Part shown: piece by piece, positions 1-64,000 of the stretch
How positions within the stretch are numbered: position 1 is the first letter of the stretch
How the letters are laid out: the number at the start of each line of letters is the position of its first letter
Assembly: GCF_964355755.1 (NCBI RefSeq)
Contig: NC_092678.1
Location: 6,588,422 to 6,652,421 of the forward strand
From: Antedon mediterranea
Lineage: Eukaryota; Animalia; Echinodermata
Length of the DNA: 64,000 bases
Direction of reading: 5' to 3'
The notes under the pieces: generated by a model
The model's database searches: none
Told to the model about the DNA's origin: nothing
Seen by the model: the letters and a program-made list of their open reading frames with translations, nothing else
Program-made: the position numbers and the translations under genes

Positions 1-2313
1 ACGACTGTTGGTAATTTGTAAATGTTACTACGATTAATAACAATATCAGTTAATGGATGCAGGAATTTGGAAATTGAATAGTATGTTTGTCATCAGTAAG
101 TCGCCAATTACGCCAATAAGCCTTCAATTCCAATTCATTGGTGTGCGATATTTATACAATCCACTGACTATATCACCTGGAAAAGTGACATCGTTCGTTT
201 GTTAAGCTCATCTTACTATCTCTAGTTTGGTAGATAATTGAAGAAAAATGCATTTACACTTCTTTCTTTTTGTGCTTCCATTTACTTATTAACTAAAATC
301 AGTTATTTTCTCATATACAGTAAGTGTAGTAAAAACCTTGTTTATATACAACTTATTATTTTAATCAAAATGATATTAACATTATTCAGAATGCAAATTA
401 CTGGAAAATGACTATGGTTGGATCTCAATTGAAACATGAAATTCAAAGGCTAAGAAAGCTAAATCAAAACAATAAAGTAAAACAGTCAAAAAGCTCTATT
501 CTTTTGTCGTATTATTTTTAATTTATAAATTACATTTAAATGAACAATATAAATATATATAAATTCCATATTGTATACAATACTGTTGACATTTTAAATG
601 CATCTATAAAATGTCTGTTGGTACAGTCTTACCTATATTTAGTGAGTAGGTTTTTTATATAGAAATCTGAAATCCGATATCCAAAGATCACAATCTCATT
701 AACTGATTGCATTTAGGCAATCATTGGTAATCTTAACGACTTAAACTAGTGTCCATAGTGACCACACACATTGATCAACAGTTTTTAAGAAATTGTTTTC
801 TTCATATATTTATATACACTATATAATTTATATATAACTTACTGTTTTATTGACTAAAAATAATATTTTATTCAATATTAATTTCAACAATAACAATAGG
901 TTTAACCTAATATTATTTTTTTTCGATGTCACCGCTGCATAAAAATATATTAAATACAAAAAGGGAGGCGAAAAGGAAGGGAGGAATAGGTTACCTATAC
1001 ATGTACCTCTAATTACTATATCTATTATATTTTAATATAATAATTTAAGAACATAGTTGTCAAAATCATATTTAAAGAATTAATTAATCTATTTCATTTT
1101 TTGTAACCTGTAAGATTTTAATAATAAGATGAAGAAAGAAAATATTGAATTGCAAAATTAGAAAGCAATTTGAAAGGATTATAAGTTCAGAAGATAATTC
1201 TTTACATTTGAAATATTAGACAAGAAGGACTGATAATTTACAATTATTCACTGGAAAGCAACCATGATAAATCGTTAACACTAAAGCTATATTGTATCCG
1301 ATACTCCATAAATTATAAGACACAAAATACATCATTACCAAAGGCCACATTTAAGGGTTTCCATAAAAAAGGTGATGAAAATTGCTTGATTAGAACCATT
1401 TTTGTATCAGACGAGTTTATTGGAACCTTGGCGAAGATAAATTTATTATTGCCTCATACCTGTTTCACTTGGTTGCCGATATTTAACCTGATGAAGTAAT
1501 ATTCATCCAGGTGATTCATGGTGTAATTTTGCTCACATCTTCTCAATCAAAGATGTTACCTACAAATTGATTTTCGGGCTGGGGAATTAAGCGGAGGAAA
1601 TAGAATTCTAATATCTAGCTATTTGGAAATTAAAACTGTCTGCTGACGTAATTAAACAAGATCAAAATAATGTATAATAAAATTTTACACAATTATTAAT
1701 ATAAATAATAGATTTTTGTTTCATTTTATGAATAATTTGGTATATTAAATTGATACATATTTTTAGAAAAATCAATCAAATTTTCATTACTTTGAGTTAG
1801 GAAAACACATTTTATTTCATTAACTGTTCGGTTTTTCTCAATTTAATTTCTGAGTCTCGTATGATTGTTGACTAGGTTTTAGAACTCATTACACGAGTAC
1901 AATCTTGACGTTTGTTCAGAGCAGGATGACAAGAATGCCAATAACGCGTGCTATAGCATTCTACCGTCTTCATTATAGAATGTCAGTGTTTATAAACATC
2001 TTCATTAAATCTTGAAATTGATGTGGGAATTATTTGTGCATCGAATTACATACATCATTAGTTGCTACTACCGTAAGTCAAGTCATGAGAGGTCCATGTC
2101 CCTTGCAAAAGGTAGCGAATAATATAGCATAGGTTAAAGTACAGGTAATGAAATGCAGAGATCATCTTAAAACATGCCATTTGCGAGCCTTTAAAATGAC
2201 CAGTTTTTTTATTAGAAGTTAGACATTGATGGAAAAAACTAAGGTTCAAAGGTCATTTGAAAAGCAGTATCAATACCATACTGTAGTATTTTGTATGAAG
2301 TTAGAACGTAAAT

Positions 2314-2515
2314 AGGTCATAGGGACCATGCAGTTACTGCAGTAATTACATTTTTGCTCCTAAACCATTATGCAATTAATAGCAAGCTTTATTTTTGGGA
2401 TAGCCATACACACTGTTTATTGCCAAAGACTGCCTCATAATTTAACCTCTACACTGAAACAAACTAAAATCATACATTTACTGCAGTAACTGCAGTAGAA
2501 TGGTCCCTATGACCT
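2314..2515. mobile_element. MITE-like element with terminal inverted repeats
   Basis: Perfect 16-bp IR AGGTCATAGGGACCAT (2314-2329) / ATGGTCCCTATGACCT (2500-2515) plus inner IR GCAGTTACTGCAGTAA; related sequence near 42425-42570. No clear TSD. Confidence 0.6.
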
Positions 2516-4464
2516 CTCTAATACATTGCTTTATTATTACTGTTATTTTAGAATATTTTAAATGAAACTACAATTCTTGCTAAAATAATTTTATAACTCC
2601 AGAGTCAAGATTGATGTAACTCAAGGAAGAGCCTATATTGCATAATTAATAAATTGTTGAGTTCACTACAGTATCTTTGAGGTTTTTATTTTTGATAATA
2701 TAATGTTGTATCCTTATTCCTTTAGTAAAGCAAACTTAGCAAGTTCAATTTCTGAAATAAGATTATTATCACCTGCTCTTAAATTCATTACAGCTATTTA
2801 AATGTGACTAAACAGTTTAAAAGATTATCAAGCAATTTAATGCTTTTATATTCTATTGTTGATTCAACCTCCCTGCAACAAAGTACCCTTTAGGTGACGG
2901 AACTATGATAAAACTTGAGAAAAATCACAAAAGAGTTTCCTTGGTTCTCAAATAAATACCGAAAAGCTTTAGCGCAAACACAAGTGACTGGATGTATATT
3001 TGGTGTTTATATTAATTTTGTAACAGTAGATAAAACAAATATCGAAAGTTGGTTCTTCTTACTTTAGTAAAGATGATACAATGCATTGATTATTTAGTAA
3101 GGTACATAATATCAAGGTTACCGGCTTTTAATTTACAATATTTATTCACAAAGTGAATGCACTGCTTGTCCACTGAACCCAAATCAGTTAATATTTTCCC
3201 GTTTACCTAACAATATCACAAATAGTGCCGCAGTTTGTTTATGCCGCTTCTGTCATGAAATATGATAGGCTTGCGGCTGTCGTTGTCATTGGGTAAAGAC
3301 TTGATAGGCTTTTAACCCAAGCCTATTGTCATTCCTAAACCTAGGCCCTGAAAAGGTGATAATGACCTAGAGAAATATTCCTTTAGGCTCTTAATGGGCG
3401 ACACATAATAAAGTGTTATTCTCTTTTCAAGCTTGAGTACTTCTGCTGTATATACCAGAGTAATGGTGGTGAACTTGTGTTGGCTAGGCCCTTTGTTTTC
3501 TAGGTGGCATGTAAGGGCCACCAACCTAAATACATCTGTGGGTTTAAGTTGCTTATTCTACCTACAGGCTGACTCACTACTTAGGAATTGCCAGTTGAAT
3601 GTAATATTGTCTCTGGTTTTTATCGGTTTCTCTGATGTTTTGGATTTGGGATATTTTTAGTTTTGTGATGTCGCTGTCTAGTCTTTGTGTTGTGTCCTTC
3701 GGTTCACCTTTAGTAAACAAATTTTCGACTCTTTCAATACCGAGCCAAGCAGATTAAAATGAATGAAATTTTAAATAACAAAAATAAATTCACTGACAGA
3801 TTGTACAATAATATCACTAGAGTTCCATGATTTTAATGATATTCAATCTTATGTATTATATTGACATTTGTATTCAAATTTTCAGATTATATATGGTACA
3901 AACATATGCGTTATTAAAAATTGTTTAATGATTGTATTATATGGAATTTAAGTATGTTTTTTTTGACAATTCTGCTGTCTACATATAATCAATATTATTT
4001 TCCATTTTCTAATAATAACAATTTGAAAATATACTTTCATACAATATTTTTATGATGGTATATGTTGTTGACTTTTGATTTGTATTGATGCTTATTAATT
4101 AGATAACCCTAGCAACAGATTGTGATTATGTCAAGTGAATCGATGGGTAGATGTGTATCAATATATAATTGTATAGTAGATGGGTGTAGCTAGAAAAGTC
4201 TGTTTGGTCATGTGGGTGTCAAATTTAAAACCGAGTATTTTATATGCAGGTGCTGTGTTGAAATTAGGCTTGGAATAAGCTTCAGGATGGGTGGAAGATG
4301 CCTATCTCTGCCCAGCAGAGTAACATTCTGATAGTCCTAGGCATCTTGGTTCCAAAAGATGTAGAGTAATGTCAAAGATTACCATTCGTACATGCTTATA
4401 AACCATTAATCGTTGTAGTAGCTGTCATCACCAAAAACTAAATATTTATCTGTTGTTATTTCAG

Positions 4465-4709
4465 GTCAATGGGCAAGATTTAACTAAATCATCTCACGAG
4501 GAAGCAGTAGAAGCTTTTAAAAATGCATCAGAACCTATCGTCGTGCAAGTTCTTCGCCGTACATCAAGAACGAAGGGAAAGGATGATAAGGAACCTTTAC
4601 ATTGCAACGCGGGCACACAGACAGACTTACAGAGTGAGGATTTACTGTGGAGGGTGCTTCAGCGATGTCCTACCCCACCCCCAGCCCCATCAGACGTATC
4701 ATTAGAAGG
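4465..4709 (+). CDS. PDZRN4: PDZRN3/4-like E3 ligase, internal exon (end of PDZ1)
   Basis: tttcag|GTC acceptor, GG|gtaagt donor; VNGQDLTKSSHEEAVEAFKNASEPIVVQVLRRT closely resembles the end of PDZ1 in vertebrate PDZRN3/4; 245 nt, ends phase 2. Confidence 0.93.
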
Positions 4710-5191
4710 GTAAGTTATTAACCTTTTTTTTGTATATTGTAGATATTTACCTATCTTTTCACATAAAGATGGTTGAACAGAACCCAAAAGTTTAACTTTA
4801 AGGTAATACTTACCATATACGACCATGATAAGTTTAGGTCATAAAAAATTAAAATTCATATGTTACTGTCTTCTGTTATATTACAACGTGACCAGGTCAA
4901 AGTTGACAACAAAACACTGAAAGTAAAGTAATATTTATATTAAAATAGTCTGTAGAAAATTGGAAATTATTGTAAAATATTTTTTATAAAATCTAGTCTG
5001 TTCAGTTATGCTGCATTATATATTTAGATTTATTTATTAAATATGATTATTTTTTATATGATTATTCTGTATGTAATTCCTTCCTTAGGCATTCATGTTT
5101 CTAGATTTAGAGGTAGAAAATAGATCACCCATCTCGTACAAATTAATTATTGATGGCTAGCAATCTGGATATTATTTTTTTTCTCACCCAG

Positions 5192-5327
5192 ATTATGTGA
5201 CCTCCCCTCTCCTGAACCTTTGACCTCTTTCGATGGTGATTTGATGAATGATCTGTATGCAATGGACAACCTTGATATGCCTATTATTGATGATAGTATG
5301 GAAAAGACATTTGAGATGGAATATGAG
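5192..5327 (+). CDS. PDZRN4: PDZRN3/4-like, acidic linker exon
   Basis: cccag|A acceptor completes the phase-2 Gly; reads LCDLPSPEPL...EKTFEMEYE then gtatta donor; the EYE end matches the segment preceding PDZ2; 136 nt. Confidence 0.88.
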
Positions 5328-5369
5328 GTATTATTTTTTAATTTGTCAAAAAAACTTTACTTTAACATA

Positions 5370-5878
5370 AGATAAACCTCAGCCCCTTTTTGAGTCTGGC
5401 TTTTGTATATTGAATAAAATCTACTATATTCTAATGGGAATTAATAATATAAGTGATAGCGTGAAATTGTTTAATATTTTCACGTTATTGTGGACTTTGT
5501 CAGTGATGTTGACTTAAGTATTGAAGATATTTACTGTAACCCCAGCCTCCGGATGTATCTGGTTTTGATGCATTGAAAAAGAATAGTAAAAGCCAATGTA
5601 TTGTAAGAATGGTATTTAATAATATAATTAATAGTGTGAAGTTGTTTAATATACAGTATGTACGTTTTTGTTGACTTTGTCAGTGATGTTGACTTCAGTA
5701 TTAAAGATATTACTGGAACCCCAGCCCCCGCATGCATCTGGTTTTGATATATTGAATAAGAATAATAAAAGCCAATGTATTGTAATGGTATTTAATAATA
5801 TAATTGATAGTGTGAAGTCGTTTAATATATGCATGTTTTTTGTTGACTGTATCAATGATGTTGACTTACGTATTGAAT
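5370..5878. repeat. Degenerate tandem repeat, ~178-bp unit, about 3 copies
   Basis: Recurring GACTTTGTCAGTGATGTTGACTT and AAAGCCAATGTATTGTAA blocks at ~178-bp spacing. Confidence 0.75.
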
Positions 5879-6639
5879 TAAGTTTAATCCTCATCTGCAC
5901 ATCTTGTAATACAGTTTGTCATTGAAGACTGAGATATTGATTGTAATAGCACACTGGATATGTCGTTGCTGCTGTATAGAACATCAAGGGTAGTTTTAAC
6001 TACACGAGTCGATGTTGTTTTTAGGCCGTTACTATGTTAGCCAGCAGATTCTTGTTGTTCTAAGCCAGGCCAGTGTAATATATATATAGGTGTATGTTTT
6101 TATAAGCTGTCTTAAGACTAGCAATTGTTTCATTAAAATGTGGCTAATTGATGCTTTTCAGACTTAATTCTTTAACGAAACATTTACATAGCACAGATGG
6201 TAATGAGATTTTGTGTAATTTGACAACGCTTGTTTGTTTTTACAAACAATAATGAATTAATAAAAGATACTTTAGTTTTGAAATTGCGTCCAATATTATT
6301 AGAGTTGTACTCAATCACGGAACACCTTAATAATACTCGTATTTCAACGTTAAATTGGTTGTGATTCGCTCGACAGAATCAATTCTCGGAGCTGAAAGCC
6401 TATGTTGAAAATCTTGTAATCTAATTTTGTGAAATTTGTCGATTTGTTCGTACAAACGGTAACCGAATACACAGAAACCTTAAAATTAGAAGCTTCTACG
6501 TTGAAGTGGTGATACTTCGGATTTATATTAAATTTCAAATTATTTTCGTTCGAACATAAAATATTTAGGAGTGGCATTGAATAATGTTAAGCATGATGAT
6601 TTATATTAACTTAAGGATAAAGATGATTTATTATGACAT

Positions 6640-7093
6640 ATATGTTCCAACATAATGGACTCCATGATTGCGTTGTCCTACATACCGTGCAGGAGTATTC
6701 CATTTATTGGACTTCCGACTGTGGGAAGACATCCATGATGAAGTGAAAGATTCCCTGCTATTGGATTATTTCCCTACATTCCTTGCTAAACTTAAAATAA
6801 ATTTGTTCTCCGATAATAATTAGGCTTATGTATATAATTTAAAATACTTTTTATATATATTTTTTATATTATGATTTAAACTTGGCTTTGGAATTTTGAT
6901 ATATTATATTTTAAGATGGTATAATCATTGCTTGTGAAACTGGGTGAGTGGGGAACACAGGCTTTAAGTCATAGTGATTAGGTTCGCTTTTGTGTCCCAT
7001 GCCAGCTCACTCAGTTGGTTCTATTGTTTTTTTTATTGTATGTTGTGTTTTTCATGTATTTTATATTTGGTAATAAAGGAATAAGAATAAGAA
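6640..7093 (+). mobile_element. Decayed 3' end of a CR1/L2-group LINE
   Basis: Frame RLWEDIHDEVKDSLLLDYFPTFLAKLKINLF resembles the LW..L...K......F...LK C-terminus of CR1/L2 ORF2; followed by a GC-rich hairpin (6939-7015) and a short (GAATAA)n tail. Confidence 0.45.
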
Positions 7094-7240
7094 ACGATTA
7101 AAACTAACGATATATAAAGAATTATATAAAAGTCTTCAAATAAAAACATATATATTTTAGTAGTCAGCTGTTTTTTAGGCATTCTTTAATCAGATACATG
7201 TATATTTTGAAACTAAAATGATTATATTTTTGTTTTTAAG

Positions 7241-7333
7241 GATGTTGTCCTAAAGAGAAGTAATACCACAGAGAAGCTTGGGTTAACATTGTGCTATGGT
7301 GAAGAAGACGATACTGGTATATTTATTAATGAG
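7241..7333 (+). CDS. PDZRN4: PDZRN3/4-like, PDZ2 exon 1
   Basis: tttaag|GAT and GAG|gtaaat; DVVLKRSNTTEKLGLTLCYGEEDDTGIFINE carries the KLGLT(L/V)CY motif of PDZRN3/4 PDZ2; 93 nt, phase 0. Confidence 0.95.
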
Positions 7334-8336
7334 GTAAATAAAACTGTTTAATCTTGCATAGCGTTAGATTTAGTAAAAGTCAGTAAAACCAATCACTGAC
7401 TAGTAACACCTACATAGGCCAGTAATACTGTGATAAATTAGCCAACTAAATCATTTTGTAATTTGGGGTAGTTGCAGAAGCTTTCACAATTTTGTGTCGA
7501 ATATGAGAAAATGTTTGTAACATTTCATTGATTTTAAAACGTAGTTGCTTATCGAAAATAAATAAATCCTAAATTCTCATAAAATAGCAATTATTCAAGT
7601 CCTTTTAAGTAGATTTTAATTGAAAGTGTTTAAAAATAAGGTGGAAAATACCACATAAGTATCAATTGAAATTTTAAAAAAAGTGTTAGTGGATAGGTAT
7701 TACAGTAATAACATTTTATTTTACGCGCCACAGTTGTTTTTAGCTTATTTCACTTGCTACAGTAGAAGTGTTTTCTTGGAAAGTGCACATGAACTTCCGT
7801 TTAAATACAAGTGGGGGATTTGATAATTTCCAATCTGCTTGTCGTATTCAGGAGGGGATGGCAATAGATCATGCTGACAACAAGCCAGTTTTTTTTTTAC
7901 TAATCTTAAACCAATTTAACAGATGTTTTGGAAAGTGTGTTGAATTTTAAGGCCATGTGTACTTTGTGTGTTTTGTATGGTAAAGTTCATGTATGGAGAC
8001 ATTTTGGTTTGCCCTTAAGAGGTGCCATATGCGTTGTAGAACCTCTGCCTGACAGACTGGTGTAGCAGCTTTTTATGTAAGGCTATTGGCCAGTTCACAG
8101 CATGTGACCACGTGGGAATAGAATAGAATTGTTTTACAATTGTTAATGTCAAAACACGTTGTTTGTGTGTGAACTTTGAAAAGTAAATTTATTATCTCAT
8201 GTAAGGAAATGGTTAATATTTGTAAAATGTACTCACAAAATAGGGTCAATACATTAAAATGTATAAATAAAAATGACAAATTGTGTACATAAATGTAATA
8301 AGATATTATATATTTACAATATATTTACTAGGAAAG

Positions 8337-8453
8337 ATACCTGCCCCAGGTACCTGCCCCAGGTACCTGCCCCAGGTACCTGCCCCAGGTACCTGCCCCA
8401 GGTACCTGCCCCAGGTACCTGCCCCAGGTACCTGCCTCAGGTACCTGCTCCAG
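8337..8453. repeat. 13-bp GC-rich minisatellite (AGGTACCTGCCCC)n, about 9 copies
   Basis: Directly visible; eight GGTACC sites at 13-bp spacing, each within palindrome CAGGTACCTG. Confidence 0.95.
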
Positions 8454-8461
8454 TAGAGTAA

Positions 8462-9150
8462 GGGCGCGTTTATACAACACGCTATTACACGCATATTCTA
8501 CACGCCTACGAGAAGTGTGTTGTATAACAACAAAGAGATTCCGTGTAATGAGATTTTAATTGCAAAAAAGGCTACTTGGCTGAATCCTAAAATTTGGTGG
8601 ATTCCCGGTCGCCGTTACTGTGTTGGAAGTGTCCTCAGGGTATATTTTGACCTCTCGTTAAAACAGGTCGTAATATCAATCATGTCATGCGACGTCTAAC
8701 AAGATTGGGCCCATTTATTGCTGTTTCGCTGCCAGCAATCATCTTCCTACCACGTCTTACGCCTAGCCTGGTAGGGCCAACTCGTAGTGGTAGTAGGCCT
8801 CTATAGACTATCGTTTCCCACTCCAAACAGAATAAAAAATAACATCGCAAAAATGGCATCTTCTTCCATAGTTGAAACAATGAAACCCTTAAAATAACTT
8901 TTATTAATTTAAATGAACCGAGAACAAAATAAACAACAATGCTGCAAACGTGAACGAATACAATAATGAGAATGGTAAAAACCGCGCGAATACATCGGAC
9001 AGCGAGGAGGCGACGATGATTTGTTGACAACAACCCAGTCAACAATTCAATTCAAGCGATCAACGATTTGACCGTTTATCCTAGCATGCACTGCGTGTTG
9101 ATGAAACTTCCGGTACGTGTTCAAATTTAGGGTGTTGTATAAACACGACC
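8462..9150. mobile_element. PIF/Harbinger-type non-autonomous element (689 bp)
   Basis: 23-bp TIRs GGGCGCGTTTATACAACACGCTA / TAGGGTGTTGTATAAACACGACC (3 mismatches), flanked by TAA at 8459-8461 and 9151-9153; interior CpG-rich relative to the intron. Confidence 0.8.
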
Positions 9151-9699
9151 TAAGCTAACCTGCCTTTCCCTAATTAAAAATCCTGGATTCGCCATTGAAT
9201 GTCCATGAATAATATGAAAAAATGTGTAAATTAGGAACACGTTCTAATGTGCAATTGCAACAATGTGTTTAAGAAACGCATATAAATAAAGAAAAACATT
9301 ATTACTACAGAATTTAACAATTTTGTATTTTAAATTTTCAGTTTACAGTTTTCGTCAAATTCTAGATTCGTGTTTGAATGAAGGAATTTTTTGTCACTAA
9401 ATTATAATCAACTCAACAAATATGACAACTCTACTGAAACATGATTTAAGTTCATAAGTTCATACAATTATCAGATTCATAATTCTATTCACGTATAAAT
9501 TTGACGTATATTCACTTCAAATCTCGTAAGAAAATAATGTGATTCGATTGATAAGCCTTATGGGTATAGTGAAACATGGCTGACCCGTGTGACATAAATA
9601 AAACATGAGAATATAGCTAATTAGAAAGAATGTGCAATTTAAAGGTATTTTGAATTATTCCCAAAGGTAGAATACAGCAGCTTTTGCATTGTTAGGTAT

Positions 9700-10048
9700 T
9701 GTCAAATGTAAAAAAACAAGTTTCAATTTTAACTGAATAACACTACTGCAGGGCTGGGCATACTAGGCGTATTCTATAATGCCATATTACAAAATTTAAC
9801 TGTTTATCATCTCCTACTGAAAATATCTGTTCAACATTTTTAAATTGTATCAAATGTAGAATGTTTAAAAAAAAAGTTTCAATTTTAACAGAATAACACT
9901 TCTGCAGGGCTGGGCAGGCCCATTCTGTAAAGCAATATTACAAAATGATACTGTTTATCGTCCAATTCCTACTGAAGAAATCACAAAAACATTTTTAGAT
10001 TTTGTCAAATGTAGAATGTTTAAAAAACAAAACAAGTTTCAATTTTAT
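9700..10048. repeat. Local tandem duplication, ~155-bp unit
   Basis: AAGTTTCAATTTTAAC-GAATAACACT-CTGCAGGGCTGGGCA repeated near 9718 and 9873, partial third copy near 10035. Confidence 0.75.
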
Positions 10049-11379
10049 TCACTTTTCCAAAATAAATGTGCTAAAATGTTCTTAAATTAATAACATATTA
10101 AAATTATGAAAAACAAATTAATATGATTTTCTAATTTTACATAATTATATACTTGAATCAAATATTCTTAGCACCTCGTAAAATATATTCAGGATATTGA
10201 CAGGTAAAGGAACTAGAGAGTGTTTAATATTGATTTATCTTCTAAGAGCTTACCTGTGTTGTTGTAGATATTATTATTCTTTTGTGTTCAAATTAAGAAA
10301 CGTAGACAAACAGATGTTTATAGACAATTAACAAGTGTAAGGGAACAATTAAGATATAGTATTCTGTTGTAATGTGGCTCAGATTTATTGTGTATCGTAA
10401 TTGATTCCTGCTCAATTTCAACTTAAATCATTTATGCGCGACATCGCCATATACATAGGTGAACAATGATCAGTTATGTTGCGCATTACCTTTGACACAG
10501 TTGAGGTTTAGGTTGTGGTGATGAAGTTTCAGTTTTTAATTGATACATTGTCTTTTCATTTAACCCACATCCTCAGTAGCTTGTCTGATGATGAGATGCA
10601 GATTTGTTTACACCTTACATGCCAATTTTTAAATTAATTTATTAACTTTAATTTTTGGAATCAAAATATTTATTGCACTCAGCAACATTTTTAGCTGTAG
10701 CTATAGTCAACAAAAATGGGTAAAGTTCTTACACAACAGAGAGACAGAGGTAGGTACAAGGTAAATGGAAGGTGCGGCATATATAATTCAAAATACAGAA
10801 TTATTTGGTTAAGTTCAGCTCATAATTTTAACATATTTAGGCCCTCTCCATATTTCAACCATGCCCCTAATTTAACAGGGTATTAGCAATTCCTCTTGTC
10901 TGTGCCGCCCTTAGGGATATCCCAGATAACAGGTTCTACTGTAGTTCCTTTAGCTAGAAGTTTTCCAATTTTTTTTCTAATCCAATAAACAATCTAAAGT
11001 TGTAAATATATTGGCATTGATTTACCTTAGTGCCTTTTAAAACCATAAACACTAACAATGAATATTAAATGTCAGACCCATAAACCATCAATCCATAATA
11101 TCACCCGTTCAAACTATTAATAAATAAAAATAATGCTTATAAATCAGAATAGTAAAATTCACATTTTAATTGATTTATATGCTTGAACGATTTCAACTTA
11201 GTTTATAGGTGTAATTACAGGTAATTAATATATGTTGCAGATTATATGTATGCCAAGATTTATTACAATACTTTAAACTTTTACAATAAATTCATTTTTA
11301 GAAGGTAACATTAAAATATCAAATTTCTTAGCATACCAATACTTGGTAGAATCTAATACTTAACCAATTAATATGATAA

Positions 11380-11862
11380 ATGTTTTACTACAAATAATAA
11401 ATAATTTTACAATTTATGCAAATACTTATAATTTATGCAAATTATGTATTGTTTATGCAAATTATACTTAAATGTCAAAATGCTATTTAAAGTATCAATT
11501 TTTTTGGACATAAATAACACAAAGTTTGTAAAATTCTAAATATGTTACTACAATAAAATAGTTAAATTATAACTCATGCAAATTACTTATTATTTATGCA
11601 AATTACTTATTATTTATGTACAGTAAATTTGTATTTATGCTAATTACTTATTTTTTCTAAAATGCTATTTAAAGTATCAATTTTTTGGACATAAATAACA
11701 CAAAGTTTGTACAATTCTAAATATGTTACTACAATAAAATAGTTTAATAACTTATGCAAATTACTTATTATTTATGCAAATTACTTATTAGTAATGTACA
11801 GTAAATTTGTATTTATGCTAATTATTTATTTTTTCTAAAATGCTGTTTGAAGTATCAATTTT
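11380..11862. repeat. ~180-bp tandem duplication rich in ATGCAAAT octamers
   Basis: AAAATGCTATTTAAAGTATCAATTTTTTGGACATAAATAACACAAAGTTTGTA repeated; seven ATGCAAAT and two ATGCTAAT. Confidence 0.8.
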
Positions 11863-14777
11863 CCACTATTACTGTTTGACCAATTTTAAGTACATTCAAA
11901 GATGTTGATGAACCATATTAGCTGTGTACTATCAAAACATTCTAACATTTTTGCTAGGGTCATTGGCAGTTTATATTGGCTGAGGAAGCATAGATAATGA
12001 TAAAAGAAATGTGTATTTTTACAATTATTATTTTCTTTGGAAGAGAACAATATGAAATCTAAGAAAAACAGATTTGTGGTGAGATTTGTTAAAGTTATTC
12101 ATCTGTCAGGAATGTATTAATGGAGTTTTTAAATAGTTTAACTTGATCCTTATTGAGTTTTTTCTAAAAGTACTTTGAGGAAATAATTATTATGTACATT
12201 TATTATACTTTTTCTACAGTGTTGCACACTGAAGGTGTGTTAAATAAACATAATTATAACTAATATTAACAATAGGTAAATTCTTATATAGTGCATAATA
12301 ACCAATCTCTCAATGTACATAAATTATATAGAGTATGCAGGAATTAGAAAAATGTGCGTTTTCAGAAATTCATTCACTGTTATATTATTTAGATACAATT
12401 ACCTTTTCTATAATATACAATTTGAATAAAATATTGTTTTAAAAAAAATGTAATATTCTGAATAAAATGTTTCAGAATATCAAAATATTTTATATAAATA
12501 ATATTTTTAATTGTTTTTTGTGAATTATCGGAAGACTGGTTGCAATTTTTCCGACATTCTACTCGTTTAAAAAATGTTTATAAAATAACATGACATGTAG
12601 TTTTTGTAGTAATGTGCGTAATGGCCCTGACTTATTTCCAAGTAAACTTAAACTCCCTAAGTATTGTACGCATCTCGTATTTAGTATGAGACTCATGTAC
12701 ACTAGTATAACAATACAATGTTTGGTAGTGCAGCAGTCAAGACTAGATTCTTGCCCTTAGGGAATACAGTTTCACTTTACTGCCGATAAATCACCACATA
12801 TTAACAAGAAGGCCATAAAATTGTTGTTTTGACTGAGACGTGAATTCCAAATTCTCCTGGTAGTTTCTGTGGATTTTAAAGGTAAACGTTGAGGCGTTGC
12901 TGTGAGGCAAACTAGCAGTCACGTGTATTCTTAATAGTCTTACGACCGACTTGATTTCTTTTTTCTTCTGGTATTGATGAGTTATTGAAATTCTAAACAC
13001 TATTATTTGGTTCTGTCTATGCAGCATGGTATCATTGTTATACGAATAATGAAATTAAAAGTCCAGTTAGATAACAAACAATACAAATGATTTCATAGCG
13101 CTATATGGTAGCATTGTTATAGATTTAACAATTATTTAATGTCCAGTTGACAGACAATGAATAATTGTACAATCATTAGATTCAGACTTCTCTTCTCAGT
13201 AATTGTCTGCTAGCTTTATTATAGAAAAATAAATCTGTCTGTAAATATTAATTCTATTCCTGCGGGATTTGACAGAATATTAAGGAAAATCCAACACATT
13301 CTTTGCTTAATTGTTTGGGGTATGTTTCACACTCAACCGGAGCAGATGGCACACAAAGACTCTACATCCCACCGGCCATTCTTCCTTGTCCATTGACGTC
13401 CCGAGTCGTTAAAGGAACACTTAAAAAATGCATTAAGTTCTTTTGATGAGTCTGTGGTATAATTATTATGGCATTGATTTCTTAAGGTAATGTTTTATAA
13501 TAGTTAATTGTGCATTTAAGCCGAGAGATCAACATGGCGCTGCGGTAATTCAATAATTAAGATCTGCCTTCAAAATGGAAATAATCACATTCAGAGCGCC
13601 GCGTAACAGTTAATTTAGAATTCTAATTTTAGCATTAGACTAATAAGACACAGTTAGATAGAATGGATACAAATTGATAACGCTAAAGCACCCAACTATT
13701 AATGATAATAAATGGTAAAGACATGGATATACTGTACTCTATGATATTAAATAAGTCATAGGACTATTTTATTTTATAAATGTCAAATTTAAGTTATTGA
13801 AATAATTTATTTATCCAAACATTGGATATTCAGTAAATTCTGTATGTTAAAAGTTAATATCGTTAAAATGAGTTTTGTTTTTGTTTGGCAAATGAAATAA
13901 TAAATGTATTGGAATTAATATTTAAATTCTGCCTTGTTATATTAGGTAGAATAAATTGAATCTTGTATTTATAGTTTCAGATAGATTTCTTTTTTGCATA
14001 TGTTTATATAAATTGATTCATGTAGATGTTCAACATTTATAACCCAACTCGATTTCATGTTATGTCCAAATATACAGTGTTAGATAATATTACACATAGT
14101 GATAGTATATCCAAACTATTAGGTGATAATCAATTTCTTGCATGCATGTTATAATGTAATTTTGTTGAGATTCATTATGAACATGAGAAGTCGATATTTT
14201 GGAATGTAAAAGATGAGTCGTATCAATTTGCTGTTCCAAGCAGGTAGCAGTGTTTCATGTTTGCCGACAGCTAGACTCCAGTCCAGTGGTTAGGTGTCTT
14301 TGGTATCTCCCAGGTAACATTATCTCTGTACACTCAGGTGTGGTCTTAGCCTAAGAGATATTTAACCTGGTTTGACTGTTAGACCTACATGGTGCTAAGT
14401 AGTGTTTGATTTTTGTGGGTTGTGATCTTTGTGATGTTCATCCTTTGCTAGGCTTAAATTTCAAACTATTGGGGTTCATACGTGACTAGGTGAGGAAAAA
14501 TCGCTTCAACCCCCACTGGCTGGTGTCACAATTGATGCTACCGCCACCCTTAGACATTACATAAAGGTATGTACTATATTGTTATTATTTATTTATTGAA
14601 GATGAAAAGGCCAAGAGCAAGCAGGTCGATTTAAACGACAAATAATAATTTACGAAAATTGGTCGTGGGAAAAAATTCTGTATTGGCATGTCACTGTCAT
14701 AATATCAAGGAAGGTCTTGTAGCCCTCGAAGAAAATTTACTGATCATAACTACTGTACCTACATTTTGGGTATTCAT

Positions 14778-15199
14778 CAAAGAACTTATAACACAAGAAT
14801 CTCCTGTTCGTCCGAAGCGCGTAACAATTTCGAAAGGCATTGTGGGATAGAATAGAGCTATGGGTGGCGCCATTGTGAGCCATGGAGTAGGGCGCCCGCA
14901 TCAAATTAGAAAGTCAAAATCATAGAGGGGATCTGCTAATACTCTAGGGGGATGGAGTAATTGACTGAGGAGTAGGGCGCCCGCATCAAATTAGAAAGTC
15001 AAAATCATAGAGGGGATCTGCTAATACGCTAGGGGAGGGGGAAGGGGGTAGAGTAATTGACTTCCTAGTTTGGAGGGGGCGCTGCTCCATGCTGTGAAAT
15101 GGCGTCGCCCAGTTTGACCTTTTAACCCTGTACTTCCGATACTGTGTTTTGAATGCAAATTGTTGAAGAACAGGAGATTCTTGTGTTATAAGTTCTTTG
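14778..15199. mobile_element. MITE with 32-bp perfect TIRs and 8-bp TSD (hAT or P superfamily)
   Basis: TIR CAAAGAACTTATAACACAAGAATCTCCTGTTC (14778-14809) with exact inverse at 15168-15199; GTATTCAT duplicated at 14770-14777 and 15200-15207. Confidence 0.92.
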
Positions 15200-18100
15200 G
15201 TATTCATGGATTTGAATTACAGCTTAACTATCAGCATTTTAAATATATTGTCGGAAGTTCGGCAACATTATTTACGATATCACCTTAAACACTTCGGTGT
15301 CAATCAAGGAAAAAAATCCATAAAAACAGCAGCTGATATAAACTACAAAATAGAAAAAATAAGTTTTCTAATTTATGCATAGAAAGTGTAACTTATATCA
15401 ATATCTTTATTGTTACCTTTGTTGATGTTTGACAATGGTCGGTAAGAAAGAAAAAAATGTGTTTATAAGAATGTGAGAGAAAAACAGTAGGAGTAAATTA
15501 CTAATGGAGAAGGTCATCTCATCTTCAAATTTCCCCAGATAGGCTGTTAATACGTTTTAAATCCAATCAGTAAATGCTCAACTTCTTGATATGTTCATTC
15601 TGACTCAATTACCTATTTTAAATGGCAACAAAACGAGTCATTACGCTTTTTCAACATGGTGTTGATTGCGAATCAAGGCAATTTCAGAATGCCGATACGC
15701 AGGTCAAGAAACTCGGCTTAGATCTTGAGGTAATCAATAGACGTTATTCTCGCAAGAGTTACGCTGATTTCCTTCTATTGACCCGAGGACATTCAAATAT
15801 GTTTAGAGAATATCGGTGTAACGCCTTAGTTAACGAGTAATCTGTTGATGTATGCTGTCTGTCGGTAAATGCTTGATCGTTAAACATTAGTTCTACGGTA
15901 CTTGTATTGGTAGCAACTCAAAATAAGGTGTTTTACCAGCAAATAAAAATCAGTCATAAAACTGTTAATTTGATTGTGGATATTATTCATAACAAAATTA
16001 ATTGGCATTCAGTGTCTCCAGAATAGGGTTTGGCGATAGTGTGGAAACATATATTTTTTCTTGTTCGTTTCTCAGGAAAGTATCCCCTTAATAGTGGTTT
16101 TCCAAAGGAGGTGTGCAATCTCGAGTAAAATTCTTTCTTCGCTAGCCTACCTCTATTCTTTTCTAGTAAAAAATCCTATGTGAAATATTGCACCTGTACA
16201 AACTAAACAACCACCATAAAATTTGCTCCTAGAAGATATTTAATAAACGGGTACTTTTTATTAGTTATAGTAATGAGCTATTAAACTTTAGGATGGGTGG
16301 TTAAGACTTTGGAAGTGTGTGTCAGCAAAATTATACCCATGAAATGGCTATACATTAGACCTACATACAGACAAATCCGATATTGAGAAATTCAGTATGT
16401 AGGACTACTCCGTATACACATTGTTTGCTTCATTCATTACCATATCGCATTCTTCATATCACAAGTGTCAGCAATTGCGCATTTAGTGTGAGAGTTTATT
16501 ACGAAAGCATTGTAACAGGCATAATGTGAAAATGCTCGTTAAATTTTATGCTGATATTCATATAGTTAGTGCATTAGTTTCTGACATTTATAATGGCAAT
16601 TTTTTGCCCAGTTCCTGACAGTTTTCTTGAAATTACTGTTATTTGACATTTTAGGTGCATTTTTTACTGAAACTTTTTTATTTGTTGGTTACTCAAATCT
16701 GTTTATTTGTGAGAAAAAAAAATAAAGCATGCATTTGACTAACTAAAAACTGTTCTTTACCATGTAAATAACATTAGCTATATACTATAATGCACAGTAC
16801 TAAAAAATGTGTGTGACCAAAAGGCTTTCAACATGCAATGGATTGAGTTTCTTGTTTATATTTATTTCTTTTTGATTCCTTTGTGACTTGGCAGTATATA
16901 TACTGACGCATTAATTAAGAAGAATGCGTAAATTAATTTGAGATATCTAGAACATAATTCATTCTTTAGTCTAAATGTCATTTTGGATAGAATAGAATCT
17001 ATTTATCTGTATAAAAACGGTAGATTCTATAGGGAGTCTATTAGCCCAACTAGAGTGGCTAGCAACAAACTGTCAGGACAATGAATGCATTTGGCTATGA
17101 TTATTTCATTAGTGCTAATGACGTTATTAATTTTCAAGTAGTCGCCATCAATTATGTTATAGGTGATTGATTCTTAAATATTACAACACTGGCATTTGTT
17201 GTCCATAATGCTCATCCACATTAGGATTTTTACGATGCTGTTTACATGTATGACGACATCTTAATTATGTTTCATCATATCAGTCTGCGATACCATGAGC
17301 TAACACTCTATAGTGCGTTTCCAAAATTTCAAAAAGACAATCTAACAGAAACGTTGTTAATACAGTGTTTACAGCTGTTGTCAAGGAAACTTTGGTAACT
17401 ATGGTAATATTGTTAGTCATATTTTTTTTAATCATCGAGACATTTAAAATTAATGATTTTCTGCATATTATAATAAAAATACTTTTATTACTCATAAGAT
17501 ATTTTTGTAAGCAATTTTTTAACGTAAGGTATTTTGAATTATTGAAACTGTCATTTAAATATAAAGAGGCTTATTTTTTTAGAATACATTGTGTATGTCC
17601 TTTTAAAAATGAAAACTTATTCAATGTCATTATGTTGCCATTTCCATAAGAAAGAACAAAATTATATAGAAATATATTATTTTAATTCAGAGTAATAATT
17701 TTATGTCGAAAATCCTATTTTATTTTTATTTTTTTCAAAATCAAATATCGATTTTAATAAAATATTAAACCCGGAGGTACCCTTTAACTTGTATAGCATA
17801 ACGCCAGCTCTAATCAAAATTAATTTATCCTATTGTAGCTGATATCAGTAATTTATGCAGAAAATCTTGGATTTAATTAGACAGATTTAAGTCTAATTGC
17901 CTGTGGATATACTTAATGATTTTTTAACGAGACACATCAAGTTACTCAAAAAATAAAGATTAGTTAAAATATAAACTGCAGACAATTATTTGCACATATC
18001 TAGTTGAGAAAATATTTGATATACTGTTTACTGGATAGAGTTTATGTTTGAAAAATTAAAGGAGAAATTCTTCGAAGAAACAAAGAGATGGACAAATAGA

Positions 18101-19129
18101 AAAAGAGAATTAGGAAAAATATATGGACAGCAGAAGGAGAAAAGGACAAGGAGTTCTTGATGGATTATGTGGATGACGGTGGAGTAGATGATCTGACAAT
18201 ATGTAACCAGATATTAGTAAGAGGATGGAAAGAATGTCAGAAAAGTATACAGAATGGTTGATCTTAAAGAGTATGTGGCCAGGGTAGAGTGGAGAGATGC
18301 AAGTCAGAGGTGGAGAGAATCAGAGAAAGTAGCAGAATGTTTGATATGAGATTATGTGACCAGAATAGAGTGGAGAGATATAAATAAGAGGAAGAGAGAA
18401 AATCAGAATAGTATTAGGATGGTTTATATGAGTGTATGTGACCAGATTAGAGTTGAGAGATAGACAGGTGAAATGTGGATAGAAAAGATCACGGAACACA
18501 AGTAGAAAAAGCAATGAGAGAAACAAATAATTTTCTTCAGTTTTGCTCTTTTCCTAAATACTCTGTATAATTTGTGTAAAACAGAAGAGGTTCATTGCAC
18601 TATTGACCTCGACAGTTCAATATTTCCCAGTGCGTAATTGGTTGCCATAATGGTAGGAAGGTGCGAAACTATTTTTGTTGGTCTGTTGGGATGAAAGAAA
18701 AAGGAAGCGTTTGCTTTTAGAATTCCCTTAATTGAAACATGTATCGGAAATATTTATGTCAAGTGGATTACCTATGCAGTGTAAATGGTTGATGTTAATG
18801 TATTATTAACCAGTGGATTGAGAGTGGCGACTATAAGGTGTCTTATATGCTATCATAGATTAAATTATGAATTGGGAAAATTTTATTTTTCCTCTCCACC
18901 TCTTTGTATCAGAATAATTCACTTTTTCCTCAATATTTGTAATTGTCGTTTTGCAAAGTTACATGTCATAATATATCATTTAAAACAAATCATGTTTTTT
19001 CCTCTTCTGTATCTTCTCTCTGTGTGTACAATTGGTCCAACATTTCAGATCCATTGAAGAGTTTTAAAATAGCAAATATGATTAAAATATGTAATGAATT
19101 TTCATTTTATGTTACTTTATGTTTTGCAG

Positions 19130-19192
19130 GTTGATTCCAATGGTGTAGCAGCTAAAGAAGGAAGCATAAGAATTGGTGATCAAATTTTACAG
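19130..19192 (+). CDS. PDZRN4: PDZRN3/4-like, PDZ2 exon 2
   Basis: ttgcag|GTT and CAG|gtaaat; VDSNGVAAKEGSIRIGDQILQ has the AAxxGxIxxGDxI PDZ core; 63 nt. Confidence 0.95.
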
Positions 19193-20134
19193 GTAAATCT
19201 GACAAAGAGTCTTGCTAAATACTATGTTGCTAATTCTATTATTGATAAAACTATGGGAGATGGTATATTTTGTAAGTTGTGGCCACTGTTCTACATCTTG
19301 ACCATTAATCGGACTAACTGAAAATCAGCCAAGCTCTGTTGTCAATGTCATTACGATAACATGCCAAGCTCGGTTGTTGATGTCATATGATAATATGCCA
19401 TTTTGAGTTGGAACCTAAAAGTCTTCCAGAGTTTTCATTGCTGTTGTTCATCTACTCTACTATCGATTAAGCCACCATCAATATAATTTTGCTGCTTATT
19501 CATATCAGGCTTTATTCATACTCCTGCTTCCATGCAGACACTTTTCTCATCATATCACAGTTTCTTTTACTTGATGATAAACTTTCTTTATTAATTACTT
19601 TTGCACATGTTTGAAAACATAAATTATATTTATGTGAAATATTAATGTCACAGTTTCTTATTGTCAAAGATCATAAAATATTTATAGTTTAACGACAATT
19701 AAAACATGCGCGTGTATTATGTTATTACAATCTAGATGTTCATTTTTATTTTATTATTCCCTGGCTATCGCAGTTACATGTTAAGCCAGCAACATGGATT
19801 AAATCTTGCATGAACCCGGACGAGGTCTTAAAAATCCATCAGCACGATCAATATTTAGTTGAAATTTTTTATTGCAGTTGTGAGATTAACTGTCTAAGAT
19901 GAGTTCCGTTTGTCAGTCATGCTTTCAAATTATTGATGAGATGTTCTTTTTTTCGTTACTTTATTGATTTGTAATTTAAACACAGTTGCCATTCTAATGT
20001 CAATGTCAAAATTGTGGATAAGTAACTTCTAGAAGAAATCTTTCAGAAAGTTTTTTAATAATAAAAATTATGTAATAAGATTCCACATTTTATATTTTTT
20101 AAGAAAAATAATTTTCCTTTTTAGTCAGTTAAAA

Positions 20135-20340
20135 AGTGTTCTTCCTCTTCCCTCGTGTCATTACATCCTCTTCCTCCTCTCCCATCTCTCTTACCTCTTA
20201 CTCCTTTCCCATCCCTCTTACTCCTCTTCCATTCCTCTTTTTCCTCTCCATCTTCTTCCTCTCCTATCTCTCTTACTCCCCTCCCATCAATCTTCCTTCT
20301 CTCAAATCCCTCTCTGTTTTTCTTCTTCCTTCCTCTTTTG
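20135..20340. repeat. Polypyrimidine low-complexity tract
   Basis: About 200 bp of almost exclusively C/T on the + strand. Confidence 0.85.
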
Positions 20341-22089
20341 ATAAATAAATTCCTTATTCTTTTAATAAATAAATATATTAAAATGTACAATCAAATACTG
20401 TCTTAACATTATATTCTGCGAACTGCAAACATGGATTTATTACAAATAAAACAAATCACTTTCAGTTTGATAAACATCTCAAAATTTTATTTTCTTTTGA
20501 AAAGATTAAAGTTATGAATAATTTGAAGGCTATTACATTTTTTTTATTTATGTTCAATTTTTTCAAAACATAATACGTGACAGCAGAGACAAGTTTCATC
20601 AAGTGACAGTGACAGTTTCTTGGAAGGTGTCAAATACTAGAAAATGTTTTGATTTGATATTTTCTCTTATTTAATTACAAGATGTATGTCAGAAATATTA
20701 CATTTCTCTTCTGATTCTTGTTTTTAATATTATAGAATAACATAAAAGTCAGCAAAGCAAATCTAACCTTTCAAATACCACAAATGGCTCCTAAAATCTA
20801 GATACAATAATAAAAATAAAAAAACAATTCTTTATAACATGACCTAGGCCGACTTATAAACCAGTATCCATGATTTTGTTCTTAAATATTGTAGAGAAAT
20901 CATCTGTTTTTCAAGTGTTCATTGATTTTGATATTATTCAAGCAATTTAAACAGTAGACATGGAGACCTTTGACAGCTAAATAATGTCCATTTTCTTGGT
21001 GTCCCCTAAATAGAGATTGGTCATATAATAGTGTTGCAACATAATATTTTGTTTTACAGCAAAGTTTCCTCTTGATTGGGATGTCCACTGAATAGGTTTT
21101 CTTAAATCTGTGTCTTTTAAAAACACTTTGTTTAATAATATCATTTTATACAATCTCTGACTTTGCTAATTAATAATACATATACGCATAAACTCCTTTT
21201 GTCTACCGATCTCTGAAAGTGCGCATAACAAGTTTGTACGGTACATATCGCGTTGTCGTTATTCTTCTGTTAATTCACAAACTCAATTACAACGCTTTTC
21301 ACATGAGCCTGCAAAACAATGGCAGGTCAGGTGACATAGATCATAAGTACTAAAAATTAAGAAATCGTAGACAGTTTTACATTATGGCGTAACCTGATAT
21401 GTTGACATTGTTTGTTGACAATTGCGTATTGTGCCACGGGGAGGTGAGATCTACGACGGAAATTAGAAACCGTTTGTCTTTGTGTTTTTCGCTTTGTTTA
21501 AACGTATACTTGATTAAGCTCCTTCTGTCCTCATATTTCTTTAACAATATCTATGATTTTTTTATTGCCCCATTGTGAATGTTGTTCGCTCGCTTGCTTG
21601 TTTTTTTTTTCCTACGGGTATGTCATATTCACTTAGCAGTAATTTTGTTAATGCTGTAAATGATTTAAAGTGGATACTTAAAAAAATTGTATGTGTAATG
21701 AATTTAATATATATAAATCAAATGGCAAAATATCTGTAAAAAGTATGTTTGTAACAATGGGCAGACTACAAATTACATGACCATACCCTATTTAGATAAC
21801 ACCCCAAAATGTCTCTTTACTGTTGGAATAATTTTTTGTAACTACAAAAACATCATCTAAGGTATTACATTGGCTCTAAGCTGTTCAAATTAAAGCATGT
21901 ACAATACCTGTTTAATGGAAATGTTACACAATGAATTGTATTGTTAAGAGTAAAGCATCTTTAATCATCGTTAACTCTCTACAGTATAATTAAACCATCC
22001 TGAAAGTACCAAGGAAAATTAAACATCCTTTGATAGGCAGATGTTGATTGGTTTTCACAGTTGTTTGTCAATCTCTTTTATTCTTACAG

Positions 22090-22188
22090 ATAAATGGAGA
22101 AGATGTATTAAATAAAGATCAGGCCTTGTCATTATTTGCTAAGCCAGCTGAGGAGTTAACGCTGTTAGTGTGCAGGCCACAATTACAG
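22090..22188 (+). CDS. PDZRN4: PDZRN3/4-like, PDZ2 exon 3
   Basis: ttacag|ATA and CAG|gtatgt; INGEDVLNKDQALSLFAKPAEELTLLVCRPQLQ completes PDZ2; 99 nt. Confidence 0.95.
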
Positions 22189-22287
22189 GTATGTCTAAAA
22201 ATCATTGCGTTCTTTTATCAAAAAAATCAAATATTATCTTGTGTGTTTAATGAGAGATTCCAAAAAATCCAAAGTAAAAAACGATAA

Positions 22288-22588
22288 ATAAAACAGCCAG
22301 AAAAAAATTGCAGAGCTTTCAGATAACACTAATCTTTCCTCAGTGCAAATTAAGAAATATTTATATAAATTCAATGAAAATATTTTATGATCTGATGACA
22401 AAATTTAATAAATTTCAATTTTCACAAGCTAAATCTAAATGATGAAGTAAAACAACCAGAAAGAGGTTGCAGAGCTTTCAGATAACACTAATCCTTCCTC
22501 AGTCAGTGAAAATGAAAAAATATTTACATAAATTCAATTGAAAGATTTTATGGTCCGATGACAAAATTTAATCAATTTCAATTTTCAC
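22288..22588. repeat. ~160-bp tandem duplication
   Basis: TTGCAGAGCTTTCAGATAACACTAAT...TGACAAAATTTAAT...TTTCAATTTTCAC present twice. Confidence 0.8.
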
Positions 22589-23004
22589 GTACATTTCAAA
22601 CAAAGAATGTATGGTTTGGGTTTATCATCCTCCCGACACGTTTGGTGTGCAATCACGCGCTAATCTACCTGTCTCATCATCGGATTAATCACTTTCTTCT
22701 CATGGACAAAGCATTCTTGACCGTTCACAATCAGTCACTTATCTATTTTTAGATGATTTGGGAATTGTTCGTAACTTTACGAATAAGTTAATGATGAAAG
22801 ACGTTAATTTATTGATAGAAAATTTAATAATGTATTAAGGTATTTGCCAATGCATTATTCCATGTTAATTTTTCTCGTTCTGTTCAGTTGTTTTTGTAAT
22901 TTAAAGTTGCACATTGTGATGAACTGTCACGGAACAACCGAACTGTCACAAGTTGGCTATGTTTTGTCGTTGATTTAATAGCCCAAATTTATATTACAAA
23001 AGAC

Positions 23005-23336
23005 CATGTGTCATTTAACTAGCCCTGTATTTTACTAGGCCATTTTACTTGCCTATGTGTCATTTTACTAGCTCACACATCATTTTACCTGCCTATGTGT
23101 CATTTTACTAGTCCATATGTCATTTTATTTGCCCACTATGTCATTTTACTTGCCCACATGTCATACTACTAGCCCACTATGTCATTTTACTTGCCCACAT
23201 GTCATACTACTAGCCCACTATGTCATTTTACTTGCCCACATGTCATTTTACTTGTCTATGTGTCATTATACTTTCTCACATGTCATTTTACTTGCCTATG
23301 TGTCATTATACTTTCTCACATGTCATTTTACTAGCC
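23005..23336. repeat. ~20-bp minisatellite (TGTCATTTTACTTGCCCACA)n
   Basis: More than a dozen degenerate copies with a GTCATTTTAC core. Confidence 0.9.
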
Positions 23337-24346
23337 TTCGCAATACTAAATTAATGTTTCCAGGCTTCCCTAACAACACAAAGATAATTTGACTAGTCTA
23401 CAGTGGTTGTCACTTGTCTACAGTGGTTTTCACTAGTCATGGGCTAATCCTAGGCTAGTAAAAAAACAGAGCACTGCTATTTTTAGGTACCTCTATAATC
23501 GCATATATAAGTCAATTAGAAGTTAAAAAGTAGCATTAACTGCCAACAATGATGTCACTTCTGTACACTATTTTCATTAGTTCATTATAATTAATAATGA
23601 CAAACAAACTATACTAATTGCTGATTAAACTGAGTTGCTTGTTGTCATAATGCGTATGTTACCATGGTGATGTATATGCTGTCACTAATGGCGACACATG
23701 GATTATATAGACCATGGTTTTGTGATAATAATAGATTCTGTGGATTATCATGTATACGCAATTAAATAAACAACGTTATTAAAAAATAAACAATTTTGTG
23801 TACAAAATAAACATCAATAGATAAATTTCAAATTTTTAAACACTCATTTAAATCAATCAGAGCATATAAACCAACCAAATTTATTTTTCTGAAAATAAAT
23901 TTTTGAAAAAAAATGTTAAATATACGATTATGTCTATTTTAAAAAGAGAAATAATGTTAAGTTTTTCACAACAAAGAGTTAAGGATAGCTTTGTATCAAA
24001 ATATCACTTTAACTCTATGAATCAATCACAAACTCTTCCCTTCTTTTGTTCATTTTTACTCTTTTATGAGATCATTTCCCAAATAAAAAAAAACTGTATT
24101 GTACATAATTTAGCCATAACAGGGAAAATAAGGAGAATAAGAGAAATAATGGCTGATGTGTTGTATACAATACAAGTAGCAGGTGATGATGTTGCTTACC
24201 AACAACAATTATAAGAACTCAATTCCTAAAAATTTCCACTTAAAAAGATGTTATTTTTTGTGATAAATATAATATGAGATCAAAGAGGTTGGTGTTAAAA
24301 GAGCATGGTGTTTTACTGTTGTTGAAATTTACATAAACTACTAAAA

Positions 24347-24614
24347 AAAGATGTATTGTCCCCCTGAAAAAAACATTTTTTGTTGTTGAATATACCATTT
24401 TAATGTCACATAAATATTTATACGCTTTGACCAAAAATTGGATTGAAAAAAAATTTGAAGCAAAAAAATAGTCAAAATGGCTGTCAGCAAATTGGTTTTT
24501 GGTTGAATTTTCTAAGCGGAAACATTTTTTTTTGCTTTTCTACGGAAGTGGTTATTAATTGATTAAAACTACAAAATTAAATTTTCATTTTTTTGGGGGA
24601 CAATACATCTTTAA
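24347..24614. mobile_element. Short TIR element, possibly TTAA-targeting (Kolobok/piggyBac-like)
   Basis: Perfect 18-bp IR AAAGATGTATTGTCCCCC / GGGGGACAATACATCTTT; right end falls in TTAA, left flank reads AAAA. Confidence 0.6.
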
Positions 24615-25062
24615 ATAATTAAGAAAATGAAACATGTTTAATTGATTAAAGAATATGATTATTATTTTAAATTCACCCTTGGAGGTTCCGCTGATAACCA
24701 AATATACAATTTCTTATGAATATGTATGAGACTGGAAATGGCCATTATCTTTGATCATACCGCATCGTACTATTGAGGACGTTTTCGTTGCCATGACAAA
24801 CAAAGCTAGCCTTGGATATCATCATGATACCATTAGTGGTAGTAATATTTGTTGAAGAGATAAAAAAAGACTAACCAGTTTGACCTTACATATACAGTCA
24901 TTTTGTCGTTTATCTTTAATATTATTATAATGTAATTGAAATTACACAGGATATTGCATCTTACATTGTTGTAATCTCATATGCATTTAATCAACAAAAC
25001 TTCAAAATTATTAATCTGTTTTTTTGAATTAAAAAATTTGTAATAAAGGTGGATCTGCACAA

Positions 25063-25387
25063 TTGCCTTTGGAGAACATATTTTCGGATCGTCTTCTGAA
25101 AAAGGCAGTGGCTATCAAAGATGATCAATTTTATCCGGCCTCTAGTATGTTCCAGTTGATGCGCAGCGGTCGGCGATTTCGTTCTATTAAGGCCAATAAG
25201 GCATGATTTACAAATAGTTTCTTTCCAGGATCTATTAGAGCCTTAAACATGATGTAGACACTTTTTTGTAATGTTTTTGTTTTTGAGTTCGTGTTGTGTC
25301 CGTTGGATATTGTGCTCCGCCAACAGAGCAAACAAAATTTCTATGTTTTTTCTTAAAACAAATGATAATTGACTTGACTTGACTTGA
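25063..25387 (+). mobile_element. 5'-truncated Rex1/Babar-like LINE 3' end
   Basis: Translates LPLENIFSDRLLKKAVAIKDDQFYPASSMFQLMRSGRRFRSIKANKA*FTNSFFPGSIRALN, matching the SGRR-RS...NSFFP--IR-LN C-terminus of Rex1/Babar ORFs; ends in a (GACTT)n tail. Confidence 0.8.
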
Positions 25388-27102
25388 TACATAATTTATT
25401 TGCCAACAATGTCGGCGACTTAAAAGCAAACAAACTCTGAAATTGTAGAGGGTACATTTTTCTAATCAAACATGGATGCAAATATCAATCTGTATAATTA
25501 TACTTACAGGTGCAATACAATATTTATAATAAACAGAAAGTTCCATAAAATTCACAAAACAAAATGTTGTCTACACATGCTCGAACCTACAACCTCTTCC
25601 TAAGAAGGAAGACCACAGATGTTAGTTGTATATCAAATCAACAACAGATTAAACACTACAGTATATTCGAATATACTACCCATAAAAACCCCAGAAGGTA
25701 TATTTTTTTAAATCCCATTGAACGCCCCAACATTATATTTCATTTACAATGATATATGCTTACATTTTCTGACATCTCCGGCTTTAGTTACAGTTTGACG
25801 TTTTTCTCATTTCAATTTTGCTGTAATTGCGGATATAAATTCAACATGAATCTTCGCAGGAGATTATTTCAGCCCTAGATTTCACTTTTATGTTGTCGTT
25901 AATTTCTGTGAAACTCAATTTTAAAGTTGTTTTGCTGTTAAGATGTACAGGCTACTTTATATCAAGTATTTAACAGACTTTTAGTGTAAAAAGAAAATGG
26001 AAAATTATTAGACTGGACATTCAAGATAGAAAAGTATTGTTTATAGTCATAAAAGACTACTTTTCAGTGTAAAATAAAATAGACTGAAAAGTATTAGACT
26101 GAACATTCAAATTAGAAAAAGTATTATTTATAGTCTTGAAATCTCGGGGATTACAATCAAAATTAAAAATGTAAAATTCTCTGCTTTTGCTCAATCAAGT
26201 ACAGTTAACATTCCTTCACATTTTCAATGCATTTTGGTTACGACAACATTGTTGGTTTTAACTACAGTATTTGCTGCTTTAGTTTAAATTAAGATAGGCA
26301 GATGTTATTACTAGGTTTATTGTTTACTTTTAAACTTGATAAATTGTTGCCATAAAATATTGCAGCATATTGTAATCATTGCTAGGCTTGCTGTCTGCTT
26401 TTAATCCGTTAGAGGAGATCTCTGTTCAGCAGCTACAGGGGTCTACGCTTAATATGTTGTGAGAGAAATCTAACGCTTAGGGTGCTTTTTACGTCAGTTA
26501 GTATAACTAGATATTGGATTAAACTCAAAGGCAAATTCCAAACAATTAAAAAAACTCAACGTGACATCGCATCAATTAGGCAGCTTTAATGAGGTATTGT
26601 AGGCCTATGGAGATGAAATTATTCAGGCCTAGGCTTGGTGAGGCTAGATTTAATGCTTGTAGTAATTCTGCTTTGACTTCAGCTGTGAGAAGTCGTGCTA
26701 AAGATCAACATGGTCTTTGATAGTGTGAAGTGTGGACTTTGTTCTGTTATCCCAGAGAGGTTTTCACACTGTGCATTTACGCATTATATCCATAAACACA
26801 CATCCACCCCATTAAGAAATTAACTAACAACAGTTGCTTCATGTAATAGTGTGCAAGCAAAAATTTAGTACCTGTGAATAAATAAATAAAATAAATTAAC
26901 AATATTTTTGTTGAAATACTTAAATATATCCTAACCGAATTAAAAAGAATAAAAGCAAAATTAACAGCCGCTTATATATCAGAGGATGTGTTAATATTAA
27001 AACCCTGTGGTAATCCTGCTGACCGTGTCCACTACCACATCAATTTAGAGGGATTGTGCAAGTGGTCAGTTTGATTTGAAGGTGGGAACTTTAGCACTGC
27101 AT

Positions 27103-27170
27103 ATTTTTTTTTTTTTATAATAAGATTTTTAAAGCGCACATACCACTCCAGAGTGCTCAAGGCGCATTTA
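27103..27170 (-). mobile_element. L2-type LINE/SINE 3' tail
   Basis: Minus strand reads GCGCCTTGAGCAC...GTGCGCTTTAAAAATCTTATTAT then poly(A), the stem-loop-and-tail pattern of L2-related elements. Confidence 0.45.
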
Positions 27171-27741
27171 AAAATAAAAAAGAAATAAATCATACAAATT
27201 CCTGACAAATAAAATGCAATTTCTTTGGAGAGTCCCCATCCGTTGTCGTTCTGTCGCGGTCCCGGACCCCTACCTAGGTGACCAAACAAAGGAGCAGGAT
27301 ACACATTTGCCTTGCCACAGACGACTGGGTGCTCAGAGACAACAACCAAGACAGAGGCACCCCAAAGATAATGCTGGCCAGGAAAAGGTATACAAAACAA
27401 TTCTAAGTCTAAAAAAACTTTAAGAAACCTCATAGTTTTCTTCCATATAGTTGACAATAATATCGTTAAACCTTTTATCAAAGGATCCAGGATGTTGCTC
27501 ATTTATTGGAGGGAATATCTAATGTACTATGTTGCACTAGGTCAAAGTTTTACTGTATATAGTTTTGAAAAATGAATATTGTGTTAATAGGTTAGTGTGA
27601 ATGCTAAAAGAATGTTAAAAGGAAACGATTTAAAGAATATTCAGATTGTATAATAGTGGAGACAAAATTCTAAACCTTGTATTTTATGAATTTAATTGTA
27701 TCTGTAAAAGAAAAATAAATCAATTTTAAAAGTGATATTCA

Positions 27742-27935
27742 GGATTGAAATTATAAGATTGAAATTAAAAGATTGAAATCAGAAGAATTAATTTCAAAGA
27801 TTGGAATGTATAAGATTGAAATTATGAGATTGAATATATATAAGATTGAAAATTATTAGATTGAAATTTATAAGATTTTGACATAGGATTGAAATTATAA
27901 GATTGAAGTTTATAAGATTGATTATATAAGATTTT
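27742..27935. repeat. ~14-15-bp minisatellite (ATAAGATTGAAATT)n
   Basis: About a dozen degenerate copies with an AGATTGAA core. Confidence 0.88.
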
Positions 27936-30532
27936 AATCGGAATATTATTTTTTTATGTGATTTTAATTTTGCCTGTGGTGTTTTGCATTGATGAAATAA
28001 AAGTAATTGTAGTCTATAATCGTATCTAGTCTTTATGAGTAGTGCTACATATGCTTTAAGTTATTTTACATCTACCTTTTTATAAAAGCCCAGAGGCCGA
28101 TACACATCACTGTCAGCAGCAATACCAGTAGATAAGTGTGGTATCACAAACAGTTATATTTGGGTGAAAGATCCATTGCCTGCCCTCCGATGTCAATTAG
28201 GCTTAATTAGTTCTCAAACTGATAAGGGTAAGTTCCTTTGATGTATACTATCTCAAGTAATTAGGGATGAAAGTTGGAGTGCCGCGACTTCAAAGGCAAG
28301 GAATTTACCACCCCTCGATCTGTGTTAGCTGAGAATTATCCAGTAAAAACAACGTGGAAATATTTGCGTGCTCATCTAAGGTAACTTTAGTATTCTCCCA
28401 TCTCACCTGCATAGATGATCTTGGATGTTTAAATTGAGTCGAGATATCGAATAGATAATTGGCAATTTAAATGCTTTAAATAGTCACTGCCATGTGTTCT
28501 GTGCTGATATGATGTAATAGAGCCAATACATTAAAAAATACTTGCAAGATTATTAGATTGCCAATGCAGCTGATAAAAGATTTTAAATTTTAATACAGTC
28601 TGAAATCGTCTAGTTTCTGATGCCCTTCGTGAAAGTTTTTGTTTTTACTTTTCGTTTAATTTTTGTACGGCACTGTTTTAGCAATATAATTTAGAATAAT
28701 TTTCTCGAAAACAGAATTTTCCTGTTTATCATGAACTTTCTCAAATACCAGACATTTAATTTTGGCCAACTAAAGCAAGTAAAGCATTCAGTAATATAGT
28801 ATTTGTACTTTCCTGAAAATGTAACTAAAAAACTCTCTCAAAAATTCTATATTGTTGATGACTTTCCAAAAGAACATTTTGGTAGAATTGGTTATTAGCA
28901 TGTATTACAATTATTGTAATTCCTTGAGATCATTATACTATTAAAGCAAAATATATGATCTAATTTTGTTACAATGAATGAAATTAAAGTAATTTATAAT
29001 GTGTGATAAAAGTCGGGATGCTTTAAAAAAAAATTTGTAACAAGGAACATATTGGCCTGATAAGACGTTAATATCTGTCAGTGTATTATAAATGGCACAT
29101 TGCTAATACCTATAGTTATACTTCGTGTAAAAAATATACTTGATTGACAGAGGTTTTAGCTATTCTTGGCAAATTGGTGAGAAAAAGAACAGCTCATCGT
29201 AGACAAGGGATCTTAAAAATGCCTCTAATGTCACATAAATTGTCATGACATTTTATAAAGATAATTGATGACGAAAAAGCGCACGGAAGTCTCATAACCC
29301 ACTAGTTAAACACGAGAAAACGAGCAACGTTCACATTACGTGTTAGGCATTGCAAAATAAAACGAGTAAAGCAATTAGCGACCCAATTCAACATGCTAAG
29401 AACATTCTTTATGCAAATAAACGAGGTAAACAACCACAGAGGATTTGGTGGAATTTATTCAATGTGATCTTCTGAATTTATGAAGTAATTAATGTAAAAT
29501 AATAACTCATTAATTGACTGAAAGATTTAATTATGTTTTTATTTTTATGATCTAAGACTAACTGAAAATCACAAATTAGGGAGGTAATAAGAAAATACTT
29601 ATAATGGATGTTAATAAATAAAGAATGATGATATCGGACTCTCATTGCCATATCCATTGGATGGGATGTAGAGCCGTTGTTCCCATATCACATCGATGTG
29701 CCGATCTGGTAGGCACTGGCTACTGTGAATATCCTCCGTTTCCAGTTAAGCTTGAGTAAATACAGATCTTTGTTGAAATCTAATATTTTAGACTGAAAAT
29801 AATTTTAACCAGTCACTTCCCAAAATTACTAATTGGAGCGAGCCTGATTTCTTACTCTGGTAAAACCAAATATACATTCAAATACATCCATTTTTCTTTC
29901 TATATATAATTAACTATGTTCCACAAACAACATTTATTGCAATTTTAAACAAAAAACATGATTAGATTATCATAATTTTTTTTTTCCCGGAATGTTATCC
30001 AAGGATTTTTATCCGATATATCATATTAGTATGACTCGGTAATCACATCTGGAGTCGTGATATTTCTACGCCGGAGCAAAAGTGTAATTAACATCGGTAA
30101 ATGTACTCATTTTGTAAAAGCCAGTGGGATACAATTCCATTTTTTATATCGCTTCATATATCATGTTTAAATTCAGAATTTGATGACTTTCTCTAGTTTG
30201 ACATATTCATAAAAATAATCATTTTGATAGAAAACTAATATTGATAGTAATAGCCAGGAAGTTAAGGCCGTCGTTACGATATCTTGCTATCCGCTGTCAT
30301 TATTTATCGTACATCAAAAAATGTCTGATAACGTTGACCAATGCTCGTTTCAATTACAGATTTTTTCAGAGGGTTTTACGAGCATTAAGAAAAAAATATA
30401 TTTGTTACTCATGAGAATGAGAATGTTTCTTTGTTTCATTTGGAATATACAAATATTTGTGACTTTTTCAATCCTAAAATTATTTCAAATCATAACCTAG
30501 TTATGTAAGTAACCTAGTCAGGTTTTAGTATT

Positions 30533-31068
30533 AGAACTTTCAATCCATCAACTTAGTTCTCAAATCATATATTAAACTTTCAATGCATTTAGACTTAGTT
30601 CTCAAATTATACACTAAACTTTCAATCCATCTAGACTTAGTTGTCAAATAATACACTAAACTTTCAATCCATCAACTTAGTTATCAAATCATACAATAAA
30701 CTTTCAATCTATCTAGACTTAGTTCAGAAATCATACACCAAACTTTCAATCCATCTAGACTTAGTTCACAAATCATACACTATACTTTCAATCCATCAAC
30801 TTAGTTCTCAAATCATACACTAAACTTTCAATCCATCTAGACTTAGTTCTCAAATCATACACCATACACCATACTTTTAATTCTTCAACTTAGTTCTCAA
30901 ATCATACTCTAAACTTTCAATTCATCTACCAAGTTCTAATCAAATCTTACTAAATGCTCATTCCATCTACCAAGTTCTAATCAAATTCTACGCTAAACTT
31001 TCAATCTATCAACTTAGTTCTAAATAACTTTCAATCCATCTACCTACAGTTCTAATCGATTCATACAC
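30533..31068. repeat. 40/42-bp minisatellite
   Basis: AAACTTTCAATCCATC(TAG/A)ACTTAGTTCTCAAATCATACACT repeated roughly 12 times in two length variants. Confidence 0.9.
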
Positions 31069-33444
31069 GTTTTCTTTTTCTCAAAATTTTGTCATTGATG
31101 TACCATTATTCTCAATAGCCCACTGGGCTAGTTTAGCTATTTACTAGCTCGCATACCACATTACATACAAGCCCACACTGTCATTACAAATCTATGAGTT
31201 TTAGTCTATTATCTAGGGACATGTCATATGTTGTTTAACGAACCGGTCATGCAGGAAAATAGATTGGCTACTGTACTAGATAGTGTACACTGGAATCAAC
31301 TGGCATTATATAGTTGTACAATATTTCTTTTTAATCTTTATCAATTTCAAATATTTCTTCGTAACTTGTATAATATAATGTTGCTTTGATCTCAGAAGGG
31401 AACCAATTTGCCTACTAATTAATTTAAACAGATTATATTTTTGATAAAACGTAATATGGAATTCCAAAGAAGATATACATTGATACAAGATTAGATTCTT
31501 TGTAACTATAATTGAGAGGGCTTGTCTCAAAGTTGATCTGAAAAGATTAGGGTGTGATTGCAGGATCAATTGATGTAATTGGAAAGGGAATAAGAAATAC
31601 CCAGATGGGATCTTTAGGGCCAATTGTCCATTAGTCATTGCACCTTACCAACTGCCATGCGTTTAGTAGCCTTTGAGAAAGGCCTGAGACAAACCAGGGG
31701 TTTAATTAACCAATTAGTGGTCATGCTTTGATGGAACGCTTGAAGATGCCGCTCTAGACCTAGCATGAGGTCCCAGAGGCTTAGCCACATGGTTGAGGTA
31801 ATCAAAAGCTCTGTGACTTGAGAGCTTTGTGAGCTGAGTGATGAAATACAGGGCCTAGCAGGTGAAGGCAGTGCATATTGAAGTTGTAGTCAAACTGAAC
31901 AAATTGCATTTTCTTTAACAATTGTTAATTCAAACATCAAAAGCGGCTTTTCATGTATGGAATTGATATTTTATGACATAGTGAATAATCAGTTGTCAAA
32001 ATCTGATATGAAACAATAATCGTAAAAAAATGATGTCAGGAAGTGCAGCCGTGGTTCACTTAGCATGACAAACCCGCATTGAAATGCATTTCTTAATTAG
32101 AAATTACTTTTAGGCAAAACATTATGTCGCCATAAACACAACACATTACTAATTTAATGTATCAATGAATGTATCTCTAATCACATTAAGTAGGATTTAT
32201 TTAATATTTATCAACAATCTGATCTTAAGTGGTTTTATTTGCGAGCAAAAAAAAGTGAGATATGAATTAATGGCAAATTAAACATTTATGGTCTAAGCGG
32301 AAATGTGAACTTGTTTAACAAATTAGCGTATGTAAATATAATCCGGTATTATCACATGCTCTAGTAGAATCCCAGGTCCTTTTAATTTAAACTCAAATTT
32401 CATCTCATTGTGAAGGCAATCCAAGCATAATTTTCTTCATTTATTTTTCTTAATTTACCCTGGATCTACATTCGGTCATATAAAAAAAAATGATTTGGTG
32501 TATATGCCACAATTTGAAATTATAAATGATATTATTACAGTAAAATTGCTCCTTTAGGACATCCCTATTAATGGGACACTGTTGGGTCTCGAAAGTAATA
32601 GGGGTGACGGTCCTACTGTCATTAAATTAGACACATACACATACTACATGTAAATTGTACAAACATAAACATGTTATTTCTTTAACATAAAATTTACATT
32701 TTAGAATGTTTGGATCCTTCATTAACTTCAAATGTTCATTTCTGTTCTAAATTAAACTGTATTGTTCATGACCTACCTTCATATTTTGACATACTTATAA
32801 TCTATAACTTATTATTTACATAATGCTAATATAGTAATTTAATAGCAAACAATTAGTGGTGAATATAGAATTATGTCATGTCAAAATGAATCAATATATG
32901 ACCGAATTATCAATCCCATTGTGAGTGTGCTGCTCACTGAAGAGACCATAATTGAGTTGTTATTCTGCTTTGCCATTACCTTGCAATGAAACAAAATATA
33001 CTACACATGATCTTATGAAGTTTGACCAATGTGAGTGTTCAGGGATATAGTAATTATGAACATGGATATTTGAACGCAAATTTTAAAGATGATATTACCG
33101 TCGTTATTAGGCCTTGTTTTAACATGGTTATGTTATTAAAGCTTGACGTGACCATCGATGTGTTATTTGTTGAAAAAAGTGAAGGTTGATTTCGGAAACA
33201 AAATGATTTTATTAGGTCATGTTGTGAACTTTTTCTTTTTTCTTCGTTTCTGAAGTAGATTGGTTGAATGACGTAGATGTCAAATCGGCTGGTATTTTAA
33301 ACTTAAATTAAGTTGACAGTCTTAATAGAAGTCCTTATTCTTAAAGCTATTTTATTTTGATCATTTGTTTTTGTAGAAGCAATGTCCGCTTTTAAGATTT
33401 CTATCTTCCTTTTCAGTGTTTCCTTCTATTGTTTTACCAATTTT

Positions 33445-33782
33445 TTTCCAGATTTTTCCAAGTTTAGTGTTTCCTGGTAAATAGTTACTTGACACCAGTT
33501 GAACTTCCATTCGGTTGGAAACATTTTCGGTTTCTTTGATATTAAAATAACAATATTTATTCACAATAAGTGCATCTTTTCCTTCCTTCCATTGTATTCC
33601 TGGTGGTTTTCCAGATTTTTTCCAAGTTTAGTGTTTCCTGGTAAATAGTTATTTGACATCACTTAAACTTGGATTTGCTTGGAAACATTTTCTCTTTACT
33701 ATATTAAAATAACAAAGTTTGTTACCAATGTCTAGTGCATATTTTCCTTCCTTCCTTTGTATTCCTGATGTTTTTCCAGATT
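33445..33782. repeat. ~163-bp tandem duplication
   Basis: TTCCAGATTTTTCCAAGTTTAGTGTTTCCTGGTAAATAGTTA present twice with downstream similarity. Confidence 0.8.
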
Positions 33783-34590
33783 ATTAAGTTCAATGCTTTC
33801 TGAAGAATGATTACATTGAATTTTAATTGGATAAGAGTTTGGAAAACTTTAGGTTTGTGCAAAATTATATCTTTTTTGTTCAAATTTTTTCTCCAATTCC
33901 ATACAGGCAAAGAAAGAAATGATGAGGTCAAAGGCTCAACAAAATGTTTTTAGTAATTTGTCAGTCGAAAAAAAATGTGTATCTTGCCACTTGATTGGTT
34001 AGTTGTACATAGTACGTGCAATATGTTTAGAAAAAAATGCAGAATAAGTTTTTACACTTAATAACAAAACAATATTCATTTTCCTTCAGTTGATCACGTT
34101 TGAGACATCTATTGATAATTGTACTTTACTTTACGAATGTATTGAAATCAATACAGTAAAGCGATTTAGAATTTGATGCAACTTTCAGATATCAATCGTG
34201 TTCCTAATTGCAAGATTGTAAAAATTTTAACACTTGATCCAGCGACCGATTCTTATGTTATAGCACCAGAAGATAAACATACCAATCTGCTTATGGCAAG
34301 TTATTTGTAGGCTTGTAATATATATGTTTACAGTTAGGCCTAGTACCATATTCACTTGCTGCTTTGGGCTACAGAAGTCATAATATAGGCCCTATTAAAC
34401 TTGGATGCTTTGAGGTAGTTCTGTATAGACCTTTGCTAGCCTAGGGTATGACAGCTGCACTTTCTTAGTATTCTAAGATAGCTACTACTGTATGAATGAT
34501 GTCAAATATAAAATACTGCCAATTTGGCCTATTCAAATTATCTTGGTTGATAAGGATTGCTATCCAATCGAATTTAAACAATACAATGAC

Positions 34591-34655
34591 AGCTCTGTGG
34601 TCTAATGGTTAGACATATTAAACAGAAGGTTCCAAGTTCGAATCTCGGTTGGGCC
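34591..34655 (+). mobile_element. tRNA-derived SINE head or decayed tRNA
   Basis: Pol III A-box-like TGGTCTAATGG and B-box-like GTTCGAATC at tRNA-like spacing, but no intact anticodon arm. Confidence 0.55.
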
Positions 34656-37600
34656 GACTTTTTCTCATTCTCACAGATTTCCTCATTTTTATCGTTCCTA
34701 AATTAATTTTCAGTGTATTTGTTCTATGCCTTTAATCTATAATTACATTATATAAATATTGAATACTGTACTTTAAGCATTGACATGTTGTGATAAATTT
34801 ATGCTAATTTAGTTTACTATCGTATTTATAAAGGCTTGTTGAATATGGAGTAACATTGTCTACTGTATTTGCTTTGACATATATTGATTCTATAAAACGC
34901 AATTATGCATAAATAAACCCACGCCGGTGTTCAATGCAGGATTTGTCCGTCTTAACATTCATATCAAAATCCATTGACTTATTGTTTTGTTGGAACTCAG
35001 TGAATCATACTCTTAGGCTAAACCTGGTGATCATGTGATATATAATCATGTGATTCAATGATGTTGTCGTACCTACTATTCGTCCCGTAGTCATGTTTAC
35101 ATAAATTGATGCGTACTTTACGCTAATGGCAAGATGGAGTGTTTTCATTTCCTTTTAGAATAGGTCTGCGTCTCGTTGATTGATCAATCACTAACATGGT
35201 ATGACTTCTGCTGTCGAATCATGTAAATAGTACGCCAGACGAAATGGCTGCACGTACTTTAATTAATTTGGGATGCCTGGATAAAACCACTGATTACTAA
35301 ATTCCATTAATTTCTTTTATTTAGATTTAGTTTGACTTTACCCAGAATAGATAACTGTAAGATTTAAAGGGTGTCTGACTTGTCACGCAAGAGACACAGT
35401 CCTAGTTTCAGGGAAACTTTTTTGTTATTGTTGCGGATTTTCTAATAAAATTTCTCTCTTTGCCTTTGAAAAACAATTATGACTAAAGAAGAAAATAGTT
35501 CTGTTATCAAAATGTTTTTTCCAATCACAGACTATTAACTTTAGAAGTATGGGATAGTACTAACAACCTGAAAGTAGACTGCTCTTGATTGGACAGAATT
35601 TGTATTGAAAAAAGTTTTCTGCCAATTAAAGATTATTATTATTATTGGATAGTTTTAACTACCTGAAAGTAGACAGCTTTTGATTGGTCATTTATGTTTT
35701 ATAGTGTAGGGCCTACAGTACAGACATTCTAGATATTCTATGCATTTTAGCACAATTTTTTGCATCAGTGAAGACTTTGCTTATTATAGAGGGCGCTATA
35801 GTAGCTTTTTAGAAGTTGACAGATTGGACTCAAGTATATTACTCAGTATATGATTTATTATAAATATATTTTTATTAAAAGTGTGACATTTTTGTGAAGT
35901 TGTTTTATTTAGAGGCATAACTGTAAATCCGATACAAATGTTCAAAACTAAAAGTAAAATAAATGATATTTAAAATCTGAATGCCAGATTTAAATGTTAA
36001 TATAAGTTGAAGGTTGGATGAAAGTCAAATGATGGTTTCTTAACCACGTACATCCCGTAAGCGACTGTTAATAAATGAGTATAAAAAAAAAAACACAATC
36101 GTTGACGTTATCTGTTATGGAAAATTATTCAAGTCTGTTTTTTATGATTGCGATATGGTACGGAGGATGAATCAAGCAAGCTTTTGCATTAGAACGAAAA
36201 CGAAGTGAGAAGTCATCCGTCAAAACCTGTCCAAGCACACTTCGACCGTCGCTCGCTAATCAGAATACTCGAAACGGCACGTCAAATTGTAGTTGTTTTA
36301 ATACATCTCGAGTAATAACACTCTATTCGGTTTAATAATGTGTCCACAAGTATGCAGAAAAGACAATTAGAGCAAGATGAGTCATTATATACTCATGCAA
36401 GCCTTTTGAATTGAGCACCGTTCTGGCAACTCGTAGCCTAGCTTTATTGAGTGCATGTTGTTGCGAAGTTTACAGCATTTACGCTGATGCTGATTACGGG
36501 CGTGTGATTCACTCTCCGGAGACTTAATTTATTTTAGTTATCCTCTGACTAGCTCAGCAGTCAGCAAATTAAGATGACTTTTGGGTTGTCATGCATAGCA
36601 GCCATTTTTGACAGCGATAATAAATATTACCATTAGGTAGCGTCAGGGTTTGCAGTTGTTTTATTTTCTATCACATATCTTTTTATGACTCAACTGCATT
36701 GTTCTTTAAACATTTTAAATTATTTAACTCATTATGTTTTTCTTTTATTTATATCATGTTCCTACTTTTCCAACTGGTCACTTCTTTATTTTCTAAACTA
36801 AATCTTTCAATATTTTATTTGATTTTCATTGGTTCACTTATTTCAGAAATACATTCTTTCTGCAATAACGTATGATTACCCAGTCGGCATAAGCTGACTG
36901 GGTTCTCTTTTTCAGCCAGTTCTTTTTTTCTTTCTTCTTTCTGGAAGAATTTAAAACCGCTACTAGTTTCAGACGACTGATTTCCTCTAAATTTTGTCAG
37001 TATGACCGGTACCACCTTCTATTTATGTGGTGTTCAGAATAAAAATTGCATAAACAGGTTAAAAGCAACAAAATGTAGTTACTACACAGTAACTGTAATA
37101 GTAATAATAATAACTTGGTCCCTTAACTAATATTTGATCAAACATTATTAAGTATCATTTATCATCAGTATTTGCACTTTGCAGACAAAAATTAGACTAA
37201 TAGACTATACCTGCATATTTGTATTCATTAGTTTTTGTCATTATACTTGAAATCTAATAGCTTACCAATTAAACAGTATTTGTGTACTACTCTAAATTCT
37301 CATGCAGACAAATTGCCGAGGAATATATTTGGTGTATTTCAATAGGTTACAAAATAACGTTGTACTTTCGACCATCATCAAAAATTATTTAAAATATTGT
37401 GTTTTACCATCATAATGGATTGACATGTACAAATATTCTGTCAAGGAATAAGAATGTTATGTTCTAGCATACAAGCATACAGTCAGATAAATCTTATCTT
37501 TTTCACCGTGTCCACATTGGCTATCCTGCAATGCCATATTATGTATCACAGTCTGTTTTTGAATAAAATAGATTATAAACATTTCATGAGGTGAAAGATG

Positions 37601-37904
37601 ACATTTTCTATTTTTCTCCAATTTGCCTCGTTACACGATAATATAAAATTCAATTCAATTTTGGAGGCAGCATACATTTATTACCGCAGGTTGATTTTCT
37701 ACTGTGATCAGTCAACAGCTCATTGTGTAACAAGAATGCCCATAACAAAATTCGACAGGAATATAAAGTGTTCAATGGAGTAGTTATTGAATATCATGTG
37801 ATTCACAATCCACCAAGAATCTACTTCAGTGTGTTATAATAATGTCAGGATGAACTGTTAACATATATAAATAACAAAATGTTGTTTTCAATTGTTCTTT
37901 TCAG

Positions 37905-38018
37905 TATGACGAGTTTCTCTTTGATGATAATAACTCATTACTAGATGACTTACAACTTGACATGTTAGAGCGAACACATCAGGAGGCGATGCAATTCACA
38001 GCCTGCCTTTTAGATGCT
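37905..38018 (+). CDS. PDZRN4: PDZRN3/4-like, post-PDZ2 exon
   Basis: tttcag|TAT and GCT|gtaagt; YDEFLFDDNNSLLDDLQLDMLERTHQEAMQFTACLLDA matches the LDDL-MDMLE--H--AMQFTA family motif; 114 nt. Confidence 0.95.
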
Positions 38019-39468
38019 GTAAGTATTAATCTAAAAAGTCCCAGAAACATAAACATGTTTGATTCTTCAAGGGACAGAAAATTGTATGTTGGGTGCTCTA
38101 GCCTAAATTTGACCTTACACATTTTAATACTGAAGGGGGAATGGAAGGGAAAAAAGGACTTTTTTTCATTTATTAACTGACAAAAGAACCAAACAAGTTT
38201 GATTTTCTGATCTTTATAATTTATTTTTACAAATAATGGTGCGTGATATCTTTACCGTCTTATCCATACCTGCCATTACGATTATCAATTACTAGATATT
38301 GTCTTAAATGTGACCGAACACATTTTCCATGGCAATGTAATACAATAAAATGAATCTTTTATGCTCGTTGCATAGAATTTATTTCAATACATTCTCTATT
38401 TTCTCGTTACCATTTGAAATGGCATTTTGAAATGGTGGTTACATCTAAATTGAAAACAAATTTGTCCTGGTTTTAGCAAAATGTTTTGAAAAGTTATCGT
38501 ATCATTTTTATTAAATGTCGAATTGATTTAAATTTGTTTTCAAATTTTACAAAAAATATGTGATAATATGCTTATCACAATCTTATAATTCATTAAAGCG
38601 TGGACATTTTAGTAGAGACTTTTCTTAGGGCCTGTTCACACCTACAGCATTTTGTATGGAAAATATTATTTTTATTCAATTAATAAACCATTACCTAACC
38701 TCACATGATACATAATTATTAAAGAATTGTCCTATGATACTGGGAAATTATTGTCGAGATACAGCACTGAGAATCGGGTATTTATTCCAAATTTGGCAAA
38801 AAAAAATGAAGTGTGAAAATGCAAATATAAGATTGTTTGCTTCTGTCATTGGTTTTTAAAGTTAATTTCATCTCATAATCAATATACCCTCTTAAGTTTT
38901 CAGTAGATCCTTTTCTCTTAATGAATTAAAAAATAGAGCTTGTGTTTGTCATAAAAATGCAATTTAATGAACATTTATAAACATGAGATGACAAGATATG
39001 GAAATGAACATATTGATTGAGTCATCAATTTGTATCTTATGGAAATTACAAGTTCCTTCAAGACTCTATATTAAGACCTGCGGATATTAGCCGCTTTCAT
39101 GTATAGGCAGTTGCCATGGGAACAAATAAACACAGTGAGAGCTCCTTATTCAAGAAAAATAGCAGAGTAATTTAGTTTAATGCTCATTCACGATGAGTCA
39201 TTTTGTGTCATTAATAAATGCTGTATTTTTTATTTTTAAAGCCTCTGAAATGTTTGATGTTTGGTAAGAGAAAATCCACTGAAAATAATAAACATTTGAC
39301 AGTTCATAAATGTTGCAAACACTATGTATAAAAATGTCACAAAAAGTTTAGCACCAGGGATAATTAATAATTTTAAAAAGAAACAAATACTGTCTCAAGA
39401 TTTATGGCCCATTTTTAAGTTAAAAAATTGACATTAAAAAGTAAAAATGAGATTGATTGCTTTTATAG

Positions 39469-41091
39469 GAATGCCATCAAGACGATGACGCTCTAACAAC
39501 TGATACGGGAACAACTGAAAACACATCAACAGGAAACGCATCAACACATAAAGACAGTGGAGTTGGACACGCAACTGATGAGAGTGTCCGTAATGATTCT
39601 GAACAAGAAGGTGCGGGTGATGGACTATCTAATCAATTGGCAGATCGAATTCGTAATGGAGAATTACGTTGTTCTACCGATAGTTTTATGTCTAATGAGC
39701 AGGACATTGTCCATGAAATTTCATTAAGTGAATGTTTAAAATTCCGTGAACAATTATCAAATAAATGTGATAAACACATGCGGAGTGACACGGACAGTGA
39801 AAGTTTACGTGGTAAAGAGTCAAAGGTTATGAGATTAGGGTCTGATTCTATGGAAACGACTAGTGTTAGCGGAGAGGATACGTTAAATCGTAACGGACAA
39901 TGGATGGGAATGGCACATGATAGTCAAGTATCGGTGATATCACAAGATGTTCAGGATAGTATCTGGGCCAAACAAGATAGTTCTAACACTCAAAGCATGG
40001 AATCTGTTGATAGTGCGGGAAATTCTAAAGATAAATCAACACCTGAACCCCCGGTAGCTACTGGGAGTGGTGATGAGACTGAAATAAAGCCGGATGGCCC
40101 AGTTGAGCTATCATTAAAATTAAAAACACTTCAGAACGGTAAAGCTGACACTACAGCTCACATGAGTCTTGTTGATAAATCTACGAAGAAACCGTTACTG
40201 AGTGGGCGACACCGAAGTCGCTTACCTAAAACAAATCCTTCAAGTCCGCGTAAATCATCATCATCTAGTTCGCGTGACCGTTCTAGTAGCAAAGAAAAAT
40301 CAACAGCTAGCCCAGCAAAAGAAAAAGTTAAAACTACTAGTCAACAAAAATCTCACCATCAACGAATGCCCGCTACTAATCCTCGATTGAGGGCGCAATT
40401 GTCTCAACGTACACCTTACTTTGCACGAATCCAGGAGCAAGCGCAATATTTACACACTAAAAACAGTTTCTTGCAAAAAGAGAATATTCAACTTCGCAGA
40501 AGTTTAGAATCTCTTAGTAGTATTACATCGATTCCAAATTACGCTAAGCATTACCGTAGTTACATGCACCTAGTCAAAAAGAACGAAGAGAAAGCATATT
40601 TGGAGGATAAAGAAAAGGATAGCAAACAAGAATCGCAACCAGAAATGAAATGGAAGGTGAAAATTCGTAGCGACGGAACACGATATATTGCCAGAAGACC
40701 AGTAAGAGATAAAATATTAAAAGAACGTGAAAATAAATTACAAGATGAGAGAGCCGGTTTAACGACTGATGACGAAGCAATGAGTGAAATGAAATTGGGA
40801 CGGTATTGGAATAGAGAAGACCGTAAACGGCACGTGGAACGTGCAAAGGATCAGAGACGACGTAGAGAATTCATGGTGCAGGCTCGAATGGAAGCCTTGA
40901 AGGAACAGGGTAATGAAGAAAATAAAAAGCAGGATATTTTCGATTTAAGTCGTAAGAAAATGAATAAGAAAAAAGCCAAAGGTGGCTGGGATGACTTTAT
41001 GACTGTCGAAGAAATGCTAGCTCATGGTATTCGCATTAGCCCTAGCAATTCAAAAGAATTCAACCCTCTTCTTAATGTAACCACTGTTTAA
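39469..41091 (+). CDS. PDZRN4: PDZRN3/4-like, terminal coding exon (LNX3-homology region, C-terminal VTTV)
   Basis: ttatag|GAA acceptor in frame with the 484-aa ORF; motifs KDSGVG-TDES-RND, IP-YAKHYRSYMHL, WKVKIRSDGTRYI-RRPVRD, GLTTDDEAMSEMKLGRYW, MTVEEMLAHG and PDZ-binding VTTV-stop. Confidence 0.97.
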   Translation, partial: ECHQDDDALTTDTGTTENTSTGNASTHKDSGVGHATDESVRNDSEQEGAGDGLSNQLADRIRNGELRCSTDSFMSNEQDIVHEISLSECLKFREQLSNKCDKHMRSDTDSESLRGKESKVMRLGSDSMETTSVSGEDTLNRNGQWMGMAHDSQVSVISQDVQDSIWAKQDSSNTQSMESVDSAGNSKDKSTPEPPVATGSGDETEIKPDGPVELSLKLKTLQNGKADTTAHMSLVDKSTKKPLLSGRHRSRLPKTNPSSPRKSSSSSSRDRSSSKEKSTASPAKEKVKTTSQQKSHHQRMPATNPRLRAQLSQRTPYFARIQEQAQYLHTKNSFLQKENIQLRRSLESLSSITSIPNYAKHYRSYMHLVKKNEEKAYLEDKEKDSKQESQPEMKWKVKIRSDGTRYIARRPVRDKILKERENKLQDERAGLTTDDEAMSEMKLGRYWNREDRKRHVERAKDQRRRREFMVQARMEALKEQGNEENKKQDIFDLSRKKMNKKKAKGGWDDFMTVEEMLAHGIRISPSNSKEFNPLLNVTTV

Positions 41092-44000
41092 AAATCTGTA
41101 CATCTCATCTTTATTTTTGTAAAAATGGGTACTAAGTGTTCGTATACAATTGTATGTGTAACGTTATATCTAAGAATGTTGGTTCACAAATTTACGCACT
41201 CATCTCATACTGTAAACATAATTGAAAAAAATTCAAAAGTATTTTTGCAAAAGATAAAACTTTTGTAAATGTTTTTTAGCACAATCTGTATTTTTTCCTC
41301 AACTTTTTAGTGGTAAAATGGTCACCCGACCAGTAGACATACTTTAATGTTATTGGAATTTGTTTAGTACAGCCGTTAGCCAGTGAGTAGTACTATTACT
41401 AGGAATTACGATTTTAACATAATTTCACCTCTTTTACCTAGAAAGAAAATGCCATTTTTGTTTTGTCACAAAAAGTGAATCTTTTTTTGACCTATGCAAT
41501 TACTTTTAACAGGGATACTTTTACTTTTAGATTGTGATTCTCAAATTTTGCAATACTGGAATCACGATACAGTAATTTCAAGTAATATTAAACATTTTTT
41601 TACTTCGTTTTATTTATGGTTATTTTGGGGGTTTTTATGTTTATTTACAACAATTGACTTGAAATTGTTTATAATTAATTTATACAGTGCTTCACCTAAA
41701 GTAAGTGTAACTATTAAGTCTGTAGAATACTTCTAACAATAATTTTCTCTTTTTGTAAACATTATTTATTCAAGAATTTTTTTAAAACATTAAAGTAATC
41801 TTATTAAATACTAGCTTACACTCAAAAGCATTATTTTTGCATTTGTTTTTAGAAAATACACAAAAAAGTTATAAAAAAATAACACTTTACCGGAAACAGT
41901 AAATAAAAAAAAATTAAAAGGGCGGTAAACTTGTAATTTGTAAATGTTTTAAAACTGCAAATGTATATAATGATTATTTTGCATTTAAATTAAATTTTAT
42001 TCTATGTACAGATATATATGTTGAATGAACAGTAGGAACGAATAGCAGAGATTTGTTGAGAAGTGTAGACATTTTTTTCTTCAATAAACACATTTTTTAA
42101 AAAGCATTTATTTCGTCACAAAATGAGAGCAAATTAAACTTCACATTTGGAAACATTTTTGTTTTGTTTTAGTAAATATTTTAAATAAAGCACAATAAGA
42201 AACAAACAGAAATTGTGAAGTTTATTTGTGAAGTTGAGTTCAAACACTCTGTAATATCTATATGGTAGGAACATAATTCCATTATGTTATAGCGCCCTCT
42301 ATTGTTTGAATAACATTTATTAAGCAGTTCTATTTCTTACAATAATTTAAAGTCTACAAATATTTTGTACTTTGTATGTAAATTAACATGTTTGTGTTGT
42401 CAATAAGGAATCATGTCAAAATTACTCTACTGCAGTTACTGCAGCTGTAACTACAGTGATATTTAATTTTAGTTTATGAAGTAGTCACTGCAATAAACAG
42501 GTTACTGAATAATTTAAACGGTTTAAAGAGTTGATAAACAGTTGCTAAAATGTAGTAACTGCAGTAGATGTTTTTTGGCTCTCATTTTCTGAAAAACCTT
42601 CTGTGTTCCTAAATTTATTGACCTTTTAATATTTTATTACAATATGGTATTTTTGGTGCAGCACATGCTAGGATTATTCTCTACCCAATAGTACACAGGG
42701 TTTTTTGTTTACAAACTTTTACCTATTATTTACATTTTTAAACTTATCAATACTTTTTTCTTGGAAAAAATGCTACATTGGTTTTATCCCATAATGTCGG
42801 CAAAACATTTTAATCATGTGCAAAAATATTCATATTAGTACGGAAATATTAGTATAATAATTGATACCTCCTCCATGAGTGGTCCAGTGGTTTATGATCT
42901 AGGTCTGGAGCCCTTTATTTTAATTGTGAAATTTCACTCTTACAGCTGATGAGCTAACGAGTGTTTTCAACAGTATTCTGTTCCTTTCTACTTGGAAACT
43001 AGTGTTTATTTTAACATACTTTCACTGATTATGGACATTTCTTATACCAAGATAAGAGCTAATTGTTTTCGATGGCATGGCAATTTTACACCAAAAGATG
43101 GCATGCTTCCATGGCTGATTTTTAGAAGTACTTGATGTTTTTTTTTCTCAGTAAAAGATTTGTGTGTAGAGAACATCAAGATATTATTATTTATATTATC
43201 TGCAGGCCGTGCAGCACCTCTGCCAATATGAAATCTCACAATTGCACACCAAGCAGAAACTCTTCTTCCACATGTATCTAGGTTCTACGTTTAATTATTA
43301 GTAAAAAATATAAGCATTTTGGCACACATGGCGTGTCATACGTATACTTAGCTGGAATCAGCGTCCAGGCAACTGGTGTTTTGGCAGTTGTTGATAAACA
43401 TGTGCCGCCGCTCGTAAATGGAATACTAACATGACAAAGACGATAACTAGAAGAGCTGCAATGTACACATTCTAAGAAAACTTTCTCTGTAAAGTATAAT
43501 ACTATTTTCGGTAGTGAAACGTCAGAATGCGTTTTTGTCTTGAGTGTAATTTGAAAGTTTATTGAAGAAAAGCACATAAATAAATGATCTCACTTCAAAA
43601 AACTTTATTGAATGTGTTTCTTTGTTTTGTATAGCCCAACTCAGACAGCGTTACGACGACAAGGCGAGACGTAATTGTCATGAATCGGGACTGTTTTGTG
43701 CAGCTGTCATTATGTACATCTTAACTGACTCTCGCAAGTCATATAAATACAAGTCGTCTTGGTGTATTATTACCTACTTTCAGCTCCGTTTTTCAATGTA
43801 TTGTTAAATGAATGTTAGAAAAAGGAATACCTTCAAAACATTTCCCTTTTCTTATTTATTTCTCGAGCAACTTTTCAGCTCCCCAATTAGCTTACTTAAT
43901 GTCTCGAACTTATTTCCATCCTATATTTCAGCGCAATCGAATCCCTAACCCCATTTCCCCGTATATTTGACGTATTGTATTTGACGTACCAATACGCAAA

Positions 44001-45239
44001 CGTCAATTTCCATAGATCTCTTGCGTTGTATCTGGTTTCAAATAATAAAACTAAGCATTAGTTTTCCGAGTCCTTAAATACCGACTGACTTTAAATTATG
44101 CTCGAAAGTCTCTAAATGATTCAAAACGTACTTACGTGAAGCGCGCGCATCCCAAATTAGTAATAACTCTAAAAATAAAATATCGCGAAAATTTCGGTTT
44201 GCCTATTTGGGTTTTGATGAGTTTATTTTAAGAACTTCTAACTCCATTTTCAATTTATTATTTAACTTCAATTGTTCGAAACAATAATACTAATGTTAGC
44301 ATATTATACTAATAGATCTAAATGTAATAGGTTTAATGGTTTTAAATTAGTTTATAGGCCTATGTATTTACAACTATTTACCAGGCGTTTTTCTTTTTAT
44401 TAATACTCATGTACACGTAATTTTATTCAAACGAATTTTTATTAGTGTGTATAAATGTCCGTTGTTTATATAATACAGTAGTCTTACCGTCATTGAATTC
44501 GTCTCTGTCGGCCGCTACTCATTTCTTTTTCCCGAAGTATTAAAAAATTGCATTTCTTAGCAACCATACCAATTATGAAATTAAAATCAACTTTTTATCT
44601 TCTTAGCTGTCTGTGTGTCACTAAATCGTTTCATTAAAATGCGAACGATTGCCAATTTTAGGAGTTTGTCATCTGAAAAGTGCCGGACATCCATTATTTA
44701 AAAATACGCGCGTTCACTGTTACCCGCCGCTGTGTCGAATGCGGTTTCAACCTGTTTTTGTTTTGAAATTTGACGTCTTGTTTCCAGCTGTTCTCAGACA
44801 CAAAAGACATTCCATGCAAATGAACCGACTATTGTTCTTACGGTGTTGTTGTTGTTGGTGGTATCTTGGGGATGAAGACAAGACGATCTGAACAGTAAGC
44901 ACTCTGAGGTACGTCACTATTGCTTTCAATGTATTTATTTTATATGCTAGTGATAGTATTGTTTGTAATGTTTCTTGTACATAATGACAATACAACTATA
45001 TGTCACTCGTTTTAGGCATACCATTAAATAAAAACGTTTTAATATAATTATGTGCCCGCTACTACGGCTGGTAGTGGTCGTTTGTGAGGCGGGTGAGGGG
45101 TTATACGCTGGGTCCGGTAAAAGCAAGGCTTGCATAGATTTCACTAATTGGATGGCGCAACGCAAAGACGTATACGTAAACGAAACGCAATGATTGACTA
45201 ATCTATTGCTAGATGGTGAAATTACTTTCATGATGATAA

Positions 45240-45422
45240 AGCTTGGTTCCCACTACGTAACGTAATGCAACCTACGCAATAATTGTATTTTTTCCCCACC
45301 TGCGTGAAATCAACCTGCGATTTTTTGCAGCACTGTTGTGTCGTCGGTTCCCACTTGTGATTACGCAATACATCACTTTACGTCAATACGTCGCTGCGTT
45401 GCGTTCTAGTGGGAACCACACT
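45240..45422. mobile_element. Harbinger-like MITE
   Basis: Imperfect TIRs AGCTTGGTTCCCACTA / TAGTGGGAACCACACT flanked by TAA and TTA; a diverged partial second copy lies at about 45575-45850. Confidence 0.65.
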
Positions 45423-46063
45423 TTACGTACGTCCTAACGTTGCGTACGAACCCGTTTTGATTCTTAAAAGGGAAATCCCCGTCCCCTCACATTCAAGCGG
45501 TTAAGTTCCTTCACCTCGCCTTACGACGGAAAACCGCATAGTTGCATTTACTGTAATTTTGCACGTTAAGCGTGTGACGCAACGTAACAAATTGCCCTTC
45601 CATTAATTGTGTTTTTCCCCGTCAGCGTGAAATCAAACCTGCTTGTTGCGCCTCAACGTTAGCATGCCGTAGAATTTGAGTACAGCGCGTTCTTTTGAGT
45701 ACCCGCTGTACTGTATGTTTTCCGGTGTTCTTTTGCCTTGCGTTATTGCGTGAAAACAAACTGATTTGATTTCCCGTAGCGATGTTACATCGTCAGTTCC
45801 CAATTGTGATTACACAATACAGCACTTTGCGTCGATGTGTCGCTGCGTCGACATTATTATGGCGCTTTTATATGGGCGGCCATAATAGTCAAAATAACCA
45901 ATAAACAAAAATACAAACAAAATAGAAATAATAATAAAAGTAATAATAAAAGTAAAAGAAAAAGGAAACAAAAATGTACAATTTGGAAAATCAAATTAAT
46001 AGTTAAATTTCAACATCGAAAAAAACCCTAAAATTTGAGGGCAGTATTTATTAATATTACAGA

Positions 46064-46082
46064 CCCCCCCCCCCCCCCCCCC
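46064..46082. repeat. Poly(C) run
   Basis: About 19 consecutive C. Confidence 0.95.
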
Positions 46083-46885
46083 AACACTCTACCGAAAATG
46101 CCGGGAGTCTCCTTTTTTTAGACATCTTCTGCTCTCCTGAGGAAAATGCAATTTCCTCCTGGTATTTTGTTTAAACCAAAAAATATTCCGATAATAATTT
46201 ATAAAGAAAAAGAAAGAAACTATGCTAATATCGATCCGCAAGATGTTTAATAAGTAAATTTTGCGTCTTTGGCATGTATGACATACACTGTTTACTAATA
46301 TAATGCCAAAAACTTCAATAGCGCCCTCTATGAATGTATGTATATTTTTCAAAATGTTATAGCGCCCTCTAAAGTTTGGACATGATTTTGTAAACCTCTT
46401 AATATTTTTATTAATTAATTTTAATTTAGTATCAATGTTAAATACTGTATAAGTAGGCATATTTAGTGATTTGTTTCTACAATAATTGTAGAAGGAAACA
46501 ATGGTGTTTTTCAGCAGCAAAATCCATTAAACCGTGTATACACGATCGGAAAACACCCGTATTTGGGGAAAATCGTTGAACCTAAATTGGTTGAATTTGT
46601 TTTAATTGTCAATAACTAATTATCTAACTCAACTTAATTAGTAAACAGGGTTATGTTAGGTGGTTAAAATCAGTACCGAACGTATGAACCAACTTTATAT
46701 ACCATCGAGTAAACATTCTAGTGAATTAGAATTTTGCGTTTACGTAAATTTATATATAGATAATTGTATTTCAAAATTTGTGTAATTATTTATGTGGATT
46801 TCATGAAAGATATTTATAATACTGAACAAATTCTAGACTTAACGACAAAATTGGACTAGAAATTCACGAGAAATACCTTTCTGTT

Positions 46886-47823
46886 GATGTGGTGATGATG
46901 ATGATGATGATGATAGCGGTGGTGGTGATAATGATGTTGATGGTGGTGATAATGATGATGATGATAGCGGTGGTGGTGATAATGATGATGATGGTGATAA
47001 TGATGATGGTGGTGATAATGATGATGATGATAGCGGTGGTGATGATAATGATGATAGCGGTGGTGGTGATAATGATGATGATGGTGGTGGTGATAATGAT
47101 GATGATGGTGGTGGTGATAATGATGATGATGGTGGTGATAATGATGATGATGGTGGTGATAATGATGATGATGGTGGTGGTGATAATGATGATGATGATG
47201 GTGGTAGTGATAATGATGATGATGGTGGTGGTGATAATGATAATGATGATGTTGGTGGTGATAATGATAATGATGATGATGGTGATAATGATGATGATTG
47301 TGGTGATAATGATGATGATTGTGGTGATAATGATGATGATTGTGGTGATAATGATGATGATGGTGGTGATAATGATCATGATGGTGGTGATAATGATCAT
47401 GATGGTGGTAGTGATAATGATGATGGTGGTGGTGGTGATAATGATGATGATGGTGGTAATAATGATCATGATGGTGGTGATAATGATCATGATGGTGGTG
47501 ATAATGATGATGATGGTGGTGGTGATAATGATGATGGTGGTGGTGATAATGATGATGATGGTGGTGGTGATAATGATGATGATGGTGGTGATAATGATGA
47601 TGATGGTGGTGGTGATAATGATGATGGTGGTGGTGATAATGATGATGATGGTGGTGGTAATAACAATGCTGATGATGATGGTGGTGATACTGATATGATG
47701 ATGATGGTGATGATGATAGTGGTGAATGATATGATGGTGGTGGTGATAATTCAATGATGATGATGGTGTGATAATGATGATGATGGTGGTAGTGATAATG
47801 CTGATGATGGTGATGATGATGGT
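46886..47823. repeat. Compound trinucleotide repeat of GAT/GGT/AAT units
   Basis: ~940 bp with a ~21-bp higher-order pattern GGTGGTGATAATGATGATGAT; explains the His-, Ile- and Met-rich ORFs. Confidence 0.95.
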
Positions 47824-48698
47824 CAAGGGCTGACCGTCGTGCAGTGTATAGTACCGATGGTGCTGCTAATCTAGGTTGTTTAAAGTTAATATCACACGTA
47901 CTGTAAGGCAATTCAAAGCTAGAAATATCCCCTAAGCTATATTTTGAAGTTATCCAGCCTATTAGATTGGGTGAGTTCTTTCAAACTTGTAACGCAACTG
48001 ACAAAGCCCTACAGGTGGCCAATCACAATTCAATATCATTGTCAGGGGTGGTCGCAGGACTATTTTAATGGGGTTGCCCAATGAGTCCAGGCTGTAGACA
48101 CTGAGTAGGCCTATTTGAGCCACATGACCACCCATGGCATTGTTCTTTAGACAATGTTGAAAATACCAGCAAAAGAATACTACAGTACACAAATTAATTT
48201 CAATATATAACTCCACAATATTTAAAATATAATACTGTATAATATAAGTTAAGATATATTTTTTGGTCCATAATAAAATATGTTCTAAATAATTCATTTT
48301 ACAAACGACGTACATACAAAAATACATATTAACATTTACAAATATAATAAATATAATATAAAATACTGACATCTTATTGCACACTGATTATATAATCTTA
48401 TTGAATTTGTTACAAATAAAAAAAATTGTGTCTTATGTGATGAACGGGATGCAAAAATAAATATTAACTATGTAGAGATGGAATTAATCCAACATAATAT
48501 ATTATAATATATACAATTCATAATATATAACTGATTTTAAATATAGCATATTTGTAAATAATACAGTAAGTTAACCATTTCATAACAATAATAGTAACAT
48601 TATACAGGCAGATTAATAAAGGGCCTGTTTCTGATAGTAAGAGAATATGGATTTTCTTTCCAGCAGAAACAGGTTTGCATAAAAAGAATTGTTAGCAC

Positions 48699-49038
48699 GC
48701 GACTCTACAGCTCACTATGTCGGTCAGTCGGTAAACACTAACTTGAGCATGCAACTGCAGCCATGTATATGGCCTTGTTAAATATGGTTTTAAAAACCTC
48801 AAACCTCAGTCCATTGTCAAATACCGGTTCTAAAAAATGGTTTTAGTAAAGCAATTTTAGCTGCAATATTACGATCTTGTCTATAAAAACAGTTTTAAAA
48901 ACAGGTCTTAAATGAACACAAGTGAAAACACAAAATAAAACATAATTAATAAATAACAAGGCCATATACATGGCTGCAGTCGCATGCTCAAGTAGTGTTT
49001 ACCGACCAACCGACTGACATAGTGAGCCTTAGAGTCGC
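48699..49038. repeat. Long inverted repeat, ~82-bp arms, ~173-bp spacer
   Basis: GCGACTCTA...GCAGCCATGTATATGGCCTTGTTA (48699-48780) is inverted at 48954-49038 with few differences. Confidence 0.85.
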
Positions 49039-49215
49039 GTTGCACACGACTAAAAATATAGAACAATTAAATATTGAAAACATATCATCATTTGTATATA
49101 AATATTTGTAATTGACAGTATAATAAAATGATATTTAAAGATTTAATATTTCATCCTAATTAGTTTTTATTAGGACAAAATATAAAAACGTATGTAAAAA
49201 CATTCATTTTGACAA

Positions 49216-49395
49216 TAGGGAGCTTTTTATTTGCAACGATCGGCAATCAACCGGGTCAGGTAAATTGATGTTTCGACAGTTGTTTTCTGGACATAGACGA
49301 GGCGTGAGGACACACATCCCAAATATTCTCGCATGCGCACAATGAACTAACATGAGGAGTTTGGTGGTTGGTCATCGCAAATTGAAAGATCTCTA
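49216..49395. mobile_element. Degenerate MITE
   Basis: Imperfect 24-bp IR TAGGGAGCTTTTTATTTGCAACGA / TCATCGCAAATTGAAAGATCTCTA (18 of 24 match). Confidence 0.45.
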
Positions 49396-50238
49396 ATATT
49401 GCAAATTTACATGTGCATACAATATAACAAAACATAACTAAATTAGCAATACCACAAGATATGCTCATGGTTTATTTAATTTACTCTATTCTATGGCTGG
49501 AAGAAGGATACTACAATTAAAACCAGAATTACACACATCTTATACATAGAATCTACAATTAGAAAGACTTATTCAATGCACCAGCACTGAACTATTGTAC
49601 TAGATTGAGAAAGAAGATATCTGAGTGGTCTCATAATGAGTTAATGTAAAGCCAATGATGATGGACAATAAAGGGTAGATTGTTATAAATGCAAAATAAT
49701 AGGCCTATATTCTAGGTATAGATAGATTGATAACCTATGTTAGTTTTGAGATGCTGTCGGAAGAAAAAAAAACAATTAAAAAATATCATCAAAAACTAAC
49801 AATAGTAGTAGGTTTATTAGGTGTCTAATCTATTACCAATGGTTGATCACCAAAATGAAGATTTAAAAGGAAAAAACTATCTGTATGTTTGTATTAATTA
49901 ATTAATTAAATCTAAAAATTCTTATAAACATTTAATAACAGTTTAATACACAAGTAAACTATAAGATTGAAAAGGCGAAATTGCAATCACTGTCATAGTA
50001 AAACCTAAAGACCTAATTCAATGATTTTTTGATTTTATACTAAAGTCACGTTTGTTGTCTAGTTTATTTTTGATATCTAAATATGTATATCTAGTTACAA
50101 AAAAAATTACTGAAGAATATAATTATGATTTCACATATTATGATGAATATTAATTTCATAGTCTGCTGAGCTACTGTATGTATTTTATGGTCAGGTATAA
50201 TTATTTTGAGCTATTTAAGAAATGTGATTTCTAGATTT

Positions 50239-53200
50239 TTAACTATGACAACTACTGATCCATTTCAATTTAGCAACTGATGTTTCATCTGTGATATCTG
50301 AAAGGTCATTGCCCATCAGATTCAGCATACCTTGTTTCAATGCTATTCCATTTCTTTCACATTTATTCAGTACATACAAAATGATACCACCTGAAAGATT
50401 GCAATCTGCTAAATTTACATTTTCTAGTTCTGGAGAGAATTTTAATAAACTAGCTAATTTTGATACTTCAATTGAAGATAGGTTAATCCCACTTAAATTT
50501 AACTTTTTCCATGTCAATATCCTACCATGTTCATAACAGGCATCTACAAGACCTCTTATGTTATCAACTGACAGGCTGTAATCAATAGGCATAAATTCAC
50601 AATTTGATGAATATTCATAATTAAGTAGATTCACCAACTTAGAAAGTGTAACACAATCAATATCTGAAAGATTGTTTCCCTTTAAAACAAGCATGTCACT
50701 TTTCAATACCACATTTTCTTTATCACATTCCTTCAATAAATCTTTTATTATACTACCTGAAAGATGGCAATTGCTCATATTAAGATGTTGTAGTTGTGGA
50801 GAGAATTTTAATAATGAAGCTAATTTTGATACTTCAATTGAAGATAGGTTAATCCCACTTAAATTCATCTTTTTCCATGTCAATATCCTACCATGTTCAT
50901 AACAGGCATCTACAAGACCTCTTATGTTATCAACTGACAGACTGTAACCAATAAGCATTCCGGGGAAGTACGATAAAATTCCATAATCATTGCAAAGTAG
51001 ATTCACCAACTTAGAAAGTGTAACACCATCAATATCTGAAAGATTGTTTCCATACAAACCAAGCATGTCACTTTTCAATACCACATTTTCTTTATCACAT
51101 TCATTCAATAAATCTTTTATTATACTACCCGAAAGATGGCAATTGCTCATTTCAAGATGTTCTAGTTGTGGAGAGAATTTTAATAAACAAGCCAATTTTG
51201 ATACTTCAATTGAAGATAGGTTAATCTCACTTAAATTCACATATTTCCAATTTAAATTTGTAATATCTTTATGACAGGCATCTGAAAGATCTTTTAAGTT
51301 ACTAAGTGACAGGCTATATTCAGTAAATGTGAATTGCCAATCAAAAATATTGGTTTCCTCAATTACTAAATTCACAAATTTAGAGAGTGAAACCCCATCA
51401 ATATCTGAAAGATTCAAGTTGTTTCCTTTTATATAAAGTATGGAAGGTTTCAATACCACATTTTCTTTATCACATTCATTCAATAAATCCTTTATTATAC
51501 TACCTGAAAGATGGCAGTCACTCATATCAAGATGTTCTAGTTGTGGAGAGAATTTTAATAACCAAGCTAATTTTGATCCTTCAATTGAAGATAGGTTAAT
51601 TCCACTTAAATCCAAACTTTTCCATATCAATATCCTACCATGTTCATAACAGGCATCTGCAAGACCTCTTATGTTATAAACTGACAGGCTGTAATCAGTA
51701 GGCCTCAATCCGCATTTATTGCGATAAAAATTATATCTATTCCCAAGTAGATTCACCAACTTAGAAAGTGTAACACCATCAATATCTGAAAGATTGTTTC
51801 CCTTTAAAACAAGCATGCCACTTTTCAATACCACATTTTCTTTATCACATTCATTCAATAAATCTTTTATAATACTACCTGAGAGATTGCAGTTACTCAT
51901 ATTAAGAAATTTTAGTTGTGGAGAGAATTTTAATAAGCAAGCTAATTTTAATCGTTCAATTGAAGATAGGTTAATCTCACTTAATTCCAACGCTTTCCAA
52001 TTCAAATTTGTACCATGATCAAGACAGGCATCTACAAGACCTTTCAAGTTATCAACTGTTAGACTATAATCAGTAAATGTGAATACATCACCCATTAGAT
52101 TTACCAACTTAGAAAGTGAAACCCCATTTATATCTGCAAAATTGTTTCCCTTTAGAGCAAGCATGCCAGGTTTCAATACCACCTTGTTTTTATCACATTC
52201 ATTAAATAAATCTTTTATTATACTACCCGAGAGATTACAATTTCTCATATTAAGACGTTGTAGGTGTGGAGAGAATTTTAATAAACAAGCTAATTTTGAT
52301 CCTTCAATTGAAGATAGGTTAATCTCACTTAATTTTAACTTTTTCCAATTCAAATTTGTACCACGATCAAGACAGGCATCTACAAGATCTTTTAGGTTAT
52401 TAACTGATAGACTATACGTAGTAAATGTGACTGCTAATTCATCAACTGCTAATTCATCATCAACATAAACATGCATTAGATTTACCAACTTAGAAAGTGA
52501 AACCCCATTTATATCACTTAAATAATTTTGTTCAAGTTGAATGGTTATATTAACTGGTAAGATATTTTCATCCAAAACCTGGTTCAATGTCACACCAGTT
52601 ACACTGTAAGGTTCAAAACACAGCATTTTAAGGTTAGGCGAATATTTCAACAAATGAAACAAGAATTCAGGACTCACTGACTTGTCAACTGTTAAATTTG
52701 TGAAGCCAGTGTATTGAAATTGAAATTTGTCCATTTCAGTTAAGAGGGTATCAATCTTGTCTTCAAAAAAATTTAAGGATGATAGATTATATCTATGTGC
52801 ATAATTGCGCCATTCCCCATGTGTAATTATAAATAAATGAACTAACATAGCACAACAATTGGTTTGTTTATTGGCTTCTGATTCCTTAATAGTTGAAAGC
52901 CAAGAATCAACATGTGCAACAAAGTTATCATTTTTAAGGCATCTGCTCATAAGTTGTATCAAATGTTGATTTTCTATTGGCGTTGCTCTATCCTCTTCCA
53001 TATTACTCTCAAGGTCAAAAGATAAAATATGTCTAAATGACTCTGACATGTCTGCACACGTTTCTTTCAGTTCTTCATCACTTGATGTTTTTGTATCTAA
53101 TTCTTCTATTACAGAATGATTATCTTCTGCCTTTACATATGTGAAATACTTTGCTAGTGAATACAAATTTGAAGCTTTTACTTTCAACCAATGTTTCATA

Positions 53201-54533
53201 AATTTACCAGCATCAGCACCTAGAAATCCTATAGTGAATATTATTGTCATATGTAGATATTCATTAGATATTATCAAGTCACATTCCTCCTCATTTAAAT
53301 CCTGACACTTTTCAGCAAGATAAAACCCTCCTAATGCCTCTGAAACTAACTTGTGTGGTGGAGAATACAACTCATTTTTATCACTTTTACTAAGAGGTGG
53401 ATTTTTGTAAACAAATCCAATTTTGAGTGCCAAGTCCACTATTGATTTATCAAACATAGTTGTGAACTCATACTTGTCAATGATCAGTTTATTTGTCTTT
53501 AGTCCTTCATAGATCCATTGACCTAATGCTATTATTGCAGTTTTATATTCAGCTGGAATTCTTTCAAAACTGGCAATTTCAGATTTATTTTCGTCACTAT
53601 TTACCTTGGATAAATATTGATTTAAAGTACAACAAATTAGTTCTTTGAAAAGATCTGATAAGTCATCCGAAAGGTTTCCGGATTCTTCCCATGTTTTGCA
53701 TATCATAAGTAATGACAAAGGAGATGAACACAATTCAAATACTGAATGCTCTTGCCTGTGTCGATTATAACACAATTTCCTAAATAGCCTTTCCCCTAAA
53801 TCCTTATTATTTGCAAAATATCTATTAATGTAGTTCTTTATACTTATTACACTGAATCCATTTACCTCCACATGCACATCACATTTATCAATAAATTTTG
53901 CAGTGTTTTCAGGTCGTGATGTTATTATTGTGGTGTTTTTAAAATCTGTATTTGTAAACAGGACCAAAGGATCACCAGCACCTTGCTGCAACTCATCTAA
54001 TCCATCTAACAGTAACATTATTTCATCCCCATGGTTGATTATGAATGTTTTAATTAACTGTACAGACTCTTCATCGTTTCTTGTACCGATACAAATAGTA
54101 AATGTTTCAAGATAATCTATATTAATAATAATGGCATCTAAGATTTTCTTTCCAGCCTGTAAGTCTCTGATATTTACTAGAAACACTATTTTATCAGAAA
54201 ATGTTTTATCTTTACCAGTAGCCCAGTTATAAGTAATGTATCTAAGAAGGGTTGTTTTTCCCATCCCACCTTTACCTGTAAATATGATTTTATGAGCATT
54301 TTTATCTTTTATCATCACCAATATCTCTTCCAATGTTTTAGGTACTTTTTCTTTCTGGTCATGTTGGCTTCTGTTCTGTTTTGTAGCTTCTGCTTGATTC
54401 TCTTTCTTACTTGATTGTACTAACTTGAGATCAGTGAATAACTCTTTTATATCGAGGTCCTCAAGAACTGCTGTTTCCAATTTGTTAAAATCTTTATATA
54501 ATTCTTGTTGCTTTTTTTTCAGGTATTTTTTAA
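50239..54533 (-). CDS. NOD-like receptor, coding exon 3: NACHT NTPase plus LRR region
   Basis: aacag acceptor at 54535-54534, phase 1, continuous with the 1413-aa ORF; Walker A GKGGMGKTT, Walker B LLLDGLDE, sensor-1 IITSRP, LCSSPLSL helical-domain motif, winged-helix His; C-terminal LxxLxLxxNxL repeats. Confidence 0.95.
50250..52540 (-). repeat. Six in-frame tandem LRR cassettes of 348-381 bp
   Basis: SK(L/F)VNL anchor at about 50631, 51003, 51372, 51753, 52101 and 52482; spacings 372, 369, 381, 348, 381, all multiples of three. Confidence 0.92.
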
Positions 54534-55090
54534 CTGTTAAAAAGAAGATACATAAAGTTGTGTTTCTTACTAAAAACTGAATGGTACAAAGATTATTTGT
54601 ATATTTTACACACCTGCTTGTATTCTTGCAATTTGATTAAGTTAATTACACATCACATGTCATTTGGAATTAACCCTACCTAGGGGAAAAGTGATATCTA
54701 TGGTAATAATTAACACGCTCTAATGCACCTTCACCTTTCTGTAAACATTTTGAGGATTTTTGCGTGTTTGGAAATCAACTTGTTGTGTGCGCAGTCTATA
54801 ACTGTTCTACTCAGCATCCAAAGTTGGAGCACTGCCTTTTTAATGGCCTAGCTTCCTGGCCTATTATTCTTGAATGATGTGGTATTTTGTAACGGCCAGA
54901 GGCTCATTCACAAACAAAATGTGTTCTTCCACAAGGTGGTATGAAAGAAATACAATACAATTACAGAATTCATGGTAAAACTCCAAATGTCATACTATGT
55001 ACCTCAAATACTATTAATGTATATTGAAAATCAGACTACAGCTATTTATACGAAAAACAATAAATAGAATTCTTCATTGTCATAACTCAC

Positions 55091-55198
55091 TTCTTGTTTC
55101 TTGTGATTGTGAAGCCTTTTTCTGTGGTGGATGATCTTCACAATCAGAGGAACTTTGGTCCAATTTGTGCTGGTTTGATTTACCTTCAAATTCTACAC
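55091..55198 (-). CDS. NLR coding exon 2, low-complexity linker
   Basis: ctttag|GT acceptor and A|gtgagt donor; 108 nt, phase 1-1, open: VEFEGKSNQHKLDQSSSDCEDHPPQKKASQSQETR. Confidence 0.8.
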
Positions 55199-56017
55199 CT
55201 AAAGTAAGAAGATAATTTGTAAAATATGAATCACTGTATATTCTTCAATCTTACCTGATGAAAGAAGATTTTTTTTTTTACTAATGTATAAATGTTACCA
55301 ATAAATTATGTGTTTCAAGCAACAAACAAAATGACACACATAATCTTACAACACAACATCAATCTAAAGTGGGTGATTTGGGTAGATAATCTCACATTTC
55401 ACTCTATAATTTAACCTCAATAGAAAATTACAAAATTTCTTACATTCTTTGAAAAGTTAGGCACTAATAATGTATTTTTGTACCTACTGAGATCTTTTTT
55501 TCATAAAAAAAATCTTGATTTTTAAAATGGAAAGAGTGGCAGGTAGCCCCACCCCCTCTAGATCTGTCACTGAGCTTCCCCTGATAAGGAAACACTTTGT
55601 TGGCTCCTGAATATGTCCCCTATTGAGGTTCTGTCTAAGATTCTAGAAGTTGATTTATAAAATTTTGCCCTTATGAAAATTCACAATTTTTTTTTATTTC
55701 GCAATATTTACCAAAATTCTGTCTATGTCTGCCTGGTACCAAGATTTCCGCAAAAATCTTGATAAGCTTGTCATCCAGAAATTCATTTTATGTTTATTTG
55801 TATGAGACGAAAAAATAGTTTTCCCAATTGATATTTAACATTAATAATGATATACTTTGTTATTTGCCCTGTTCCTGAGTAGATTTTACAGCTTCATTTG
55901 GTGGGTAAAATTAGAATTTAAATCGACACAAACACTTGCATCTTTCAAAGAAATGTAACAACATTTTTATTTTATATAAAGGAATTTCTTTTTAAAGAAT
56001 ATATATTATATACGTAC

Positions 56018-56552
56018 CTTTTTCTAGTAATATGTTTTTTGCACGTGGTCCAAGGCAACAAGCAAACCTTTTTATTTTGTCTGGTTTATTGACTAAATGT
56101 TCATTAACCTCTAGGTAAAGTACTGCTTTCCAAATATTGTCAAATTTAAAATGTTCAAGTTGATAGTTAGCAATAACAGCATCAAACCCTTCTTGGTCAA
56201 CTTGCCTCAATGCCTTAAACAGTGTTCTCCTATATGATGACAACTGTTTATAATCATCAGTTCTTTGTTCACTGTCTTTCCTATAGCGACTGACAAGAAT
56301 TTCAGCATCTTTAATTTCTGATATTTTAGAAATCTCTAATAAAAGTTGAGCTTTAATAGGAGTGATATCACCTTTATTTTCTAGAGCATTAAATAAATTA
56401 TGTGAGTTGAAGCCTTTTCTGGTAATGTCTCCTACAGGTAAATGTTCAAGTAGTAAGATTTGCAACCAAGTGTATTGTTCTCCTTTATAGTATTTACTGA
56501 GATCAGCTTTCAATTCCGAAAAGGTTTTCTTTTTACAGTCAATGTCAGTCAT
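56018..56552 (-). CDS. NLR coding exon 1, tandem death-effector-domain-like region
   Basis: ATG 13 nt after a ttgcag acceptor; AAAG|gtacgt phase-1 donor; F..LK..LS, LF..LE..G.I....LL.EI and a second LSSYRR.LF repeat resemble tandem DEDs. Confidence 0.82.
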
Positions 56553-58939
56553 TTTACAAACAAATCTGCAAATACAAGATACTGATAGTATTATAAATTA
56601 CTACATTAAGTTTAAGGATTCAATACTAGCAAATTATACCTGGGTGGATTTCAAATTTAGTTAACACATTCCTAGTACAATTCCGATCAATTTACCCCCA
56701 GACATCGGTATCTCCCTATAATTACCAACCGCTTCATTCACATGCTGGTGATAAATCCTTCCCAGTACAAACTTTAGCTTCATAATGAGACAATGTTGGA
56801 GCCCCAGGGCGATGCAGAGCTATGATATGGTACTTTGCTAAGTCTGTATGCATAGGTGTCATATTGGCTAATAAATAAAATATTAATTGTGATTACCTCT
56901 GCCCCAGCCTTCTTTCCCCTCTCCCCATCCCCGTCACAATCAACAAACCTTAATACGGTTCAAATGTAGTAAATGTCCCCACTACAATTCCAATCATGTT
57001 GTTCCTCATTACACCTAAACGGCAATATCTCCTCCCCTCCTTCCCTCCCTTCCGCACTTGATGTGTTTAAAGACTTCCCAGTACAAATTTCCGGTTATGT
57101 TGAGCCATCACTCCGTGGCAGTTTTCAAATGTAGTTTAAAACATTCCCAGTTCGATTACGTTGATAGTATAGGCTCACCACCAAACTTTCAACACCTTCC
57201 GGGGGATAATTAAAATACTTTCGTACTAGTACAATTCTCCAAGCAAACATTTTTTTAAGCAAATTTTTAGGTTAACTGAGTTTGTTTAATTTATTGTCTT
57301 ACTTTTTTCATGATACATTGATATTATTTTTTTATTTTTGACGGTTTTGATAAAAAAGCTTATTGAAAACAAATTTAGGCCAAGAATAACCAAAGTTTGG
57401 TCTCCGTTTGTCATGGCAGGAGATATTTGAAAACATGAACCTCTAAGAATTTCCTGTTTATGTTTTCAAAAATTTCAGGGAAATATGTCTTTAACCTGTT
57501 TATAAATAATTGTGAAAATAACAGAACTTACATGCTGCACTGAATCTATAGTATATCAAAGATTTTCTGAAGGGAATTGTGGACACTAGGTTTCCTAAAA
57601 AGTAAGTTTTAGTCCGAAAATCCACCTTGTTTTTCAGAATTTTTCTACATAGAAATCTTGTTTTTCTGCCTGGCATCTAGCCATCTTGTTTTTCTACCTG
57701 GTTTAGCACATAACATCAACAGACTTACATTGCCTATAGTTATGTTTATTGTTATGCAAAGTGCCAACTCCCTTTTTACTGCGTTCTGTGAGTTAAAAAA
57801 TCAGTCTTGCGTATTATTCTATTCAATAAAAAATTGATAGGCTTATAATATATTCATTTTCAATCAATTGTATAAAGAAACTGAAACCAAGCTATGCTAT
57901 TCATATACGCAATACAGTAAATTGTTATGAGGCCTATGTAATTATAGACAGCGCACTCTACAGGTAGCTTTTCAATCACGCAATTTCAAAACCTCTACTG
58001 TAGTCTACCTTGAATATTATGAAGCTATGAAAGCTATGCATAAAAAAATTAGGATTTTGTAATATGCAATGTATTTTTAATGCTAAATACAAGTGCTTGA
58101 ACTTGATTCATAAAAACAATATTCATGATTATTAATGATTTCCTGGCAACATAGAGAGAAATTAATTTGATTCTCCCCTATACAGTAAAATGTGCAATAA
58201 GTTCAGAAAATATTTATTATATATATATATATATATATTTTTTTTTTAGTATTTTGTATCATTATCATCCATGAAAATTATGAAATGAAGGTATAGAAAT
58301 CTTGAGTATTCATGTGTATTGTCTCAAACAAGAAGTAATTAAATGTTTAAACCAACCAATTCCACATATCTTGAATTTTTTACATGAAACATATATATGT
58401 CTTTATCAGAAGAAATCCTGTAACGGCTAATATTAATTACCTACCTGTGAGCAGAATATTTTGATTACACTGTATGGCAAAAATGAGAATACAGATGAGT
58501 TGTTGGTGTTTCCATGGAGAAAAGCTGGTTGTGAGAAACCCAGACTGATCTAGACTCTGTGTGACATGTCTGTGTGTGTGCGACATTGGGTTAAAGTCAT
58601 GTGATACCACTAGATGGTGAATTATGGATGTGCAAAGCGTACAGAAGTACTTGCGGCAAAGAATAATTACGCAAGCATGCGCTAGTACTTTATAAAGTTC
58701 GATTGATTGATTTTGGAATGAAACATCTCATAAATACGTATTATAATAACAATTATGGAATATTTTAAAATTCATAATGCATGCTTTGCTTACTAATAAA
58801 TTAAAGTGTCGTGGCAAATTATTACAAATGGAATGATGAACAAGTCATGAAATTTAATAAAGTTGGCGGCGCAGTTTGTGTCAAAAAAAGCTTCTAATCA
58901 ATCCAATGTTGACTGTATACAGATTGATTGTAATCAGTA

Positions 58940-59125
58940 TTGATTGACAAAGATAAAGGAATCATCTATGCTGAGTTTTGATTCAATTAAAGTTGTAGAG
59001 TGAGCCCTCTATTGACACAGATAAAGGAATCACTTATGCAGAGTGCTGATTGGCTTAAAGTTGTAAAGTGGGACCTCTATTGATAAAATGAGGGAGTGAA
59101 AGTTGTAGAAATGGCCCTCTTTTGG
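58940..59125. repeat. ~68-bp tandem repeat upstream of the NLR
   Basis: AAAGTTGTAGAGTGAGCCCTCTATTGA and AGATAAAGGAATCA blocks recur two to three times. Confidence 0.7.
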
Positions 59126-60284
59126 CAAAGATGAGTAATATGAATGTTTGTATTTTTTTTTGGAGCTTGGCCTTGAAGGCCAGTTGTAGTTGAAAAGCCA
59201 TGCTAGGTGGATGTATACGTATTACAATAAGGTAATAGATATGTTCAACTATAGTAGGCAAAAGGCAATATAGGTCTAAATGTTCTGGTACAAAATAATT
59301 AGCACAATCTTTAATGAGTTTTAAGTTAATTACCTTTATTGATGGTTTTATACTGTATTTACGTTTGCTATGGAGGTTGAGCCATTTGGGCCACACCTTA
59401 ATTTGCTATAGCCTATTGGCTATATGTATACTCACCTGCTTATATTTAAAGTGTCTTTGGTTATGATCTAGACTGGACTAATTTATGAGGCATTTTCATT
59501 AGGCCTATTTAATTTTTACTTCTTGCCCTGATTGATTGAAATATATATTTATACTGGGTAACCTCTTCAGTCAAATACTGGTCTCCCAGAGGGCCCAGTT
59601 GGTGATCAGTGGCTGTGATGTACTAATACACCGAGGTAACCCCCCTACTCGTCTCGAAAGATGTACTAGGTTCTTTAAACTGGACCCACACAACACAATT
59701 TTTCTTTAGTGATTTTATTGTCCAGTATTGCTTTCATTTTTTTCATATTGCAAAGTATATAATAACAAATTCAATGGCCGTTCCAAATTTATTCTTGATA
59801 CAATTTGTTTTTAAAATAATTTGTCTGAGTACTTTTATCATAAAAAGTGCACTGTTATTATATTTATGCCTACTACTCCCATGCAAATTGGTATAATTTT
59901 ATAACCACATATTAAGGCAAAAAAAGACAGTGTGGAGCACGAGTAACTGCTTGTAACAATTTTATAACTCCATGTATAGATGATGCATTAAAAGGGTACC
60001 CTTCCAAAATAAAGTGAACACAATCCATACGTCTAGTTTGTATGTCCAAATTTTAAGTTCTTATCTGAGAAAAAACATTGTCCCCACAATTTTTTTTTGT
60101 ATTTGCTTTTCCATGCATCTACACACATGGGTAGAAATGGGGTATAACATGACCTGAATAGCACAGAGCCAGTATCTTATGTGGCCAATATTAGATGTTT
60201 AAACATTTTACACTTTTTACATTTTCAGTAATCCTGTCAACATTCTCAATTTGGAAAGAAGTATGCTCATAAAACGACCCTTGA

Positions 60285-60820
60285 ACCCAACTATAATCTT
60301 AACACTAATCTAATTTAAATTATTAATCCTAATAATGCTATTCCTAACACTAATCCTAACACTTATCTTAACACTAACAATTCTCTTAACTTTAACACTT
60401 ACCCTAACTTTAACATTAATCCTAACTTTAACATTAATCCTAACTTTAACATTGTTCCTAACTTTAACATTAATCCTAACTTTAACATTAATCCTAACTT
60501 TAACACTAATCCTAACTTTAACACTTATCCCTAACTTTAACATAAATCCTAAATTTAAAATGTACTAAATTTAACATTAATCCTAACTTGAACAATATTT
60601 CTAACTTTAACATTATTCCTAACTTTAACAATTATTTCTAACTTTAACATTATCCCTAACTTTAAAAATATTTCTAACTTTAACATTATCCCTAACTTTA
60701 ACATTATCCCTAACTTTAACATTATCCCTAACTTTAACATTATCCCTAACATTAACAATATTTCTAACTGTAACATTATCCCTAACTTTAACGCTAATCC
60801 TAAACCAAACCCTAAAACTT
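60285..60820. repeat. 18-bp telomere-like minisatellite (CCTAACTTTAACATTAAT)n
   Basis: Built from hexamers CCTAAC/TTTAAC/ATTAAT related to CCCTAA; bounded by a 16-bp inverted repeat. Confidence 0.92.
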
Positions 60821-60939
60821 AATTTACCCAAATATGAGCATGCTTCTTCATTTTGTCTGAATACATCTGCCAAAACATGGAGGTAGAGTGCTTTCGTGGG
60901 AAGTGGAGGTATGTTGTTGATGTTCATGTCCGACAAAGC

Positions 60940-61040
60940 AATCTGGTCAAGAAGCAATGTGGTCAAGATGAAGTCATCTGGTCAAGATGAAGCCATCTGG
61001 TCAAGATGAAGCCATCTGGTCAAGATGAAGCAATTTGGTC
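60940..61040. repeat. 19-bp tandem repeat (GGTCAAGATGAAGCCATCT)n at the start of the large array
   Basis: Four to five copies here, about two in each later array unit. Confidence 0.9.
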
Positions 61041-64000
61041 AACAAGAGTAGCGCCCGAGAGTATCGCCATGTTGCATCCATTCGAGTCTTGCCCTCCTGT
61101 ATGAAGTGGCACCCGAAGGTAGCGCCCCGTACTTACGCCATCTGGGTGAGGCTGTGTCTGCCACATGGCCAGGTCACGATGAGAAGGTTACTCAGTTTGG
61201 GGAATAAAAAAGTTAGTGGTAGAGGCACCCAGAGGCGAGCGCTCCTCAGTGGTAACGCACTCTATGGTACCCAACTGAATGGTATAGAGCTCAGAGGTAG
61301 CGCTCACGTGTAGGTCTATAGCTGTTTGTTTACAATGGAGCACTCAAGAGGTAATTTTACAATATTTTACTGATGATATTTTTGTCCATTTTATATTTTA
61401 CTATTGTTGGTCATTTTTCCATTTTAAGGTGATTTAATATTTTTGGTAATTTTCCCATTTTAAGGTGTTTATAATAAATCAAAAAATATGTATTAATTTT
61501 ATATGTTAATATTTATGTGCATAAATATTTTGATTTAAGTTTTCAATTTCTAGGAATAATGCCCGACAAGATGAAGCCATCTGGTCAAGATGAAGCAATT
61601 TGGTCAACAAGAGTAGCGCCCGAGAGTATCGCCATGTTGCATCCATTAGAGTCTTGCCCTCCTGTATGAAGTGGCACCCGAAGGTAGCGCCCCGTACTTA
61701 CGCCATCTGGGTGAGGCTGTGTCTGCCACATGGCCAGGTCACGATGAGAAGGTTACTCAGTTTGGGGAATAAAAAAGTCAGTGGTAGAGGCACCCAGAGG
61801 CGAGCGCTCCTCAGTGGTAACGCACTCTATGGTACCCAACTGAATGGTATAGAGCTCAGAGGTAGCGCTCACGTGTAGGCCTATAGCTGTTTGTTTACAA
61901 TGGAGCACTCAAGAGGTAATTTTACAATATTTTACTGATGATATTTTTGTCCATTTTATATTTTACTATTGTTGGTCATTTTTCCATTTTAAGGTGATTT
62001 AATATTTTTGGTAATTTTCCCATTTTAAGGTGTTTATAATAAATCAAAAAATATGTATTAATTTTATATGTTAATATTTATGTGCATAAATATTTTGATT
62101 TAAGTTTTCAATTTCTAGGAATAATGCCCGACAAGATGAAGCCATCTGGTCAAGATGAAGCAATTTGGTCAACAAGAGTAGCGCCCGAGAGTATCGCCAT
62201 GTTGCATCCATTAGAGTCTTGCCCTCCTGTATGAAGTGGCACCCGAAGGTAGCGCCCCGTACTTACGCCATCTGGGTGAGGCTGTGTCTGCCACATGGCC
62301 AGGTCACGATGAGAAGGTTACTCAGTTTGGGGAATAAAAAAGTCAGTGGTAGAGGCACCCAGAGGCGAGCGCTCCTCAGTGGTAACGCACTCTATGGTAC
62401 CCAACAGAATGTTATAGAGCTCAGAGGTAGCACTCACGTGTAGGCCTATAGCTGTTTGTTACAATGGAGCACTCTAGAGGTAATTTTTCCATTTTACAAT
62501 ATTTTACTGATGATATTTTTGTCCATTTTATATTTTACTATTGTTGGTCATTTTTCCATTTTAAGGTGATTTAATATTGTTGGTAATTTTCCTATTTTAA
62601 GGTGTTTATAATAAATCAAAAAATATGTATTAATTTTATATGTTAATATTTATGTGCATAAATATTTTGATTTAAGTTTTCAATTTCTAGGAATAATGCC
62701 CGACAAGATGAAGCCATCTGGTCAAGATGAAGCAATTTGGTCAACAAGAGTAGCGCCCGAGAGTATCGCCATGTTGCATCCATTCGAGTCTTGCCCTCCT
62801 GTATGAAGTGGCACCCGAAGGTAGCGCCCCGTACTTACGCCATCTGGGTGAGGCTGTGTCTGCCACATGGCCAGGTCACGATGAGAAGGTTACTCAGTTT
62901 GGGGAATAAAAAAGTCAGTGGTAGAGGCACCCAGAGGCGAGCGCTCCTCAGTGGTAACGCACTCTATGGTACCCAACTGAATGGTATAGAGCTCAGAGGT
63001 AGCGCTCACGTGTAGGCCTATAGCTGTTTGTTACAATGGAGCACTCTAGAGGTAATTTTTCCATTTTACAATATTTTACTGATGATATTTTTGTTCATTT
63101 TATATTTTACTAGTGTTGGTCATTTTTCCAATTTAAGGTGATTTAATATTGTTGGTAATTTTCCCATTTTAAGGTGTTTATAATAAATCAAAAAATATGT
63201 ATTAATTTTATATGTTAATATTTATGTGCATAAATATTTTGATTTAAGTTTTCAATTTCTAGGAATAATGCCCGACAAGATGAAGCCATCTGGTCAAGAT
63301 GAAGCAATTTGGTCAACAAGAGTAGCGCCCGAGAGTATCGCCATGTTGCATCCATTCGAGTCTTGCCCTCCTGTATGAAGTGGCACCCGAAGGTAGCGCC
63401 CCGTACTTACGCCATCTGAGTGAGGCTGTGTCTGCCACATGGCCAGGTCACGATGAGAAGGTTACTCAGTTTGGGGAATAAAAAAGTCAGTGGTAGAGGC
63501 ACCCAGAGGCGAGCGCTCCTCAGTGGTAACGCACTCTATGGTACCCAACTGAATGGTATAGAGCTCAGAGGTAGCGCTCACGTGTAGGCCTATAGCTGTT
63601 TGTTACAATGGAGCACTCAAGAGGTAATTTTTCCATTTTACAATATTTTACTGATGATATTTTTGTTCATTTTATATTTTACTAGTGTTGGTCATTTTTC
63701 CAATTTAAGGTGATTTAATATTGTTGGTAATTTTCCCATTTTAAGGTGTTTATAATAAATCAAAAAATATGTATTAATTTTATATGTTAATATTTATGTG
63801 CATAAATATTTTGATTTAAGTTTTCAATTTCTAGGAATAATGCCCGACAAGATGAAGCCATCTGGTCAAGATGAAGTAATCTGGTCAACAAGAGTATAGC
63901 GCCCGAGAGTATGGCCATGTTGCATCCATTAGAGTCTTAATTGCCCTCCTGTATGAAGTGGCACCCGAAGGTAGCGCCCCGTACTTACGCCATCTGGGTG
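60995..64000 (+). repeat. 565/572-bp near-identical tandem array, at least 5.3 copies, running off the window
   Basis: Unit starts (GAATAATGCCCGAC) at 61554, 62119, 62691, 63263 and 63835; each unit is a GC-balanced 361-362-bp block plus an AT-rich 203-211-bp block. Confidence 0.97.

What the first reader, a model, noticed from the sequence alone, without database searches (positions are those of the whole stretch)
50250..52540. NLR sensor built from constant-framework cassettes with hypervariable loops
Six ~116-127-aa cassettes share a near-identical framework (SxINLSSIE-KLA-LLKFSP, CxLSGSIIKDL-NECDK-NVVLK), but between SK(L/F)VNL and YSL each has a largely unrelated loop of different length: MHVYVDDELAVDELAVTFTT, MGDVFTFTD, LGNRYNFYRNKCGLRPTD, VIEETNIFDWQFTFTE, LCNDYGILSYFPGMLIG, LNYEYSSNCEFMPID. 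Other changes cluster at the exposed x positions of the LRR strands (KLKL/ALEL/SLDL/YVNL; LALK/LVLK/LYIK/LGLY). This is an antibody-like framework/CDR layout, recalling hypervariable repeats of fungal NLRs and lamprey VLRs, in one exon where it can be reshuffled in frame. It could be an undescribed diversifying intracellular receptor system.
Basis: partly seen in the sequence, partly recalled or inferred. Interest (0 to 1): 0.85.

Follow-up and report, generated by a model that had tools for sequence, protein, structure and literature searches.

The report
Crinoid NLR with antibody-like loop cassettes
This is a NACHT-LRR (NLR-type) gene, likely from a feather star (crinoid), whose sensor is six copies of a ~120-amino-acid module that each carry a different insert at the same site; the inserts likely act as inherited binding loops that would be reshuffled between copies by recombination, a receptor design I found in no paper searched.

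Summary
The window has a three-exon, 1,645-aa gene: predicted tandem DED, NACHT, and six four-LRR cassettes in one exon. Each cassette carries a different 9-20-aa insert at one fixed site. Two corrections: the frameworks are 57-82% identical, not near-identical, and the last ~5 'loop' residues are the next LRR strand.

It is one member of a family. I found 163 cassettes in 40 proteins, and all 39 other proteins are named Anneissia or Antedon. Their 147 inserts are 8-46 aa long and Tyr/Asp-rich. Variation peaks at concave-strand x sites (p=2e-5 against other polar sites). Against the closest A. mediterranea gene, inserts are 34% identical and frameworks 73%; that gene has 4 cassettes against 6, and a different N-terminal module. 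A 72-nt identical tract beside unrelated inserts points to gene conversion.

dN/dS above 1 is not established (x sites 1.3-1.5, p 0.13-0.35; one near-identical contig p=0.04). Inserts are germline and position-stable between species, and no donor cassettes lie in the window, so somatic VLR-like assembly is unsupported. Best reading: a crinoid analogue of fungal repeat-shuffling NLRs, with an added length-variable loop. New variant of a known kind.

The parts
56018..56552 (-). Exon 1 (predicted): tandem death-effector-domain module, 178 aa
   Evidence: ATG and phase-1 GT donor; AF2 pLDDT 87.9; Foldseek best hits caspase-8 tandem DED, TM 0.74, E 1.4e-4; 45% identical to the first module of A. 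mediterranea P0147, which carries PF01335
55091..55198 (-). Exon 2 (predicted): 36-aa linker
   Evidence: AG/GT ends, frame kept; 75-78% identical to two linker copies of P0004
50239..54533 (-). Exon 3: NACHT, helical domains and the whole LRR array in a single 4,295-nt exon
   Evidence: the three exons give one open 1,645-aa frame
53809..54288 (-). NACHT domain (Walker A GKGGMGKT, Walker B LLLLDGLDE)
   Evidence: PF05729 E 5.1e-17, 62.6 bits vs cut-off 26.7; motifs read
52114..52494 (-). Cassette 1 (127 aa); insert 52417-52476
52430..52459 (.). Perfect 15-bp tandem duplication inside insert 1 (slippage mark)
   Evidence: the matching insert of P0004 is 9 aa shorter
51766..52113 (-). Cassette 2 (116 aa); insert 52069-52095
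51385..51765 (-). Cassette 3 (127 aa); insert 51694-51747
51016..51384 (-). Cassette 4 (123 aa); insert 51319-51366
   Evidence: a near-identical copy in run X8 differs at 6 insert sites of 9
50644..51015 (-). Cassette 5 (124 aa); insert 50947-50997
   Evidence: exact contig across the insert in run X2
50275..50643 (-). Cassette 6 (123 aa, ends in the C-terminal cap); insert 50581-50625
   Evidence: its framework is closest to the last cassette of P0004, 75%
50869..50940 (-). 72-nt tract identical between cassettes 5 and 6 (partner about 50503-50574), starting just after two unrelated inserts: likely gene-conversion tract
   Evidence: p=0.0004; about 0.006 after 15 pairs

Best explanation
The gene encodes a NACHT-LRR receptor with a predicted tandem-DED head, one member of a crinoid multigene family, whose sensor is a row of four-LRR cassettes that each carry one variable insert; the inserts and neighbouring strand residues likely form the ligand-binding surface and are likely diversified in the germline by recombination and mutation. 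SHOWN: the architecture, the single insert site, the 8-46-aa length range, Tyr/Asp enrichment, excess variation at concave x sites, 1-15 cassettes per protein, 6 versus 4 cassettes in two close relatives, a 72-nt tract shared by cassettes with unrelated inserts, and homology between the two halves of the cassette. INFERRED origin: the cassette arose by doubling the family's 59-aa two-LRR unit, and one helix-to-strand linker became the insert. INFERRED diversification: unequal crossing-over changes cassette number and copies inserts; gene conversion homogenises frameworks and re-pairs strand residues with inserts but cannot run through the unlike inserts, which therefore stay old and distinct; inserts change in place by substitutions and in-frame slippage. 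INFERRED from NLR biology: ligand binding would release the NACHT, drive oligomerisation and let the tandem DED nucleate a caspase-8/FADD-type assembly leading to cell death or inflammation. Ligand unknown; most likely intracellular microbial or parasite proteins.
For: NACHT, ribonuclease-inhibitor-like solenoid (pLDDT 87), tDED. 163 cassettes in 40 of 146 proteins; 39 of 39 non-window carriers are named crinoid proteins. 147 inserts, 138 distinct; Tyr 11.1% vs 3.6% in the same proteins upstream and 6.3% for random AT-rich codons. The eight most variable framework sites are all x sites; x 0.47 vs 0.27 at 41 other polar sites, p=2e-5, window protein excluded. Window vs P0004: NACHT region 412/482 identical, frameworks 234/319, x sites 18/45, inserts 13/38. 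Cassettes within a protein are 71% alike vs 54% between; nearest neighbour in the same protein for 79 of 154. Near-identical inserts repeat within 9 of 23 proteins. PHI p=0.0008-0.010 for six cassettes; 72-nt tract. Run X8 contig: 9 differences in 281 nt, 6 in the 48-nt insert (p=0.0013), 2 at x5/x7 of the adjacent strand, 8 of 9 non-synonymous; insert dN vs contig dS Fisher p=0.038. Four X1 contigs join the same framework flanks around other insert letters, 4 of 4 in frame. Half-vs-half hhalign probability 96%, E 1.9e-9.
Against: Positive selection is not formally shown in the six cassettes: omega at x sites 1.27 (six) or 1.54 (five), not different from 1 (p=0.35, 0.13); M2a vs M1a p=0.069 and 0.094; bootstrap of dN_x/dS 0.78-2.59. 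PHI is not significant without cassette 6 (p 0.075-0.21). The X8 contig is one record at depth 5.8 (2 of its 9 differences recur in X5) and may be a paralog; 8 of 9 non-synonymous is about what random change gives (0.8). Three long inserts have pLDDT below 50, which fits flexible linkers as well as paratopes. The window's frameworks miss the 85% identity used to define HIC repeats. Protein counts include isoforms and close paralogs, so the p-values overstate independence.
Confidence: 0.68

Rival explanations
1. The inserts are tolerated, unconstrained linkers. Only concave-strand residues bind ligand, as in ordinary LRR receptors, and the antibody look comes from framework homogenisation around a site where indels are harmless.
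For: Low pLDDT in three long inserts; omega>1 not significant; slippage duplication in insert 1; Asp/Tyr runs in some family inserts could be microsatellite-like.
Against: Composition departs from random AT-rich codons (Tyr 11.1 vs 6.3%, Asp 11.9 vs 2.9%, Leu 4.8 vs 12.1%); 5 non-synonymous changes in 40 insert sites vs 1 in 59 synonymous sites of the X8 contig (p=0.038); equal-length insert 3 keeps only 4 of 18 residues against P0004 while its frameworks keep about 75%.
Confidence: 0.22
2. Cassettes or inserts are rearranged somatically in immune cells, as lamprey VLRs are, giving each cell its own receptor.
For: All cassettes are in one exon and in phase; many framework copies exist as possible donors (1,473 contigs of run X1 laid on 4.8 kb); 11 of 11 listed joints inside the ORF keep the frame (12 of 35 joint rows were shown).
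Against: The gene is complete, not an empty germline frame; no cassette fragment elsewhere in the 64-kb window and no RSS heptamer or nonamer in 49-57 kb; inserts 1-3 align position by position with those of another species' gene; inserts 1 and 5 are spanned by exact contigs at ordinary single-locus depth (these runs may be the source animal). Contigs drop rare variants, so low-level somatic change is not excluded.
Confidence: 0.05
3. The receptor serves self/non-self or tissue recognition (allorecognition, guarding host proteins) rather than direct pathogen binding; the diversification mechanism would be the same.
For: Fungal NLRs with shuffled repeats (het-d, het-e) act in allorecognition (PMC13449251 abstract; PMC12222747 search listing); LRRs need not bind microbial ligands (PMC3879445, passage).
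Against: No data here either way; a family of dozens of genes with birth-and-death turnover fits pathogen pressure more simply (inference).
Confidence: 0.04
4. The array or its inserts are an assembly artefact.
For: No listed contig spans the whole array.
Against: Open 4.3-kb exon; independent gene models in two species show the same design; contigs from three samples cross inserts 1, 4, 5 or 6.
Confidence: 0.01

Closest known systems
Fungal HIC NLRs (Podospora het-d/het-e/het-r NWD family; NACHT/NB-ARC-TPR and -ANK)
   Same: STAND receptor with similar tandem repeats, concerted evolution, repeat-number polymorphism and variable residues on the concave side (PMC4986451, passages; PMC13449251, abstract, section 12 and passages). 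The latter paper says HIC NLRs also occur in animals.
   Different: Fungal repeats are WD, TPR or ANK (no LRR found, PMC4986451 abstract) and vary at a few point positions. Here the unit is a four-LRR super-repeat with an added 8-46-aa length-variable insert. The window gene averages 72% repeat identity, below the 85% HIC cut-off.
Expanded invertebrate NLR families (sea urchin about 203 genes; sponge Amphimedon clades A and C)
   Same: Death-fold/NACHT/LRR layout, lineage-specific expansion, N-terminal shuffling, NACHT and LRRs on one exon in sponge clade C and some Lottia, Capitella and Nematostella genes (PMC3879445, passages; PMC8913654, passages).
   Different: No cassette-with-insert sensor is mentioned in the passages I saw; full cassettes were found only in crinoid proteins.
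Lamprey/hagfish VLRs
   Same: LRR solenoid with variable concave residues plus a variable protruding insert (LRRCT insert; recalled, with search listing only for PMC3900441).
   Different: VLRs are extracellular, have one insert, and are assembled somatically by a gene-conversion-like process (PMC3900441, start of abstract). This gene is an intracellular NLR, complete in the germline, with one insert per four LRRs.
Ectocarpus ROCO-LRR and NB-ARC-TPR genes
   Same: Repeat shuffling and diversifying selection in candidate immune receptors (PMC3341825, abstract).
   Different: There each repeat is its own exon; here the array is intronless.
Ribonuclease inhibitor / NLRP-type alpha-beta LRR fold
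   Same: Top Foldseek hits are CARMIL and ribonuclease inhibitors (E about 1e-8); two-LRR alternating unit.
   Different: 59-aa unit doubled to about 105 aa plus insert; whole-chain TM only about 0.2, so curvature or length differs.

Membership tests
Metazoan NLR (NACHT + C-terminal LRR, usually N-terminal death fold) | NACHT NTPase domain | tested here: met
   PF05729 E 5.1e-17, above cut-off
Metazoan NLR (NACHT + C-terminal LRR, usually N-terminal death fold) | C-terminal LRR solenoid | tested here: met
   AF2 pLDDT 87, alternating strand/helix; Foldseek hits RI and CARMIL. Pfam LRR hits alone are weak
Metazoan NLR (NACHT + C-terminal LRR, usually N-terminal death fold) | N-terminal death-fold effector | tested here: met
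   Exon 1 model matches caspase-8 tDED, TM 0.74; splicing is predicted, not seen in RNA
Metazoan NLR (NACHT + C-terminal LRR, usually N-terminal death fold) | Ligand-triggered oligomerisation and signalling | not testable with these tools
   needs experiment
HIC NLR (fungal definition) | Repeats at least 85% identical over at least 100 aa | tested here: not met
   Window gene: mean 72%, best pair 82%. Met by 7 of 27 relatives with three or more cassettes
HIC NLR (fungal definition) | Concerted evolution / repeat exchange | tested here: met
   Within-protein 71% vs between 54%; 72-nt tract p=0.0004; PHI significant with six cassettes, not with five
HIC NLR (fungal definition) | Repeat-number polymorphism among individuals | tested here: inconclusive
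   6 vs 4 cassettes between the window and P0004, 1-15 in the family; contigs too short to count cassettes per allele
HIC NLR (fungal definition) | Positive selection at binding-face positions | tested here: inconclusive
   omega_x 1.27-1.54 vs 0.4 elsewhere (difference p<1e-5), not significantly above 1; one contig p=0.038
VLR-type somatically assembled LRR receptor | Incomplete germline gene with flanking donor cassettes | tested here: not met
   Complete ORF; no cassette match outside the exon in 64 kb; the rest of the genome is not held
VLR-type somatically assembled LRR receptor | Cell-specific rearranged products | not testable with these tools
   Only contigs were available; they drop rare variants
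VLR-type somatically assembled LRR receptor | Extracellular LRRNT/LRRCT-capped protein with stalk | tested here: not met
   The protein is DED-NACHT-LRR
Exon-shuffled repeat receptors (Ectocarpus type) | One repeat per exon | tested here: not met
   All cassettes in one 4,295-nt exon

The most novel reading that the evidence does not exclude
Crinoids have independently evolved an antibody-like intracellular receptor repertoire: a constant four-LRR framework displays CDR-H3-like Tyr-rich loops, and cassettes are exchanged among many gene copies fast enough that individuals, and even immune cells within one animal, carry different arrays. The probability given is for this full version with somatic reshuffling; the germline-only version is the best explanation.
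Probability: 0.06. Interest if true: 0.95.

Novelty: new variant of a known kind. Interest (0 to 1): 0.6.

Why it matters
How invertebrate NLRs achieve ligand specificity is largely open, because their LRRs are usually too divergent to compare. Here the variable parts sit in a modular, near-constant frame, so insert-swap and cassette-swap experiments can test directly whether an animal NLR binds ligand through grafted loops. It also carries the repeat-shuffling strategy of fungal NLRs into a deuterostome LRR family, with an extra length-variable loop. The cassette is a natural loop-display scaffold of possible use in binder design.

Tried and rejected
No whole genome was held, so gene number and distant donor cassettes could not be counted. 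Summed contig depth over frameworks reached 62,060 in run X1 against 138-288 for single listed contigs, but the tool states that depth is no copy number; I take it only as 'many copies'. No RNA holder was listed (X9 is a guess), so there is no evidence on expression or splicing. Uncovered bins (inserts 2-4 in X2 at 96% likeness) were not read as absence. One search used shifted columns and crashed; its numbers are discarded and one search replaces them. The insert filter wrongly dropped 12 genuine inserts (135 of 150 kept); one search drops only 3 artefacts (147), but the '9 of 23 proteins' count comes from the 135 set. Pfam and a PDB sequence search did not identify exon 1; a second Pfam scan timed out and the ESM Atlas did not answer. 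Model coordinates are not returned, so 'same face' rests on LRR register, not on measured distances. No Rfam hit in 46,000-64,000. No earlier findings by sequence, words or place. No complex prediction was run, as no partner is known. Of 90 unnamed representatives, only 20 were looked up: 13 crinoid, 5 unnamed, 2 from other taxa that match short LRR stretches only.

Full report
OBSERVATION. The minus strand carries an open frame of 1,465 codons at 50239-54636. It holds a NACHT domain (PF05729, E 5e-17) and six cassettes of 127, 116, 127, 123, 124 and 123 aa, whose variable segments are exactly as quoted. Frameworks are 57-82% identical in protein, with dS 0.14-0.29 among cassettes 1-5. The inserts share only their last codons: four of 15 pairs match above shuffles, and none is below p=0.03 after the last 7 codons are removed. 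Insert 1 holds a perfect 15-bp duplication.

GENE. Two upstream exons (56552-56018 and 55198-55091) have canonical phase-1 junctions to a third exon at 54533-50239 and give one open 1,645-aa product (predicted, no RNA evidence). Exon 1 folds confidently and matches the tandem DED of caspase-8 (TM 0.74). The C-terminal 826 residues fold as an alpha-beta LRR solenoid (pLDDT 87; best hits CARMIL and ribonuclease inhibitor). Each cassette is four LRRs. The insert lies between the helix of one LRR and the strand of the next; its last residues are that strand, and the middles of inserts 1, 3 and 5 have pLDDT below 50. The two halves of the cassette are homologous (hhalign 96%, E 2e-9), and relatives without inserts are built of plain 58-59-aa two-LRR units. 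So the cassette is likely a doubled unit in which one linker became the insert.

FAMILY. All 41 hits and all 37 are named Anneissia japonica or Antedon mediterranea, so the window is likely from an Antedon-like crinoid (inference). A profile search of 1.84 billion representatives gave 111 hits. Among 146 proteins held, 40 carry 163 full cassettes, 1-15 each, and all 39 other than the window's are named crinoid proteins. Only two crinoid species are annotated in these results, so the true range is unknown. Of 150 inter-cassette segments, 3 were dropped as artefacts. They are rich in Tyr (11.1% vs 3.6% upstream in the same proteins and 6.3% for random 32%-GC codons), Asp, His and Pro, and poor in Leu and Lys. 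Tyr enrichment is typical of antibody and VLR paratopes (recalled). Most cassette-rich genes group together in a NACHT tree of 66 proteins, apart from those with 59-aa units (FastTree, midpoint root, no clade test).

WHERE VARIATION FALLS. I defined x2, x3, x5, x7 and x8 of LxxLxLxxN by the standard LRR register, though after seeing a first variability profile. In the window, pN is 0.31 there vs 0.18 at random non-core sites (p=0.0017). In 27 relatives, window excluded, the eight most variable sites are all x sites, and x sites exceed 41 other polar sites (0.47 vs 0.27, p=2e-5) and 19 polar helix sites (p=4e-4). By LRR geometry the insert base lies next to x2/x3 of the neighbouring strands, which suggests one patch; this was not measured. 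Against P0004 (A. mediterranea) the NACHT region is 85% identical, frameworks 73%, x sites 40% and inserts 34%.

SELECTION. Fixed-site codon models give omega 1.27 (six cassettes) or 1.54 (five) at x sites vs 0.4 elsewhere. The contrast is strong (p<1e-5), but omega above 1 is not significant (p=0.35, 0.13), nor is M2a vs M1a (p=0.069, 0.094); recombination also weakens such tests. One contig from run X8 spans insert 4 with 9 differences in 281 nt: 6 in the 48-nt insert (p=0.0013), 2 at x5 and x7 of the preceding strand (both also seen in run X5) and 1 elsewhere. Five non-synonymous changes in 40 insert sites vs 1 in 59 synonymous sites gives p=0.038. Four further listed differences in inserts 1 and 6 are all non-synonymous, but those tables favour unique regions. 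This is suggestive, not proof.

MECHANISM OF DIVERSIFICATION. (a) Copy number: P0004 aligns with cassettes 1-3 and 6 and lacks two cassettes (it may be a paralog or an imperfect gene model); near-identical inserts recur within 9 of 23 proteins, though not in this one. (b) Conversion: cassettes are more alike within than between proteins (71% vs 54%); cassettes 5 and 6 share a 72-nt identical tract that starts just after unrelated inserts (p=0.0004, about 0.006 for 15 pairs); PHI is significant with six cassettes and not with five. (c) Inserts are older than the framework similarity: cassettes 3 and 5 differ by dS 0.14 yet their inserts barely align (p=0.06), while inserts 1-3 still line up with those of P0004. 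The simplest reading is that conversion homogenises frameworks and stops at the unlike inserts. (d) Run X1 holds contigs with the same framework flanks around other inserts; 4 of 4 listed keep the frame and show no stop when read by hand. (e) The effector also changes: exon 1 is only about 21% alike to P0004's N-terminal module (E 3.1) but 45% to a module of the NACHT-less multi-DED protein P0147.

SOMATIC ASSEMBLY. Not supported: the gene is complete, the window has no spare cassettes and no RSS motifs near the gene (motifs recalled), and inserts 1 and 5 are crossed by exact contigs at single-locus depth in sample S1, which may be the source animal. Contigs cannot show rare somatic variants, so it is not excluded.

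COMPARISON. It is a member of the metazoan NLRs. It works like fungal HIC NLRs (concerted evolution, repeat-number change, variable concave residues; PMC4986451 passages; PMC13449251 abstract, section 12 and passages), and the latter reports HIC NLRs in animals too. The window gene misses the 85% criterion that 7 of 27 relatives meet. Single-exon NACHT-LRR and N-terminal shuffling are known in invertebrate NLRs (PMC3879445, passages). It is neither a VLR nor an Ectocarpus-type exon-shuffled gene (PMC3341825, abstract). Ten searches of the open library (terms included crinoid, Anneissia japonica, Antedon, feather star, NLR, NACHT, hypervariable, variable loop) listed no paper on crinoid NLR sensors; most listed papers I saw only as listings. 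The main text of PMC13449251 does not name Anneissia or Antedon, but its supplement could not be read and may list these proteins. Subscription journals are not covered.

VERDICT. A real, apparently undescribed sensor design inside a known receptor class: a germline NLR family with one length-variable, Tyr-rich insert per four-LRR cassette. New variant of a known kind; interest 0.6.

Noticed in passing
window 56018-56552 (-) vs P0004 and P0147: The tandem-DED exon is only ~21% alike to the N-terminus of the closest NACHT relative (85% in NACHT) but 45% to a module of a NACHT-less multi-DED protein: likely effector-exon swapping, and P0147 is a candidate adaptor.
   Followed up: partly
window 54508-54800: The intron end upstream of the NACHT exon is shared by many contigs, with many loose ends at 54638-54763: paralogs seem to share this intron end and then diverge, a possible breakpoint zone for effector swaps.
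   Followed up: no
window 51319-51366 (-): Insert 4 has two strand-like motifs in tandem (an FxW motif as in P0004's last insert, then an FTFT end as in cassettes 1-2); AlphaFold uses the first as the strand. It may be a recombination joint.
   Followed up: no
P0010, P0017, P0058, P0059 and relatives: A sister set of crinoid NLRs has long arrays of similar 58-59-aa two-LRR units without inserts (up to 55 matched stretches), varying at strand positions: closer to the classic HIC pattern.
   Followed up: partly
P0002, P0018, P0044, P0052: Some family members carry PF02338 (recalled as the OTU-like cysteine protease family) besides NACHT: a possible integrated domain.
   Followed up: no
window 39469-41091 (+): 540-aa open frame with no significant Pfam hit and unrelated to the NLR; its C-terminus resembles the last exon of PDZRN3/4-type genes (recalled, untested).
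   Followed up: partly
window 46885-47821: About 313 copies of a degenerate TGA trinucleotide, open in several frames.
   Followed up: no
window 60387-63888: An 18-bp array (23 copies) followed by a ~570-bp unit repeated about five times, judged from recurring TRF rows: satellite-like DNA upstream of the gene.
   Followed up: no

Follow-up and report, generated by a model that had tools for sequence, protein, structure and literature searches.

What does a tandem array mean when each of its units is laid out as an exon followed by an intron: a gene for a repetitive non-coding RNA, or a repeat whose boundaries happen to resemble splice sites? The question is raised by the crinoid Antedon mediterranea, in which a unit of about 570 bases is arranged head to tail in some six copies (60850..64000, plus strand) beside an NLR gene, at the end of the stretch of 64,000 nucleotides analysed here (the window). 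A preliminary description of this DNA read the array as a candidate repeat-exon RNA gene head-to-head with the NLR gene, and all of its block coordinates and spacer lengths were reproduced (Table 1). Each unit consists of a block of 361–362 nt with a GC content of 0.51 and a spacer of 203–211 nt with a GC content of 0.18 that opens with GT and closes with TAG. Successive periods are 565, 565, 572, 572 and 572, and whole units differ by 2–10 substitutions; the truncated block 6 carries 5 substitutions and insertions of 2 and 4 nt within 166 nt.

Table 1. Features of the NLR gene, the intervening flank and the tandem array, in coordinates of the window
Feature	Position	Strand	Remarks
NLR NACHT-LRR exon	50239..54533	-	NACHT E 5e-17; 85% to A. 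mediterranea P0002, residues 40-520
NLR linker exon	55091..55198	-	108 nt, phase 1-1
NLR likely first coding exon	56018..56567	-	ATG 56552; tandem-DED-like; 30% to P0034 N-terminus, E 7e-15; ends in phase 1
Acceptor-like site	60212..60229	+	Pyrimidine tract and CAG, first exon base 60229; from motif scan
Minisatellite stretch with inverted arms	60256..60848	.	18-nt unit at 60387-60803, 23 copies; ~590 bp, abuts block 1
5' part of block 1, unique	before 61002	+	19-nt repeats at 60936-61042, 5.8 copies
Block 1	60850..61350	+	61002-61350 common to all copies; end = AG|GTAAT; 99% to block 2 over 349 nt
Spacer 1	61351..61553	+	203 nt, GC 0.18; putative GT-AG intron, partly 18/36-nt sub-repeat
Block 2	61554..61915	+	362 nt, putative non-coding exon
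Spacer 2	61916..62118	+	203 nt; no difference from spacer 1
Block 3	62119..62479	+	361 nt
Spacer 3	62480..62690	+	211 nt; 8-nt insertion close to donor
Block 4	62691..63051	+	361 nt; fold against shuffles z 0.60 (+), -0.63 (-)
Spacer 4	63052..63262	+	211 nt; branch-point-like YTRAY at 63239
Block 5	63263..63623	+	361 nt; has both variants of run X1
Spacer 5	63624..63834	+	211 nt; no difference from spacer 4
Block 6	63835..64000	+	Truncated by window end; older copy, ~93% identical

The argument for an exon with its intron depends on where the splice-like signals lie relative to the change in composition. In a fit that was blind to splice motifs, the passage from GC-rich to AT-rich sequence was placed at 61916 (95% range 61881–61919), with the donor at 61915, and the return to GC-rich sequence at 62125 (range 62113–62126), with the final base of the spacer at 62118. 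Both signals fell inside the fitted ranges in 10 of 3000 composition-keeping shuffles (11 if either strand was counted); taken singly, the donor did so in 161 and the acceptor in 150 of the 3000. The coincidence corresponds to p ~0.004, or ~0.05 with the donor discounted. The donor is not independent evidence because monomers of the spacer's own sub-repeat match it: its 19-mer agrees with two internal monomers of the 18/36-nt sub-repeat at 17/19 and 16/19 bases. The bases upstream of it are part of the AGAGGTA-type sub-repeat of the block, and the donor may have arisen incidentally where two repeats meet. Repetition of the signals adds nothing either, since all units derive from one and the five copies amount to a single observation, not five. 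On the plus strand the spacer is rich in T (52% T, 30% A) and contains a branch-like YTRAY whose A lies 21 nt upstream of the AG, and splice-like sites on the minus strand fall away from the boundaries. The exon-plus-intron layout advanced in the preliminary description is thus favoured on the plus strand by the boundary coincidence, the T-rich spacer and the YTRAY, the splicing itself being putative, and each copy is likely to be a non-coding exon with its intron.

Comparison with the host sequence gives a different picture from the 'AT-rich like host introns' of that description, given that the two inferred introns of the NLR gene have GC contents of 0.29 and 0.33 and show no excess of T, as against a GC content of 0.18 and 52% T in the spacer. 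The GC content of the block is above that of every 361-nt window sampled in 1–60200 (maximum 0.49), coding exons included (0.31–0.40). Its CpG observed/expected ratio is 0.59, compared with 0.62 in the background and 0.22 in the NLR coding exon; being at background, unlike that exon, the block shows no sign of a long stay in a methylated gene body. Every block also holds an AATAAA (61203, 61768), through which a long multi-exon RNA must read. Tandem arrays are abundant across the window (57 TRF rows). One stretch of ~940 bp (46885–47821) is a TGA/TGG-rich repeat of 3 and 21 nt with a GC skew of 0.77 and with both strands open.

As to coding capacity, stops in all three plus-strand frames, already pointed out in the preliminary description, were confirmed in the four complete blocks out of four. 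In the array spliced in silico, the longest frame starting at ATG reaches 70 aa, with 10 ATGs per exon, and a circle of one block contains no endless frame in silico. An open stretch of 94 codons is present in four of the five near-identical copies and is interrupted by a stop in block 5. No relative was found for this 94-aa frame (4 candidates, none with E ≤1) or for a 51-aa block frame (18 candidates, none with E ≤10), and P0122, considered as a relative of a 37-aa frame, was rejected as chance, its E of 2.8e-5 being summed over repeats with no significant stretch. None of the four block frames tried matched Pfam and none of three block peptides was found by exact look-up; the top score of 0.89 returned by the ESM Atlas for one block frame, with low recognition, is a lead only. 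The block length of 361/362 nt is no multiple of three, and the 2- and 4-nt insertions in block 6 break the frame. A repeat-exon coding gene would keep its frame across the spliced units and have protein homologues, neither of which was found here. Together, the sequences support the view that the block is non-coding.

Known classes of RNA are likewise not represented. Rfam gave no match at the gathering score in the whole window, and matches to SNORD37 and CRISPR-DR58 (E 0.35–7) were dismissed, the best of them (E 0.35) lying on the minus strand of the 19-nt repeats of the block. ARAGORN reported no tRNA gene. The block has no stable fold on either strand when compared with shuffles (z-values in Table 1). 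Hairpins of the miRNA type were rejected, with z-values of the best 90-nt window of −2.0 (plus) and −2.9 (minus), on the basis of 30 shuffles for each of 19 windows per strand, and with bulged stems. The idea of a CTCF array was set aside, as no consensus match occurs in the array at ≤1 mismatch. Three 14-mers per block (61212–61303 and the equivalent positions of the other blocks) come within 2–3 mismatches of a tRNA D-arm/A-box motif, which was picked after inspection of the sequence. The head of a tRNA-derived SINE has an A box followed by a B box; by eye, no B box lies downstream, and the sole B-box-like motif is upstream of the A-box-like ones. An exact 32-base pattern of the block was found neither in viral nor in metagenome contigs (0 matches in each).

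The size and history of the array can be approached from sequencing runs. In all three DNA runs, which come from one sample (possibly the source of the assembly) and in which contig depth is a rough measure of copies, the block exceeds the flank 3.8, 4.4 and 5.2 times (188.5/49.5, 1139.6/256.2 and 210/40.7). The copies within the window predict a ratio of 3.95, and the closeness of the measured ratios to this value argues against an assembly artefact, a large satellite or a dispersed family. The unit is real as genomic DNA, since contigs of the three runs continue through the donor into the spacer; at the 5' flank, one invariant contig runs through. Loose ends are absent from the contigs of four runs, which as contigs cannot prove the absence of dispersed copies. 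The array is likely to be both short and local, with a near-identical part that probably stops near the edge of the window. Among the five copies, variable sites number 8/349 in blocks and 5/203 in spacers (Fisher p = 1, at low power). Variant columns are mosaic between copies (C-A-A-C-C-A, for example, in one column and A-A-T-T-A in a second), a pattern that fits unequal exchange. The recent expansion proposed earlier is supported by the near-identity of the units and by the periods of 565 and then 572 bp, and neutrality is probable for the added copies.

Among five runs that matched the block, none is on record as RNA and one, run X1, from another study, is only guessed to be so. It covers the block at 60983–61300 with >99% identity and bears two variants of block 5, including that at 61145, a variant readable only with the DNA of that animal. 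Over 60805–61470, the contigs of X1 leave the 5' flank, 61301–61350 and the spacer uncovered and contain no joint, which in filtered contigs is not evidence either way; this comparison took in four of the five runs and, of the spacer, the donor half, and a junction would be visible from the donor side alone. The index share of X1 is 0.38, in better accord with 'block only' (0.31–0.50, depending on the scenario) than with 'block plus spacer' (0.56–0.73), and it is given no weight here, as a GC-biased DNA library of low depth would give the same pattern. The X1 contig is compatible with low-level transcription of the putative transcript. The functional multimer or 361-nt circle envisaged in the preliminary description finds no support, the block being devoid of stable structure, of constraint relative to the spacer and of long inverted flanks. 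Exons that form circRNAs commonly, if not obligatorily, have long inverted complementary flanking introns; self-comparison of the spacers revealed no long inverted complementary sequence and one AT-rich palindrome of 22 nt in each.

On the other side of the flank, the NLR gene contains a NACHT–LRR open frame at 50239–54636 (minus), the best relative of which is a DED–NACHT protein of A. mediterranea, with further proteins of Antedon and Anneissia next in rank. Its three exons join in phase 1. The N-terminal DED-like exon is ~21% identical to the DEDs of P0002, compared with 30% to those of the distant paralogue P0034, and the NACHT region 85% identical to P0002. Because this exon diverges while all junctions are in phase 1, the sequences suggest N-terminal domain shuffling between NLRs. 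The LRR region (50384–52430, minus) is a tandem array of its own, with a unit of ~350–375 bp, 5.5 copies and 80% matches, and it exceeds the aligned span of the orthologue. The DED exons of this A. mediterranea orthologue have no match in the window. A location of the array inside an NLR intron was considered and is disfavoured by the presence of a divergent DED-like exon that carries an ATG of its own and is compatible in phase. The head-to-head orientation is plausible, in that the window includes what is likely to be the first coding exon, in which an ATG is in frame; this ATG is 4.3 kb from the array and faces away from it. Candidate untranslated 5' parts of the NLR gene are a 25-nt piece (58469–58445) and a consensus donor at 59436. 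Donor-like sites at 59436 (minus) and 59635 (plus) flank a small GC-rich patch and face outward at a spacing of 200 bp, which makes this a candidate bidirectional promoter. Near the probable untranslated exons, 58607–58618 is an exact match to a CTCF-type consensus, of which the window has 2 matches at ≤1 mismatch (1.5 expected by chance).

Closer to the array, the proposal that block 1 is a first exon is doubtful, given the acceptor-like site at 60229, ~620 bp upstream, and the donor-like site at 59635, further upstream; block 1 could be an internal exon that uses 60229 as a candidate acceptor. Homology of the region of this acceptor with the start of the array exons was rejected, 178 of 500 shuffles being equally good. 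The minisatellite stretch between this site and block 1 is telomere-like and finds no counterpart in the rest of the window. Its inverted arms of 16 nt (60256–60271 and 60833–60848) match at 15/16 positions, which 8 of 500 shuffles equalled, and the stretch is possibly an old inserted non-autonomous element. Ends of the TRIM/LTR and Helitron types were not found by eye. Further away, an open frame of 540 codons (39469–41091, plus; end ...LLNVTTV) received no name from searches of Pfam, PDB and the ESM Atlas, and presumably resembles the terminal exon in genes of the PDZRN3/PDZRN4 type.

The explanation that we prefer, with a probability of about one half, is a recent local amplification, to about six copies, of a unit of 565–572 bp made of a non-coding exon and its intron, within a transcript that diverges from the NLR gene, the extra copies being neutral. 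The ancestral state would have been a pair of exons, one like block 1 and the other like block 6, which misaligned and, by unequal crossing-over with patchy homogenisation, would have generated further copies. Since the period of such a duplication equals one exon plus one intron, all splice sites would stay intact, and selection is not required to explain the 'perfect' layout. Were the array transcribed and spliced, it would give a linear RNA of n × 361 nt, which would be an lncRNA or the 5'-untranslated leader belonging to a gene past the end of the window, in a copy number likely to vary between animals. A possible alternative, to be held at well below even odds, is that of a composite complex repeat with fortuitous splice signals, scarcely or never spliced. 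A decayed GC-rich repeat (19-nt and CTCAG(A/T)GGTA-type) would have been joined through GGTA microhomology to an AT-rich 18-nt minisatellite, then amplified as a small satellite. Short sub-repeats do build both block and spacer, the donor coincides with the start of a spacer monomer, the acceptor alone recurs in 150/3000 shuffles, neither block nor spacer has the composition of host exons and introns, and the window is full of tandem arrays, with a second minisatellite adjoining this one. Such a repeat accounts less easily for two signals on the same strand, in the correct order and at fitted boundaries (11/3000), for the sense-strand excess of T and the branch-like motif in the spacer, and for the presence of the block in run X1, should this be RNA as guessed.

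Three further explanations carry little weight. That the array is a functional lncRNA with repeat exons of the Firre-RRD type, or a source of circRNA, sharing a bidirectional promoter with the NLR gene, its modules binding protein and tuning the NLR by copy number, is unlikely. The exon-like, local, repeated module, its divergence from an NLR ATG 4.3 kb away with outward donor-like sites at 59436 and 59635, the CTCF-like site between these and the NLR, and the precedent of FIRRE (PMC4820808) speak for it. They are set against folding no better than that of shuffles, the lack of an Rfam family, a divergence of blocks that is not below that of spacers, in near-identical copies too young to reveal selection, and spacers in direct repeat with one 22-nt palindrome each, by which back-splicing is not favoured. 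The more specific scheme, in which a bidirectional promoter at ~59.5 kb would drive both the NLR and a spliced ncRNA with an exon number set by the copy-variable array, as a dose-tunable regulator of the NLR in multimeric or 361-nt circular form, is slightly less probable still. Lower again stands a tandem repeat inside a mobile element, either a non-autonomous transposon or a tRNA-derived retroposon, with its far end past the window. The neighbouring stretch with short inverted arms and the three tRNA-D-arm-like 14-mers of each block recall such elements, but the arms surround the minisatellite and not the array, the depth ratios of 3.8–5.2 and the invariant contig at the 5' flank are unlike a dispersed family, ARAGORN found no gene, and the B-box-like motif is on the wrong side of the A-box-like ones. 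Decayed protein-coding repeat exons, that is, a pseudogene, are very improbable: the GC content and size are those of exons and the 94-codon stretch is open in four of five near-identical copies, but three frames have no homologue, Pfam gives no match, the ESM Atlas lead is weak and the length is no multiple of three.

The preferred reading, a local amplification of an exon with its intron, has several known counterparts. Unequal crossing-over can duplicate exons in tandem; when the period comprises one exon and one intron, the splice sites survive, and cases of this kind are mostly known from coding exons. Mosaic variants are common to such duplications and to the present array, whose exon differs in being non-coding and in having a length that is no multiple of three. 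In form, the array also resembles the RRD of Firre, where a repeat of one locus makes up several exons of a non-coding transcript (here putative): the RRD corresponds to 7 of the 13 human FIRRE exons, is spliced, binds hnRNPU, retains the transcript in the nucleus and is conserved among mammals (PMC4820808). By comparison, the copies of the array are strictly in tandem, 98–99% identical and known here from DNA. The hosts of SNORD115/SNORD116 and the rat Bsr/RBII-36 array have a similar layout of tandem units, each a non-coding exon plus an intron (putative in the present array). They differ in that every intron carries a box C/D snoRNA (PMC3413130), whereas Rfam matches nothing in the spacer, and in that their arrays are large, compared with about six copies here. 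No D box was seen by eye after the single TGATGA of the spacer, and no intronic snoRNA or miRNA of the kind found in SNORD115/116 and Bsr hosts was detected; lacking an intronic small RNA, the array is not a member of the SNORD115/116-type host arrays. In the literature searched, neither this locus nor repeat-exon RNAs of crinoids are mentioned.

Most likely, the locus offers a snapshot of the birth of a repeat-exon ncRNA, in which a few rounds of unequal crossing-over, a known process, multiply an exon without loss of its splice sites. It also has a practical side. Tandem duplications mimic back-splice junctions of circRNAs (PMC6401160), and here, as in those cases, the putative junction of a linear multimer would be the same as that of a one-exon circle; such arrays would yield false circRNA calls. 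If the array were spliced and co-regulated with the NLR gene, and if its copy number changed NLR output, it would constitute a structural polymorphism linked to the regulation of an immune receptor in a little-studied class of echinoderms, and a promoter-sharing, copy-variable RNA, if true, would be, within the literature searched, the first case of its kind at the locus of an invertebrate NLR.
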